The position numbers and the translations under genes are program-made. A stretch of 64,000 nt of DNA from Balanoglossus misakiensis (lineage: Eukaryota; Animalia; Hemichordata): the NCBI GenBank assembly GCA_040954595.2, contig CM082585.2:7403808-7467807 (forward strand), written 5' to 3'. Shown in pieces: positions 1 to 64,000 of this stretch. Position 1 is the stretch's first letter, and each line of letters begins with the position of its first letter. The notes under the pieces were generated by a model. The model worked only from the letters and a program-made list of their open reading frames with translations. It did no database searches and was not told the DNA's origin.

Positions 1-1209
1 AAAACCTGTATCTATAGTTCCTTGGTATGTTGTGTCACAATGAAGCCAGGTCAACATATAGGGGTGCACCGTTACAAGACAGTTAGAGACTGCCGTTCTA
101 TCCGTAGTGTAAAGCAAAAAGTAAATATTTTGCAGACGACGTGAGGTGCTTTCTGGCCGACTTGATCCGCCTGACAAGCAGACGTAAACTACACATCCCG
201 TGGAGCTTTTATTCTCAAGTGTTTTTGTCAGTTGACGATGATAATCCTTGCACTGGTGTCGCGTTTAGTGTATCTTGAGAAGTAAATTGATCGATGTCTA
301 ACGTTCATCTAAATAGAAGTCGCTCCTCCGGAAATAAACCCCCCTTGGCCGTTCGCGTACGCAACAACCACTTAGATTTTGTAATACAATATATAGCAAC
401 TGTCGCCATAAGATTTAAACGTTGCTAAACGGACTTTTATCCCCCAAAATACTCTACTTCGACATCTTATGTAACATTTCTCTCTGTGGTTGTTAAATTT
501 TAATGCCAGGGTAGAAGTTCAGAAAATTACGATTATTAATATACACATGTATCTGTTTCCAGTATAAACTATTTTATATTTCCTACGTTACTGACCAAGA
601 TGTACACATAAAGCATGTGCTCATATGTCACGCAATTTTACTGGCCTGGGTTTGTTTTTCACTATAATTTTTTTATGTCGTACATTCATCTCTGTGAGAA
701 CTATGAAAGAATTACCGATTCGCAGACATTTTACGACGTACATTTTCTCACTCTTAAAATGTCTTTCTTTCCAGATACCCCTTTCTGGTTGCATCTCCGT
801 TGGGACGAGTCGGCGCAAAAGGTAACGGTTTTTAAGCTCGATCATTTGAATAGTCATTAAGCTTACTTAGGGAATACATGTGCTCAACGGCTTACAAGAA
901 AAATCCCTAGATTGCAATGAAGGGTTCCGGGTGTCTCGAGTCCCGGGCGAGGAGATGCCTATAAGATAGCGCCACCGATTAGGGGAGTCCAGACAACAAC
1001 GTGTTTTGGGTCATTTCGACTGGTGCCACCAGCGCTCGTAGAGACCCGTGCAATTATGCACTACACTAAATCAAGTACATGTACATTTAATCGGTTTCAC
1101 TTTGACTTTTAAAGGTAACCTTTTTTAGAATTGCGAATTTTAATGGCAGTCTTTTAGAAATCCTCCCGCTAGTTTTGAAGGTTTTGTGACTTCACTGTTC
1201 ATCTGGGTG

Positions 1210-1236
1210 TGTTGTTGTTGTTGTTGTTGTTGTTGT
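1210..1236. repeat. (GTT)n microsatellite
   Basis: About 9 GTT units are visible. They explain the poly-Cys run in the spurious ORF 1186..1434. Confidence 0.9.
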
Positions 1237-4200
1237 CATGGATACAGAGGCAGAAACGTTGTGGATGTTCCCACTTGTCTCTTCCGCTTGTGCCGGGATA
1301 AATCAGCGAACAGGGTAGCTAGGCGCGGGGAGGTGATTATTTTGAGATCTCCCAGCGAAGGGGAGACGTACAAACACGTCGCTGGAGACAGAGAGATAAT
1401 AAGAGATACACACGCGAGGTTGCGGAAGCCATGACTTGCCGCAAAGAATCTCGGGAAAAGCCAATGCACGCGCGCGCCCCAGAGTTTCTTGAGGCGAAGC
1501 TTCGATTCCTTGAAAGGTGCCGCTGACCCTTGAAATCAGCTACCAAAATGCAAGCGGTATGCTGCATAACAAAATGTTAAAGAAAATGTTGCTCCGCCTG
1601 CATTAACAGAGAAAACGTGTTCCAGTTCTAACCTCTGTAAAGAAAAAGATCACAAATACTCTAGTATATCTTGAGTTTGTTAATACTCATGGTTGATGAT
1701 AACTTTGCGATAACACATACTTGCTGATTGAAATACAGACCCAGCAAACGTACTCTCTTTTCCCAACGAGGGTTAGGCATTAGATTTTGAGCTTTTTGCA
1801 CTTTAGAAGTGTTCTTGGCTGAATAATGGTGGTCGGAAGTGCCTCTCTCAGAACTTTGACTTCGAAGTTCGCGAATCTTGGCAACAACTTCTGGCGTCGA
1901 TGTCTGTGCTAAGGGTGTCTGCATGACAGAAGGTCGCCGGTGGACGACGGAAAACAACACGGCGCGCCACCGTCCCTTGTCCGGCTTCCTGTTTTGTTGC
2001 GACGATACCTTGGCAGAAAAGTAACCAAGGGCAGACGAAGGTGAAACGAGCTGCTGAAATTTGTCATAATTGTCGCCAATTAGACCCCGGATGCGGAGGA
2101 CTACGTGAGTTTAGGAAGTCCATCACCGGATCGTGTCCGAAATACGGACATATATCCCTCGAAAAGGAAAGGGAGAAAGAGAGAAACGTCATCGACATTA
2201 AATACACGACATCACGTACACGTCTATATACATTTGCGAACACGAACTTTCTTTTGAAGTGGTAATTGACGGGAAAATCTCGGTACAGTGATGATTAATA
2301 CTGTTCGACTTCTTCAACGTCTACAAGAATCATTAACAAGTCTTTAAAAAAAGACCGAACCAATCTTTTCCGAAAAAAATAACTGATTTGTCTACAAAAT
2401 TCCTCCAGGTGAAAAGACGAATACCTTCAGCGCCGACACAATTACTGTGATATAAACACAGCCGGAAACATTACATTAATCGCACGACGCACCGTGAGTG
2501 GCACGGCCTTGAAAAGGAGGTTTCTTTCAAAGTGATATTTCAGATGATGATGATAAATAGCGGTGGAATTAAGTCGTCGACTGAACTCGTAACGTTCTCT
2601 TAAAAAGGGGGTCCAAGACGTCTGACGGCGTTGAGTTTCTTTGAACGTTATTGTCTTATTTTAAATTAGTCCACGTATGGGGGGCAGTAAAGACGTCTTG
2701 ATATGTAGACCCTTTGGCACGAAGACCAATTGAAGGATTAGCAAATGTACTGAAATTAAAATCTCCCTCTCCTCTCTAGCCAATCGTTATACGTCCGACA
2801 ATACAAAAACACCAACACTCAAAACATGACTGGCAATCTTTTCGCAGTCACCTGGCGATTATCATCGTTGGCGAATTTAACATACAAGTTGTAAAACATG
2901 AGTTGTATTCCTGACTGCTCGCCTGGTCGCCACTGCCTTTTATATGTTTGGGGTTTCGAGACCAGGGGTTTCTCGAAACCCTCATTTTCTACATGGCACC
3001 CCCGAGAGCTCCTTCATAATGCTCACTTCGATCTCGATACCGGTATACGTTCTCCCCTTTTGATAAAACACCCCTCCCCATATTGTTATCTGTATTGTTC
3101 AGCTGCCAAATACCATTGTTATTAATTCATTGAACCCTCTATTTTGTCTAATTATCACACAACACATATTAGCATAATATATGTTGTCTGTTCTGTTAAT
3201 GACTCTGAAGGAAAGTGTCTATTTTCCAAATCACTCTCTTACGTCACGTATTACGTCATTACAGTGAATACTCCAAGGTACTCGATTTGAAGACGGTCAG
3301 GGTTAATTTTTGATAAATGTGTGATCGCGTTCGTTCACAATGATGTGGTCTATTTCATGGATGTTCTTCTGCTTGGAGGTTTGCGCTATCTTTAATCATG
3401 GTCACTCGAGTGGAGTGACCGTCGGTTGGTCCGACTCATGCCGGCTTTTTCAGGTTTGTTTAAGCGCTGTCCTTGATATCAGACCTGACATACCGCGTCT
3501 TAAAGGCGCTCTATAACTCCCCCCCAGTACCAAGTCCCCCTGTCAATAACGTTCTGGTTTTCCGAGAGTCCCGTGTATCAGTCTGAAGGTCCCGGCCAGC
3601 GACAGGGTCCAGTTACCGCATTTCCATGCAGTACTCAGAGAGCGAGGGCGAAGCTTAAACACACACAGACAAATCGTCGTTTGCGTTTTTTTTTTTATCT
3701 CGTTGTTGTGCTTTGCGCTGGGACTCGGAAATTTGTCTGGGCTGGCATGGTGTCTTGCGAGAGAGACCCCAGCCGGTGATCGGAGGCGTCATCGCGACCA
3801 AATGCCAAGTGTCCTCTTTTGTCTGAGAAGGGGGAGTGCTTCAGCGGTACACGCCTGTGTCGCATAATAGACGGAGATGGTCGAAAGGGGGAATTCTGGA
3901 GAACCTCTTAAGAACGCCGATCAAATTTTGGCAGTTTTCCAATCGCCGCGTCTCGCCATTTCTGTCATTAAACGCAAGCAATAAGAAATGGAAAATTGGC
4001 AGCAATAACGCCCTTTCCGATATCCCTTCCAATTATACCCCGACTGAATTCCATCAGTTCCGGATTTCAGAAAGAACAAAAAAAAACCTCTTGAAGAATA
4101 TGACGAAAAAAGTGTGTAAAAAATTCCTGCGATTTGACAACAACGACACAGGTGTAAATGTCAGTGTTTAAATTATGGAAAATTTCGAACAAAAGGATCG

Positions 4201-4769
4201 CCAGTTATGTAAATAAACGTCGCAGACGGAGAAGCAGTGTAGCAGCAGTGCAAAGGTCTGGCAGTCAGTGGAGAGAAAAAAAGAAGTTACGGCATTTCAA
4301 ACATTCGTGTGAGTCTGAATAACAACCGACAGTCCCTAGCGCAAATATTTTCCTTTTTAATTATTTCAGACATGGTGTCTTTTTTATACGTATAAAAAAA
4401 AAAAAATACTTCCCATCATTGAAACCCAAGCAGGCGACAGCACACCTCATCCACTACGGAGTATCATAAACATCATTGTCCCCGGGATCTCTCAGCCACT
4501 TGTCAAACACTCGTGGGCTCTGCCTTCGCTAAACACGGGGCCATGATCAAACAAATCACATGTAAACGCAGCCGCAGTCGCCGTGTCGCCAGCCCGCACC
4601 GTTCGTCTGGGGGCTTCCTGAGCGATACCGCAGCCAGCACTCGTTAACGTGGAGTCGCGGAGGTGATAATTTGCCTTAATGGGCCTAATTACTATCCCTG
4701 GCGCATAGTCCTCGCCTCCCCCCTCCCAAAACAGAGATTGTTATATCGATGTGTGTCGGGGGCTCGCTG

Positions 4770-5016
4770 CGTTTATATCACGGCCCATCGCCATTGGCAT
4801 GTCATTTCGGAGTCTGTCGTCGAGTCGGTCACATCGCTTCCAAAGCTCCTCCCGAACACACTTGTGGCCAAGCAGTCAAGCCAACACAACCCGCTGTATT
4901 ACGTACGCGACAGTAACTTCAAGAACATCCAAGTTATTTTCATCGGACGTCCGAAGTCGAAAAAAAAAAACAATTCATTCTTTTCGCGCAGCAAGAGTTC
5001 AACAAAAGTGTCATCG
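4770..5016 (+). promoter_or_regulatory. Probable core promoter and non-coding first exon of the chordin-like gene
   Basis: TATA-like TTTATAT at ~4772 and Inr-like TCATTT ~30 nt downstream (~4802). Strong donor cg|gtaagt at 5016/5017 and acceptor tttcag at 5406 just before the ATG. Confidence 0.5.
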
Positions 5017-5421
5017 GTAAGTTTTTTTACTTGAATTTTAGTTTCGGTGGCGGTTTTTGGGAAAATTCTGCCTTGCAAGATGCCTGCATCTGTCTTCGAC
5101 ACTGAGTATACCGTGGCGAAATCAAAATTTGTCAGATTAACCGGGAGACTTTCTCAGTCCCTTTACTTTCAAAATGCTGCTTCACGCATACTTGCTGATT
5201 TTTCAAATGCTATGTTCGGGTTCTTGTTTTAAAATACAGTGTTAAGTTGATATTTTACTGTCGTGGCATCTTTCCTTTCGTTCTTCAGTTTCGCCTATAC
5301 ATACTTGAGCAATCGATATCCCGTGACTCCATTAAGATTCGCGGTCTCTGCAGAGTCGAGAAAAGAGTCACGTTTGTTTCAACGGGTGGCATCCTTTCTC
5401 TTTCAGAAAAAGAAGTCCAAA

Positions 5422-8400
5422 ATGAATCTCCTCGTTACTAGTCTCACCCTCCTCGCTCTGCTGTGCGGTGGAGTCGGTGCGCGGCCCAGGCAAGGCCAAA
5501 AAGGTGAGTGAGTGTGGTTTAGCTCCGATCGACCATGGACCGTACGTGGCGGTGATGGGGACCGCCGGACCCGGGGACTGAGATCGCTAAGTGGATCTTC
5601 TGCTTGATTTAGCCACACTAAACGGATACAGTTAGGGCCATTGTGATGCGACCACTCGACGTATTTACGTATGCCATGTTTATCCTAAAGGTGATAACAG
5701 CGTGCGCTTCCCAACAAAACATGCAAATCCCTGCCTTTCTTCGGCCAGAGTCAGTCTGTCCAGAAACAAGGGGATCCTCGACACGTTCGCTGGCCCTCGA
5801 CCATTTCGAATAGCCGGAGACATTTGAAAAGGCGACGTTGGTACTGGAATCTCAAAGAGGGCCACTGTTGATTGACAAGGCCTGACACTGTACCAGGCGA
5901 CAGTATTTTTTGAAGATAAAATTATGATTCTTTAAACTTGATTAGACAAGATTTCTTGAAGGTGTTGGCGATATCAAAAGACGGCGGCGCTCAGACTTTA
6001 GTGGCGTTTCCCTACGGAGTTCATGATCATTGCCAATCCGCTCCTGATGTGCGTTTTCCACCGCGCGGTATCCAAGGCAACGCTTGAGTACAAACCAATC
6101 CGGCACTACATAAAATCACTCACAGAATCGTAAGCAGTTCAATCTGAACGCCCCCATCAATTTGTCATCTGCCAAAACCGACACCGTGCCGTAATCTCTC
6201 TCCCCCAGCGAATCAAACAATCAGCCGCGGGCCGATCGAGACGAGACGGGGCGAGATTTGCAATCGGGCTGGCGTCAGTCGGCGCTGCCAACACGGGGTT
6301 TGCCGTACCTGGCAACTAGACGTGGCATGGTCCGGGGGCGTCGTTAGCAACGACTTTCGCGTGCCATATAGTGGTTGCTGGAGTGAAGATCACCAAGATA
6401 GAGCGCGGGGCCTCGTCCCCGAACGCACGCTCGTCGGTTGACACCTGTTGCTCGAAGCGCAGTCCCGTCATTTACTAGAAGCATGTTCGTGGAAATTGAT
6501 ACAAACACGACATGATATAGTATGTGCTGGCTTGGGTCCGGGGAGATTTTGACCAGGGTCAGGGAGGCCGTTACGCCCCTTTGCGGAAATCGCGCCTGCT
6601 TCTAAATTAATGTTTTGATATTTTTAATCGGTGAAAGTTCTAATCACGCAACTTGTTCTCCCGAACCTCCACTTTGTACCAGTCCCTTGCCCACAAACAG
6701 ACGTAAAAGTGGGACACAATAGGGCTCATGTACTTCTTCAAGGAGAGCATGGGTTCGAGTTTCTTCCTCAAAATGTCGTCTCGACCAATAAGCATTATGA
6801 AGAGTAGCTATCCCGTTTCCCAGCCGATTTATTTCCTTTCCGCGTGGGTGATGATTTGACAAGAATCCTATTATTCTTGACAGATTCGTGTACATTCGGT
6901 GAAAGGCGATATTCGTCGGGCGACACCTGGCATCCGTTCTTGCAACCAATCGGATACCTCAACTGTATCACGTGCACGTGCAGAGAGGTAAGTCAGGTGA
7001 CTGACACGTTGATGATACAACGTGCAGATCTGACCCTTTTGAGCGCCAATTTTTGCTGTCAAAATATGGTGCAACATTTTAAATATTTTTTCAGTTCTCA
7101 CTGGGATTTATGATTCATTTTGACAGGGTTTGGTCAGCTGTATGAATATTAAATGTCCAAAGCTGGATTGTCACGGAGCAAATCCTGTGTCAGTGCCCGG
7201 TCAGTGCTGCAAAAGATGCCCAGGTGAGTTACAGCATACATATTTAAACGTGGTAGTGTACTACCCCCCTTCCCTTCGTTTTAAATGCTACTTCTTTGTC
7301 CAAGCACACTTTTCATCGCGGGAAATGTGAAAGTGTGTGTGTATCGGAAGGTCGTTCACCTACCGACGTCAATCTTGAGAGGTGAAGGTTTTGCCTTTCC
7401 TGTGTTTGCCGTCTTAATTCACGCGAATCTCCTCTCGTTCCCAAATTAGTGACACGCGACCATTTTTTTTCTTTCTTTCCAGCCGGTGACGACCACGCCG
7501 AGGGGAACCCGCTGGATGAAAACCACAGCCGCGTGTGCCAGTACCGAGATCGGGTCTACCAACACGGGGAGCTGTTCTCGGCCGAGGGCATCTTCAACTC
7601 CCGCAGGAACGACCAGTGCGTCCAGTGCAGTTGTTCGGTGAGTCGCCGAGATCTACCACATGCCCCCGTCCAAGTCCGCCCTTGGCGCGAATCCGCATTA
7701 GTATTCGTAGAAGCAATCGTAATTTTCACTGAAATGCGCAGATTTTCTTGCCTAACCCTGATAAAGTCGTCTGCATTTATTTCCTTCAACTCGGGCATCT
7801 CTCCGCCTCGACAGCGCAATCCTGATTTCCACTTCATTTTACGACTCGAAAGTTTCGGTACATTTCTACTATTTATTCAAACCTGATTAAAGATGACTTG
7901 TTTTGTCACGGTTTGGTAGATTCCAACAAAAGATCACCCCGATAGTCAGTGATTTCTTGTTTTTCTTTTTCTGCACGCCTTGGCACTTATAAACCACATG
8001 GAGCGTGAAATTGCTTCGACAGAGTCACGGCGCCGTCTTGCATACTACCCGCAAATTGAGATTTTGCTCCTTTCGCGTCTTTTTTTTCTCTTCGGTTTGG
8101 CTGGCTGACCGTCACGCCGTCAACGGATGAACGCGTCTTTATACAGGCGTGTCGATTTAGCTCAAAACGTCAAAAAATCAACCTTGTCCACGTATACTTT
8201 AGTCAAACTTCAGTCGTGTGTTGTCCCATGCCAATACGCCTTGCCTGTCTCGCGCCCGGGTTTGTGAATAAATTTGTGGAGAATCTAAAATTGGCTCTTT
8301 TAAATGACGCCAACCTGTATAACTGTACGTTTTGAACTACCTTTGCATAAGCTTGCTTTTGTAATATGTGTTTTATGGATCAGTCGTCAGTTAGCAAATT

Positions 8401-11400
8401 TGAGGGATAAACAACCAAAGCCAAGAATAATGCTTGTCCAAACTGCTCGACACGCACGCCTGTGCAAGATCCTTTGATTTTGTAATTTGAAACCACTCGC
8501 TAAATACCTCGACGAGACTTCCGCGGAGGATGGATAGCTCTCAGCTCGCCAAGGGTTCGCATGAAGTGAGCGGAAAGAATTTTTTTCCTGAAAAGTTTGT
8601 TTTGTGTTATTGTACGGGTGGCGTCGTTGTCTTATGAAATAAACATCAGTCATGACAAGTTTGTTTGAAGTCTGCCCTGTCTGCCGTGAATCTCGCTGCG
8701 CACCAGTGACATTCCATTTGGAGCTGGGTGGAACACAGTGCGCATGTGCGCGGGGAATTTTCACGTTCGCGTGGTTTCGAGCCAGATGAAACGCCGACTT
8801 TTGAAGCTTTTTGAGAATGCCATTGACACGGCGCTCGGTCCTGTAAAGTTTATCTTCTGCGTTTGCTTGCTCCTCGCAGGCGGCGATTCTTTGAACCACT
8901 TCGGCCTATTTCTGTCTTCCAACGAATAGACGGCGAAACTCTCTCTAATGGTGGTGATAAATTGGACTTGAGACTTCAAAACAATACATTTCGCTTTTAG
9001 TCCAAATTAAACATTTACATAAATCACCATTAGGGAACCACTTTAATGATGTTAACGGCAGTAGGACCACCCTCTTCAGTTGTTTTTATTTAGAGACGTT
9101 TTTTATCAGTCAGTGGCATTACGTCATCAGAGATGAGATGGGTTCGGATGAACGCCCGCCTTGGACGAAATTTTCATCTTGTCCTTTTTGTTTTGTAAAA
9201 CTCGCCTATTGCACACAGGGTAACAAAAACACTACAAACCCTAAACTCGGCTTGTCGAAAAATCGGTTGGTTGTTAACTGTCCTGGTTCAGTGGCGTCGG
9301 GAGGGAGGGGTTGTGCCCATGAACACCTGACAGATTCCGAATTGTCACGGTGTCGCCAACCATTTCAAGTAGATGTCGCCCAATTACACAAACTGTCGGC
9401 CGCAAGTCGGACTGCAACCGCGAGTGCGACACCTATTGACCTAGAAGGGCAGACATAGACACTTGCGCCACTATAAAAAATTGCCACCTTTTAACTTTCA
9501 ATCTAACAGTCTTTTTCGTTGTTTTTTTTTCTCTCTTGTAGGACGCACGTGTTTTCTGCGCTCTCAGAACCTGCTCGCCTGTAACTTGCGACAACCCGGT
9601 CATTCTACCCGATTCCTGTTGTCCCGTATGTCCAGGTAAGCAAATCATACGCTAATATCTCCGCGTGCTATGCTAGGACGGTAGCTGCGGCAGAACACTT
9701 TGTATTTCACCAAGAGTTTCATAGCAGCCCTTCCCTTGAATGCCAGAATTTTTGACGAATCCTGATCCACGTGACTCGACGCGCTTATATTTTTTGTAGA
9801 TAACGGCGAAGAATGGGAGTACGACTACTACGAAACCGCATCAGACGACGAAATAGTGGACTCGGCCGCGGCCAGCAAGCCCAACCCGCGGAGGGAGCAC
9901 CTGTTCGCTGACGTATTGAAAGGCGAGGTCATATTGTCCGGACCAATCAGCGGAGTCCAGCAGGTGGACGCCAGCCATGCCAGCGACGAAGTGGCGGGTG
10001 TCGATGGAACTGACATCGGGGATTATTCTGAACGGCTGCCTGTTCCCCCTGCCCGGAGAGATTGGGCCGATTCCCGCGAAAGTGATGACAGAGGTAACGT
10101 TGAATACGTTTATGCTTTATCTTGACCGGACGATTTTTCAGCTTCAATCGACGAAGTATTGCAGTACTGTTGTTATATACGCTCATGTGCGTACGTCAAT
10201 GTTTAACTTTTTTTTCGGTTCATCTTCAGAATGCTTGTCAAATGGACAGGTGTATGACCATGGCCAATCATGGAACCCGTTCTTGTTTCCCTTTGGACAA
10301 ATGGACTGTATTCTCTGCACATGCCGGGTAGGTGACTTGGGAATTAAATGTTACGTTTGTTTGTATGGATGGACAGAAGAACCGGTCATATATATTGTGT
10401 GCGGTCACATGCATGCATGCGCTCTGCATTTATTTTTGTATGCACACATATGCACAGGCATTTCCAACTTCCCAATGTTTTTTTTGTATTGTAGATATTT
10501 ATTCACGTTTTGTTGTTCTTTTCACCAGAATGCAAAAACTAGATGTGAAAGATTATCTTGTCCATCGGAGGATGAACTGCCGTGTGATAATCCTGTGAAA
10601 CCCAAGGGAGAGTGTTGCAAACGATGTCCTGGTGAGTGTACGCCATTTTTGTTCCTTCGTCCTGTTCAACTCTTGGAAGAAAATTGTGATTTTTTCTTAA
10701 TTTATCCAATGTCTTCACTATACAGTCGAATCCATTCTTCTCAATTGTTATGGCTAACATCACGATTGCTCTAAACTGTTGGTGACAATGCGTCTTTAAC
10801 ATCGCAGGGGACGTTGATGGCGATCTTGCGGAGGCGTCGGAGGAAGAGAATGATTGCATCGTGGACCGGGAATCCTTGTTGGTCTACGAGTATACCCCGA
10901 ATTCAGCCGAACACATGGATCACAATGGCAGGCTACAGTTTGTCATCGATAATTTGAAAGACAGGGTCACCGAACTACACAGATTCGAACTAGAAGCAGG
11001 TGAGACCCCCCCCCCCCATAGCCCATTTTTTTAATTTCCAAATATTACAGGTATCTCAATTTCTTCTCCAGCAAACCAGCTTGCGCGATAGCTAATTTTC
11101 TTACTACGAAACGCCACGTTCACCTGGGTTTGAGGAAGCTCACTCTTACAAGTTCGACTTTTCCACCTTCCTCTTTCAGGTGAAATTAAAGAATTTGAAA
11201 TTGAGAAATTGTCGGCAGAAGAATTTGTTCAGTTGCGAGAACAGGACCGCCAGGGGAGGTTCGAACTAGCCGGTGCTACCACTGAACGTAAGTATCTTAC
11301 GACCTCTTAATTAACATTTGCCCATATATGGTTAAAATGGCGTTTTTAAGTCTTCGAACGACCAGTTTTGTGTCACATTCTTTTTCGCCTGGCCACCCTG

Positions 11401-11763
11401 CGAACATCTGCGACTGGCCTGATCTCAACTATGATTGCTTCTCCAATGATATTATTTAGAACATGATGATACCTAGAAACTTGATAACTTGATTGCGACC
11501 GGAAGTGGCGTAAGGAAGCACACACCAGGCGGTAATGGCAGAAATTCTTTTGTTTTCTTTCAGACCGCCTGAGAAAACTCAAACGGCAAGAAACCAAATT
11601 GTACGAGAACTGCACGGAAGACTGTCACAGGGAAATCGCCAAACTAGTGAGGGCGCTGAAACCGAGGGAAATCGAGAGGCGCAACAACTTGTGCGAGAAG
11701 AGCAGAAGCCGGGACTCGGAAAAAAACGACAGTCGCCCAGAGAGGAGCCGCAGGCGCCAATAA
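5422..11763 (+). CDS. CHRDL: Chordin-like protein (signal peptide, 3 VWC/CR domains, CHRDL1/2-type C-terminal region); secreted BMP modulator
   Basis: Exons 5422-5503, 6884-6987, 7127-7223, 7483-7637, 9542-9635, 9800-10093, 10230-10327, 10529-10631, 10808-10999, 11180-11287, 11564-11763 are all GT-AG and phase-compatible. Signal peptide MNLLVTSLTLLALLCGGVGA. VWC1 CTFGERRYSSGDTWHPFLQPIGYLNCITCTC..CCKRCP, VWC2 CQYRDRVYQHGELFSAEGIF..CCPVCP, VWC3 CLSNGQVYDHGQSWNPFLFPFGQMDCILCTC..CCKRCP. Confidence 0.9.
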
Positions 11764-13250
11764 GCGGGCGCGGCTCTGGGGTCGTTGGACGTCATCCACA
11801 CGACAGGCACTGTCAAGGTTTCGGAAACGAATCCTTAGTTGCCAGAAATTTCACAGTTTTGTGGCATAGAAGTCCCTCTTGAAGTGCAGTAGAAGAGAAG
11901 AAAGAAAAAAACCCCGTTCAGACGATGAACTTTGGAAGCGATGTGAAGGCGAAGTGGAACTCATTAGAAACAAGATATTATAGTCAGTGCGCCCTCACAG
12001 TCTTCGCCAAAGACCGATGCAAGTTGGCCTGGTTGCCATATCAACAGATGAACAAACAAGAAATCCGAGGTACAGTCGGTTAAATCGGCAAATTTGACGA
12101 TTGAATTTTATTTGTGAACGAACACATCCCAGAAAAATGATTGACATTCATTCTTATTTTTGATTGGCCAGAAATATCACCTGACCAAACTATTCATTTC
12201 CTATTGGTCGAAAAACAGGTGTACATATCAACACTGCAAAACATTATTCGTCGTAACTGACTATACTGGAAAATATTCAAAATCTGTATACATTTTTTGT
12301 CACTATATATAATCACTGCTTTTGGTTACTTTTTACAAAATGCCTATAATTTCTGCATTTATACTAGTCATGATACTAACATTCTTTATCAAAAACAAAA
12401 TGCATTAAACTGTGTATTCCACATCAGTTATTTATAGAACCGTAAAATGAAGATTCTAACTTAACACCTCCCCCTTTTAACCCTACCCTCTAAGTTTCCC
12501 TGTCTTCAGCAAAGACAAGGTCAAGACAGAAAACTGAGAAAGACATAGGTGAAATCATATCCACATTGCTTTCCTAAACCCCCCAAAATGAATTTCACAC
12601 AAGAGACAGTTCTGAAAAAATTTCTTTGTTTTATTACGTGCAAACTGCCACCAATAATTTTATTCGTCTGCTGATGGCAACACTGTTAAGCAGTTTCCCT
12701 TTATAATCCCTTCCTCCAACAAAAAGTGAAAATGACGTTTAATCTCACGAATCTACTCATTGAAGAAAAACATTCATTTAATTGTACCTGCTCTTAGAAA
12801 CAGAAAACTGCTTGACCGCCATCTTGAATTATCCGTATGTACTGTATCTTATAAAAGTAGTAGGTTCGGTCTTATGACTGCCAGCCAGAAATCCGTGTCT
12901 ATGTTGAAGTAGACACTGATATTTTGTGTTTTTAGATGTAAATATATATAACCTTGACATGTCCCATGAGTGGACATTGATATAAAATAGTTTCTAAGAA
13001 AATCTTATATTTTTCTATTTTACTTTGTAAAGAAAACATTGAAGATCTAGTGCTGTTTAGATTGAGATACTTAATAAACTTTCGCTTGAAATGAGATTTT
13101 GTGAAAATGGTATTCTTTTGTGATATGTCTCTTAGGTAGAAAAATTAGACCGTGAGAAAATTGTTAGTTGTACAGAAATCGATCTTTTGTAGAATTAGGA
13201 CCTTACTGTTTAATGTAAATGGAGTATATTAAGATGTAAGGGGACGGGAT

Positions 13251-16200
13251 TTACTTCTTCTTGAAGAAGCTCATCAACGAGGGCTGTTTCGTTTTCACCG
13301 GCGATTTCTTCTTCTTGGCTGGAGGAGACTCCTTTTTTGCGTCTTTTACGTTCGACTTCTTGGGCTGCTCCATCTTCTTGCTTGTTTTCTCCTCTTCATC
13401 ACTGGCGTCCGTGGACTCGCTCACATAAACTTTCTCGGTCACTGGTGAATTGAAAAAAAAAACATTTTGTAAAAAAAGTTGCACGAAAACTCCTCACAAG
13501 GGCTTGACAAAAAATCATCAAACGAGGGAAATAAACTTATTATGGATATACATGTACATGTAAAAGGACCAAGTATTCAATCGATTAAAAAAAAGTAAAA
13601 TGCCTGAAAATGACTTACCCATACAGCCTTCTTCATCCGTGAACTGTCTCGACTTCATCACCCTTTTTCGTCTCCGACGGTGACCGCTAGAACCGGCATC
13701 ATGGGACACTTTCTCTTCTGGGGGTGGGGTACTCTCCTTCTCTGGTGATTGTGGGGGTGAGGGGGAGGGTGGGGGAGAGGGGGGTTCCGGTGCTGGACTA
13801 TCAACTGACATTTCTAAGAGAACAGAAAACGCCCCAAACTAAAATTCAAATCTACAAACTTAAAAGATTTGCAACCACTTTTTTGTTCAATGAAGAAAAC
13901 AACTATTTGTTGGCGGTTGCTATATCTTATACTTGGAGAATGGTGCAGAATTCATTTCATGTGATTTCCACGGCAAAAAGAAGAGACAAATCTCACCTTC
14001 ATCACTACTACTGTCCGACATCTCTCGCACACGGCGTCTTCGTTTCTTCACCGGCCGTTCTTCTGTAATTATCAAAATGTTTCCATTATCATCAGTCGAC
14101 TGATAAATATTACGAGCCCTGCGTTTCATTTCATGCCAGTATCTTTCCCATCACTGGCTGATCAAGCCGGCATGAGGACAGTGGTTATCGCAGAATTATG
14201 GTGCAGGGATTTCTACCATTGTCTTGTCCTTTGAATTTCCATGCCACTCCTCATGTACTTACCAAATTCCTCATCAGAGTCGGGAATGACTGTTATCGGA
14301 GACTGTCGTTTCTTGGATGCAACTGTCTTCTTCTCCATTTTGACTTTCTCCTTTTCCTTTTCCGCAGGCGCATCCTTCTTCGATGCAGGCGCCGATTCTG
14401 TTCTCTTTGTTGGTTTGCTGAGGAAGGCAGCCATGCCTTTTGGTTTACTTGCAGTCTTGCAAAAAAAAAAGAAACCTTATACTGAAAGTCTGTGTAACTT
14501 GGCACTCATTTTTACTTGACGAAAAATCGTCCATCAAGTATTTTCATTTTTCAGTTGTTTGATTCCGGTCTGTCTGACTGGTGACATCAAAAGTCTCAGC
14601 CATCTTGATAATTTTTACTGACTGCAGTGACTTTTATCGTTCACCTAAGGGGTCAAATCACACCAAATTACCATATTACCTCTTTCTGTTTAACCACTTT
14701 GGCAGCACCACTCGAAGCCTCTCCCGACTTCTCTTCTTCTTTCACCTTGCTCTTGTTTGTCTTGGCGCGACTGAACATGTCCGCGATGCCCGCTTTGCCC
14801 TTCTTGGGAGCCGCCTTTGGGGGCGCTGTGCGTGACTCCCCGCCCTTGACCTCAGCCGACTTTTCTGCTGCTTTGCTCTTTCCCGCTGCGGGCTGAGCTT
14901 GGCTTGAACCCGAGGGTGCAGAAGAGCTGATCAGCTTTTCAACTTCAGCCTGAGACCTTGGCCTTGCTTTGGAACATTTTATAGAGCTGAATCTGGGAGA
15001 ACGAAATTTCAATACGATCTCAAAAAAAATCATTCAGCTTCATCCGGAAATTCCAGTCGACCACACGATATTTTTTATTTCTCACGTTGATCGTAAAACA
15101 ACCACTCTGCCTTATACTATTATACATAACAAGAACAATGCTTTCCCAATACAAGGTTTACATAAACCGCTTACTTACTTGTTGGCTTCTTGTAAAGATT
15201 CCTTTGTGATGTCATAGTCTGTCGTGTAGAGTGCGTCTGTGTCTCGGAGTACTGACTTCTGTACGCTGTAAACATGCACGCCATTGACTTTGTCCAAGTT
15301 TGACTTCGCAGCTGTGTCGTGGGAGAAAGTCATATTTGGATAGGGAAATTAAAAGAAATTTCTCCCTTTTCATAGAGAAGTAAAAACTTTCATTTTCATA
15401 TTCACATTAGGTCACCAACTTGCTGACTTTGCCAGGTAGTTACCAGGACACTGTTGGACACAACAACAACAACATTTTCGTAGTCACTAATACAAAAGAT
15501 CTGTACGAGGAAAACTTACTTTCCAAGTCATCCTCTCTAACAATGGCCACTTTTTGAACCTGGAAACAGAAAACACATCAAACAATTATCGTCCACACTT
15601 GAATTACAGTTGGGATCATTAAGTGTTCAAACAATATTTAAATACATGTATTTATGTTCTCAGAAAATCAATTTGAGGAAATCTGTTGGATGATCACTTA
15701 CAGAAACACCGTCTTTATTCTTGATTCCAGAAATCAAATATGTGATGCACACAGGCGTCTTGCTATTCTTCTGTTTTGATGCGAACGAATACAGCATTCT
15801 GAATGGAGGGGGGGGGGGGGTAATGAGGGTAGAATGTTATTTATTAACGTAATCAATGATGTACAATATTGTGCGGATGGCCACCATCATGAAATTCAGC
15901 CGATAGAAAAATCAGACCAGTGGTTTCCCCACAAATAGACATCGCAAGGAGATTTGAAAGCAGCAGTGAAAACGGGGGCTATACTTGTGAACGTGTATAC
16001 TGTATGTCACATTGTTTTGTCAACAAACCCCGGCTTGTCAAATTTCAACCACAACACTGCACATAATGCTACTTACTGTTTTGCCTGGTTGACGTGTACA
16101 GATAGTGTCTTGCTTAGCCATTTGTAAGTCACCTGAAAAAAAAGTTTGAGGTACATTAAACGGCCAAAGAAGCATTTGATTGCAATGTACAGGGATACGA

Positions 16201-16417
16201 CTAACACCTACCACTGGGTACATGTACGAATGGGTCGAGTAATCGCCCGAGTGATCGTCTGGCGAGAGCGTAGATCGATCGCTTTTGTGACGATCGGGAG
16301 GGTATATATGGACGGAGAGACTATGAACTGTGTTCCTAGGTACTAACTTACAATTTTGTCTTCGTCTAGAACAAATTCTTGTAGATTCTCGAGGTACATG
16401 TCATCTTCCACCGCCAT
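13251..16417 (-). CDS. POLD3: DNA polymerase delta subunit 3 (p66/Cdc27/Pol32)
   Basis: N-terminus MAVEDDMYLENLQEFVLDEDKI|VTYKWLSKTLSVHVNQAKQ|MLYSF (exons 16417-16352, 16132-16077, 15798-15702, 15559-15520, 15311-15179 and others). Also an HVYSVQK motif, a Lys/Glu/Pro-rich disordered middle, RRRRKRVMKSRQFTDEEGCM|VTEKVYVSES, and a C-terminal PCNA-binding PIP box QPSLMSFF. Confidence 0.95.
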
Positions 16418-17702
16418 TTTGTCTTTCCCCGCCAAGTTTTTAACTTTGACATTCGACCTTTGACCTGTGTCAAAAGGGGGCGGGGCCTTGCTTAGTTCAT
16501 GTACGCGACGGTCAGCATACGTCCGATTGCACGGGTCGTTGGCTCGACGGACCACGGTCTCTCTGGACCTTGGTGGGCGAAGATGGCTGGTCAGGCGGCT
16601 GCTAGTCGACTGAAATGTTCTTTTAACAAAACGCCATGGTAAAATTGACAAGTTAAACACATTTTATCGTCACAGGGAGCAAACGAACTGCGTAAGTGTA
16701 CGGTAGCCTGCGGTGGCGCTTTCTCCTTCCCGACAATATGCTGATGTACATTTACTTCGGGGAGAAGCCCCCAAAAAACATTTGCTATAAAACGGATTGT
16801 TTTGTTTTTATCCAGGCACTGGCTACTCAAGTTGAGAGGAAAGATTCCCAGCGGACACCCGTGTAAAACACCAGTAGAAGACAGACATGCCAAGAAGTCA
16901 CCAAGAAACAAAGACCAGGAACGGGTAAGCTTACCTTCTGGTCCACTGACTCCCCCGAATTCAAGATGACACGCCCCCTCGGCCCTGTGCGCGATTTATA
17001 GCCTTACATGCGTCACATTTTGTAAGGAAGGCATGCGTGGGAAACCCTACAATATGTTTTATTCTCTCGTGGCTACGTCACGTTTGTTTTTTGTGAGCCC
17101 ACTAGGAAATAAGGAAGTGAGTTTTTTCAAGACTTTCGAAACCAGATTTTGCGATACACCCAAACAGCAATAATCAGAGGCTGAAAAAAAACGAAATTGC
17201 ACATTTACATACACACAATACTATACATGTATCCAGTGTTCTGAACTTCCGTACAGGCATACAAGAAGGAAAAGATGTAACATTGATTCGAAACTGAGAT
17301 TAAAGCACTCTTTGTATGCACCCACCGTATCGATGACGACAACTCCTTCCTTTTAGTGCGCCCACCGTGACGGTATGTTGACGTACGAAAAGTACTGTTT
17401 CAAGGGGAAGATACACGTATACTGTCGAACCAAATCAATCAATCAGTCAAGAAATCCATACGGAACTATTGTGGCTTACACAATATAAATTTATTAATAA
17501 ATTTCAAAACACAACTTTGCTAGGTGCTAGCATCGGAATCATTCCGCACAACTTACAAAATATTGCATAACTTGAAGATAAATATTAAATAACTTTAATA
17601 TAGAACTATGGTTTCTTTGTGCGTTGGGCTTCGCCCACACCCGGTACCCCCCCCCCCCAAAAAAAATCCACTTTTTCGAAAGATTCGTTCGACTTGCGCG
17701 TT

Positions 17703-19602
17703 TCAGCATCCAATCTTGATGTCTGCGCCCCACATCAAGACATCAAACCAGCACGGTGTCTCCCGCCGACGCCTGGGGTCTTGGTCGATATTTCTACCTA
17801 TATGAATATAACACGAAAATAAAACATTTTAAAAAAATAGACATAACCTAAAAATCATGCACAGTCGACTGAAAAGTCCAAAATGTTGGATGTGCACTCA
17901 CGTTTGCTGGTGTGTACAAGATACAACTGTTCGCCCTGGCAAGTCTTTTGGATTTCTTGAGAGTTGACGAAAGAAAGGTCGCTGATATTTTCCATTTTGT
18001 CGACAGGATAGGCCAAGGTGAACCTTGGCACTCTCATAAGAATCTGGTTCTGAGAAGGGAAGACGACTCGAAATTAATTGCCATGGAAACTGTTAATTAA
18101 ACAACAGGCCCAAAAAATCAGCCCCCCCCCCCCCGCCAATGCAGTGATATTGAAAGGTATCCCCCAAAAGTTTAAAACCACGTCAATCCCGTGCAGTCGC
18201 AGTTACCCAGAATGCCCTTCAGGTTACCAACATCGTACGTGCACGAAGGGCAGTCTGGGTAAAAGAGGCTTCCGGTATACATATGTACCTGGTAATCACT
18301 GAGGAAGTCGTAGAGTTCTTGTGGCGTGTACATCATACCCTTTGCCGAAAGTTTAGCGATGTAACATGCGCTCTCCCGTTCGGGTGACGATAACTTGTAG
18401 GCTGTGTAACCCTGCAATGTGGAGCCATCATCATCAATTAATCAGTCAATCAATCATCGACGCCGTCTTTGTTGTAAAAGTTTAGGTGTCCTAAGTTAAT
18501 TTGCGTGCAACAGTACGCGTTATATTGCATTGTCCGCTCGCCGCACGGGTCGAACTAGCTCGACAAAAGTCTCCCATTCATCTCGGGGGCATATCCAGCT
18601 TCCGCGGCTGGGAAAGAGACATTTGCAGGCGAAGAAGGTGTTATGGGTACTTACTGCCTGCAAGTCGTGCACTGCGACGGCTTTGCCAATAGGGGTGCCA
18701 CCCCCGTTGACGCCGACAGGCACTTCAAATCGCTCCAGTTGGATCTTGACGTCGACAAATATACTAGAATTGTACTTGCCATCTAGCCAAATAAAGGTTA
18801 CCATTTTCTGTCACGGTGGAAAAAAATCAGACAAATCCTTACAAAATATGACAAGAACGTTTTACATGAATAACTAAAGAGCTGATGTCACAGTAGTATG
18901 CGAGCGCGTGCGCACCAAGCACAAGTGAGTCAGCAAACTTCGCAGACGTGAAACTTTCAGTCCTACTTTCGCAAGGTTGACATCAGTACAGAACAGAAAC
19001 GGAACAAGTTCTGTTTCAAATCCACCCCCCCCCCCCTCATCCCGATCAACGAAACCCGTGACTCATTCTCACCTGCAGCTCGCCCCGGTGTCTGTACGCA
19101 TACACTACGAGGACAGCCGCCGCTGAGGCCGCCGCAACCACGACCAGTAACAATCCCAGCATAACGCAAAGTAGAGCGCTTGACCGCTTATGAGTCTGAA
19201 AAAAAATATTATTAAAGTACCATACGTGTATGCATGCCGAATCCTGCTTGTTCACTACCTCCCGAGTAAAAGATTAAACAAAACTTCGGCATTTTTGATG
19301 GAATTGTGGTTTTTATCCTTTGAAGGGTACCGTCATTGCAAATACGCATACGTATAGGTATGTAGTGAGACCAAAATTTCACTGAAAAACGTGTGCGGTG
19401 GCATTTTTTTAGGAGAGAGTAAACTTGATTGATTCTAATCTTATTCCCACTGAAACCTAAAAGCGTTGACGCCAAGGCTAGTATTCGTATTAGTCTTAGA
19501 TGTACTTACATAGGATATTCCTGGCGCTAATGCCTCCCACGAGTCCATGTCCGACCGGAGAATGGGTTGTCTTTCATCGCTTTTACCTTTGAATAGTGGC
19601 AT
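17703..19602 (-). CDS. BRICHOS-domain type II membrane precursor, paralog A (~244 aa), with furin site and C-terminal Cys-loop peptide
   Basis: Exons 19602-19510, 19195-19073, 18807-18655, 18411-18289, 18049-17902, 17797-17703, in frame throughout. TM segment ALLCVMLGLLLVVVAAASAAAVLVVYAY. BRICHOS signature AVHDLQAGYTAYK..ACYIAKL..IQKTCQGEQLYLV. Ends RRRR|ETPCWFDVLMWGADIKIGC*. Confidence 0.85.
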
Positions 19603-21726
19603 TCTGTCTATGGGTGAGGGATCTGCAATATTAAGGCACAATGTACACGCCTATAAAGATTGTCAAAGTCTCTCCCGTTAATGACAAAGGGGGTTTTCCG
19701 TCACTTGTGACAAGGCCAATGTACCAACGTGATAGGTCGTTTTACGCACGAAAGTTTCTATCTTCGCTATTACATTTTATGAGACCGGGAACGATGAAAT
19801 CCATTACATGGAACAAGCAAGCAACGGTGATGCTACTAGTGGGCTAATCTTCAACCTGTGCAACTTTCTCTTTCTCGTGCGATGCACACAAATGCAATCC
19901 GGACCCGGTTGTCGTATTTGGTTACAGGTTTCTATAGAGGGCGCCGTTTTCATGATCCTTTCTCGGTTCATCTGAGGTCATAGAACGAAAGGGGTTTTTC
20001 CATCGCATCAACAAAATCGGCGATTAAGTTTTGGATAAACAGATTAGCCAGTGATTGAAAATTACTCACATGTACATTTCACAACCACTGGAAATCAATT
20101 GAACCAGTACTTTCAGGTACTGTACGTTGAAGGTTTGATAAAACGGTAACGATCGAACACTTTCACTTTCGTATCGTGTCGTATCTGCATTCCATAATAC
20201 GCCACAGTCTGTCTGCTTATTGAATAACGATTAGGCCCGATCTCATGCTCTATAATTGATACTCGCAATGCATAATCAACTCATTTTTTATTTCTTATTT
20301 TAAAAGAGACAGACTTAACAAGAACGCGTAGAAAGAATTACCTGGAAATGTTAAAGTTTAAAGATTATGCTTTTTGCGACGAATATCTGTGGCGCAGTTA
20401 TTTTCTCGCCGTCGGCCGGTTTGTTTGTTGGGTGCTACGTGATCTGTTGATCCAGTAGTGTTGTCTTTATTGTGGCATGTTAAAGTTTAACCAGGTTGGT
20501 GAGCAAGTCGATATAATTTTGCCCCGGAAAGGTCAAACTCCACTTCTGTACGTCAAATTCACCGTGACCGCTCAAACACACACACGCCAAGAGATCAGTA
20601 TAGAACATACCTTCTATTGTAAAGGTGATCTGTATGCGTCAGTTTCCGAACACGTCCCGTCAAATAAACTCGCCTATTTTGAGAACATAATCGAACGGCA
20701 CACCGAGAGGAACCATCAGCAAATGTCTTCAGCAGTATCACCCAGCTTTCACGATCGTGAATCTATAATCAAAAGCTCGGAACCGGATATCTCCGGTTAC
20801 TATAAATGTATATGTGGGATTTCCCTAGTATTCCGGGCTTTTAGTGAGGCCCAGGCCGCGTCTCAGTGCACCCGAATCTTGTTAAAACCGGGCTTTCCCC
20901 GGAGCATAATAATCGGTATATCTCGCATACGACCTTTGGCTTTAGTCACGTGAGTTTCAGTATTGAGGCCCCACAGTATACGCAGGAGCGTCATGAGTTA
21001 GAAGTTTGAGGTACGTCACGTTATCACGAGGAAATAGTCTTGTAAATTTCCACCAAGCTCACTAGATCAGATATTTTAATAATAAAGCATTTTCAAAGGA
21101 AACAAAAGTGAAAAACAAATCGGCAGAATTCGATGAACGACAACGTTTACTTTCATTAAATAAATAAAATTTATTCCGTCTGCATATTGTGGCTTCAAAC
21201 CTCGTCACATCCGTTTCCTTGTATAGGGAAATTGTAATCGCAAACATTTGAGTATGGTTCTTCTAACTCACATCTTACAGGATGGTTAACTTGAGAATGA
21301 AATGCACGTGTTTTCAAGCTTAAAAACATTTATGGCGTGGTTCTTTTCGATGCGGAAGTTCGCCGAATGACTTCACCCCAATGCAATCCTATCCTTTCAG
21401 TACACCTTGGAAACGTAACCATTCGAGTTCGGAAAATGGTATTTCACGAAGCGCACCGCTGATACGCGCGGCACGAATCGTTCATTCAAGTGTTTACACA
21501 GTACATTGTATGTACTGTTTGAAACCCTGTATATGGCCACAACGCAGCATCGACATTGAAGAGGGTGATATCCTGTGAAAATAAGTTTCCTTTGAAAGTG
21601 ACATTCGGAAGAGAGTAAACGACACTGATGATTTTTTGGGGTGCTTTGCTTCGATAGATAGATTATTACTTTATTGACGACGAATTAACAATAATCTCAA
21701 AAATGAGACCCGCTCCGTACATGTTT

Positions 21727-22011
21727 GGATCGTATCCTAGTTTTTGTAAATACAAATACAAGGTCAGAAAAGGAGAAAGAAAGATACATGTTTCAGCCCA
21801 ATATAGAAACATTATTTCCTTATGAACACGTATTATATAGAACTCATTTGTAAAACAAATGCAAAAGGTAAACTAGGATCGTATCCTAGTTTTTGTAAAT
21901 ACAAATACAAGGCCAGAAAAGGATAGAGAAAGGTACATGTTACAGCCCAATATAGAAACATTATTTCCTTATGAACACGTATAGAACTCAGTTGTAAAAC
22001 AAATGCAAAAG
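21727..22011. repeat. Two-copy tandem duplication (~149 bp period) downstream of BRICHOS paralog B
   Basis: GGATCGTATCCTAGTTTTTGTAAATACAAATACAAGG..GTAAAACAAATGCAAAAG starts at both 21727 and 21876, with several substitutions and small indels. Confidence 0.9.
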
Positions 22012-22056
22012 TTAATCATCAAACTGGTAAATGAATAAGGTAGAGGGCATGCACCG

Positions 22057-24212
22057 CTAAAATAGATTGCCTATGATCCCATCGAGATCTGCGCAGAACA
22101 GTTTTACATTGATGACCCACAGTGGAATGTCGATCAGGCACACGTCCGTGTCGCCGCGTCTTAAACGTCTGGCGTTACCTGTTGAGAAAGGAGAAAGCAC
22201 GCCAGTAGTCGTCAAATGCCTATTACGGTAAACGCGTAAGGTCACAACCCTTTCTTTTGTGTTAATCCACAGAAATATCATGAGGTATATTGCGCATGCT
22301 TAGCTTTCAGTCACATTCGGATAATTTCGACCAATCAGAAGTTTCTTTGCCCGCGAGAGAGCGGATTGTGTATAACTGTAGGACTGATGCCTATAACCGC
22401 TGCAGAGATCCCCATTGAACTGTAACTGCGCCAACTAACATCCCTTCAAATATAAACACTCTAACTCACCGCAGGTCTCCAGGTAGAACGATATTTGAAC
22501 TCCCGCGCAGGTTTTCGAGATCTCGTGAGAGTTGTACCTATTCAGGTCCCAGATTTTTTCGGTCTTTTCGGGAAGGCAGGTCAGAGTGTACTTCGGGTCT
22601 CTAAGAATCTTCTGATCCTGTTAAGAGTAAAATGGTGTGATTATTATCTAACAGAATATTAAGACATCCATTTAATGCATAGAGATGGCGTTTCTAGGGA
22701 GATAATCGACTCCAAGTAGGCCTACCCCGTAGCTGCTCAAGAAGACAGATAGATCGTCCGGGTTGTACTTCACGAAAGTTCTGTTCAACTTGGACACGTA
22801 ACACACCCCATCGCTGTCACCGATCGACACCCGGTAAGCGGTGTAACCCTGTGCCGAATAGAGAAAAAAATGTCAATGTTTTAATGATAGCCTCTAATGT
22901 TAATGCGTGATGCATCGTCTTGTCTTATTACAAGATCGCCACATTTCAAGTCCTGGTTTGTCTTCAACTTCCAAATTCTCGTTATCGCAACGAAAATTTA
23001 AATTCTAGGCGTTTTTTTCGGCCATACTTCATTCAAAACCCTAAGTTAGCCAAGTATGGTTTTCACAAAGGTTTGAGGATCGCACCCGGTACTTACCGCG
23101 TTGAAATCGTGGACAACGACAGCTTTCCCCATGATGATGCGACCGTTGTGCTCCATCTGGACCGGCATCTCTAGTCTCTCGATCTGCTCAGCCGGGTCAA
23201 CGGTGATCTTGGTATCGTACAAGCCGCTTCCACCGTAGAAGACCACTGTTCTCTGCGGAACAAGAAGGTCCCAGACTCCGATTTGGCATTTTGTCGCAAA
23301 TGATGCAGAAGCCCGTGATTTTTTTTTAAATTGTTCTAGAGGCTCTTGCACAGAAACCGAAACTGTGTTGCTCAATAACGAAAGCGAAAATCCTCCTTCG
23401 TATTATGCTTGAATCAGCAACCATCATATAACATGCTGAACTGTCAAACCCAGGGCACTTAACCCATCGATATACAACACACCGTATATTTATACCCGTG
23501 TAATGTGCCTTCCCTGATAAATTAGTACATGTAGTATTCGGGGTGCAGCTGGGTCGTTCACACCACTAGCAAAAAACGCACTGTTTGTTTCCCGTAATTC
23601 CATTCAAAACGGGATGTCTCACTTTTTGAAAAATACACCGATATACATACTTCTATGGCAGCCTGACTCGAATGGTATGACACGATTGCCAATGTCATGG
23701 CAACGACAGCAATCACCAGAACGAGGCCAAGTACAATCCAGAGACACGTCTTCCCACCTGACTTCCGGTATACCTATTAAATGAATGCATAAGTATTTAT
23801 AATGTTCATAAAAGTATTTCGTATATGAAAACTTTAAAATTTGCAAGGCTACTAACAGCTTAACATAAAAATGCTTGGTTTTACAAATCTTTCTCTCAGG
23901 ATTTCCATTAAGTGAAAAAATGATATCGTCTTATATGTATATAACATTTTCACGTTTTACGGGTTTGTATTCGAAGCAGGTCGAATTCTCGTGAGCTCCC
24001 TTCCGTTCTGTGAAACTATATACAATATTGGTAAATTGTAATTCGCGTAGAGGAGAAATGAATGAAAAAATTCCAAACAAATCTGTGAGGGGAAGTGAAG
24101 GCAGAAATGGACTTACATACACCAGTTTCTGTGACGCGTTGCTTGACCAGCCGTCGTCGTCCTGATGCATAATCGGCAAACCCTCTTCGTTCTTAGTTCG
24201 GTAGACCGACAT
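22057..24212 (-). CDS. BRICHOS-domain type II membrane precursor, paralog B (~255 aa), with furin site and C-terminal Cys-loop peptide
   Basis: Exons 24212-24117, 23773-23651, 23252-23097, 22848-22726, 22617-22470, 22178-22057. Start has a strong Kozak context (gccaccATG). TM segment CLWIVLGLVLVIAVVAMTLAIVSY. BRICHOS VVHDFNAGYTAYR..VCYVSKL..ISKTCAGVQISF. Ends RRLRR|GDTDVCLIDIPLWVINVKLFCADLDGIIGNLF*. Three internal exon lengths (123, 123, 148 nt) and all intron phases match paralog A. Confidence 0.87.
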
Positions 24213-27200
24213 GGTGGCGCGGCGACTAAAACTGTCAAGTTAAAGTAACGCCACACATTAATTAACCCAAAATTGATTTTCGAAAATAAGATTTTTATGA
24301 TAAGGTAATTATGGTTGTTCATCATCAAATCGTCAACAATTAGCAAAGTGCGTATCTATCAAAATAAAGAATTATATATTAGCCAGTACAGACCTCAGAA
24401 TGCAAGTTTGTTCCCAGTCGATACTAGTACGCTTCTGTTGGATTTGACGGTCCAGAGAAACACTCACTGGACGCTTTTATGACAAATGGGGGAAGTTTGG
24501 TCCTTTTATAGATGCTTAGACCTCATAAACATCGTTTGTCTGATCTCGGCAGTCACGTGACCTATGGCGTCATCGGTCAAGTAATCGAAATAAACCAAGT
24601 AGGGCGACACTTCCTTTCTGAACAAGTGTCACCGAAAGAAGCCCATCATTGGAAGCTGGTGGCCACAAACTTGCTTTAAAAACTTGGAGGTGGTAAAAAC
24701 GCGACTCAATTTTTTAGTAAAGCATCGAGGGGTGAGGAGAACAATTTTCAAATAGTTCAGATCATTTTCTCGAAAACCATTTATGAAATGACGTTATTTC
24801 AGTTTTCCCATGTCTTCTGCTTTTGTTTGCGTTTTTCAAAGTTTCGGTTCTCATTTTACACCGGACGACGACGTGACTCCTCCGTCACGAAGTTCAGTGG
24901 TCGTTGCGCACCATACAAATTATTCGAGGGGGTCACGTGAAATGTCAGGTTTTTTAAAGACTCCATCAGGTGATTATTCGTTGCGGTCAAAACTTTGACT
25001 AAATCGGGAATTACTGTTCTGTAGTAAAACGGGAAGTGTTGCCGATTGATCGCCCTCTCTTGACTTACACTGGAGCCGGTGATCACGAAGAGCGCTGCCA
25101 GCGACGAGACTTTCGGACAGCCGTGGTTTCGGAGACACCGTAATCTAAGGATTACGAACAACAGAAGGCAAAGGAATGTAATCCCCTTGACTCGATAATA
25201 CGGCAAACATTCCACGTTTAAACTGAGAATGTAGCTGAAGGCTCCCGGTATAGACGCAACCACAAGAAATTTCAGCGTCGGACTAATAGCCAATTTGAAC
25301 GAAGACAAGACATTCTCAGATTCTGGACTAAGACGCTGGGCGATGTTCGTTTACATGTACACATTTACGAAATACGAGCTCAGCAATTTTTTAAAACACA
25401 CACAAGAAAATCGATATAGTGGCCATCATATCGCATGTCACTCATTAAAATGCTTCCTCGTATGTTACCACCAGAAAACGAACCAGTAATTGAAAACTAG
25501 CCCTAGAAGTAAATTGCTGCTAAATTATGCGAGCATCGTTCAATACAATGACAAAAATAAACTTGGGATGATTGACAAGTACAGGTAGTGTAAGGTCATC
25601 TCGCTAGGGGTTGTTTCATGTCATGGCGATAATATGTGATAACCATTTGGAAAGTCAAAACCCTGGAAATGCGTACAGAAGCCGCCAGCGAACGCGGAAC
25701 GTGATATGCGGCGAGCAGTGATAGGCGAAACAACGTGGTATGTGAACCCCGGCTTTTATACAACTCCGCTGACATGACTCGAACAGCTGTCTGTCGGAAA
25801 TATCATCACGGTCACTCGGCATCCCGAAGCCTGGGGAACGCTGTCCGTGTTTATCAAGGCAGACTCGCTCGGTTGCAAGCAAGTCCGAAGACGAGTTGAT
25901 CTTTTTTTTTTGCAAAACGGCCACTAGTTTAATCTGATTCACACTGCGACTACATCAAGTTTTTATATGATGCATCTTGGCAAGGGGCCCTTCAATAGGT
26001 CCGAACTGTGGAATATCGTACAAAAAAATATGCGAACAACGCGACTAGTTGCTACCATGACAACCAGTATTACGCATTTGCTTGCTGCAGATGGCTCGCC
26101 GACGCTGATTGGTGGGCTTGGCGTTGTGTGCCATGCGGCCTGGCAGGGATTCCAGACACGCCCACCACGCAGCAGTGACTTCTTCTTGCGACCCTGCAGT
26201 GACGCGCTCGTCAAAACGCCGATACGCGATATCCTTTCGCCCGATTTACGTGCGCATATCTATATCTTGTCAGAGTGTGTCTGTAGTCAGTAGCTCACGC
26301 GCAATACTAGAATAGCTTGTGATGTTTTGTGATGCGTTTTTTTGGTCACTCCACGTATAGTGCGCGTACCGTCTAGACTCCACCGTAACCTTGTACAGCG
26401 GATTTACATACAAGAAGCTCAAGTGAAGAAGACGACAAATACGAGGCCTGTTGGCCGCCAGGTTCCTCGATATTCATCCATCGAACAAGTCTGTTGAACC
26501 CTTCCTGTGAAAGAAGCTCCGAACTGACTGTCCTGAACCGTCAACAAATTTTGCCAACTGGACAAGGTTAGTGTGTCTTCCAGATCCGTCTGTGAAGTCT
26601 TATTATTTTGCATTGCACCGTTTTCCACACCCACCCACTTGAATACCCAGCTTTCAATGAAGTTCCACGGTCACTCCACTGTGAAAGTGCAAATCGAATG
26701 AGACTAACAAAGCTACCTTTTTTAACACCGACAATTGCCCTCGACCCCCAAAGAGTTCACACGAGGCCAAGAGTTTTATTAGCGTGTGACGTCTTATTGT
26801 GCTTTAAACCGCCCGTAGAATGTTGGTAGAAAAAAACAAGGACAACACACAGGCAAAAATACCTGCATCGCTGCTGTAGTGAGAGAGAGAGAGGAGGGGG
26901 GGGGGAGACTTGAAGCCCTCAAAATGTGGACTGAGTCTGACAGAAGAACATACTGGTATTTTCCTAATGGGATTTACGAAGCTCCAAATTTAGGTTAATG
27001 GCGTGTTATTTTGAACCACTCCAAAATAACACCGACTGAAATATTTGTCCTGAATGGGTGCATCGTTTTTTAATACCCCCGAAACGATATTGCATTTCCA
27101 CTTAAAATGACGTAAATGGGTGTGAAGAGACTAACCCTTTTACGTCAGGTCATTATTTACGTGGCCGACAGCAAGAAATAAGGACGTTCACAGTTTGTGA

Positions 27201-27484
27201 ACTTTGGTTGTGGTGTATTGTGTCTGAGGTTAGACCACAATGAGCGCATGTTTCAAATTTGTTAGGGAAAGGGAACGTCTTAATCAGTGGAACCGCGTAG
27301 GCGCAGAGATAAGACAGTCTTACGTAGGCGGAAAGGGCTTGATCGGGAAACACTCCTTGGTGGAATCGATCTCACGGAATCCCGCAGTTCTATAGTTGTC
27401 GATAATTATTACTTAACATGTAGTATTGTAAAGTCGTTTTTCTCAAAGATTGATGCGAAGGAATTCATTGTGTAATATAGGTGG

Positions 27485-27550
27485 TCCGTCCGTCCGCCCA
27501 TCCATCCATCCATGATCAGTCAATTTATCTATCTATCTAGCTGTCGGTCT
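27485..27550. repeat. Compound tetranucleotide microsatellite (TCCG/TCCA/TCTA)
   Basis: Visible directly. A loosely complementary GGAT/GGAC-rich tract follows at ~27614-27730. Confidence 0.7.
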
Positions 27551-30500
27551 GACTGTAGACAGACATGCGGACGAACCATAGACCCCAGAGAAACATTGTT
27601 TCTCTAGGGTCTATGGACGAACGGACGGTCGGATGCTAGGCTGTGTGGGTTTGTGGTTGAATGGGCGGTTCGCGGAGATTTGGGTGGGTAGGTTGGTGTA
27701 TGGATGGATTAGGACGTTAGATAGATGGATGCTTAATATAGTACATGTATATGGATAACATACCTTAAGGAATTTCTGATGTCGAAACCACTCACACAGA
27801 AATGTGTTATAGTTACCGTTTATAAACACACAGGCGTTTAGTCTTCGGAATGTTGATAAAACTGTACATCTGGTCTGTGGGATTTGATAGTGTACCAAAA
27901 ACACGCCGTAGTCATTCAAAACAGCATTCCGACCGCCGGCACAGTGGAATACATTTGTAAATGTGTTATTTTTACTGAGATATAATGTTTTCTTGGTCAC
28001 GCGATCAAGTATAGGCCAGTGGTAAAGTTTAAACGCTGAACTCAATACGTGTTAGTGATATTTTTGGCTGATAGAACCGTTAACAGTTTAAGGTAGTGAG
28101 TGCGGTCAAATGTTCCAGTCCGTTTGCTGTCTGTCGAGTCGAGTACAGCTGTTTAAATTGAATTAGACGCGAATCGTTTGATAATTTGTATTAAACGAGT
28201 TTAACTTCCCAGCGAGCGCCTGTCGAAGTCCCGTGGGAACGTTTCAGCCGCGGTAGATGGCTACCGAATTCCTGGTGCCATCGCGAACAACTCAACGCAA
28301 GGCAACTGCACGAATCGTGCATGGATCACAGCCAATTTTTTGAATGCCAGTTATGTAAATCGTTCATTTCGGAATGCTCTGCAACTTCTCTGATACTCTG
28401 TACGCGATTTTAACCGCAAGGCACTGACGAGGTATCATGCGACTGGTTGCAGTCGACCGATGAATGACCCGGCGACGATCCAAGACCATCTACCAACTTT
28501 CACGATTTTTGTCCATTTTTGTTTGTTTCTATTCCCCCTTTGACAGAAGATCTCTGGATTTTTATTGTTGTTTTACTGTTTATTTTATGGGTTTATTTTG
28601 TTGTTTCATGCTAGCAAAGTTTGGCCCTTGTTGCATTATTAAATACCGCGACAGAATGTTTTTCTCAATCATGTGTTATTCGATATTCAACTTTTTGTGA
28701 TTTGCTCTTAAAACGTTGTTGATTGATAACTCCATCGCTTTTTTTTGACTGGGCTTCCGGAAGGGAAGGCCTACCGACTTTATCCAAACTGCTCATCCTG
28801 CCTGTGTTGCCGTCTCCAGTGTCCATGTCACTTTCGATGTTGTTTGAAATCTGATCAACTTGGTATCTTGCAAATCATGCGCCATGTACGTGTTTAATAA
28901 GTACTGCGTCGAAAGGCGATCGATCGCCCCAGATTTTTGAGATTGCCGTTTTACTCATCGTTATTTTGATTGCGTATTCCAGAACGAAATAAGGCTGATG
29001 TCAGCATGATTTATCGCGATACAATTTTTTTTTTTTTTTCAAGGGGCCCACCACAGACAATTTGAATGTCGTATAAGTTTGTGCTTTAATCGTTGTGCCT
29101 CCAGTTCCAATGTGTGTACTACTGTTCGTCGACTGATTCCTACTGGTTAACACGTCCGAACACTTCTGGTAGACTTAGTACAAAACAACATAAAACGGTT
29201 TTAACCTAAGTGAAACGCGATAGGGCCATTACGTCCATATCAAGAGGACGTTTATCAAAAGCAATTGACTCTGTTAAAACGATTACATGTAGTTTTGACA
29301 GAAGTCTCGTTATTCATCGACGTCAACGGAAAGCTGCCTGCTAGCCGCGACCTTTGACGTCTACTGATTTCTCCGAGCCAAACAGTGGCATTCGCAGAAT
29401 TCAAGGCTACGTATTCTGCACTGAAGCAAAATGCGGCACTTCGTGATGTGAATGGACTTGAAGTTTATGCACTTTATGCTGAGGGACCGTGCTTGTACTT
29501 GAAGTCTGCATTGTGACCATGTATAGCGGGCAAGATGGCGACAAATACTTCCGGTTCCGGTCTATTAAAAGGAGTGGGATTTGCAGATTGGCGTCTAGAG
29601 ATTGCCAGACCGACTTGTTCAAACAGCGTGTTTTATACCGCCTTGCAAGAAGTGAAATGATTTCGTGGCATATTTGTGAGGCGTTTCAACGGCCTGCAAA
29701 ATAGATTGTCAGCCGACTGTGTCGATTCGTCGCGTACGCTGACACGGATTTTTTGAATTCCCGTCATGCAGCTGTTGTCGGCACGACGCTGAGGGTATGT
29801 GGCAGAGCTTGGCTGGTCAATCATTTTGTAGCAGTCTATACTTGTCCCAACACCAGCGCATGAAATTAACACTGTCGTCAAGGTGACAGGCTCGGCACGC
29901 TTGACGTCATCGGAGAGAGTCAAACTACAGAGGAGCATGTGGCGCACATGCTTATCACGATTATATCGGTCACTGGTGGAAATATTTGAGATTTGGAAGG
30001 GCACGTGTGTCAGACGACAGCAAACCCAACACCAGTATAGTCTTTCGCCCGCGAGGCGGCAAAGTTCCCAAAATAGAACTTTTACTAAATCTGTGACGGA
30101 TTAAAGTTATTTTTGTCCCACTGGTTACTGATATAAGCTTTTATTTAATACGGCAAGTGTGCAAAGAGCATGACCTAACATTACCTGCTCTACATATTTT
30201 AAGTTGCGTGACAGATGGCGGATTGGTTGTGGGGGAGATTTATTGTCATCGTGTGCCATCTGCGAATATTTTCATCCTAAATCTAAACCAAATTGCTTCA
30301 ATCCTAGGTAAATCAACTTTCAGGACTGGTCCCTTCAGTGTTTTTGATTTGTATAAATTGTTTTACGAGGGTTAATAAAAGTAATTTATATCGTATTCCA
30401 GGTTTGCATTGCGCAACTCTTACACCACCTGTCTGTTGGCAAAGTTTCTCAAGGCATTAGTGTTCTGATTTCTGTGCATCCGTGCAAAATGTCACATTTT

Positions 30501-30629
30501 ATAGGAGTAATAATAATTGGCTAAGTCGCTTGCACACAATCTACTGTAGTTAATCAATTGGCAGTTGTTTTGTGTCGATGTTTTTCTAATCACAGTCTTT
30601 TAAATTCCTATTCCAGGTCATGACCTAAA

Positions 30630-32960
30630 ATGGCGGCGTACAATACGGTCAAGACTGAAGATATAGATCAACATTTTCTGCAGTGCGCCTTCTGTCTTGA
30701 GAGACTTCGGAAGCCGAAAATTTTGAATTGTCTGCACACCTTCTGCAAGGACTGCCTGGAACAGTGGGTGAAGAAGAATTATGGGAAGCTGATATGTCCG
30801 GTGTGCCGGAATGAGTACCCACTTCCGGAAGAGGGAATCCCGGGACTTCCGGATAACTTCTTCATTAACAACATGATAGATTTCTTAGAAGACAGGAAGA
30901 ACGGGAAGGCTGTCAGCTCTATACCGTGTCACGGGTGTGAGCAGGGAGCCACCACCTACTGCGCTGACTGCACCGAATTTCTGTGCCCCGACTGCTCGCA
31001 CGTGCACCGCAGGTTAAAGGTCACGCGGATGCATCGTCAACTGTCGATGGAGGAGTACCAGTCCACGCACGATGGAGCGTTGTCCACCCCTCGCCCTGTC
31101 TCTTGCCCGAGCCACGAAGGCAGCGAGATTGAATACTACTGCGAAACCTGCGACGTTCCCATCTGCCTCAAGTGCACGGTGGTGGAGCACAGGATCCCCG
31201 AGCACAAGCACCAGTACTGCAGCGAAGCGGCCGACAAGCAGCGGCCGATATTGGAGAAGCTGCTCCACAGGGCGCAGGAGAAGATCCCGGTCTTCGAGAA
31301 CTCCCTGGACAACGTCAAGTTCGTCCTGCAGCAGCTTGATGGCGAGAATGAGGCGGCCGTGGAGAGGATCCGAGAGCAGAAACGCAGTCTGCTGGTCGCC
31401 ATCGATCAGAAGGAGAGAACCGTCCTGCAGGACCTGGCGGACACGTACAAGGGCAAGAGGAAAATTCTAGAAGCCCAGCAAGACGGCCTGATGTTGGCGC
31501 TCGGCAACCTCAACAGCGGATGCGACTTCACTGAAAACTTACTGAAGCATGAAAACGAAGTGGCCATGTTGGCGGTGAAGAAGCAGACGTCCCAGAAAAT
31601 TCAGGACTTGTTGAAGATGTCCCAGGAGCTGAACACCCGGCCCGAAGAGAACGCCTGCCTGCAGTTCGTGCCTAACGACAAGTTGCTGCAGAGTGTTCGG
31701 CAGGAGCCGATCGGCGCTCTCATCAGAGGCAATGCGGTGGCTGCAAACTCGACCCTTAATGCTGACAGGCAGCAGTTCGCCACAGTTGGTGCAGAACACA
31801 CCCTGGTTCTGACCACACGGGACCGAAACGACAGGGAGGTGATGCAAGGCGGTGCCATGGTGACAGCAAAGGTCAGGTCTCCCAGCGGAGCAGTTGCTAT
31901 GGTGAAAGTCACAGACAACAAGAACGGCACCTATGACATCACGTTCCGTCCAAACACGGAGGGAAGGTACAAGCTGTACGTGTCCGTCTTTGGCCAACAG
32001 GTCAATGGTAGCCCCCTCACCATCGATGTAAACCCGTCGAGGAAGCTGAGTCTGGTGATCGGCAAGAGAGGAGAAGCTAGCGGTCTTTTGAAGGAACCCT
32101 GGGGAGTTGCGGTCTCTCCAAATACCTCCGACGTGGTCGTTGCAGATTCTGGCAACCACCGGGTCCAGGTGTTCCACAAGGCCGGGCCCTTCAAAAGAGA
32201 GTTCACCTTCCATGGCTTTGAGAAGAAGTTCGACCCCCTCGACGTAGCAGTGACCCACGATGACCAGATCGTCATATCCGACTACGCCAACAAGCAGATA
32301 GTCGTCTGTGACATCGGTGGTCGCCTGATCCGCGCCTTCGGCAGTGACATGATGAAGTGGCCGTGGGGTGTCGCAGTCAACAGCTATGGCGATATCCACG
32401 TGGTTGATTATGAAGACCACTGCCTGCGCATCTTCGACTCGGACGGAGTTCACATCAAGACCATCGGTAGCAAAGGCAGCGCCCCGGGTCAGTTCCGCAA
32501 CCCCCTGTGCGTCGCCATCAACAGCAAGAACAACATCCTGGTCACCGACAGGGAGAACTCCCGCATCCAGATCTTTGATGAGGAAGGCAACCTGCTGTAC
32601 ATATTCAAGGCCCCCGGGGAGGAGGAGGGCCAGTTCAAGTATCCCACCGGCATCGCCGTCGATGCCCACGACAACATCATCGTCTGCGACGACTGGAACA
32701 ACCGAGTGCAGATGTTCCGCGCCGACGGCACCTTCGTCCGGCGCATCGACAGCGACGCGGACGGCCTGAGGTACCCGGATGGTGTGGCGGTCACGCCAGA
32801 CGAGAGGGTGGTGGTGTGCGACTACGGCAACGACTGCCTGAAAGTCTTCGACTGCAAGTGCTTCTCGCAGCCCCGCGCCCAGGTCTTCCTCGTCCTGAAC
32901 GAGGCTGGCACAACAAGGAAAGTCGTCACGTCTTCGGTGCCGAATATATTCGTGGCCTGA
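30630..32960 (+). CDS. TRIM-NHL E3 ligase (RING, B-box1, B-box2, coiled coil, filamin, NHL repeats); TRIM71/TRIM2/3-like, single coding exon, 776 aa
   Basis: RING CAFC..CLHTFCKDC..CPVC. B-boxes CHGC..YCADCTEFLCPDCSHVH and CPSH..YYCETCDVPICLKC..H. Filamin VTDNKNGTYDITFRPNTEGRYKLYVSVFGQQVNGSP. NHL repeats such as FRNPLCVAINSKNNILVTDRENSRIQIFD. Acceptor ttccag at 30616 implies upstream non-coding exon(s). Confidence 0.95.
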   Translation: MAAYNTVKTEDIDQHFLQCAFCLERLRKPKILNCLHTFCKDCLEQWVKKNYGKLICPVCRNEYPLPEEGIPGLPDNFFINNMIDFLEDRKNGKAVSSIPCHGCEQGATTYCADCTEFLCPDCSHVHRRLKVTRMHRQLSMEEYQSTHDGALSTPRPVSCPSHEGSEIEYYCETCDVPICLKCTVVEHRIPEHKHQYCSEAADKQRPILEKLLHRAQEKIPVFENSLDNVKFVLQQLDGENEAAVERIREQKRSLLVAIDQKERTVLQDLADTYKGKRKILEAQQDGLMLALGNLNSGCDFTENLLKHENEVAMLAVKKQTSQKIQDLLKMSQELNTRPEENACLQFVPNDKLLQSVRQEPIGALIRGNAVAANSTLNADRQQFATVGAEHTLVLTTRDRNDREVMQGGAMVTAKVRSPSGAVAMVKVTDNKNGTYDITFRPNTEGRYKLYVSVFGQQVNGSPLTIDVNPSRKLSLVIGKRGEASGLLKEPWGVAVSPNTSDVVVADSGNHRVQVFHKAGPFKREFTFHGFEKKFDPLDVAVTHDDQIVISDYANKQIVVCDIGGRLIRAFGSDMMKWPWGVAVNSYGDIHVVDYEDHCLRIFDSDGVHIKTIGSKGSAPGQFRNPLCVAINSKNNILVTDRENSRIQIFDEEGNLLYIFKAPGEEEGQFKYPTGIAVDAHDNIIVCDDWNNRVQMFRADGTFVRRIDSDADGLRYPDGVAVTPDERVVVCDYGNDCLKVFDCKCFSQPRAQVFLVLNEAGTTRKVVTSSVPNIFVA

Positions 32961-35552
32961 ATCTGTTGACGACAGACCCGGAGAGGTGAATGACATTGAA
33001 TGACAATTCAAAGGAAACTGTGCAAAAACAGTTGACAAAACTGCAGGACTGCGACCGTTGCAGCAGCAGTATAAACACTGGAAGAAACAGCCGATTTATC
33101 ACTCACATGATAAGAGAAGTATTACACTTCTTGTCGAAGACAGTCGTTCAAATCAAAGATACACCAACGTGACTTCGTATCTACTCATGTCCAGAGGAAG
33201 GACACCTCGGACACCACGTGACTAGTTCCTGACAGTTTATGACGTCACAATTGATCCTAACGATGTAATATAATGACTGGGATGACGACGATTCGCTGAA
33301 AATCGCTCGTTTCAAATCTCAAACTAACACACCATTTCTGGTTCAAGAACGCGATGAAGAAAAACTGCGAATATATAGTCCAGCCTTTCAAACCCCTTAT
33401 AGAAAGCACCTCACTATTACCGTCAGCAAATCTCTTTAATGTATTAATCGAGTAACTACAGACCTTGCAATTTCACAAATGCTTTAATGTACAGAAACAC
33501 TAGCCTCATAAAAGAACCTTCGGTCTGAACACACACACGGAATCCAGGGTAGACCGCATCCAGTCTCAGTCTCGTGTCGTGAACATTAGCGTTTGTTCAT
33601 AGGCAATGAAATGGTGCATAGCATCTTATAAATCGTGCTAGTGGCTTGTTGTGAATGTACTGGAAGAAAAAAAAGGCTGGCTTTGAATGCAAGATCTTTA
33701 TAATTTTAAGGGGTGTTCATCTTAACCATCGCATACTAAACTTGTTGAATGCACACACCTTGCCAAAGAGTGAGTGTAGACATTCAATCCATATATTTAA
33801 TTTCTGTGTTTGTTGTGTATGTAGAATGTTACAAAATGCCCCAAAGCCGTTTTTTGCTTGTTATAAACTACAACCTCCTTATTTACCACATTTGTGAAGA
33901 TGTAATTATGTATATATCAATATGAATGAGGGCACAGCTTGAATTTACAAATGGCTCGACTTTTAACTGATAACCCTCGCTCCATTCCAGACCTTTTGAC
34001 CTTTCTGGTCAGTTTCAAGTCCCGGGGCATGTTGCTGGGATTGTAAATTGTAAATTGCTTCCATATCTTCCATATCATTTCATAGCGTGTCATCAAATGT
34101 ACACGAGAATGTCACTAGCTCGTATGTCGTCAAGGCGTACAAGGGAATGTTACTAGAACTCGTGTCTTGGCCACCAACCAAGATGACTTGAGGCCGGATA
34201 AATTCCAACATGAGAGATCTACATGTCACTCTGACGGACAAACGTTATACTGTCAAATGTTGGCATGTGTACACGAAACTCCCAATATATAACTGCCGCT
34301 TTTTTGCATATTATTTTCATCTTGTCCAGATTATGTTAGTGTATTAAAGTGTAAATCTGATGTAAATTATTTGGAGTGGTTCAGATGTCGGGATCGGCAA
34401 ACGGCGAAATGTGAATTATTGTGTGCAGTTGAAGGAGTTGAAGGCCAAGGAAATATCAATGTGTCTCCCCTTCAACGTGTGTGATGTATTAACTTGATTT
34501 AAAATGCTAATATAGCTTAAATTTACTTGTCATGGAATGTTGTATGAATAAAAATAGCTATACACATGTACATCCTGCGTGGAAGCGTCCTTGTGCGAAT
34601 TGTGCAGTTCGTCAATTCATCGTGATGATGTTGGTTTGTAGCTTCCCTGCTTGATACATTGTTGCGAACAATATTGTCGTGAAATGTGGGCTTTCGGTCG
34701 TAGGCGGCGCTCTCGCGCACAGGTGTTCTGTGCTTAGTATTCATGATATTGAAATGCCCTGCATATCATTACACTTCCCCCAACATGGCAGATGGACCCG
34801 GACCGCCAGCAGAGACGCGCTGGGCCTCACGACCTGTCGGACGTGCTGATTCTTCCATGCCAACGTGAAGCAATAAGGTCAGTCACCATTTCTTGTAACA
34901 GAGGGGCAAATAGAGAGCGCCCCGAGTAGCAAACCTTCCAGTCTACAGACTTACAAACCTCACAGGGGGGGGGGGGGTGGGACAGTCACACTCTTCAGTG
35001 ATTTGCATGGGTGAGCACGTTTTTGTGTACAAAATTGCCATTGAGGGCGCCTTTTACCAGAGCTCCAAACATCGTATACGAGTACTAGCTAGTCCTGTCA
35101 AGTTATTTCATCATCAGCAACAAAGGCTGTTTATTGACATGCTGGAGATATTGATTTCTTTGCATGATTTATCTGTTCAAAGGCTCATTGGAGGAGCTAA
35201 TATGATAGTTTGTTTGATTTTTGTTCACACACACAATCATGACAATTAGGCATTTACAATAGTCACGTTTTTGTTGCAAATAGAATAACATGAAAATTCA
35301 TGGCTTGACAAAAATAAAGAGTCTTGCTGGCAGGTATCTGACATGATTTCTTTTATTTGAAGCTGCATATAAATTGCTATCAAGTGTACATTGCAAAAAG
35401 GCACCACACTAGTCCATATTCAAAGTTGAGTCTAGTCTACTGAGTCTTGTGTCACGTATGTCTTGATGCAAATAATCGACCAGACTACCAATGCCTATGC
35501 TATGGCCAAACTTTGCGCAACAATTCCTTGATTATGACCACTCACAGGCAAA

Positions 35553-37266
35553 TCACCATGGAATAAGTAACCCTTTAAAATCGTAGAAAAAGCCATGATG
35601 TTCATTTGTTCTGGTTGCCATGACATCCATTAAACCTTTGACAGCCACTGCTGTAGAAGTGATAGCATTGGGCCCTCCCATCTCTGTCTGTACCCAACCT
35701 GGGTGTAGGAGTACAACCAGTATCTTGTCGGGTGCAAGTTCAATGCTCAGATTCTTGCTCACCATATTCAAAGCAATCTGTAAATGATAGAGAAGAATGA
35801 AATTGGTGTCATATCAATATCTCAATAAGACAATTCATTGTTAAAAGCTAGCAAACAAAGGCTGCATGCCAGCAGAAACTATTGCGTACTTAATCTAGTC
35901 TATTGTCTCGTATTGATACATTGATGACTGGGTATGACTTGCAACAGACGTGAATATTAATTAGCATGAATATTAACGAGTAGGTGGATTTGGTATAGTG
36001 GTCTTGTGTGGGGACTTGCTTGCCAGTGAATTGACGTGGCAGATCTGGATTCAAATCCTGCAAAATAAATATGTCGATTTACTGCACTTACCTTCGAACA
36101 CCTGTAACTATACATTCTGCCACTGCCGTTGTCGTCTATGGACGCCACTTTGGTGGACATGTTCACGATCGCAGCTCGCGATACGCTCATTTCATCTCCA
36201 CCAAAAGACTTCGCAGCCTTCCTGATAAGTGGCAAAAATCTCTGAAGAAGTAAACGAAGAAAAAGATATGAAATATTGCCAGTCTTGGCATAAAACAACT
36301 GAACACACGGTTACTGTGAAACAAGTTGACTCAGAGTGACTACATTCCATTACTGATAAGGTTGACATATAAATTGAAAAAAAATGCAGTATCCTGTCTG
36401 TTACCTTGGTTACCATTAATGGACCAATGGCGTTCACCCGGTAACCTTTGAGCATGGATTCTGGAGTGGCACCTTCAATTTTCAAGTCTTCTGTTTGTAG
36501 AAGAGCAGCATTATTTATCAGCAGGTTGAGTCCGCTCTCGCCCAGGACGTGTTCGACTCGGACAGCCGCACTCTCGATGGTAGAGTTATCTGCAATATCT
36601 GAAAAAAAAGAGATATTTCAATGATGACGAAACAACCCAAAGTTGTATATATTGCAACACAACACAACCGGTTACATTGGGTAGTGTTTTTTTTTCATCA
36701 AACTTACCTATTTTCAGGACTTCTACAGATGGATTGTCTTTACTTAACTGTTGCAGTTCCTGAAACACAAGTAAAAGACACATTTTTAATTTGAATCGTT
36801 GACTGAGCAATCACCGTGAACGTACGAGGATGAGTACAACTCAGCCGCCCCCCCCCCCCCCCCCCGATCACGCCACCACAGGCCGACCTGCAACATAGAC
36901 CGGTTCTCAGGGCAAGACGTGACTCAGCGGAAATCATGGACACTCGAATCTACCCCTGGCTGCAATGATTTTTGCCCGGGGGCGTGGGGTCCGGCCGGGC
37001 AAGGTTGAATGATCTGATCGATCCTGACCTTACCCGTAACCATGGTAACTGTCCCAGAACCCTACGACTACACTTAACAGTACACTGACAACTTTATAAT
37101 ATATGTATGTACATGTACTCACGTCAGCCTTTTCCGGTGCACGACAAGTAGCAAAGACGTGCACTGGCGGGGTGGGAAGCTTTAAGAATTGTCTGACCAA
37201 CTCAAGACCTATTCCCCTGCTGCATCCGGTTATCAGAACCGATTTCACTGTCATATTTGTCGCCAT
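35553..37266 (-). CDS. Short-chain dehydrogenase/reductase, C-factor (CsgA)/sniffer-like carbonyl reductase
   Basis: Five exons (approx. 37266-37123, 36759-36708, 36598-36405, 36242-36093, 35777-35553). Rossmann motif VLITGCSRGIG, LLINNAA, catalytic YRCSK, LHPGWVQTEMGG, and C-terminal FYDFKGLLIPW typical of this subfamily. Confidence 0.92.
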
Positions 37267-37984
37267 GTCGATATCCGATCCGCAGCGCCTGCACAGATGT
37301 AAGGTCACTGACACAAGGATATCATTATCAGCGCACTATTCCGCGAAATGATCAAAAGACAGACATTTACGAATCGAAGAGTATATAATAGAGTTGCTTC
37401 GACAAAGCTAATAATAATTGATTGGTTTCGTATTCTGGCAAACACGGAGATAAAATGGAAACTTATGTAAATAAATACGAATATGAGGATATCTTCGACA
37501 AAGACGTTTTCACTGGCTTCGTTTCAAGGTCACTCAAAAAGCCGGTACTGAGCAAAAGTACATGTTCATATATGTTTTCTGAAAGTATAGACACAGGGAA
37601 ACCCAATCGTTTGGTCGTGCATGTGGCATTATTATCCAGGACTTTTGAAAAATCATTTTGATGCACTACTTGGTAAACATTGTGCAATGACAAGTCTTGG
37701 TAACCGGTGTCTCAACTTTTCTTACAAGTTGCACTGTTGAAGGCGTTAGATTAGGGTACGGTTTTGATTTTTTTTTAAGGTCAGAGCTAGCTTCATACTT
37801 GGAAGCAAGGTCTGAGGAAAATCGCAGACACGGTTTGTAGCATAGTATAACAATTTGGCCTAATGAACCCGGAAAAAAATACATCGAAAGAAACTGAGGT
37901 CGAGTCCGCGACTATGCCTTCGGCATCACATCACGTTCGTAACTATGCGAGATTTTGCGTGATTTCACTGGAGGTCTCTTCAAA
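37267..37984. promoter_or_regulatory. Short head-to-head intergenic region between the SDR and USP genes; candidate bidirectional promoter
   Basis: Divergent start codons are ~720 bp apart. The USP start lies inside a YY1-like CAAAATGGCGG motif (37981-37991). Confidence 0.45.
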
Positions 37985-40900
37985 ATGGCGGAGCAGGTAA
38001 GTGATTTCGTTTTGTTATCACGCACAGTACAGGCTGCACTGGCGATCCATTTACGCCGGCGTCGCAGCATGATCGACGTTGTCAAGACAGTCTTCAGAAT
38101 GATCGCCCTGATTTAAAGAACTCTCGCTTAGATCTACGACAGGAAGGAAGCTGCAGTTCACCAAAGCCCCGTGGCTTGACATTTCGCAATATTGTTTTTA
38201 AATGCCCTGGTTCCAAGAAATCTGGGTTTCGTTTTGCTAGTGCTACCACAATCACATCGCTTTGGCATACGAGAGTTCTGTATCATGTTGTTGCCTGTAT
38301 TCTGTAGCTCAGTCGATGACAATTTCTAATTTTTGCGGTCTTTGAACTTGTGTTATTTAGTGTTGTTTTTGTTTCCGCGAGTGGTGTACTTTGTTCTCAG
38401 GGCGATTTGTTCGTCCTCAATTGTTTAGCCGAAACTCCGTATGGCTAGAAATACATGTAATGTATGGAAAGAGGGCTTCTCAGGGACAGGCAAATTTCAT
38501 TAAAGTATACGGCGGTGGGCAGTTAGTCACAACATTATATTCACAAACCTTTAGATGTTTGAACAATGCGACTGTGGTACAGTATATAAACAATGCGGTC
38601 ATGTCAATTTCTTGAGTGACACACGGCGCGTCACTCAAGAAAGTGACACCGGTGTCACCATGTAAATGAAACAAGTACTTTGCAAATATTTTATTATGGG
38701 CCCTTCAGTTATATGACATTTTCTGCCTATGATATCATACACATGGAAAATTTCACAAATCTAGCAAGTGGTGTTTGGTATTGGCTTCGAGAGCATACAT
38801 GTATATTGAACCTTTATCACATTCACCACTGAATAAGTTTACCCGTCACATGTTTCAGAACACCAGCACAGAAATCGGCGACGACAACAAAGACGAGACA
38901 GCCGTTAGTGCCAACTCGCTTTGGGGATCCGGGGACTTCTCGGCGGCCACAGAGATGATGGACGCCTTACCGCACATTCCAACCAGTGAACAGCAGTTCC
39001 TGGAATTGTCCGAGCGACCTCCATCCTTCGGCAACACGGGTGTGGCCGGACTGGAAGCAGGCAACAGCTCTGCCTCAGGTAAGGGTCAAAGGTCATGTGC
39101 CCCAGGGATTTGTGAACTGTTCATAAATGCTTTATAAATGCTAAAGGTTTGGGAACATTGGTTAAAGCCTTTCTGCATGATAGGTCTGCCAAGTCCTTTA
39201 CATGTACCTTTCTTACTGTCTGTCAATCTTCAGTGTCAGAATGTCCGGGTGTAATGTATGGACCATATCGGCCAGATGAACCAGAAGTACAATCTTTAGA
39301 CGTAAAAGGTACAGTAGTGGTACAGATCAAGCATTTTTTTTCTGGTTTATTAGGTTGGGGAACATTGGTAAATGATTTGGAAACCCTGATGATGTTTCTG
39401 CCACCCGCTAATATGACTGCATTATCCAATCTGTAGATTCTGCCGCAGAAAAAGGAGTTTGCGGACTGAAAAACCTGGGTAATACATGCTTCATGAACGC
39501 TGGCCTTCAGTGCCTTCTGAGCTGTGCTTCGATTTGCAAGTTTTTCTGTGAAGAAGACGGCGCCTCGCAGGAAATGCTGACGGGACAGTTCCACAACTTG
39601 GTTCAGAAGGTCTGGTGTGGACAGTATTCTGTGATCCGCCCGTCTGAGTTCAAAGAGACTCTAGGCTTCGTGCACGGTCAGTTTAAAGATTTTAGACAGG
39701 TGAGTTGATGCCTGTAGCTGTTGCTTTTAAAGAATTGTTTCCCAAAGAATGACTGCATTCAGCATTGAATTTCATATGCCACTTCACTGTCCTAACACAT
39801 TCTCATTGACCGCGTGTATGGAATAGAATGCAGAACCACACAATGTTTCTCGGGAGTCCTGACCTGACGATTTTTATCTCGTTTTTTTTGTTTTTTTTAC
39901 CCAGCATGATGGTCAGGAGTTTCTTGCCCTCTTGTTGGATAGTCTCCACGAAGAACTGAACCTGGCGAATAACAAGAGCAAGTTCGATGCCCAACCGGAG
40001 GAAAGTGTCTCTGAAGAGTCGAGTGAGCTGCTCGAGGAGCCTCTTGTTGGGTCGACGGCGTCGGTCGTAGGACACCGAGACGACGAAGAGAGCAGTCGGT
40101 CGGAGATGAGTCTCTCCGAGCCGGAGGAGAGTATGGACGTCACCGGGGCGGGGGAGACGGACGGACCGAGCGACGCCGCCGCCGCCAACAACATGACCAA
40201 GCTGCCCAGCATCGAAGAGTTCTACATGAAAGACGTGAAGACCCTGAACACGAACGTGCTGCGGGAGGACAGCCCGCCGCCGGTCATCGCCCTGGACAGC
40301 GACAAGTTCCCCAAGAACGACAAGTCGCCGACGTCGAACAAGAAGTCGCCGCTGAAGAACAAAGTGGAGAACAAGACGGACGCGAGTCCCAAGTCGCCGA
40401 GGAACAAAAAGACGAACCTGCTGATGGAAAAGAAGAAGAAAATAGAAAATCTGGAGACGGACTCGGAGAAGGGAAAGATACAGCTGGAGGTGATTGAAGG
40501 AACGAGCGAGATAGACACGATTAAACGTATGAAAATGGATGATAGCGGGACGATTTTGAAATCGCTGTTTTTCAAGGGCGGAGGAGACGTCATTGGAGAG
40601 ACCTCCATCGACATATTTTCAGTCACTCAAGACATTGAGGACGTGGAGAGAGTCAAACAAGACTTGGCAAACTTGAAACGAAAAGACACCAATCTGTTCG
40701 CCAACTCCGTCTCCAAGTTCCCCATCAGTGCCAACAACGAGAGCTGCAACGTCTACAGCGAGACGGACAAACTGGGTAAATTCGCCGGCAATACCTTCAG
40801 CCTGGAGCTGAACATGGAGTACGAGAAGCAGGTGAACTGTGCCAAGGACCCCCAAGGGGAGGGGGGAGACAGGACGGGGGAGGGGGAAGGGGAGCCGCTG

Positions 40901-43900
40901 GGGGCCAAGTCCGACGACGGGACACTCTGTAAGCAGATCACGTTCGCCAACAACCAGACGCTGCTCATCAACGAGGTGACGCTGGCGAAGTCTAGCAGTT
41001 GCAGCAGCGGCGCCACGGTTTGCATGAACAGCTCGCAGCAGAACAGAGCCCAGTTGGAGTACGTGCAGGCGGAAAAGGCTTGGGATGAGTATTTGGAACG
41101 GAATAGGTCTGTTATCGTGGATACGTTTCAGGGCCAGTTCAAGAGCACGGTAAGTTGTGCAAAAAGGAATTTTAAAGTCAGTGTAAGTTATCATTACGAA
41201 CCATACTCACCCCTTGAAGATTATCTAAGATGAAAGAATTCTCAGAATATTTTACAAAGTTGAGTTAGTATTGATCTCTCTACAATGCCACATACCAACA
41301 TTGTCACGTCTCTTTCATTGTATTGCAGGTTGTATGTTCAGCATGCGATCATGTGTCCGTAACCTTTGAACCGTTCATGTATCTCTCTCTCCCGTTACCT
41401 CATGCAATGGAGCGACAAATCGGTGAGTTTCTGCAATGTAGCGGTCAGTGAATGATCCAGAAGGAATCAGCAATCATGGTGTATTTTTGTCAACTGTGTG
41501 TCGACTGTGCTTTATTAAGCAAGGTTGTTTCATATAACTGGCTTTCCTCCTACTTTTGAAAGCGTACACCGGCCCAGGTCATAATACTTTATGCCGGTAT
41601 TTGACCTGAAACGTTTCCGAAGCATTTGAAATACACGGTGTGAACACCATAAAAATAAGTCTCTGTATTTTTTCTTTCCAGTTGTAGTGTGGGTTTCTCT
41701 CACTCACCACCAGCCGATGACCTACCTGGTGACTCTGCTCAAGACACAGACCGTCAAACAACTCAGGGTAAATCTGATGACCACGATCTTCGGGGAGAAT
41801 GTGCCTCCACCAAACGACGTTGTTCTAGCCGAGGTCTTTGACAATCACGTTGCAAGGGTACTGGTGAGTGTGTCATTTCGGGTTTGAATTTCCCCTCTGT
41901 CAATTCTTGTATTGTCTGTTTTTTTCTCCGAATGCAAATGATGGAAAACAGATCTATACTGTATGTTGATATGTTGCTTTTTAACCCTAACATTTCCTTC
42001 ACAGGAGGATGGGACCTATCTCAGGTATGTGAATGATGACTACAGACAAATCTACGCCTTCGAAATGGCTCCCAAACCAGACCTCAACATGCACCCGAAC
42101 AACTTGTACTGTTCCTACGGTGATTTTTCCATGGCCGACTCAGGTGACGATTACAAATGGAGAACTAGAGATGACGATGTCATCACAGAAAGCGGTGACG
42201 TCAGCACGGCTATTGATGATGTCACCAGCGATGACATCCCCGCGGAGAGTGCCGGTGTCGTCAGCGCGGAGGACAGCAACGACGTAGTCATGCAGCTGGC
42301 CGAAAAGGACTCTTCTTCTTCCGAAGCAGCTCAGGGGGACGTTTTCAGCAATATCGGATATTTCGATGCCGGAATGTTGGGAAGCTACGATTGTAAGGAC
42401 GCAGCGGGCGACGCGATGCCGCCGAACTTTTCCCAACCCGGCCACGATTGGAATGTGCCTTCTGCCTCAAAAGCACCGACCGCTGCAGCGGGTGAAATCG
42501 GAAGCGCCGACATCAACAACCAAACCGGTGATGTCACCACAAGCTGGGTACCGAATAATGCCGACACGCACCCGTGGAGTGATGACACGCTGAATCTGAA
42601 CCCCGCAAACGAAAGCAATATATCTGACTGGAGGTCTTGCGCCGTCTGTCTAGAGGAACTGCCAAATCACGAATTATTAACACACATGTCTTGCGGAGGG
42701 TCTCTGTGCCACATATGTTTGGAGGTACGTCTGGAGATTACTTTTGCAATTCTGAAATTGTATACAGAAAGTTTCACACAAACAGCTAGCTACTCATTGA
42801 CACATGTGTAGTCTCATCCATGCTGTGCTTTTTTTTGTTCCAACAGGCAACATCAAAACACTACGGAACAACAGGTTTCCAGTGTCCTGTAAGTATCAGC
42901 AATTGTTTACAGTATATCAAAACAATTCATTCAGTGTGTGATCTGTGGTCCCAATGCAACTCCCAGATTGTATAAAAATAAATGTGCCCTCGATATCAAG
43001 TCTTGAATCCCTTGGCGTAGTTGTGTGGGATAAAAATGTTCTAGAAGTCGTGTATTTTTGTGTCGTAACAGGTATGCACAGCGGAGGTGAACCCAGCAGA
43101 GGACTTTGTCGCTGTGCCACTCCCCGTAGACAGCAAAGCCAGCAAACGCATCCTGACCATGCCTGTGCAGTTCCGGTACGATTACGAGGAAAATGGACAG
43201 AAAAAGGTACGGTTAGAAAAAAAGGACACATTCAGAATTGTGCAGTGTATGGTCACCATTGAACTTGATTTTGAGAGAAGAACAAGTGTGGATGTGTGTC
43301 ATTTGTTTGAAATGAAACAGTAAATTGCTAACATCTGGTTGTTTGTTTTTTCAGATGAAGTTGTTTGGTCACCCTCGCATGGTGTATCTCTCTAATGAGG
43401 TTCAGGGAGAGGTTTTGTTCTGTGCTGTTGAACGACTGATGCCGTTTCGGTCATCCTATAAGATTGTTCTCACAGACGGACAGGTGAGTCAACAATTTTG
43501 CATAAAACAAACCGTAAGATACCATAGTGACATCACTGGTGAAGTTGCCAAAAGATTGGAAGCTGCTCAAAGGGGTGGGGGGGGGGGGTACTTTAATAAT
43601 TGTTAGTAGGGATATGCAGCGCTTTGTCTGAAACCAATTTCTAAACCAAAGTTTTAGAAATCATTGACATAGGCTGTTGCATATGTTGGCCTGCTTGGGG
43701 CAAAACTGTCCTATCCTATGTAAACTGGCCCCACACAGACTGATTCTGGTTTGACTTAGCATTGCTGATCAACTAATTCTGGTTTTGGCCTTGTTGGCGA
43801 AACCGCTCTAACATGACCCCCCTGCTTTATGTGCCAATGTGTGGATTCTCTTAACAGGGCTATCACTGCTCGAGGTGCATGTACAATTTACACTGCAGCG

Positions 43901-45721
43901 GTTGCGAGCTCGTACGGGAGGTGGACATCTCCGTGCAGTCCGGCGACCACCTGACGGTCGTCTGCGATGACATCATGCCGCACCAGCTGGAGTATTCCGG
44001 GCAGAAGTCGCAGCACGAGTCCATGAAGGACATCCGCAAGCAGACCCCTCTCACGTTGCAGGACTGCTTTCGCGCATTTACAGAAAGTGAACTCCTTGAT
44101 GAGCACAATCCGTGGTACTGTCCAAAGTGCGAACAAAGCCAGTGTGCCAGGAAAACGCTGACAGTGTGGCGGTATCCAGACACGCTTGTAGTTTATCTGA
44201 AGAGGTGAGAGTTTTCTTTAGTGTGTTGGTCACTAAAGAACTACGCTTGCTCATATGTACCAGTAGATTTTTAATATACGGCTAATGTAACTATGTAGTC
44301 ACCTAGTAGAGAAGAACTTCAGTATATCTGAAACTTTAGTAGAAACTTCTGCCATCTTGGGCTGCATGAGATTTTTATCACTCACCTAGGGAGCAAAAAA
44401 CGATTTAATGTTGGAGGAATTATCTGGAAAATTCAGAAGTGAGAAAACAGCCTGTATTATTGATATTTCTCAGAATTAGTAGGACGTCTTGGCTGTAAGT
44501 GAGGCATAATTCTCTGCTGCCTCCGCCGAGGTGGTGGTTTCTCTGTGAACAGTTGCCCGCTCTCAACATTGCTGTCTTTAACCCTCTCCACACAGGTTTG
44601 TATTCCATGAACTGTGCAGTACTAAACTGGACAATAAAGTTCTCTTCCCCATCGAAGAGTTGGATGTCTCTTCTTTCATCTCAGGACCCATGGACGACAG
44701 TTTGGTCTACGACCTCCAGAGCTGTGTGTGTCATTTCGGAGGCAAGTCATTCACACCCGTTCTGTACGCTATATATTTCGCAATAGTTGCCCAGTCATTT
44801 TGCAGTGTTCCTTGAGCTATACAAAATGCCATGGTGGGGAACTGCACTTGTATGTATAAACACAAAGATGCATCGGCAACTTCCTATGCCCATGGCAAGA
44901 AATCGGTTTGTTAAATAGTTGTCTCTCTCTCTGTCTGTGTTTGTATATGATGATGTACAGGTGTGAATGCCGGTCATTACACGGCCTACTGCAAGAATCC
45001 CTTGAGTTTGCCGTGGTATTACTACAACGATGACATGATCACCAGGCAGGAACCCGGCGAAACGGATGCAAGCAGCGTCTATGTTCTGTTTTACCAAAGA
45101 AAAGGTGTGTGGTTTCTCCCCGAAAGGCCGTGCGTGTGATCAGAAATGGGGGCAAACGCAATTACAAAAATGACCATCACTAATAACAGTATAGCTGAAG
45201 ATTTTGTTAGTTATATACAGGCTTTGTTGAGAGGTCCGACATTTAATGAAGCTATCCAAAGTAGAACAAGAAACCAGAGTTGATACAGAGAAAAATACTA
45301 AATAAAAGTAGCCAGAAGTTAGATTTTCTGGGGCTTGAAATAACACTGTTGGTGGGTTGTACATAGCGATGAAGTCTGCACTGAATAGCTTTAGAGATTT
45401 TTTCAATTTTTTTTTTTTTTTGGGTGGGGGGACACAGACCATGTTAGAACTGAAGTAACATTCTTATCCTTTGCCTTGCCAGATGTTCAGGTGGACTTCA
45501 TGCCAGCGCAGCCGGGAGACGCCAACCAGGAGGAGGATAGCGGAAGGAGGAAATGTCAGGCGACAGAGTGTCTGTGTCCGAGCAAAGACGGCAGCGAAGA
45601 GGGGTCGGCCATCAATCACGAGGAAATCGACCAGCTTCTGGAACAGCTCCAGTCGTCGGAAAGTAGCAGCGATGCCACTCAGGGCAGTAGCGGTGTCACC
45701 AGCTACGATTTCTACAACTAG
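37985..45721 (+). CDS. Ubiquitin-specific protease (C19; USP4/11/15/19/32-type split catalytic domain) with large insertions, including a RING-like finger
   Basis: Exons 37985-37996, 38859-39078, 39437-39699, 39905-41149, 41329-41422, 41682-41863, 42005-42724, 42847-42888, 43072-43206, 43355-43483, 43858-44204, 44596-44741, 44961-45104, 45483-45721. Cys box [85 protein letters not shown]..YLKRF, His box CHFGGVNAGHYTAY..WYYYND..VYVLFYQR. Confidence 0.92.
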
Positions 45722-47593
45722 TCAGAATCACACATACGTCTGTACATACTGGACTTGTGTGCGCGCCCGACAGGCAGAGCGACTGTGTAGTGCAATTTCA
45801 GCCAATCCAAAGCATGCAAAGCATGATTTTCGGCTAATCTAAAAAAGTACTCTATTGATTCTGCACTTTCTCGGTGTTGCATTCTAATCATGTTTAATCG
45901 GTGGAAGTTTTGGTTTACTTGCCAAACTTCCACAGCAAAATCTCAGAAATGGTTATAAATTTCAATTGATTAATTTGGAATATCACGCTTTAAAATACAA
46001 TACATTTATATTGGTTACTGATAAAGCACATATTACATCATGTTAACCGAGAAGAAATCTACCACATTTCAATATTTTGACATGTTCTCTTGACATGTAG
46101 AAAAAAAATAATCAGAGGACACATAACAAATGTTGGGGATTTAAAACAAATCAGTGTTGAACGTTTGCAAACAAAGTGTGTTTGTGATGAACATTTTGTC
46201 GGCAAAATGCATTGGCAGTGAGAGAATGTTGCTTTTTGCTTTTATGGGACAGGAACCAGTGGGGTCACTAGGTGGCCATCTTGTTCTTACATCTAGAGTT
46301 TATATTTGTGCAAGCCAGGACTGATTTATTTCATATACAATGAAGTTAAGGTGCTACACATGATTTCATTCACAAACTTGTCACCAAGTCTTTTGCCAGA
46401 ATTGGTACCATGTTTATTGTTTAACGCTTATTGATTTGTTGTATAAGCTGGAAATTTATATAGGCTTTTATGTATACCCCACGAGTGTCAAAGCAGTGCA
46501 ATGATAATGAGTTAATGACTCGAAATGTTAATCTACAAATTTTCTCTAATGGCAACTATTTCATATCATGGCTCATTTTGTTCACACATCATTTCAGGCC
46601 GCCCGCTACCATGGCATGTTTGGAAACGTTCAAAGATCATGTCAACTGCCTGTTCTTTTGTTTCTATGATTTTTAGGTCATAATATGAATAGTAGGCAAT
46701 GTTGTTTTTGTTCATTTACTCAAGAAGTTATGTCAGTGGGTTGTCAGACACATGCAATGATTTGAAATCATTTGAATCCCAAGACCCATCATAGCGTGTG
46801 CACAAGATGGCCGACCAGTTGAAAACAAAACAAGCCACTGTTTGTTGAATCCTACGAATGTATTATCATAAAGATGACAGATACAGTGGTTGGGAATAGT
46901 GGCTAATTACAACAGACTCTGTTGCTTATTTCGATGGATGTCTATTCATTAACCATGTTGAATGTGTCTCACAGAAATCACAGCAGAACTTTAATTATCA
47001 GTGTATCATTGTCAAATCTGTTGTCCTGGTATATTTTGCACGCTTTTGTGACATCTACCCGTACCCGTGATAAATTAAGTTTTGTGTAAACAATAATCCG
47101 GAAATCAAATGATGTGAATAATGTAACTTTTCCTCAATTTAAAACTTAATTTTTGATTTGTTTGCGATCGTTTTGAATGGACATTATTTACGAAGTGTGA
47201 AGTTCACTTTTTTTGTAGTCGGTGCTAACTGCAAATGTATTGTGCTGCCTTTCTGTGTGTACATTTACTTCCATTGCTATGGTAACCAAGAAACCTTTGT
47301 CTGTAAGGAAACTACAAAGGGAAAGGAGTAAGAATAAAAAATGAAATGCAATGACTTGTCTGTTTTTTATCTAAAAATAAAAGAATATACATTACACTAC
47401 ACTACTTTGTTCATTCACAAATTGATTTATGGATTTGACACCAATGTCCGAAAATATGCTAGTGTCTAGTCTTAATTGTCAGCCATTAGTTTCACTTGTG
47501 ATACCAATGGAGACTTTGCTGTTTAGTTTGTAAGGTTTGGTCACTAAAAAATTAATTATTAACTATGTCCAATGGCACTGGCAAGGAACCAAG

Positions 47594-47680
47594 TTAGCGC
47601 CACCAACGTTCACTCGTTCAAGATGGCGTACAATGGTTGAAATATACATGTACATACCAGTACACTCGTCGAGTAAGTAC
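47594..47680 (+). promoter_or_regulatory. Copy of the RSRC1 promoter/non-coding first exon upstream of the chimeric NLR
   Basis: TTAGCGCCACCAACGT..CAAGATGGCG (YY1-like)..TCGA|GTAAGTAC matches TTAGCGCCATCAACGT..CAAGATGGCG..TCGA|GTAAGTAC at ~54680-54862. Confidence 0.6.
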
Positions 47681-48205
47681 ATACGATGTAATCGTCTTCT
47701 GGCACGACTGATGTTTACCCGTTGGTGGGGTGAATCATTAAGTTTAATCACATGGCTGTTGCATCAGTTGGGCTTCGCGGTTTTTGTGGAGTCACCGCGA
47801 TTCGGATTTTCGAGGTCGTGACATCCGGGTGTGACATAGGCGGAAGTTTACTTCTATATATCTAGCCTCCACAGGTAGCTGCAGTTCAGTAGCTCGAGGT
47901 TTTGCCTTGGTTTGTCTAACACATAAAGAAGTATTCTATCGTAAAATGTGGACCACTCTATGCAAAACACATATAATTCCAATGAACATATTAATTTTTA
48001 CAAGATTACTATTATTTAATACTGGAAAATACCATTCTATGTGGTGGTGGGACTGTCCTGGTATAAGCCTAAGGATGAGTTAAAATTGACAGACATCATG
48101 GGTGTACCTAATATATTCATCAGTGTGCCTTTTCTTTTACAGCAAACTTCACAGCTGAATAAAGTAAATTCATATGAGGTGAATTTCTAAAGTTCACAGT
48201 AAATC

Positions 48206-51200
48206 ATGGGGAAAAAAAGTAGGGCAACTCCTGAAGACAGTGACAGGGACAGAAAACGACACAAGCATGCAAAACATTGGTCGCAGTCTCGAAGCCATGA
48301 AGGAAGTTCTGAGAGAGGCCGTGGTTTGTGTGATAGTCACGAGGTTCGTAAACGCAGCTCAAAGTCACAAAGTGTACAATTTGACAGTAGTAGCAGCTCT
48401 AGTGTATCAGAGCATAGTCATCAGACATCCAGAAGTAGAGCAAGTGGTTGTCAAACGTCCAGAGGCAGATCAAGTGGTCTTCGAAAGTCTAGAAGCAGAT
48501 ACCGTGGTCGTCAAAGGTCTAGAAGCAGATCACAAGGTCGTCGAAGGTCTAGAAGCAGATCACGAGGTCGTCGAAGGTCTAGAAGCCGATTACAAGGTCG
48601 CCGAAAGTCTAGAAGCAGATCAAGTGGTCGTCGAAAGTCTAGAAGCAGATCACAAGGTTGTCGAAAGTCTAGAAGCAGATCAAGAGGTCGTCGAAAGTCT
48701 AGAAGCAGATCACGGGGTAGTCGAAGGTATAGAAGCAGATCACAAGGTCGTCAAAGGTATAGAAGCAGATCACGGGGTCGTCGAAAGTCTAGAAGCAGAT
48801 CTCGAGGTCGTCGAAGGTCTAGAAGCAGATCACGAGGTCGTCGAAAGTCTAGAAGCAGATCACAAGGTCGTCGAAGGTCAAGAAGAAGATCACTTGGTCG
48901 TCAAAGGTCTAGAAGCAAGTCATGTGGTCATCAAAGGTCTCAAGTATGTAACATTATGTTTATAAATCAATGATTAATTCTTATAACATAAACCTGTCAA
49001 GATTACAGAACTTCCTTTTATTTTATTCAAATTTCATTTCATTTCAAAGACATCAAAATATGTGTAATGCAAAGAACAGAAATTGTTGGAAACATATCAA
49101 CAAAGATGACATTCATAATGATATTATTCATGTACTATTCAAATATATCCTTTCAAAAATCTAAAGGCTCTGTGAATACATTTCCTTCTGTTGCGTTTTT
49201 CACTTTAGTATAAGTGAAATTTTGGAGAGACAAGTCTTATTTAAATTATGTTTTTGCTGTTTGCATTTTTTTCAGGGTACAGAGGTTGAGGATGACAAAA
49301 TGAGGATTAAGAAAGCTGTGGAGGCGGCTGGTAAGTTAGATAATCCTTTAACCCTTTAAGGACTGAAATTTTTCCCACCAAAATTTTTGAACAAAAATTC
49401 TTGTTTCTCTGTAATTTTTTGACATAAATCAACTTTATTTTAGATCAGAATAGAAGAAATATTACTTCCTAATGCAATAATAATGTTATATTTTCAACAA
49501 CAAAAAACGGTCATAAAAATCAAATTTCTCAATTCTGTATTGTTCAGAGTTGTCTCTTGGCATGAAAGGGTTAACCCACTTCATGTGTTACATGTTATAA
49601 GACCAGTGTCAGATAATCTCTGAGGCTAGTTTTAAAGCTTTAAACTTAAACTTTAAAGGCATGTGAATTGGCAACTATCATTACTTCATCGTCAATAATC
49701 AGCAGGTGAATTGGAATGAAATGAATTAATGTGACAACAGCATACATAGTCAGTGAAACGGAACATTCTTGTAAAAATTGTGTTGTCATGATGTTCATCT
49801 GTATGAAAATCAGAAAAGTAAGAATTTGCTTTGTCTTACTTTCATAGAAAAAGACAACCCACCAGACAGTGGAGAGCAAGATCTAGATGATTTTGTTGTG
49901 TTACTTCATGAAATTGCTGTTGAAATAAGCCAGGGTGAGTAATAGTTTTAAAATTCCTGTGACATTTTTCATGCTGTCTTGATGTGAATACCACTCAAAA
50001 TTGAATTTTATTATTGTAGGTTTTGATTTGATGTCCAGATTATAGGGGGTGACAGTATTTTACACCTGTGTGTGTGGAACTGGAGAAACTATAAATTACT
50101 AAACTGGCCTGTTTTGTGCAGAAAATGTGCAGCTTTAGTTTAAATCTGTTGTGTCTGTCCATAGCTACCGGTATATCAGATGCACTTGAATGATTTCCTT
50201 CAACGCTATATATAGCATGTTTGATATACTTTATTTCAGAAAATCTTGGTCAAATGAAATTCCTGTGTAGAAATAGAATACCGACGGCAGACCTCGACCA
50301 GGTTGAAGACTTTATTGGCTTGTTTGAAAAGTTACTGAACAGAAATCTTCTCAGTAGGAACAATAAAGAGGTCCTTGTCAAGTTGCTTAAAGGTTGTGCT
50401 AGGTACGATCTTCTGGAGAAGGTTAATCCTTACCATCCAGGGAGTATTTCAGGTAAGTGTGTTGGATTGATTGTTCATTCATTCATTCATTCATTCGTTC
50501 ATTCATTTATTCATTCATTTCCTGGGTGGATGCTATATCAGTTGTATCATAGACACTCAATTTTCCTAAAAAAATAGGATTCTTGTTTTTTGTTTGTATT
50601 TACTTAAAGGTATTGTCATCTGTTTATTTACTTAAAAGATATACAGTCATCTATGCAAATTATTCAATTTTCATCACTATGCATTGCACATGACAACATT
50701 CCATCTATGTCTGAAATAATCGTAAAAAGTACCATTTTTTGTACATATATGATTCCCTTTGAGTTCTGTGTCTGACCAAAATGCCAAATGAATATTTTCA
50801 TATTTCTTATTCCAGACAGTAAGGCATGGTTAGTAAGCTATCTGCAAAAGAAGTACCAGAAGCATTTTGAAAACTTCAAGCCTGTTCCTTGGAATGATAA
50901 TCTGTCGCTCAGTTTGACAGAGATGTACACAAGGCTGAAAGTTATCAAAAGTGACAGGAGGCAGATTTATAAGACGGGAGACATCTTGGAAAATGAACAT
51001 GGCATTTTCAGCAAAGGTGACTCGTCTGAATGTTATCAACGAATCAAAATTGAAGGTGCACCTGGTATGGGTAAATCAACCTTCTGCAGGAAGCTGGCTT
51101 ATGATTGGGCAAGTGGTAAGATGCCACAGTTTGACTTGGTGTTTTTACTAGAAATGCGCCATGTGAGACAAAGTACATGTACTTCCAATTGGGAATCCAT

Positions 51201-53577
51201 CATTTTTGATCAACTTCTTCCTCTTGATTCTCACGTAACACAGCCGACACTTTCCAGTTTTATTTCTCAAAACCAAAGTTCAGTCTTGTTTTTACTGGAC
51301 GGTTTTGATGAGATTGAAACCAAAGCAAAGCATAGCTCAGGCATTCTTGATGTAATAGAAGGGAAACGGCTATCAGAGTGCACTGTTGTCACCACTAGTA
51401 GACCACATGATTGTGATGAGGATCTTAAAGATAGCGATGTTCATTTCACAATAGAAGGCTTTTCAACAAAAAAAGCGATAAGTTACATAACCAAGTATTT
51501 CAAGGATGAAGGTCTAGCCAGTAGCCTTATATCGGAGCTAAAAGTAGAAAATGTTTCACATTTACCCACCCATAATTATTGGCAAGTTCAATCCCAAACC
51601 CCTACAGATGTTCACATACATGATTTGCTGCGTAGCCCGCTGCATCTGGCATTTCTGTGTCTGTTATGGGAAGAGAAACAACAGATTCCAACATATGTGA
51701 CTGATATTTATTCTGAAATATTGGATTGTATCTTGAAGAGGTATTGTTGTAAAAACGGCATAGAGCTGTGTGCTGGAGAAGTACCACAGGGTGTCAAGGA
51801 TGAAGTGAATAAGCTGGCTGGTTTTGCATATACAGCTTGTAAACAGAATAATTTGATGTTGGATGAAAAGTGTCTGTCTGAAACAGCATTGTCCTTGGGT
51901 TTGTTGGTAAGGGATGCAGGAATTTCAAGAATCAAATTGAAGAGGCGCTGCTTTTTCTACCATAAAACATGGTTAGAGTATTTCACTGCACTGCATGTCT
52001 GTCGCAGTAGAAATCCAGCTAATCAACGTTCACTATTTGAAAGTGTTGTCAAGGAAGGACAGGTCTGTGTTTTCCTGTCTGGGCTAGATAAAGACAACGC
52101 CAATCTGTTTTTACAGTTTCTAATTCAGGATATGCAAAAGAAATATAACACGCCTAAAGTGATAAATGATGAATTTTCCTTAATTTGTAAATGTCTTTGT
52201 GAAGCCAGGATGAGTAAAGATTATTTAGCTGATTTTTTACCAACACATTTAGTAATTGCATATAAGATGAGCATTTCAGATCAAGCATTATTCGTTCCTT
52301 TTCCATACCTTTATACTGATATCAAATGTAAAAGTAACCAATATGGGTTGATAGCTTATCATCTTTCAAGTTGGGTTAGGAATGAGCAAATCTTTGACAT
52401 GTTTAAAATGATGAAAAATGAAAATGATGCAACACAAAATCCACAGCACTTAATACTGTTATTGCCAGGATTATCGCCATTTCCAAATATAATTCAACAT
52501 ATAACCCAGCATGTGATTAGTTTGGCATCTTTAGAGTGCCATGGTATTTCATTTGACTCAGCAAAGATTTTGGCACAGGCATTACAGAATGGATGTCTTC
52601 TGAAAGCCTTAAAATTATCACTGGATTTAACTGGCTACGATGAAGACCACATGTTCAGCACAATGTATTTAGAGGATTTATACCGTTCTGTCAGTGCCAA
52701 TAATCATCTTGAGGCATTTGAAATAAAATTGATGTGTCATAGGGAGGAATACATATCTCCCTTTCCCTCTAGAGTAGTGTATCAGTTTATAGAAAGGAGT
52801 CCCAAAGAGTTTAGTATATCATCATCATGTATTCCTGAGGATATCGTGTCACTGTATAAATTTATCACACAATGCAAACAAACAAGGAAATTTATACTAA
52901 CGCTTCCTCCAGAAGTTTTTTCATTTTTTCCTATAGTTACACAAGATATCCAAACCATATTGCTGTTAGCATTATCACATGCCAGTGCAAATTTGAACTC
53001 TCTTACTTTGAGAGAATGTTTAGATCTTTCTGATAATGAGATCATTGAGAAACTTGTATTTGCATTGAATCAAAAGAGTACTTTGACAAATTTAGAATTG
53101 GTCAGCAGGGATCAAAGTCAGAAATTCATGCCAGGAGAATCCAAGGCACTTGTGACGGCAGTGAAATATTTAGAATCTTTAACCTTTGGTATGTTCTATA
53201 TTGAATCTAGTGATATCAGTCAGCTTATAACAATTCTTGGGCAGCCAACTTGCCTGCAACATTTCTCACTGAAAGTCACACTATATGATGAATTTGTTGA
53301 AAAATTCTGCAATGACATCATTCAGGTAATCAAAGGTCTCATTGAAAAGCGGAAAACTGTCAGTTTATGTTCAGTCACATTTCAAATCTTTGTAAAGGAG
53401 CAGAGATCAGTTGATCTGATTCGTACAAGGGTCTCATCTGAAATAGATACTCAGTATTTGTCACTGTTTGAGAACTATGGACATGACACCCACAGATTCT
53501 CTATTGTAGCACGAGAATATACTTTTACATTTCGGAGAGTAGTGAGTATTCTCATGTATTTCAAGGAAAAGTTATAG
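48206..53577 (+). CDS. Chimeric NLR: RSRC1-derived RS domain, death-effector domain, NACHT and degenerate LRRs (~1284 aa)
   Basis: Exons 48206-48943, 49276-49330, 49848-49934, 50240-50452, 50816-53577 join in frame through canonical GT-AG sites (3855 nt, no internal stop). DED: FVVLLHEIAVEISQENLGQMKFLC..LFEKLLNRNLLSRNN..LLKGCARYDLLEKV (RxDL motif). NACHT: Walker A GAPGMGKS, Walker B LFLLDGFDE, VTTSRP, LRSPLHLAFLC, FYHKTWLEYFTA. RI-like LRRs such as LAQALQNGCLLKALKL and LVFALNQKSTLTNLEL. Confidence 0.82.
48446..48943 (+). repeat. 30-bp coding minisatellite (~16 units, consensus GGTCGTCGAARGTCTAGAAGCAGATCACRA) encoding GRR(R/K)SRSRS(R/Q)
   Basis: The 30-nt period is exact from 48476 to 48926, with no indels. 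Confidence 0.95.
49352..49570. mobile_element. Non-autonomous piggyBac-like MITE (~220 bp)
   Basis: Flanked by TTAA (49348-49351 and 49571-49574) with terminal inverted repeats CCCTTT..AAAGGG. AT-rich interior with no ORF. Confidence 0.6.
50474..50520. repeat. (TTCA)n microsatellite in an NLR intron
   Basis: Visible directly. Confidence 0.85.
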
Positions 53578-55209
53578 AGGCAAACATAAAGTCTTAAGGC
53601 AGAAATAAAGCCATAGGCATCCAAAATCACAGGTGTTGAACACACATTAACCATTTCTGCATATAATTTTGTTTGGTGGTCTTGGACATTCCAACAGGTC
53701 AGATGTTAGCTAGTCAAGTCAAAATTCCGCCATCGGTATATAATGTTTTGTAGTCTGAGAAAGTACACACATTCCCACTTACATCTACATGAGTTTTCAT
53801 CTTGGCTATTCACTCAGATTGACAATTAGGTAAATCCAGGAACTTCTTGAGATTGCTGTAATTCAGCTGCTTAATCTGTAACTTTGATCAGTGATATCAT
53901 TTCTCTAGAAGAGATTTTGCAATTCAGTTGTCAACTTCTAAAGAATGAAATGAGAGGTATACATATGCATATAATTTTTCCACCTGCAATAAATGAGTAT
54001 CATGAGAATGTCATCTGTAAGTTACATAAATGTTACTGCCAGTTTATTTTGTGCTTTTTTCCCCCAAAGAACAACTTTACCACTATGGTCCAGTCCAAAT
54101 CCATTGTTTTCTATGGTAAGGTTGGACCTGTAAAGAGGGAACTGGGGTGAAATGGTTAATACTGTCAGATATTTGAAGTTTTGGTATTCAATGATGTAAT
54201 ATTTTGATTCTGTGATATCTTTACAAATTATGTACATGCAGGTATGTGTTTTGAGACACCCATACATAACTTGTACATGTAAATAAAATGTAAATATTTT
54301 GTCTTACAAGTATATATTTAAACCTGTAAATAGCTGTATATAATAAAAGTTTTATTTTTATAAAGACACATGTCTTTGTGTGTGACCAGTTAATTTGTCC
54401 TCAAGCTCTGCTGGGGTGGAGTTTGGAGTCATGGCATGCTGCCATGGAAGAGGTCCTGGTGGTATATAGTTTTGTGTCTGTGAATGGGTACTACATATTG
54501 CCTGCTCGGTCGGGATGTTTCTATAATGCCAGCATCAATGGAAGTTCCCAGGAAAAAATATAGAGAGACACAATTACATGTAAAAGTGGTTTAGCCATTG
54601 AGGCAAAATCAAAAGTACCCAAAATCAACCATAGATCACCATGACAACCACTGTCTCTGATGACAGAAGCTTTTGTAAATTAGCGCCATCAACGTCGGAT
54701 TGTGACATACTGTCCAAGATGGCGACTTACATGTGAGCTTCTGTCGAGAGTTCTCGCTGGTGTGTTTGTATGTTTAAAGTGCGTCTTCAATGACTTCGTG
54801 AGGTTTAAACAGATATATCGCACCTAGCGAGTCTAGGTATACACGCTTATCGAGTAAGTACTATGCGATCACCTTTGAACAAGACAAATGCTATTCCAAT
54901 TTTCATTGTTGTTTGGGCCGGACGAGTTTTGTACACGCGAATCCCCCCCCCCCCCCCCCCCCAGCTGCAATGATTGTAGCGGGTGCTGCTAGGTTGACTG
55001 GTGTGTTCGCACCCACTACAATCATCGTAGCCCCCATCTCACCAACAGTTTGCGAAACCATACATTGATTTCCATGTTTAGTGGCACTGGCAGAGTGATT
55101 CACTTTTTGCATTCTGTACTGACATAATCTTTTCCTGTTACAGCCAGAGACATTTTGTGACACAGCGGAACATTTGAAATTGATGTGACACACTGTGGTA
55201 AAGTCAATC

Positions 55210-58200
55210 ATGGGAAAAAGTAGTAAGGCAACTGCTGAAGACAGTGACAGAGACAGAAAACGACACAAGCATACAAAACATCGGTCGCGATCTCGAAGCC
55301 GTGAAAGAAGTCGCGATGACGGTCAGAAATCCAAGAAACGCAGGTCAAGATCACGGAGTTCTGAGAGAGGTTCGCGTGGTTCGCGTGATAGTCACAAGGT
55401 TCGTAAGCACAGGTCAAAGTCACGAAGTGTGGATCGTGATAGCAGTAAACCGAAATCCAAGAAAAGTGACCGAAGGCGGTCGCGATCCCCATCACCAACG
55501 AGAGACTATTCTAGAAGAAGAAACCAACGTTCAAGAAGCCGATCACCTCTGAGGGAAGGTAGAGCGCGCGTACGTCAGAGGTCCAGAAGCAGGTCTCGGG
55601 GTCGTCAAAGGTCAAGGAGCCGATCCCGTGGTCGTCCAAGGTCGAGGAGTAGGTCTCGGGGTCGACAAAGGTCACGAAGCCGGTCTCGAGGTCGGCAAAG
55701 GTCAAGAAGCAGATCTAGAGGCCGCCTCAGGTCGAGGAGCAGATCTCGGGGTCGTCGGAGGTCAAGAAGCAGGTCACGAGGTCGAAGATCACGAAGCCGT
55801 TCAAACCGAAGAAGGTCAAGGTCAAGATCAAGAACTAGACAGTGAGTGATTTAAACATGAAAAATCTGTACAAGCATGGAATGTTTCTCAGGATTCTGAT
55901 TGAGAAAAATCATTATCTCTATGAGTGAATTTGGTCATCTAATTTCGTGTTTTTTTTCGTCCTCCCGATCACAGATCCATAGATCCTTTCGGCCGGGACA
56001 AGAAAAGGAGCCGAGAACGTTCCTACAGTCGGTCACCGAGCGTTCCAAGAGTGATGTTAGAAGGCTTTGTGCCAGTCACGGTGGAAGAGAAGAAAACCGA
56101 CCCATTTGCCAATATACCTGGCTTTGATGAGATGGTATGTATAATCGAAACAGTGAATTGCGAAACCAGCCGTAAAGTTGACACCCCACTCGTCAGAGAC
56201 TCTACCACTGTCGATTTTTCTTTCTTTCTCTCCAGACCCCGGCAGAGAAGACCAAGATTAGGATGCAGAAAGCATTGGAAGCTGCAGGTAGGAGAAAACA
56301 GTGTGAATTGATTTCTCTCAGTGAAACCCACATATACCGGTACCTTGTTTTATGTTACAGGGTAGCTTTATTTCGTTCATTATCCAGTTGGTTGATTTTG
56401 GTATTTAAACCTTTTTTTCATGTCTTTTCTTCAGCTTCAGCCGACGCAGCTCTTCGACAGAAAGGATTGTTGCAAAGCGGGGCAGGTTAGTGTTGACCTT
56501 GGCTTTGGCCTTTAAGGATACTCAATCACCTATGCAAAACCAACATGGATGTCATGACATGACATACCCAGCTTCTTGGTAGAATTAGAAAACAGTTGAA
56601 TGTTTTTGTGTAAAAGTCGTCATATTTTCGTGACACCAGCAACATACTCCTCTCTATCACAGAAAAGCTGACCTTTGCTGAACAAATGCAGAGACAACAG
56701 GCGATTGAAGATATAGAGCAAGAAGGTTTTGTGCCATCATCATTCAAGTCTTCTCAGGATTCCAAACCAGTCAGCCAGGTCAGCATCAACCAATCACATT
56801 GTCTCTTACATATTGTTAACCAGTCACCGATATGAACGACCAATCCCGCTGTTGTGTGATTGTCACGTGACTCTTATGAACCAATAGCAAGCTTTCAATA
56901 AATTTGGTGCGAAAGTTCAGCTCCACATTGCTTTAGGTGATGTCTTGTATTTAAAATAACCCATCTCTCCCCCCCATGCTGTACAAACCATTACACAGTG
57001 TTGTTTTCTTTCATCCATTGCAGGCTTCTCTGAGTGGTGCAGATGAGTCACATGACTCGGCCATATTTGGAAGTAGTGTCGGCAGCGTGCTGCCGTTCAC
57101 GATTTCAAAGACCCCCAAGCCCAGCAGTTTTGTTTTCAAAGAACGGGGCCCTCTAGCGTCGCACAGTGTAAGTATTGATCAGCAAGTCCAGTCTGCATTC
57201 TGCAACCTTGAAACATTTCCATGTGGGAATTTTTTTTTTTGAAATTGACAATATCTCCTTTGTAATTTCATAATTGAGTAGGGTCTCTTTTGTGTAGCAG
57301 GCTTTGTCTTGCCGCCTGTCGTTACAAGTCATTCCATGCGATAAAATTTCACCTGCCCCATTGCACTTTCTCACCAATTAACTTAATGGGCTTTTGGTTT
57401 CCCCGGGTCATTAATTTCAAGGTTGGACTTGTTCGTTGATTACGTGTAATGACAAAACAGGCATTGTTGAGGGCTTAATTATTTTTTTCTGTCAAGAAAA
57501 TTAAAGAGACAGAGAGACTGTCTCTTTTGACAATGTCTCTTTAACCTGAGGAAATTGTTCAGTTTGCAGTGGTGTCCAATTTTGGCAGGTTCATGTTATC
57601 TTATGTTGAAGACACTGTAGGGGTGTTGAGTGTAGGCAGGTTTCTGGATAAGAAAGGATTTGGTTTCAGAGTTTCAGCTCTGACCTTTGACATGATTAAA
57701 GTCCGAAGCGAAAACCGACAGTAAAAGAGACAATGGCATCACAGGCAGTGGAAATTTGTCTCCTCCAGGAACAGAAATCAATGTCTTGGTCATCGTCAAT
57801 GTGTCCTTCATTTGAACTTCTGCTTTCCTTCACATTGTTTGACGCAAACTTTTGTGACCGCTTTGTATCTCAACGTTGCTTGTAATGTAAACACTGAGAA
57901 GTCTCGTACGAGCAAAGCTGGTTGTGGCAGACATGTGCTGACCAGTTTAGCTGGAGCACGGATTGTGGTGATGATAACCTGGGGAGGCTCGGCTGTGGCC
58001 CGACGTAATCGCCTTCCAAGTCAATCTTGAGAGCTGGCTCCTTTGTGTGCACAATTGGTGATTATGTCATCAGTCATTGAGCACACAAAGGTGTCATCCA
58101 TCACCTTAATGAGCTTAAGGGTGTTGTTGTTTGTTGTGTGAACTGCTCACCAACACTTCAGGACATTTCTAGTGGCGCTGCGAAGTTGTATGTAAACAGT

Positions 58201-58802
58201 CTTGATCCATTATTGGGGGGATTGTTTGTCGTCTTCAAAGGTAGCTATGGTGAACAGCGCTTTTGTGGGAATCCGTAAATAGAGTGCACCATTTGCGACA
58301 CTTACTTCTTTCGACCTTCAGCAATATTCATAGAAAAAAAACCCACATCATTTTAATCTCCTTAATACTTCTACTGAATTCCAATATGGTTGCCCACACC
58401 GCTGGTCTGACCTTGTCACCGTGGCAACAGCCAATCAAACAAATATGTCACAATGCGCAATGTGTCCAAAGTTTGGGGCAGCATTTTGTGATGAATTAGG
58501 TTACGGCATTTTACAAAGTTTCATGGACTCTTTTTTGAAGAAGTACATACTTCAGTGATTGCAAATGGTGCATGAAGATTGTGATGACTATTAAAATTCA
58601 GGCAAGGGCTGACTATGATAATGAATACATGCTGTATTGAAAAACACAACATATGAAACATTGGCGTTTTTTTATTATTTTTTGTCAGTTGTTTGTCAGT
58701 CCGGAAGAGAAAGAAGAAAAGTGGATTCATAAGTTGGAAGCCATGAGAAAGGAGAAGTTATGGAAGTACAGAGCATCTGTCATCAAACAGGAGGAGTTTT
58801 GA
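55210..58802 (+). CDS. RSRC1: Arginine/serine-rich coiled-coil protein 1 (SRrp53), SR-related splicing factor
   Basis: Exons 55210-55841, 55975-56134, 56236-56287, 56435-56485, 56663-56778, 57024-57167, 58689-58802. An RS domain is followed by TPAEKTKIRMQKALEAAASADAALRQK, TFAEQMQRQQAIEDIEQEGFVPSSFKSS and HSLFVSPEEKEEKWIHKLEAMRKEKL, which resemble the conserved C-terminal blocks of vertebrate RSRC1 as I recall them. Confidence 0.82.
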
Positions 58803-59576
58803 TGTCACGCTTGAAATGATGTCATTGTAGTACTCACGTGTTGGGAGACGATGTCATGGCAACGACACCGTGTATTATGATCATAGAAATGATGTCGTGA
58901 AGATGAGGATGGGTTGCTCAACTATCTTCCCTGTACAGCTTCCTCCAGTCAAGATGACACTCACTGCCGGCGCCAGGAAAATTTCAGACGAGAGTACCGG
59001 AATATACTTTACCGTGCTTTGGAATACAAGATGGCTCCCAAACTCTGTGTTTTAAAGATTTATGTTTTTGGCTCCCATTTGCAAATAGAAGATGTTCATG
59101 TAGGCTGAAAATGTCTGTACGTACGTATGTCTGTGTGTACACACCTGTTTGTCTGTCTGTCTGTTTGTTCACACTAAAAACTTGAGAACCACTGCACACA
59201 TCATCTTGGTATTAGTCCATTCTGGCCTTTAGCTGGGGATTTGTTCATACTTATTTGCGCGAGAATGAGATCGTGAGCAATTTTGAACTCGATGAAAAAC
59301 AACTACATGTATTAATACCGGGCAAATTCCCAGTGGTCGTAGAATCCTCGCAATTTTCTGTCGCTGTCAAGCGTATCGGTGTTCAGAAGAGGAAATGCGC
59401 GAAGGGAAGGATCATTGACTCAATTCCCGACGGTGTCGCTGGTCAATTACGCAGCTGATGATCGCACTTCATAAGAAGACAATTACTGACAAATGGTCAA
59501 TTATGCGCCCACAGTCCCACACTGGCCATGTACATCTCACTTCATTAACGCGACACATCCACAGACAATGGGTTTG

Positions 59577-59917
59577 AAAAGGTAGTACGCGCCCAGACAG
59601 CTGATTTTCAGAAAGATGACAGTCCTCCAAACCTTGCAATTCTTCGGTATATTTTAAAGTGTGTGAGAAGTCTTTGTGAAAATAAAGAAGAAAACAGAGT
59701 GTTCACGGTCTTGTTTTCACACAAAAAATCTCCATAGAGTTTACAATGATTGGCGGCCATTTTGAATTTCGAATTTGAGGCAATTTCGCTCTCAATGAAA
59801 AATGTGCGTGATGACCCCCGTTTTTTCTCTATTTTCAGAGAGAATAAGCCCAAGTTGCCTTGAGCAAAATAGGAGGAAATATATAAAGATAGGTTTTCGA
59901 GGTGAGTTCTGCTTTAA
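59577..59917. mobile_element. Possible old non-autonomous DNA-transposon (MITE) relic
   Basis: Degenerate terminal inverted similarity (AAGGTAGTACGCGCCC versus the reverse complement of GAGGTGAGTTCTGCTTTAA). The right end is TTAA and there is an internal GGCGGCCATTTTGAATTT motif. Only one copy is in the window, so repetitiveness cannot be shown here. Confidence 0.35.
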
Positions 59918-62900
59918 ACGATGGAGGCAGGGGTGAGAATCTAGCCTCCTTGCAGTGATGTCGTAAACCAATGTTAGGCCCCTAATCACCTTTTCCTACC
60001 TCTGGTCAGTTCCTTGCGAACGTGTGTGTAGTTTTGCCAAACGATTTGAACGTTCAGCTGTTCAAAAGGTTCGCGCTATATCTATTGCAGCAAGAAAATG
60101 TTCCGGACAAGTGCATTTTTATTCAAACAATGTGATGATTTACGACGTAAAATGTTCCAATTAGAGCGGACTTTGTGAGAGGTTGTGCGCGGTATTCATC
60201 ACCACCTACGAACAAAATATCTCTCATTATGTTGTCAAATATTGAACGCATCTTCAAAGATTAATCACTGGGCTTTTGTTTCCGTCGCCAAGGTCGCAAG
60301 CCGTTTTGTACTCCTTGTCGCAAACAATGCATCTGACAGGAAGGCGAATGCGCGCATACTCTTTTACGACTTTCCTTCCCAACTTGGCGGAGTATTAGAT
60401 TTTTATCGTGGTTCCCCTGATCAAAGGAATCACCGAACTGCCTATTGTCAGGGAATCTGTCGTTGGGATTTACTGCTGAATGTAATATCATTCCTACACT
60501 ACCTTTGTGTTATCTTTGCCGTGGTAGGCTCAGTGGGTGATGATATACACCAAACAACCTTGGCAAAAATGACCGGCAAAGAAAAAAAAGTGTAACAAAT
60601 AGGCCTAGGCCTACACAAATAACGTCTGTTGGAGGACACGGCCAGTTCGAGCAGGTCAGCAATACAGTTTTGAAATGAGGTTTTGCTGTCTTTGACAGGA
60701 CAGTACAGTACAGACGCACCTGTACTTGCGTACACTGTACATCTTTTGTGATCAGAGACAATACTATTGTGGCCCTGGATGCGGTCTCCAGGGGCGCGTT
60801 GTGAAAGTCTTCTTTGAGACTGCGCACACTGACCGAGGATGAACGAGATTGTTCCCTTGGCGCAAGTTCAAGTTGTACACCTTAACCTTGTCCTTGGCAC
60901 GGTCAGAGATGTTTGATTTCTTCAAAGGGTATTTATCGAGGCGAAGCTAAACACATTTTGTGCGATTCGGGTCAGCGGATTCCTAAGTCCTGGAAAAGTA
61001 ATCGTTCAGGCACCGTTCGTACACTGCCTTCAGGGAATGATAAAAGCTTGCGAGGAACTGGAGCGAAATGGACGGTTTCTTGCATACTCTTTGCATTAGG
61101 AAACAATTGTAAATATCGCAGGCCTGAACTGCTAAACAAATTTACGATAAATCTTTTGATGTGTTCGTGCACCGACAAGAATTTACAGTGGACGCCTTTT
61201 TGTCCCACAATCCACATGCAAGTTTCCATTGTGGATTTTTATTACATGATAGCGAGAGACGTTAATTGCATTGTTTCTGTTGCTGTTATTTGTCTGTAGT
61301 AGTATAGGCATACTCACAATTACACGTTTTACAGGGCGGCAAGTGATGAATGCTGTGACGTCATCGACACGGAATTGAGTGCATAAAATTTCATTATGTG
61401 ACGGTAATGTTTATCGATTCATGTAGGCCTAATTATCGCGTCTGTAGTAGCTGACAGTGGATTGGTGCCAGTGATGTACTCTGATCGTTTTATAGACATC
61501 CCACTTTTACTTTCAACATCTTGTGTCTTTTAGGTGTGCGCATTAAATTGCACAAATCTCGTTATCGTCTTTCGCCGGTCGTTTAATGTCGACAGGACAA
61601 TTCTTTCCTGGCTTGTATGGCAGAGAGTGAATTCAAAACTGTACACGTGTATGATTCTATTGTCTTCGGGTCTTTAAACACTGAAAAATTGAGAGCGAAA
61701 ATTTATGAGGGTTTATTTTTCATGTACTGCTATCATGGTTTCTGCTTTGCGTGTACTTAACTCAGATTCAGATATTATCAAGTTATGAACTGGCGCGCTT
61801 TAAAAGTACAGCTTCAACACCAGACCACACAGCCGACCCGGACGCGCTGTACAAACAACCACAAAGAAACCGTTACCTTTTACGACACCTGGTACAAAAA
61901 GCCATTGTTTGCCGACAGAAAGAATCTGTCGAAAATCGTTCAATAATAACACACGGGCCACACAGATGACGCAGGTACAGCTGATTTATGCCTACTGCAG
62001 CCTTTTTTTGTGGGAGACTCGTAAAATTTTATACCGCGGACTCAGTTAAAAACCAACAAAAACCGAAATTAACTGTGAGATGCGTGCGTTTGCTTTGCAT
62101 TATGGGAAGTTTGCAATCTCAGCGGGATCAGAGCCTCTGTCACTGACCTCCCGTACATTTCGCAATACATGCAATTTATCAAACGATGCATTCATCGTCA
62201 CCTGGATTAAAATAGATGACTATAGCCTACACCACTGTAAACAGAGAACCAGTAACCTCTTGATCGGTACCGTACTTCGTTATCCCACTGTAACCGCCGG
62301 CGCGAACGTTTTATTCCCGAACTGCCCCAAACGCTAACGGATGAATATAAATTCCACGAAAGATTGACACGCGTCCTATAAAATCTTCAGCGAAGGCATC
62401 ATTTCTCTTGCAACGAATAAAATCAATTATCTCATAAAATGATTTTGCCGCGCACATTGATTTATGTATGGAAACTGTCAATTGCATTGATTTTATTGAT
62501 AGTGATGGCCGGGTTAAAGAAACATCCGCCATAAAATCGACTAAAATGAAACCCAAAGTGTAATTATTGATTGGCTGTGGTAAGTTGTTTTCCAGTCAAA
62601 GTCAGGCAATCATTTGTATACTGAATGTGACGTATACAACTAGGTTAACTATCTGACTATTTAGTCCATTTTCCTGCAAAAGGACAATATTTCTGTATTC
62701 ACTATTTCCGGTTCCTGTGATGGTGTATTTCCGGTTCCTGTTAGGGTGTGAGCGACCATTCACATTGCGTAGTGGCTCACCATCAATACGCCATGGTATC
62801 TGTAGCTAAATTTCCATAGGTAACCGTATATACTTTAATATTTGAAACGTCAATTATTTACGGTGTTTTGATTTTAAAAATGAACACTCTTACGAGGTAT

Positions 62901-64000
62901 TTGGTTACTGATCACAGAGGTTAAATTATCGTGTCCCGCTGCCATGGCGACGCGGTCGATACAAGTTATAATCTAATAAAGTTTTGTACTTCCGGAGTTG
63001 CCGTCTATATTACACTGTCAGAAAGTATTAGAAGTTGATCAACCGTGTGCGTTTCTGACGAATTCTATTTCAAGTAACAGCAATTAAGAAGTATTTGCAG
63101 TCGAGAATAGCGGCCACTTATTTCTGTTTGGATTCTTGCACGCATTTGAAATGCGATGCGGCTATCATTCTCGAGAATGCATCGGGTATTTCGGGGGTAA
63201 CAAATCACGCGAGTTTGGAAAGCTACAGGAATTTCTCTCCTTTGAAATGTGAACGAAAAATTCCAACAATGAAACTGCTTCTTTATAATTTATCAATAAA
63301 AGATACTTCTTTTTTTGCAAGATGATTGGTGTAGAAGAGGGCTGGGGCCAGGGTTAGGGGGGGGGGGTTGTAAGTAGGTGATGAAACATCCGGACGTTCC
63401 TGCAAACTTTAATTATGCACCGGGCATTCTAGACAGATGCATTTCACACATCATGCTAAATATTCTGTGCTTCGACTGAACCACGTCACACTGTGTGATA
63501 GCCATTTAGTGTACAATGTGTCTATCATGTAGGATCGCGTAGACTTCTGCAGTAGCACGTTTGACAGATCCTCGCGATGTGTACCACGCTATTAATCCAA
63601 CCCGTCGATTTTTTAAATACTGTCGTTATTTTCCCAAGCTGCCGTAAATCTTAGTTCGTGCATAGTCGTCACCCTTGCAATATTCCTTACGCGCCGTGTG
63701 CATTCTCCCTCTCGATCCAGTCGCAGCGAAGATCGATATTCAAAACGGGCCTTTGACTAGAGGGATCAGTGTATTAAATGCACGCTGCTCGGACAACCGC
63801 AGGAAACAAATAGACGCAAACAAAAGGAAGACGTCGCCGCTTGTTCTGCCGCCAGCGAAAGTGGGATACGACACTGCCGGCCTCCGACTCGCCAAAGGGG
63901 ACATGTTCTTGTGAAGGTCGCCGAAAAGCAGAGGACGCTTCGACCGGAATAGATAATATATGCGTGTCAGCAGCATACAGCGACGGACATCAGACTATAA

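Follow-up and report, generated by a model that had tools for sequence, protein, structure and literature searches.

A predicted gene of the acorn worm Balanoglossus misakiensis joins, in one open reading frame, an RS-rich N-terminus copied from the adjacent gene RSRC1/SRrp53 to the DED, NACHT and predicted LRR of an NLR. Comparison with other hemichordate sequences places this gene in a six-member clade of DED-NLRs, newly recognized here, in which all six members appear to carry a host-derived module before the DED. The reading we favor, with a probability of about 0.42, is that the RS tail acts as an integrated bait or sensor, the NLR clade being one in which pieces of host proteins repeatedly occur before the DED.

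Integrated-domain NLRs are a plant paradigm; variation among animal NLRs has mostly been described as swapping of death-fold effectors. If the favored reading is correct, a strategy of the plant type would operate in a deuterostome close to the chordates, with the DED kept and pieces of the ubiquitin and splicing pathways repeatedly added, and the captured pieces would constitute a list of host processes targeted by marine pathogens. The chimera also makes two questions testable: can splicing be guarded by an NLR, and how does a new gene arise from the promoter and first exons of a neighbor?

Structure of the predicted chimeric gene

We analyzed a 64-kb window, that is, the entire stretch of DNA to which the coordinates below refer; all features discussed lie on the forward strand. 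The five coding exons of the chimera (48206-48943, 49276-49330, 49848-49934, 50240-50452 and 50816-53577) join into 3855 nt encoding 1284 amino acids plus the stop, with GT-AG boundaries in 4/4 introns and phases 0, 1, 1 and 1. The join contains no internal stops, in agreement with the preliminary description, which had claimed a stop-free frame of 1284 codons. The splicing of these exons is inferred from the DNA.

The first coding exon (48143..48943, ATG at 48206) derives from RSRC1, encodes residues 1-246, and has the acceptor TTACAG in common with the parent gene (55143). The 55-nt exon that follows (49276..49330) is a copy of the first coiled-coil helix exon of RSRC1, and the fusion is predicted to occur at its phase-1 donor. 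Because the next exon (49848..49934), which encodes a linker and the start of the DED, has no in-frame Met, a complete DED requires an exon further 5'. No other plausible 5' exon for the NLR was found, and an alternative ATG mini-exon (49788-49800) was dismissed because it leaves a 47-nt intron. The rest of a single FADD-like DED, with an RxDL motif at residue 348, is encoded at 50240..50452; thus, the two exons previously described as DED exons both join in frame but together encode one DED. The last exon (50816..53577) encodes the NACHT, HD1/WH/HD2 and the predicted LRR solenoid, ends with a stop codon at 53575-53577, and is followed by four AATAAA hexamers at 53604, 53988, 54282 and 54342 (53604..54347).

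The domain assignments of the core were confirmed for the DED (Pfam PF01335, E 2e-15; FADD DED, E 3.7e-8), the NACHT (PF05729, E 1.5e-30), and the intact Walker A (residue 445, 51055-51078) and Walker B (residue 524, 51292-51312) motifs. The claimed LRR had no Pfam match in the NLR coding exons but is recovered as a ribonuclease inhibitor-like solenoid in the predicted fold (approximately 52243-53517). Residues 476-900 of the model match ribonuclease inhibitor 4peq_B (Z 16.1, rmsd 5.4, 331 aligned) and the whole model matches NLRC4 4kxf_B (Z 31.6, rmsd 13.2, 743 aligned); the predicted fold is NLRC4/NLRP3-like with an LRR. A Pfam search of the coding exons for FIIND yielded no match, which makes functional degradation of the NLRP1 type unlikely; the predicted model shows nothing beyond the NACHT-LRR.

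The intact donor and the extent of the copy

The parent gene (54677..58802; coding exons 55210-55841, 55975-56134, 56236-56287, 56435-56485, 56663-56778, 57024-57167 and 58689-58802) encodes 423 amino acids and begins, as had been described, about 1.6 kb past the NLR stop. Its identification as RSRC1 holds: the orthologue in P. flava, XP_070537953.1, is named 'serine/Arginine-related protein 53-like' and is identical at 329/415 aligned residues, and a full HMMER search gave P. flava SRrp53-like (P0096) as the top match (E 7e-11, 86%). The orthology spans the RS domain and the C-terminal coiled-coil region; Pfam, PDB and Atlas searches with the parent gave no identifying match. RSRC1/SRrp53 and the chimera have the same order of RS domain and coiled coil, and the helix exon starts in phase 0 in both, the human exon start being marked by the acceptor variant c.532-1 as given in PMC7174030. 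The chimera differs in retaining no more than the RS exon and a single helix, both diverged, and in lacking the 160-nt second coding exon and all C-terminal exons of the parent, remnants of which were sought near the NLR and not found.

The copied DNA had been called near-identical. This applies to about 185 nt (88% over 110 nt, E 4e-35, and 85% over 74 nt), whereas similarity falls to 69-77% in the arrays and to shuffle background in the introns. The in-frame 48-nt deletion reported for the copy is present, together with another indel of 3 nt, and the proposed match of the 55-nt exon to the parent exon 56236-56287 scored 34, against a null maximum of 22 and above 300/300 shuffles.

The similarity extends upstream of the coding region. 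Promoter motifs, a TTAGCGCCA-type box and then CAAGATGGCG (47591..47628), are collinear with 54677-54724 5' of the parent (p=0.01 vs 300 shuffles). Two of the three TAGCGCC sites in the 64 kb are those of the NLR and parent promoter motifs, and CpG O/E is 1.36 in the promoter-motif region vs 0.28 over 48944-50815. A predicted non-coding first exon with an approximate start (47620..47672; p=0.003 vs shuffles) has a donor, CGA|GTAAGT, identical to that of the parent (54854). What had been taken for exon 1 is an RSRC1 copy but is preceded by a duplicated promoter and non-coding exon, which makes it exon 2. Promoter motifs, non-coding exon and splice sites are still recognizable although the introns no longer align, and such islands of signal amid diverged introns favor, as indirect support, a transcribed fusion. 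The fusion had also been described as young; it is likely younger than the split from P. flava, yet intron similarity is already gone.

These observations bear on the rather improbable alternative that the fusion is unexpressed, consisting of an RSRC1 pseudogene fragment beside an NLR that is silent or has another start, or else of a mis-assembly. In favor of this alternative, the gene is seen in a single assembly only, the amino acid evolution of the RS copy is relaxed (see below), and the two copied exons are unequal in synonymous divergence (8/40 vs 7/11, p=0.009). Such a fragment would nevertheless have to coexist with a 1284-codon open frame, matching phases and the retained signal islands, and the introns of the NLR coding region contain no AATAAA that would terminate a short RS transcript. 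As for mis-assembly, the window is free of N, and the divergence between copy and parent is too great for a haplotype duplicate.

Evolution of the captured RS tail

Within the RS exon, a 30-nt tandem array (48431..48940) encodes 17 copies of a 10-residue GRRRSRSRSR-type unit, compared with 7 copies in the parent (55573-55784). The array contains no stop codon, and the tail as a whole has 75 RS/SR dipeptides and a net charge of +88 across 246 residues. When a neutral 210-codon RS exon was simulated, 5.8% of the runs with 10% divergence and 0.45% of those with 20% retained the frame, which speaks for the favored reading.

The changes are concentrated in the copy: 19 of the 20 polarisable amino acid changes are assigned to the NLR, and in the coiled-coil helix the parent is identical to P. 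flava at 17/17 positions vs 9/17 for the NLR. The proposed dN/dS comparison gave a divided result, with 0.20 for the helix exon (p=0.034, 17 codons), a value that the parent branch also feeds because the test is pairwise with near-saturated dS, and 0.66 for the 5' RS exon (p=0.34). In the NLR array, 10 of 25 distinct changes are synonymous (p=0.40), as under neutrality; in the parent array, the count is 16 of 20 (p=2e-6), indicating strong purifying selection. With its fast divergence and an array that looks neutral at the amino acid level, the captured copy is not, judging from these sequences, maintained as a faithful RSRC1 mimic. Relaxed or accelerated evolution of this kind suits a passenger equally well as a decoy.

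The passenger case corresponds to promoter capture, in which the NLR owes its promoter, start codon and 5' exons to RSRC1 and senses through its LRR, while the RS tail is tolerated, contributing at most nuclear import. We consider this possible but somewhat doubtful, and a close rival of the bait or sensor reading. It accords with the fact that the best-preserved parts are regulatory and splice signals, with the fast divergence of the RS copy and its neutral-looking array, and with the need of the Met-less DED-start exon for an upstream exon; slippage alone can expand the array from 7 to 17 units. The points against it come from the relatives of the chimera considered below.

Two minor features of the tail can be noted. 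Seven Q-G/S sites, which we take to resemble 3C-protease sites, are present in the tail and none in the parent; as protease targets they were rejected, CpG decay accounting for them. The array shows nine CGA-to-CAA changes and no CGA-to-TGA, a count to which we give no weight, since CAA could be the ancestral state or have spread through duplication.

A hemichordate DED-NLR clade with modules before the DED

The clade is supported at 94/93 in one tree and by SH-aLRT 98 in another, its internal order being unresolved. The relatives, which are predicted proteins (RefSeq models), share with the chimera the DED-NACHT core, with 50-56% identity over the NACHT start, and carry an extra module in the same position, where the module of the chimera is RSRC1-derived. 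Three types of module are represented: OTUD1-like (n=4), a CDK11 fragment (n=1) and RSRC1 (n=1). The OTUD1-like domain, found in 4/5 sister NLRs (E 9e-23 for P0002), has Ser at the position of the catalytic Cys in 4/4 (P. flava XP_070536456.1, XP_070532842.1 and XP_070537049.1; G. talaboti XP_077991469.1). In XP_070537198.1 (P0019), the module comprises residues 194-349 of CDK11, identical at 153/156 residues to a donor located on another contig. An Atlas search with the P0019 segment gave nothing usable. All OTU- and CDK11-bearing relatives are annotated 'uncharacterized protein', and the models of P0019 and P0018, both unverified RefSeq predictions, end after the NACHT core. Beyond the clade, the DED starts within the first 75 residues in 12/14 DED-bearing hemichordate NLRs scanned.

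A search for related RS-DED-NACHT proteins, suggested in the preliminary description, found no orthologue with the RS module among 92 matches but revealed other modules in the same slot; no OTU remnant was detected in the 64-kb window. The idea of an integrated domain gains from these relatives, since sister NLRs hold a Cys-to-Ser OTU or a CDK11 fragment in that slot; the concentration of changes in the RSRC1 copy and its near-neutral array speak against a specific decoy. Promoter capture, in turn, leaves unaccounted for the host-derived modules in 6/6 members and the Cys-to-Ser OTU in 4/4, and does not fit P0019, where the CDK11 cassette is flanked by NLR-type segments and hence brought no promoter.

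The captured RSRC1 and CDK11 pieces are both low-complexity and charged. This observation, along with the retention of 75 RS/SR dipeptides and the +88 charge, would also agree with co-option of the tail for localization, condensate formation or autoinhibition, not as bait, in a nuclear NLR that regulates signaling or RNA processing. The nuclear action of CIITA/NLRC5 and DEDD offers an analogy for such a role. We judge this improbable: the pseudo-OTU of the same slot is folded and better suited to a bait or ubiquitin sensor, and with its Walker motifs, predicted LRR and DED all intact the protein looks like a switchable receptor.

Under the favored bait or sensor reading, a partial tandem copy of RSRC1, comprising promoter motifs, non-coding exon, RS exon and first coiled-coil exon, would have been fused in frame to the NLR, and the RSRC1 promoter would give the receptor broad expression. 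Nuclear or splicing-speckle localization would follow from the basic tail, which would be phosphorylated as in other SR proteins. A pathogen that causes the tail to be dephosphorylated, bound or cleaved would release the NACHT switch, and the NACHT oligomer could then seed DED assemblies with FADD/caspase-8-type partners, leading to cell death or inflammatory signaling. What counts in the tail would be its general RS character, without exact mimicry of RSRC1. Viruses have been reported to bind or dephosphorylate SR proteins (PMC6767064).

Comparison with known integrated-domain and death-fold receptors

At the DNA level, the chimera has, in frame with an NLR, a non-canonical module whose host source gene is intact, as in plant NLR-IDs. 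In the grass major integration clade MIC1, as described, various host domains have repeatedly been joined to members of one NLR clade at a single position (Bailey et al., bioRxiv 10.1101/100834). The likeness, so far as that account describes MIC1 and plant NLR-IDs, includes the repeated integration of different host modules at one site of one clade, a duplicated donor that stays intact, capture at the DNA level with introns, and exchange of integrated domains for one another. Plant NLR-IDs are built on NB-ARC, whereas the chimera has an animal NACHT and the module before the DED; furthermore, two of the three module types in the acorn-worm clade are low-complexity, and the donor of the chimera is adjacent and also supplied the promoter. 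The plant NLR-IDs studied act in pairs, according to PMC4759852, whereas tblastn detected no second NACHT gene, that is, no partner NLR, in the 64-kb window, a point against the bait reading.

By extension, the acorn-worm proteins might form a 'major integration clade' of their own, whose phase-1 slot in front of the DED accepts exchangeable modules; the baits taken up there would be a disabled OTUD1, a fragment of CDK11 and RSRC1. The capture of splicing regulators on two independent occasions would then single out the RS/RE-domain splicing machinery as something that pathogens attack and that nuclear NLRs guard. We advance this broader proposal only tentatively, as less probable than the bait or sensor role of the RS tail.

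Invertebrate death-fold NLRs have in common with the chimera the DED-NACHT-LRR core and N-terminal domain shuffling. The changes described in these accounts are swaps of the effector domain among DEATH, CARD and DED (Yuen et al., PMC3879445; Tassia et al., PMC8662601), whereas in the chimera a host-protein module is added ahead of a retained effector.

The chimera also resembles animal sensors that contain a host-like or captured host part. In NLRP1 and CARD8, a host-like N-terminal stretch acts as a tripwire that detects pathogen activity; the chimera differs from these in the absence, by Pfam, of the FIIND autoprocessing domain. In TRIMCyp, a product of retrotransposition that does not belong to the NLRs, it is a captured host domain that detects pathogen activity.

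Predicted structure of the chimeric NLR

The five predicted coding exons of the NLR (48206-48943, 49276-49330, 49848-49934, 50240-50452 and 50816-53577) join into 3855 nt encoding 1284 amino acids and a stop, with no internal stops and with GT-AG boundaries at all four introns (phases 0, 1, 1 and 1), so that the chimeric frame proposed in the preliminary description is open throughout. Pfam recognizes a single DED (E 2e-15), for which the nearest solved structure is FADD (E 3.7e-8), and a NACHT domain (E 1.5e-30). Motifs that we take to be Walker A, Walker B, sensor-1, PL and winged-helix each occur once, including the two Walker motifs previously described as intact. The DED and NACHT assignments of the preliminary description were thus borne out by Pfam, whereas no LRR was detected in the NLR by Pfam and that assignment rests on the predicted fold. 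The last exon alone was modelled with AlphaFold2 (28-row alignment, mean pLDDT 75.7); the model resembles NLRC4, NOD2 and NLRP3 along its length, and its residues 476-900 match ribonuclease inhibitor (Z 16.1, rmsd 5.4, 331 aligned). As modelled, the protein has the structure of an NLR and, at the DNA level, the gene has the predicted anatomy of what is known in plants as an NLR with an integrated domain (NLR-ID); the chimera itself is a real observation. A FIIND test of the NLR was negative and, by this criterion, it does not qualify as an NLRP1-type tripwire.

Downstream lies the intact parent gene (54677-58802, + strand), with seven coding exons encoding 423 amino acids. A search with one of its exons against 1.84 billion representatives matched three proteins: Ptychodera flava "serine/Arginine-related protein 53-like" (329 of 415 aligned residues identical), an unrelated fish protein and, third, the Glandiceps talaboti orthologue (203/309). 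The hemichordate matches identify the parent, by homology, as RSRC1/SRrp53-like, in agreement with the name originally given to it. The 10-aa repeat array of the parent is common to P. flava and absent from the G. talaboti orthologue, a distribution that would fit a ptychoderid source.

Other genes identified in the window by Pfam encode a VWC-repeat protein (~6.8-11.9 kb, +), a Cdc27/POLD3-like protein (~13.2-15.0 kb, -), an intronless RING-Bbox-filamin-NHL TRIM protein (30630-32957, +), a short-chain dehydrogenase (~35.5-37.3 kb, -) and a USP (~39.4-45.7 kb, +); no NLR cluster was found among these neighbours within the 64 kb.

The predicted RSRC1-derived 5' end

The copy extends beyond the two exons initially noted. 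Promoter motifs (47591 versus 54677 in the parent, p=0.010), the donor of a non-coding exon (47662 versus 54843, p=0.003) and the next acceptor (48130 versus 55131, p=0.010) are also collinear with the parent, and the 55-nt helix exon (49276-49330) matches its RSRC1 counterpart as had been claimed (p=0.003); these values, each against 300 shuffles, are only descriptive because the regions were first chosen by eye. None of five intron and two flank or missing-exon comparisons exceeded shuffles (p 0.06-0.91), and the parent's 160-nt exon and every exon beyond the helix are missing from the copy. The exon that starts the DED contains no Met, and AATAAA occurs four times downstream of the NLR stop and never in the coding-region introns. 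Together with the conserved promoter and splice islands, these indirect signs point to the RSRC1-derived part as the predicted working 5' end of the NLR; that the locus is not expressed, or is mis-assembled, seems unlikely. The sole alternative start found in the intron before the DED exon was ruled out, as it would leave an intron of 47 nt.

At 48206-48445, CpG O/E is 0.58, compared with 1.33 in the matching region of the parent, and GC3 is also lower, which suggests methylation-driven decay of the copy following duplication.

Age of the copy and selection

Six of the first 34 residues are common to the copy and the parent but not to P. flava, which likely dates the duplication, or the most recent conversion, to after the split from that species. 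Pairwise dN/dS between copy and parent is 0.66 for the RS exon (p=0.34, 63 alignable codons) and 0.20 for the helix exon (p=0.034, 17 codons, with dS near saturation). Synonymous divergence is unequal between the two (8/40 versus 7/11, p=0.009), possibly owing to gene conversion of the RS exon. With P. flava as the outgroup, 19 changes across 69 aligned residues fall on the NLR copy, one on the parent and three are ambiguous. The 30-nt array numbers 17 copies in the NLR and seven in the parent; synonymous changes make up 10 of 25 distinct changes in the NLR array (16 units; expected 0.32, p=0.40; two of the 15 non-synonymous changes are artefacts of splitting multi-base changes), compared with 16 of 20 in the parent (6 units, p=2e-6). 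A simulated neutral 210-codon exon remained open in 5.8% of cases at 10% divergence and in 0.45% at 20% (2000 runs). Judged from these patterns, the reading frame of the copy has been kept but the exact RSRC1 sequence has not. The RS tail has 75 RS/SR dipeptides and a net charge of +88.

A hemichordate clade with modules ahead of the DED

A NACHT-exon search yielded 92 matches; the best among 7993 scored candidates were P. flava and G. talaboti proteins, which makes an enteropneust source likely. Five relatives cluster with the window protein at 94/93 (40 rows, 245 columns) and, in a quick search, at SH-aLRT 98 (26 rows, 513 columns), where the branching order inside was not recovered. An AU test rejected placement with 15 other hemichordate rows (p=0.022), the group having been picked after the first tree.

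Four relatives (P0001, P0003 and P0018 from P. flava; P0002 from G. talaboti) carry an OTU-like domain ahead of the DED (Pfam E-values, from strongest to weakest, 8.5e-16, 1.5e-8, 0.014 and 0.034; P0002 versus human OTUD1, E 9e-23). The Cys of the OTUD1 DGNC motif, presumably catalytic, is Ser in all four, and this domain may be a pseudo-deubiquitinase that serves as bait or a sensor of ubiquitin. The same OTUD1-like Ser-for-Cys domain is thus joined to DED-NACHT in two enteropneust genera. In the fifth relative (P. flava P0019, XP_070537198.1), residues 133-288 stand in place of the OTU and are identical at 153 of 156 positions to residues 194-349 of P. flava CDK11, encoded on another contig, while both flanks are segments common to P0001 and P0018. 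The junction residues, as read from the protein, fit a phase-1 cassette exchange and, if the gene model is right, the fragment is a candidate very recent capture. CDK11 acts in spliceosome activation via SF3B1, according to the part of PMC13194972 consulted. Among 15 scanned hemichordate NLRs outside the clade, a scan that left out the DED-less matches P0008, P0009, P0016 and P0020, 14 have a DED, and Pfam places no other domain ahead of it in any of them. The DED starts within 75 residues of the N-terminus in 12 of the 14; the other two, P0005 (residues 1-310; two DEDs) and P0011 (1-168), have long unassigned leaders that, like a repeat linker in P0017, may be further captured pieces.

Our best reading, to which we give a probability of roughly 40%, is that the NLR is an integrated bait or sensor. 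It draws on the anatomy and the clade pattern; the functional steps are all ones that we infer. The RSRC1 promoter would drive the NLR, the RS tail would place it among SR proteins, and pathogen-driven alteration of the tail would set the NACHT switch free; signalling of the FADD/caspase-8 type would be seeded by the DED. Viruses dephosphorylate and bind SR proteins in vertebrate systems, as excerpted from PMC6767064. Capture of a promoter, with the RS tail as a passenger, accounts for the NLR gene almost as well but leaves the clade pattern unexplained, and we consider it somewhat less likely; a localisation or scaffold role of the tail is quite unlikely. Plant integrated domains are frequently well diverged from their donors, to go by the portion of PMC4759852 used; by analogy, the fast divergence of the RS copy would neither exclude nor support the integrated bait.

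The clade pattern resembles that of the major integration clade in grasses, as far as the sections drawn on in 10.1101/100834 describe it. Shuffling of effector domains is reported in the consulted parts of invertebrate NLR papers (PMC3879445, PMC8662601), the main texts of which do not contain the term "OTU". A full-text literature search, with most subscription papers and supplements outside its coverage, found neither an NLR combining an RS domain with NACHT nor an invertebrate OTU-NACHT architecture, and in wider literature listings neither the titles nor the opening lines of abstracts pointed to one.

Other features of the relatives

All clade relatives are RefSeq predictions, and the P0018 and P0019 models stop after the NACHT core. 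After this core, P0002 and P0003 have a long acidic insert, where the window protein (~51550-51630) has 26 residues, two of them acidic. G. talaboti RSRC1 (P0098) and P0002 are both listed on a 24,455,516-nt contig; their P. flava counterparts are on different contigs.
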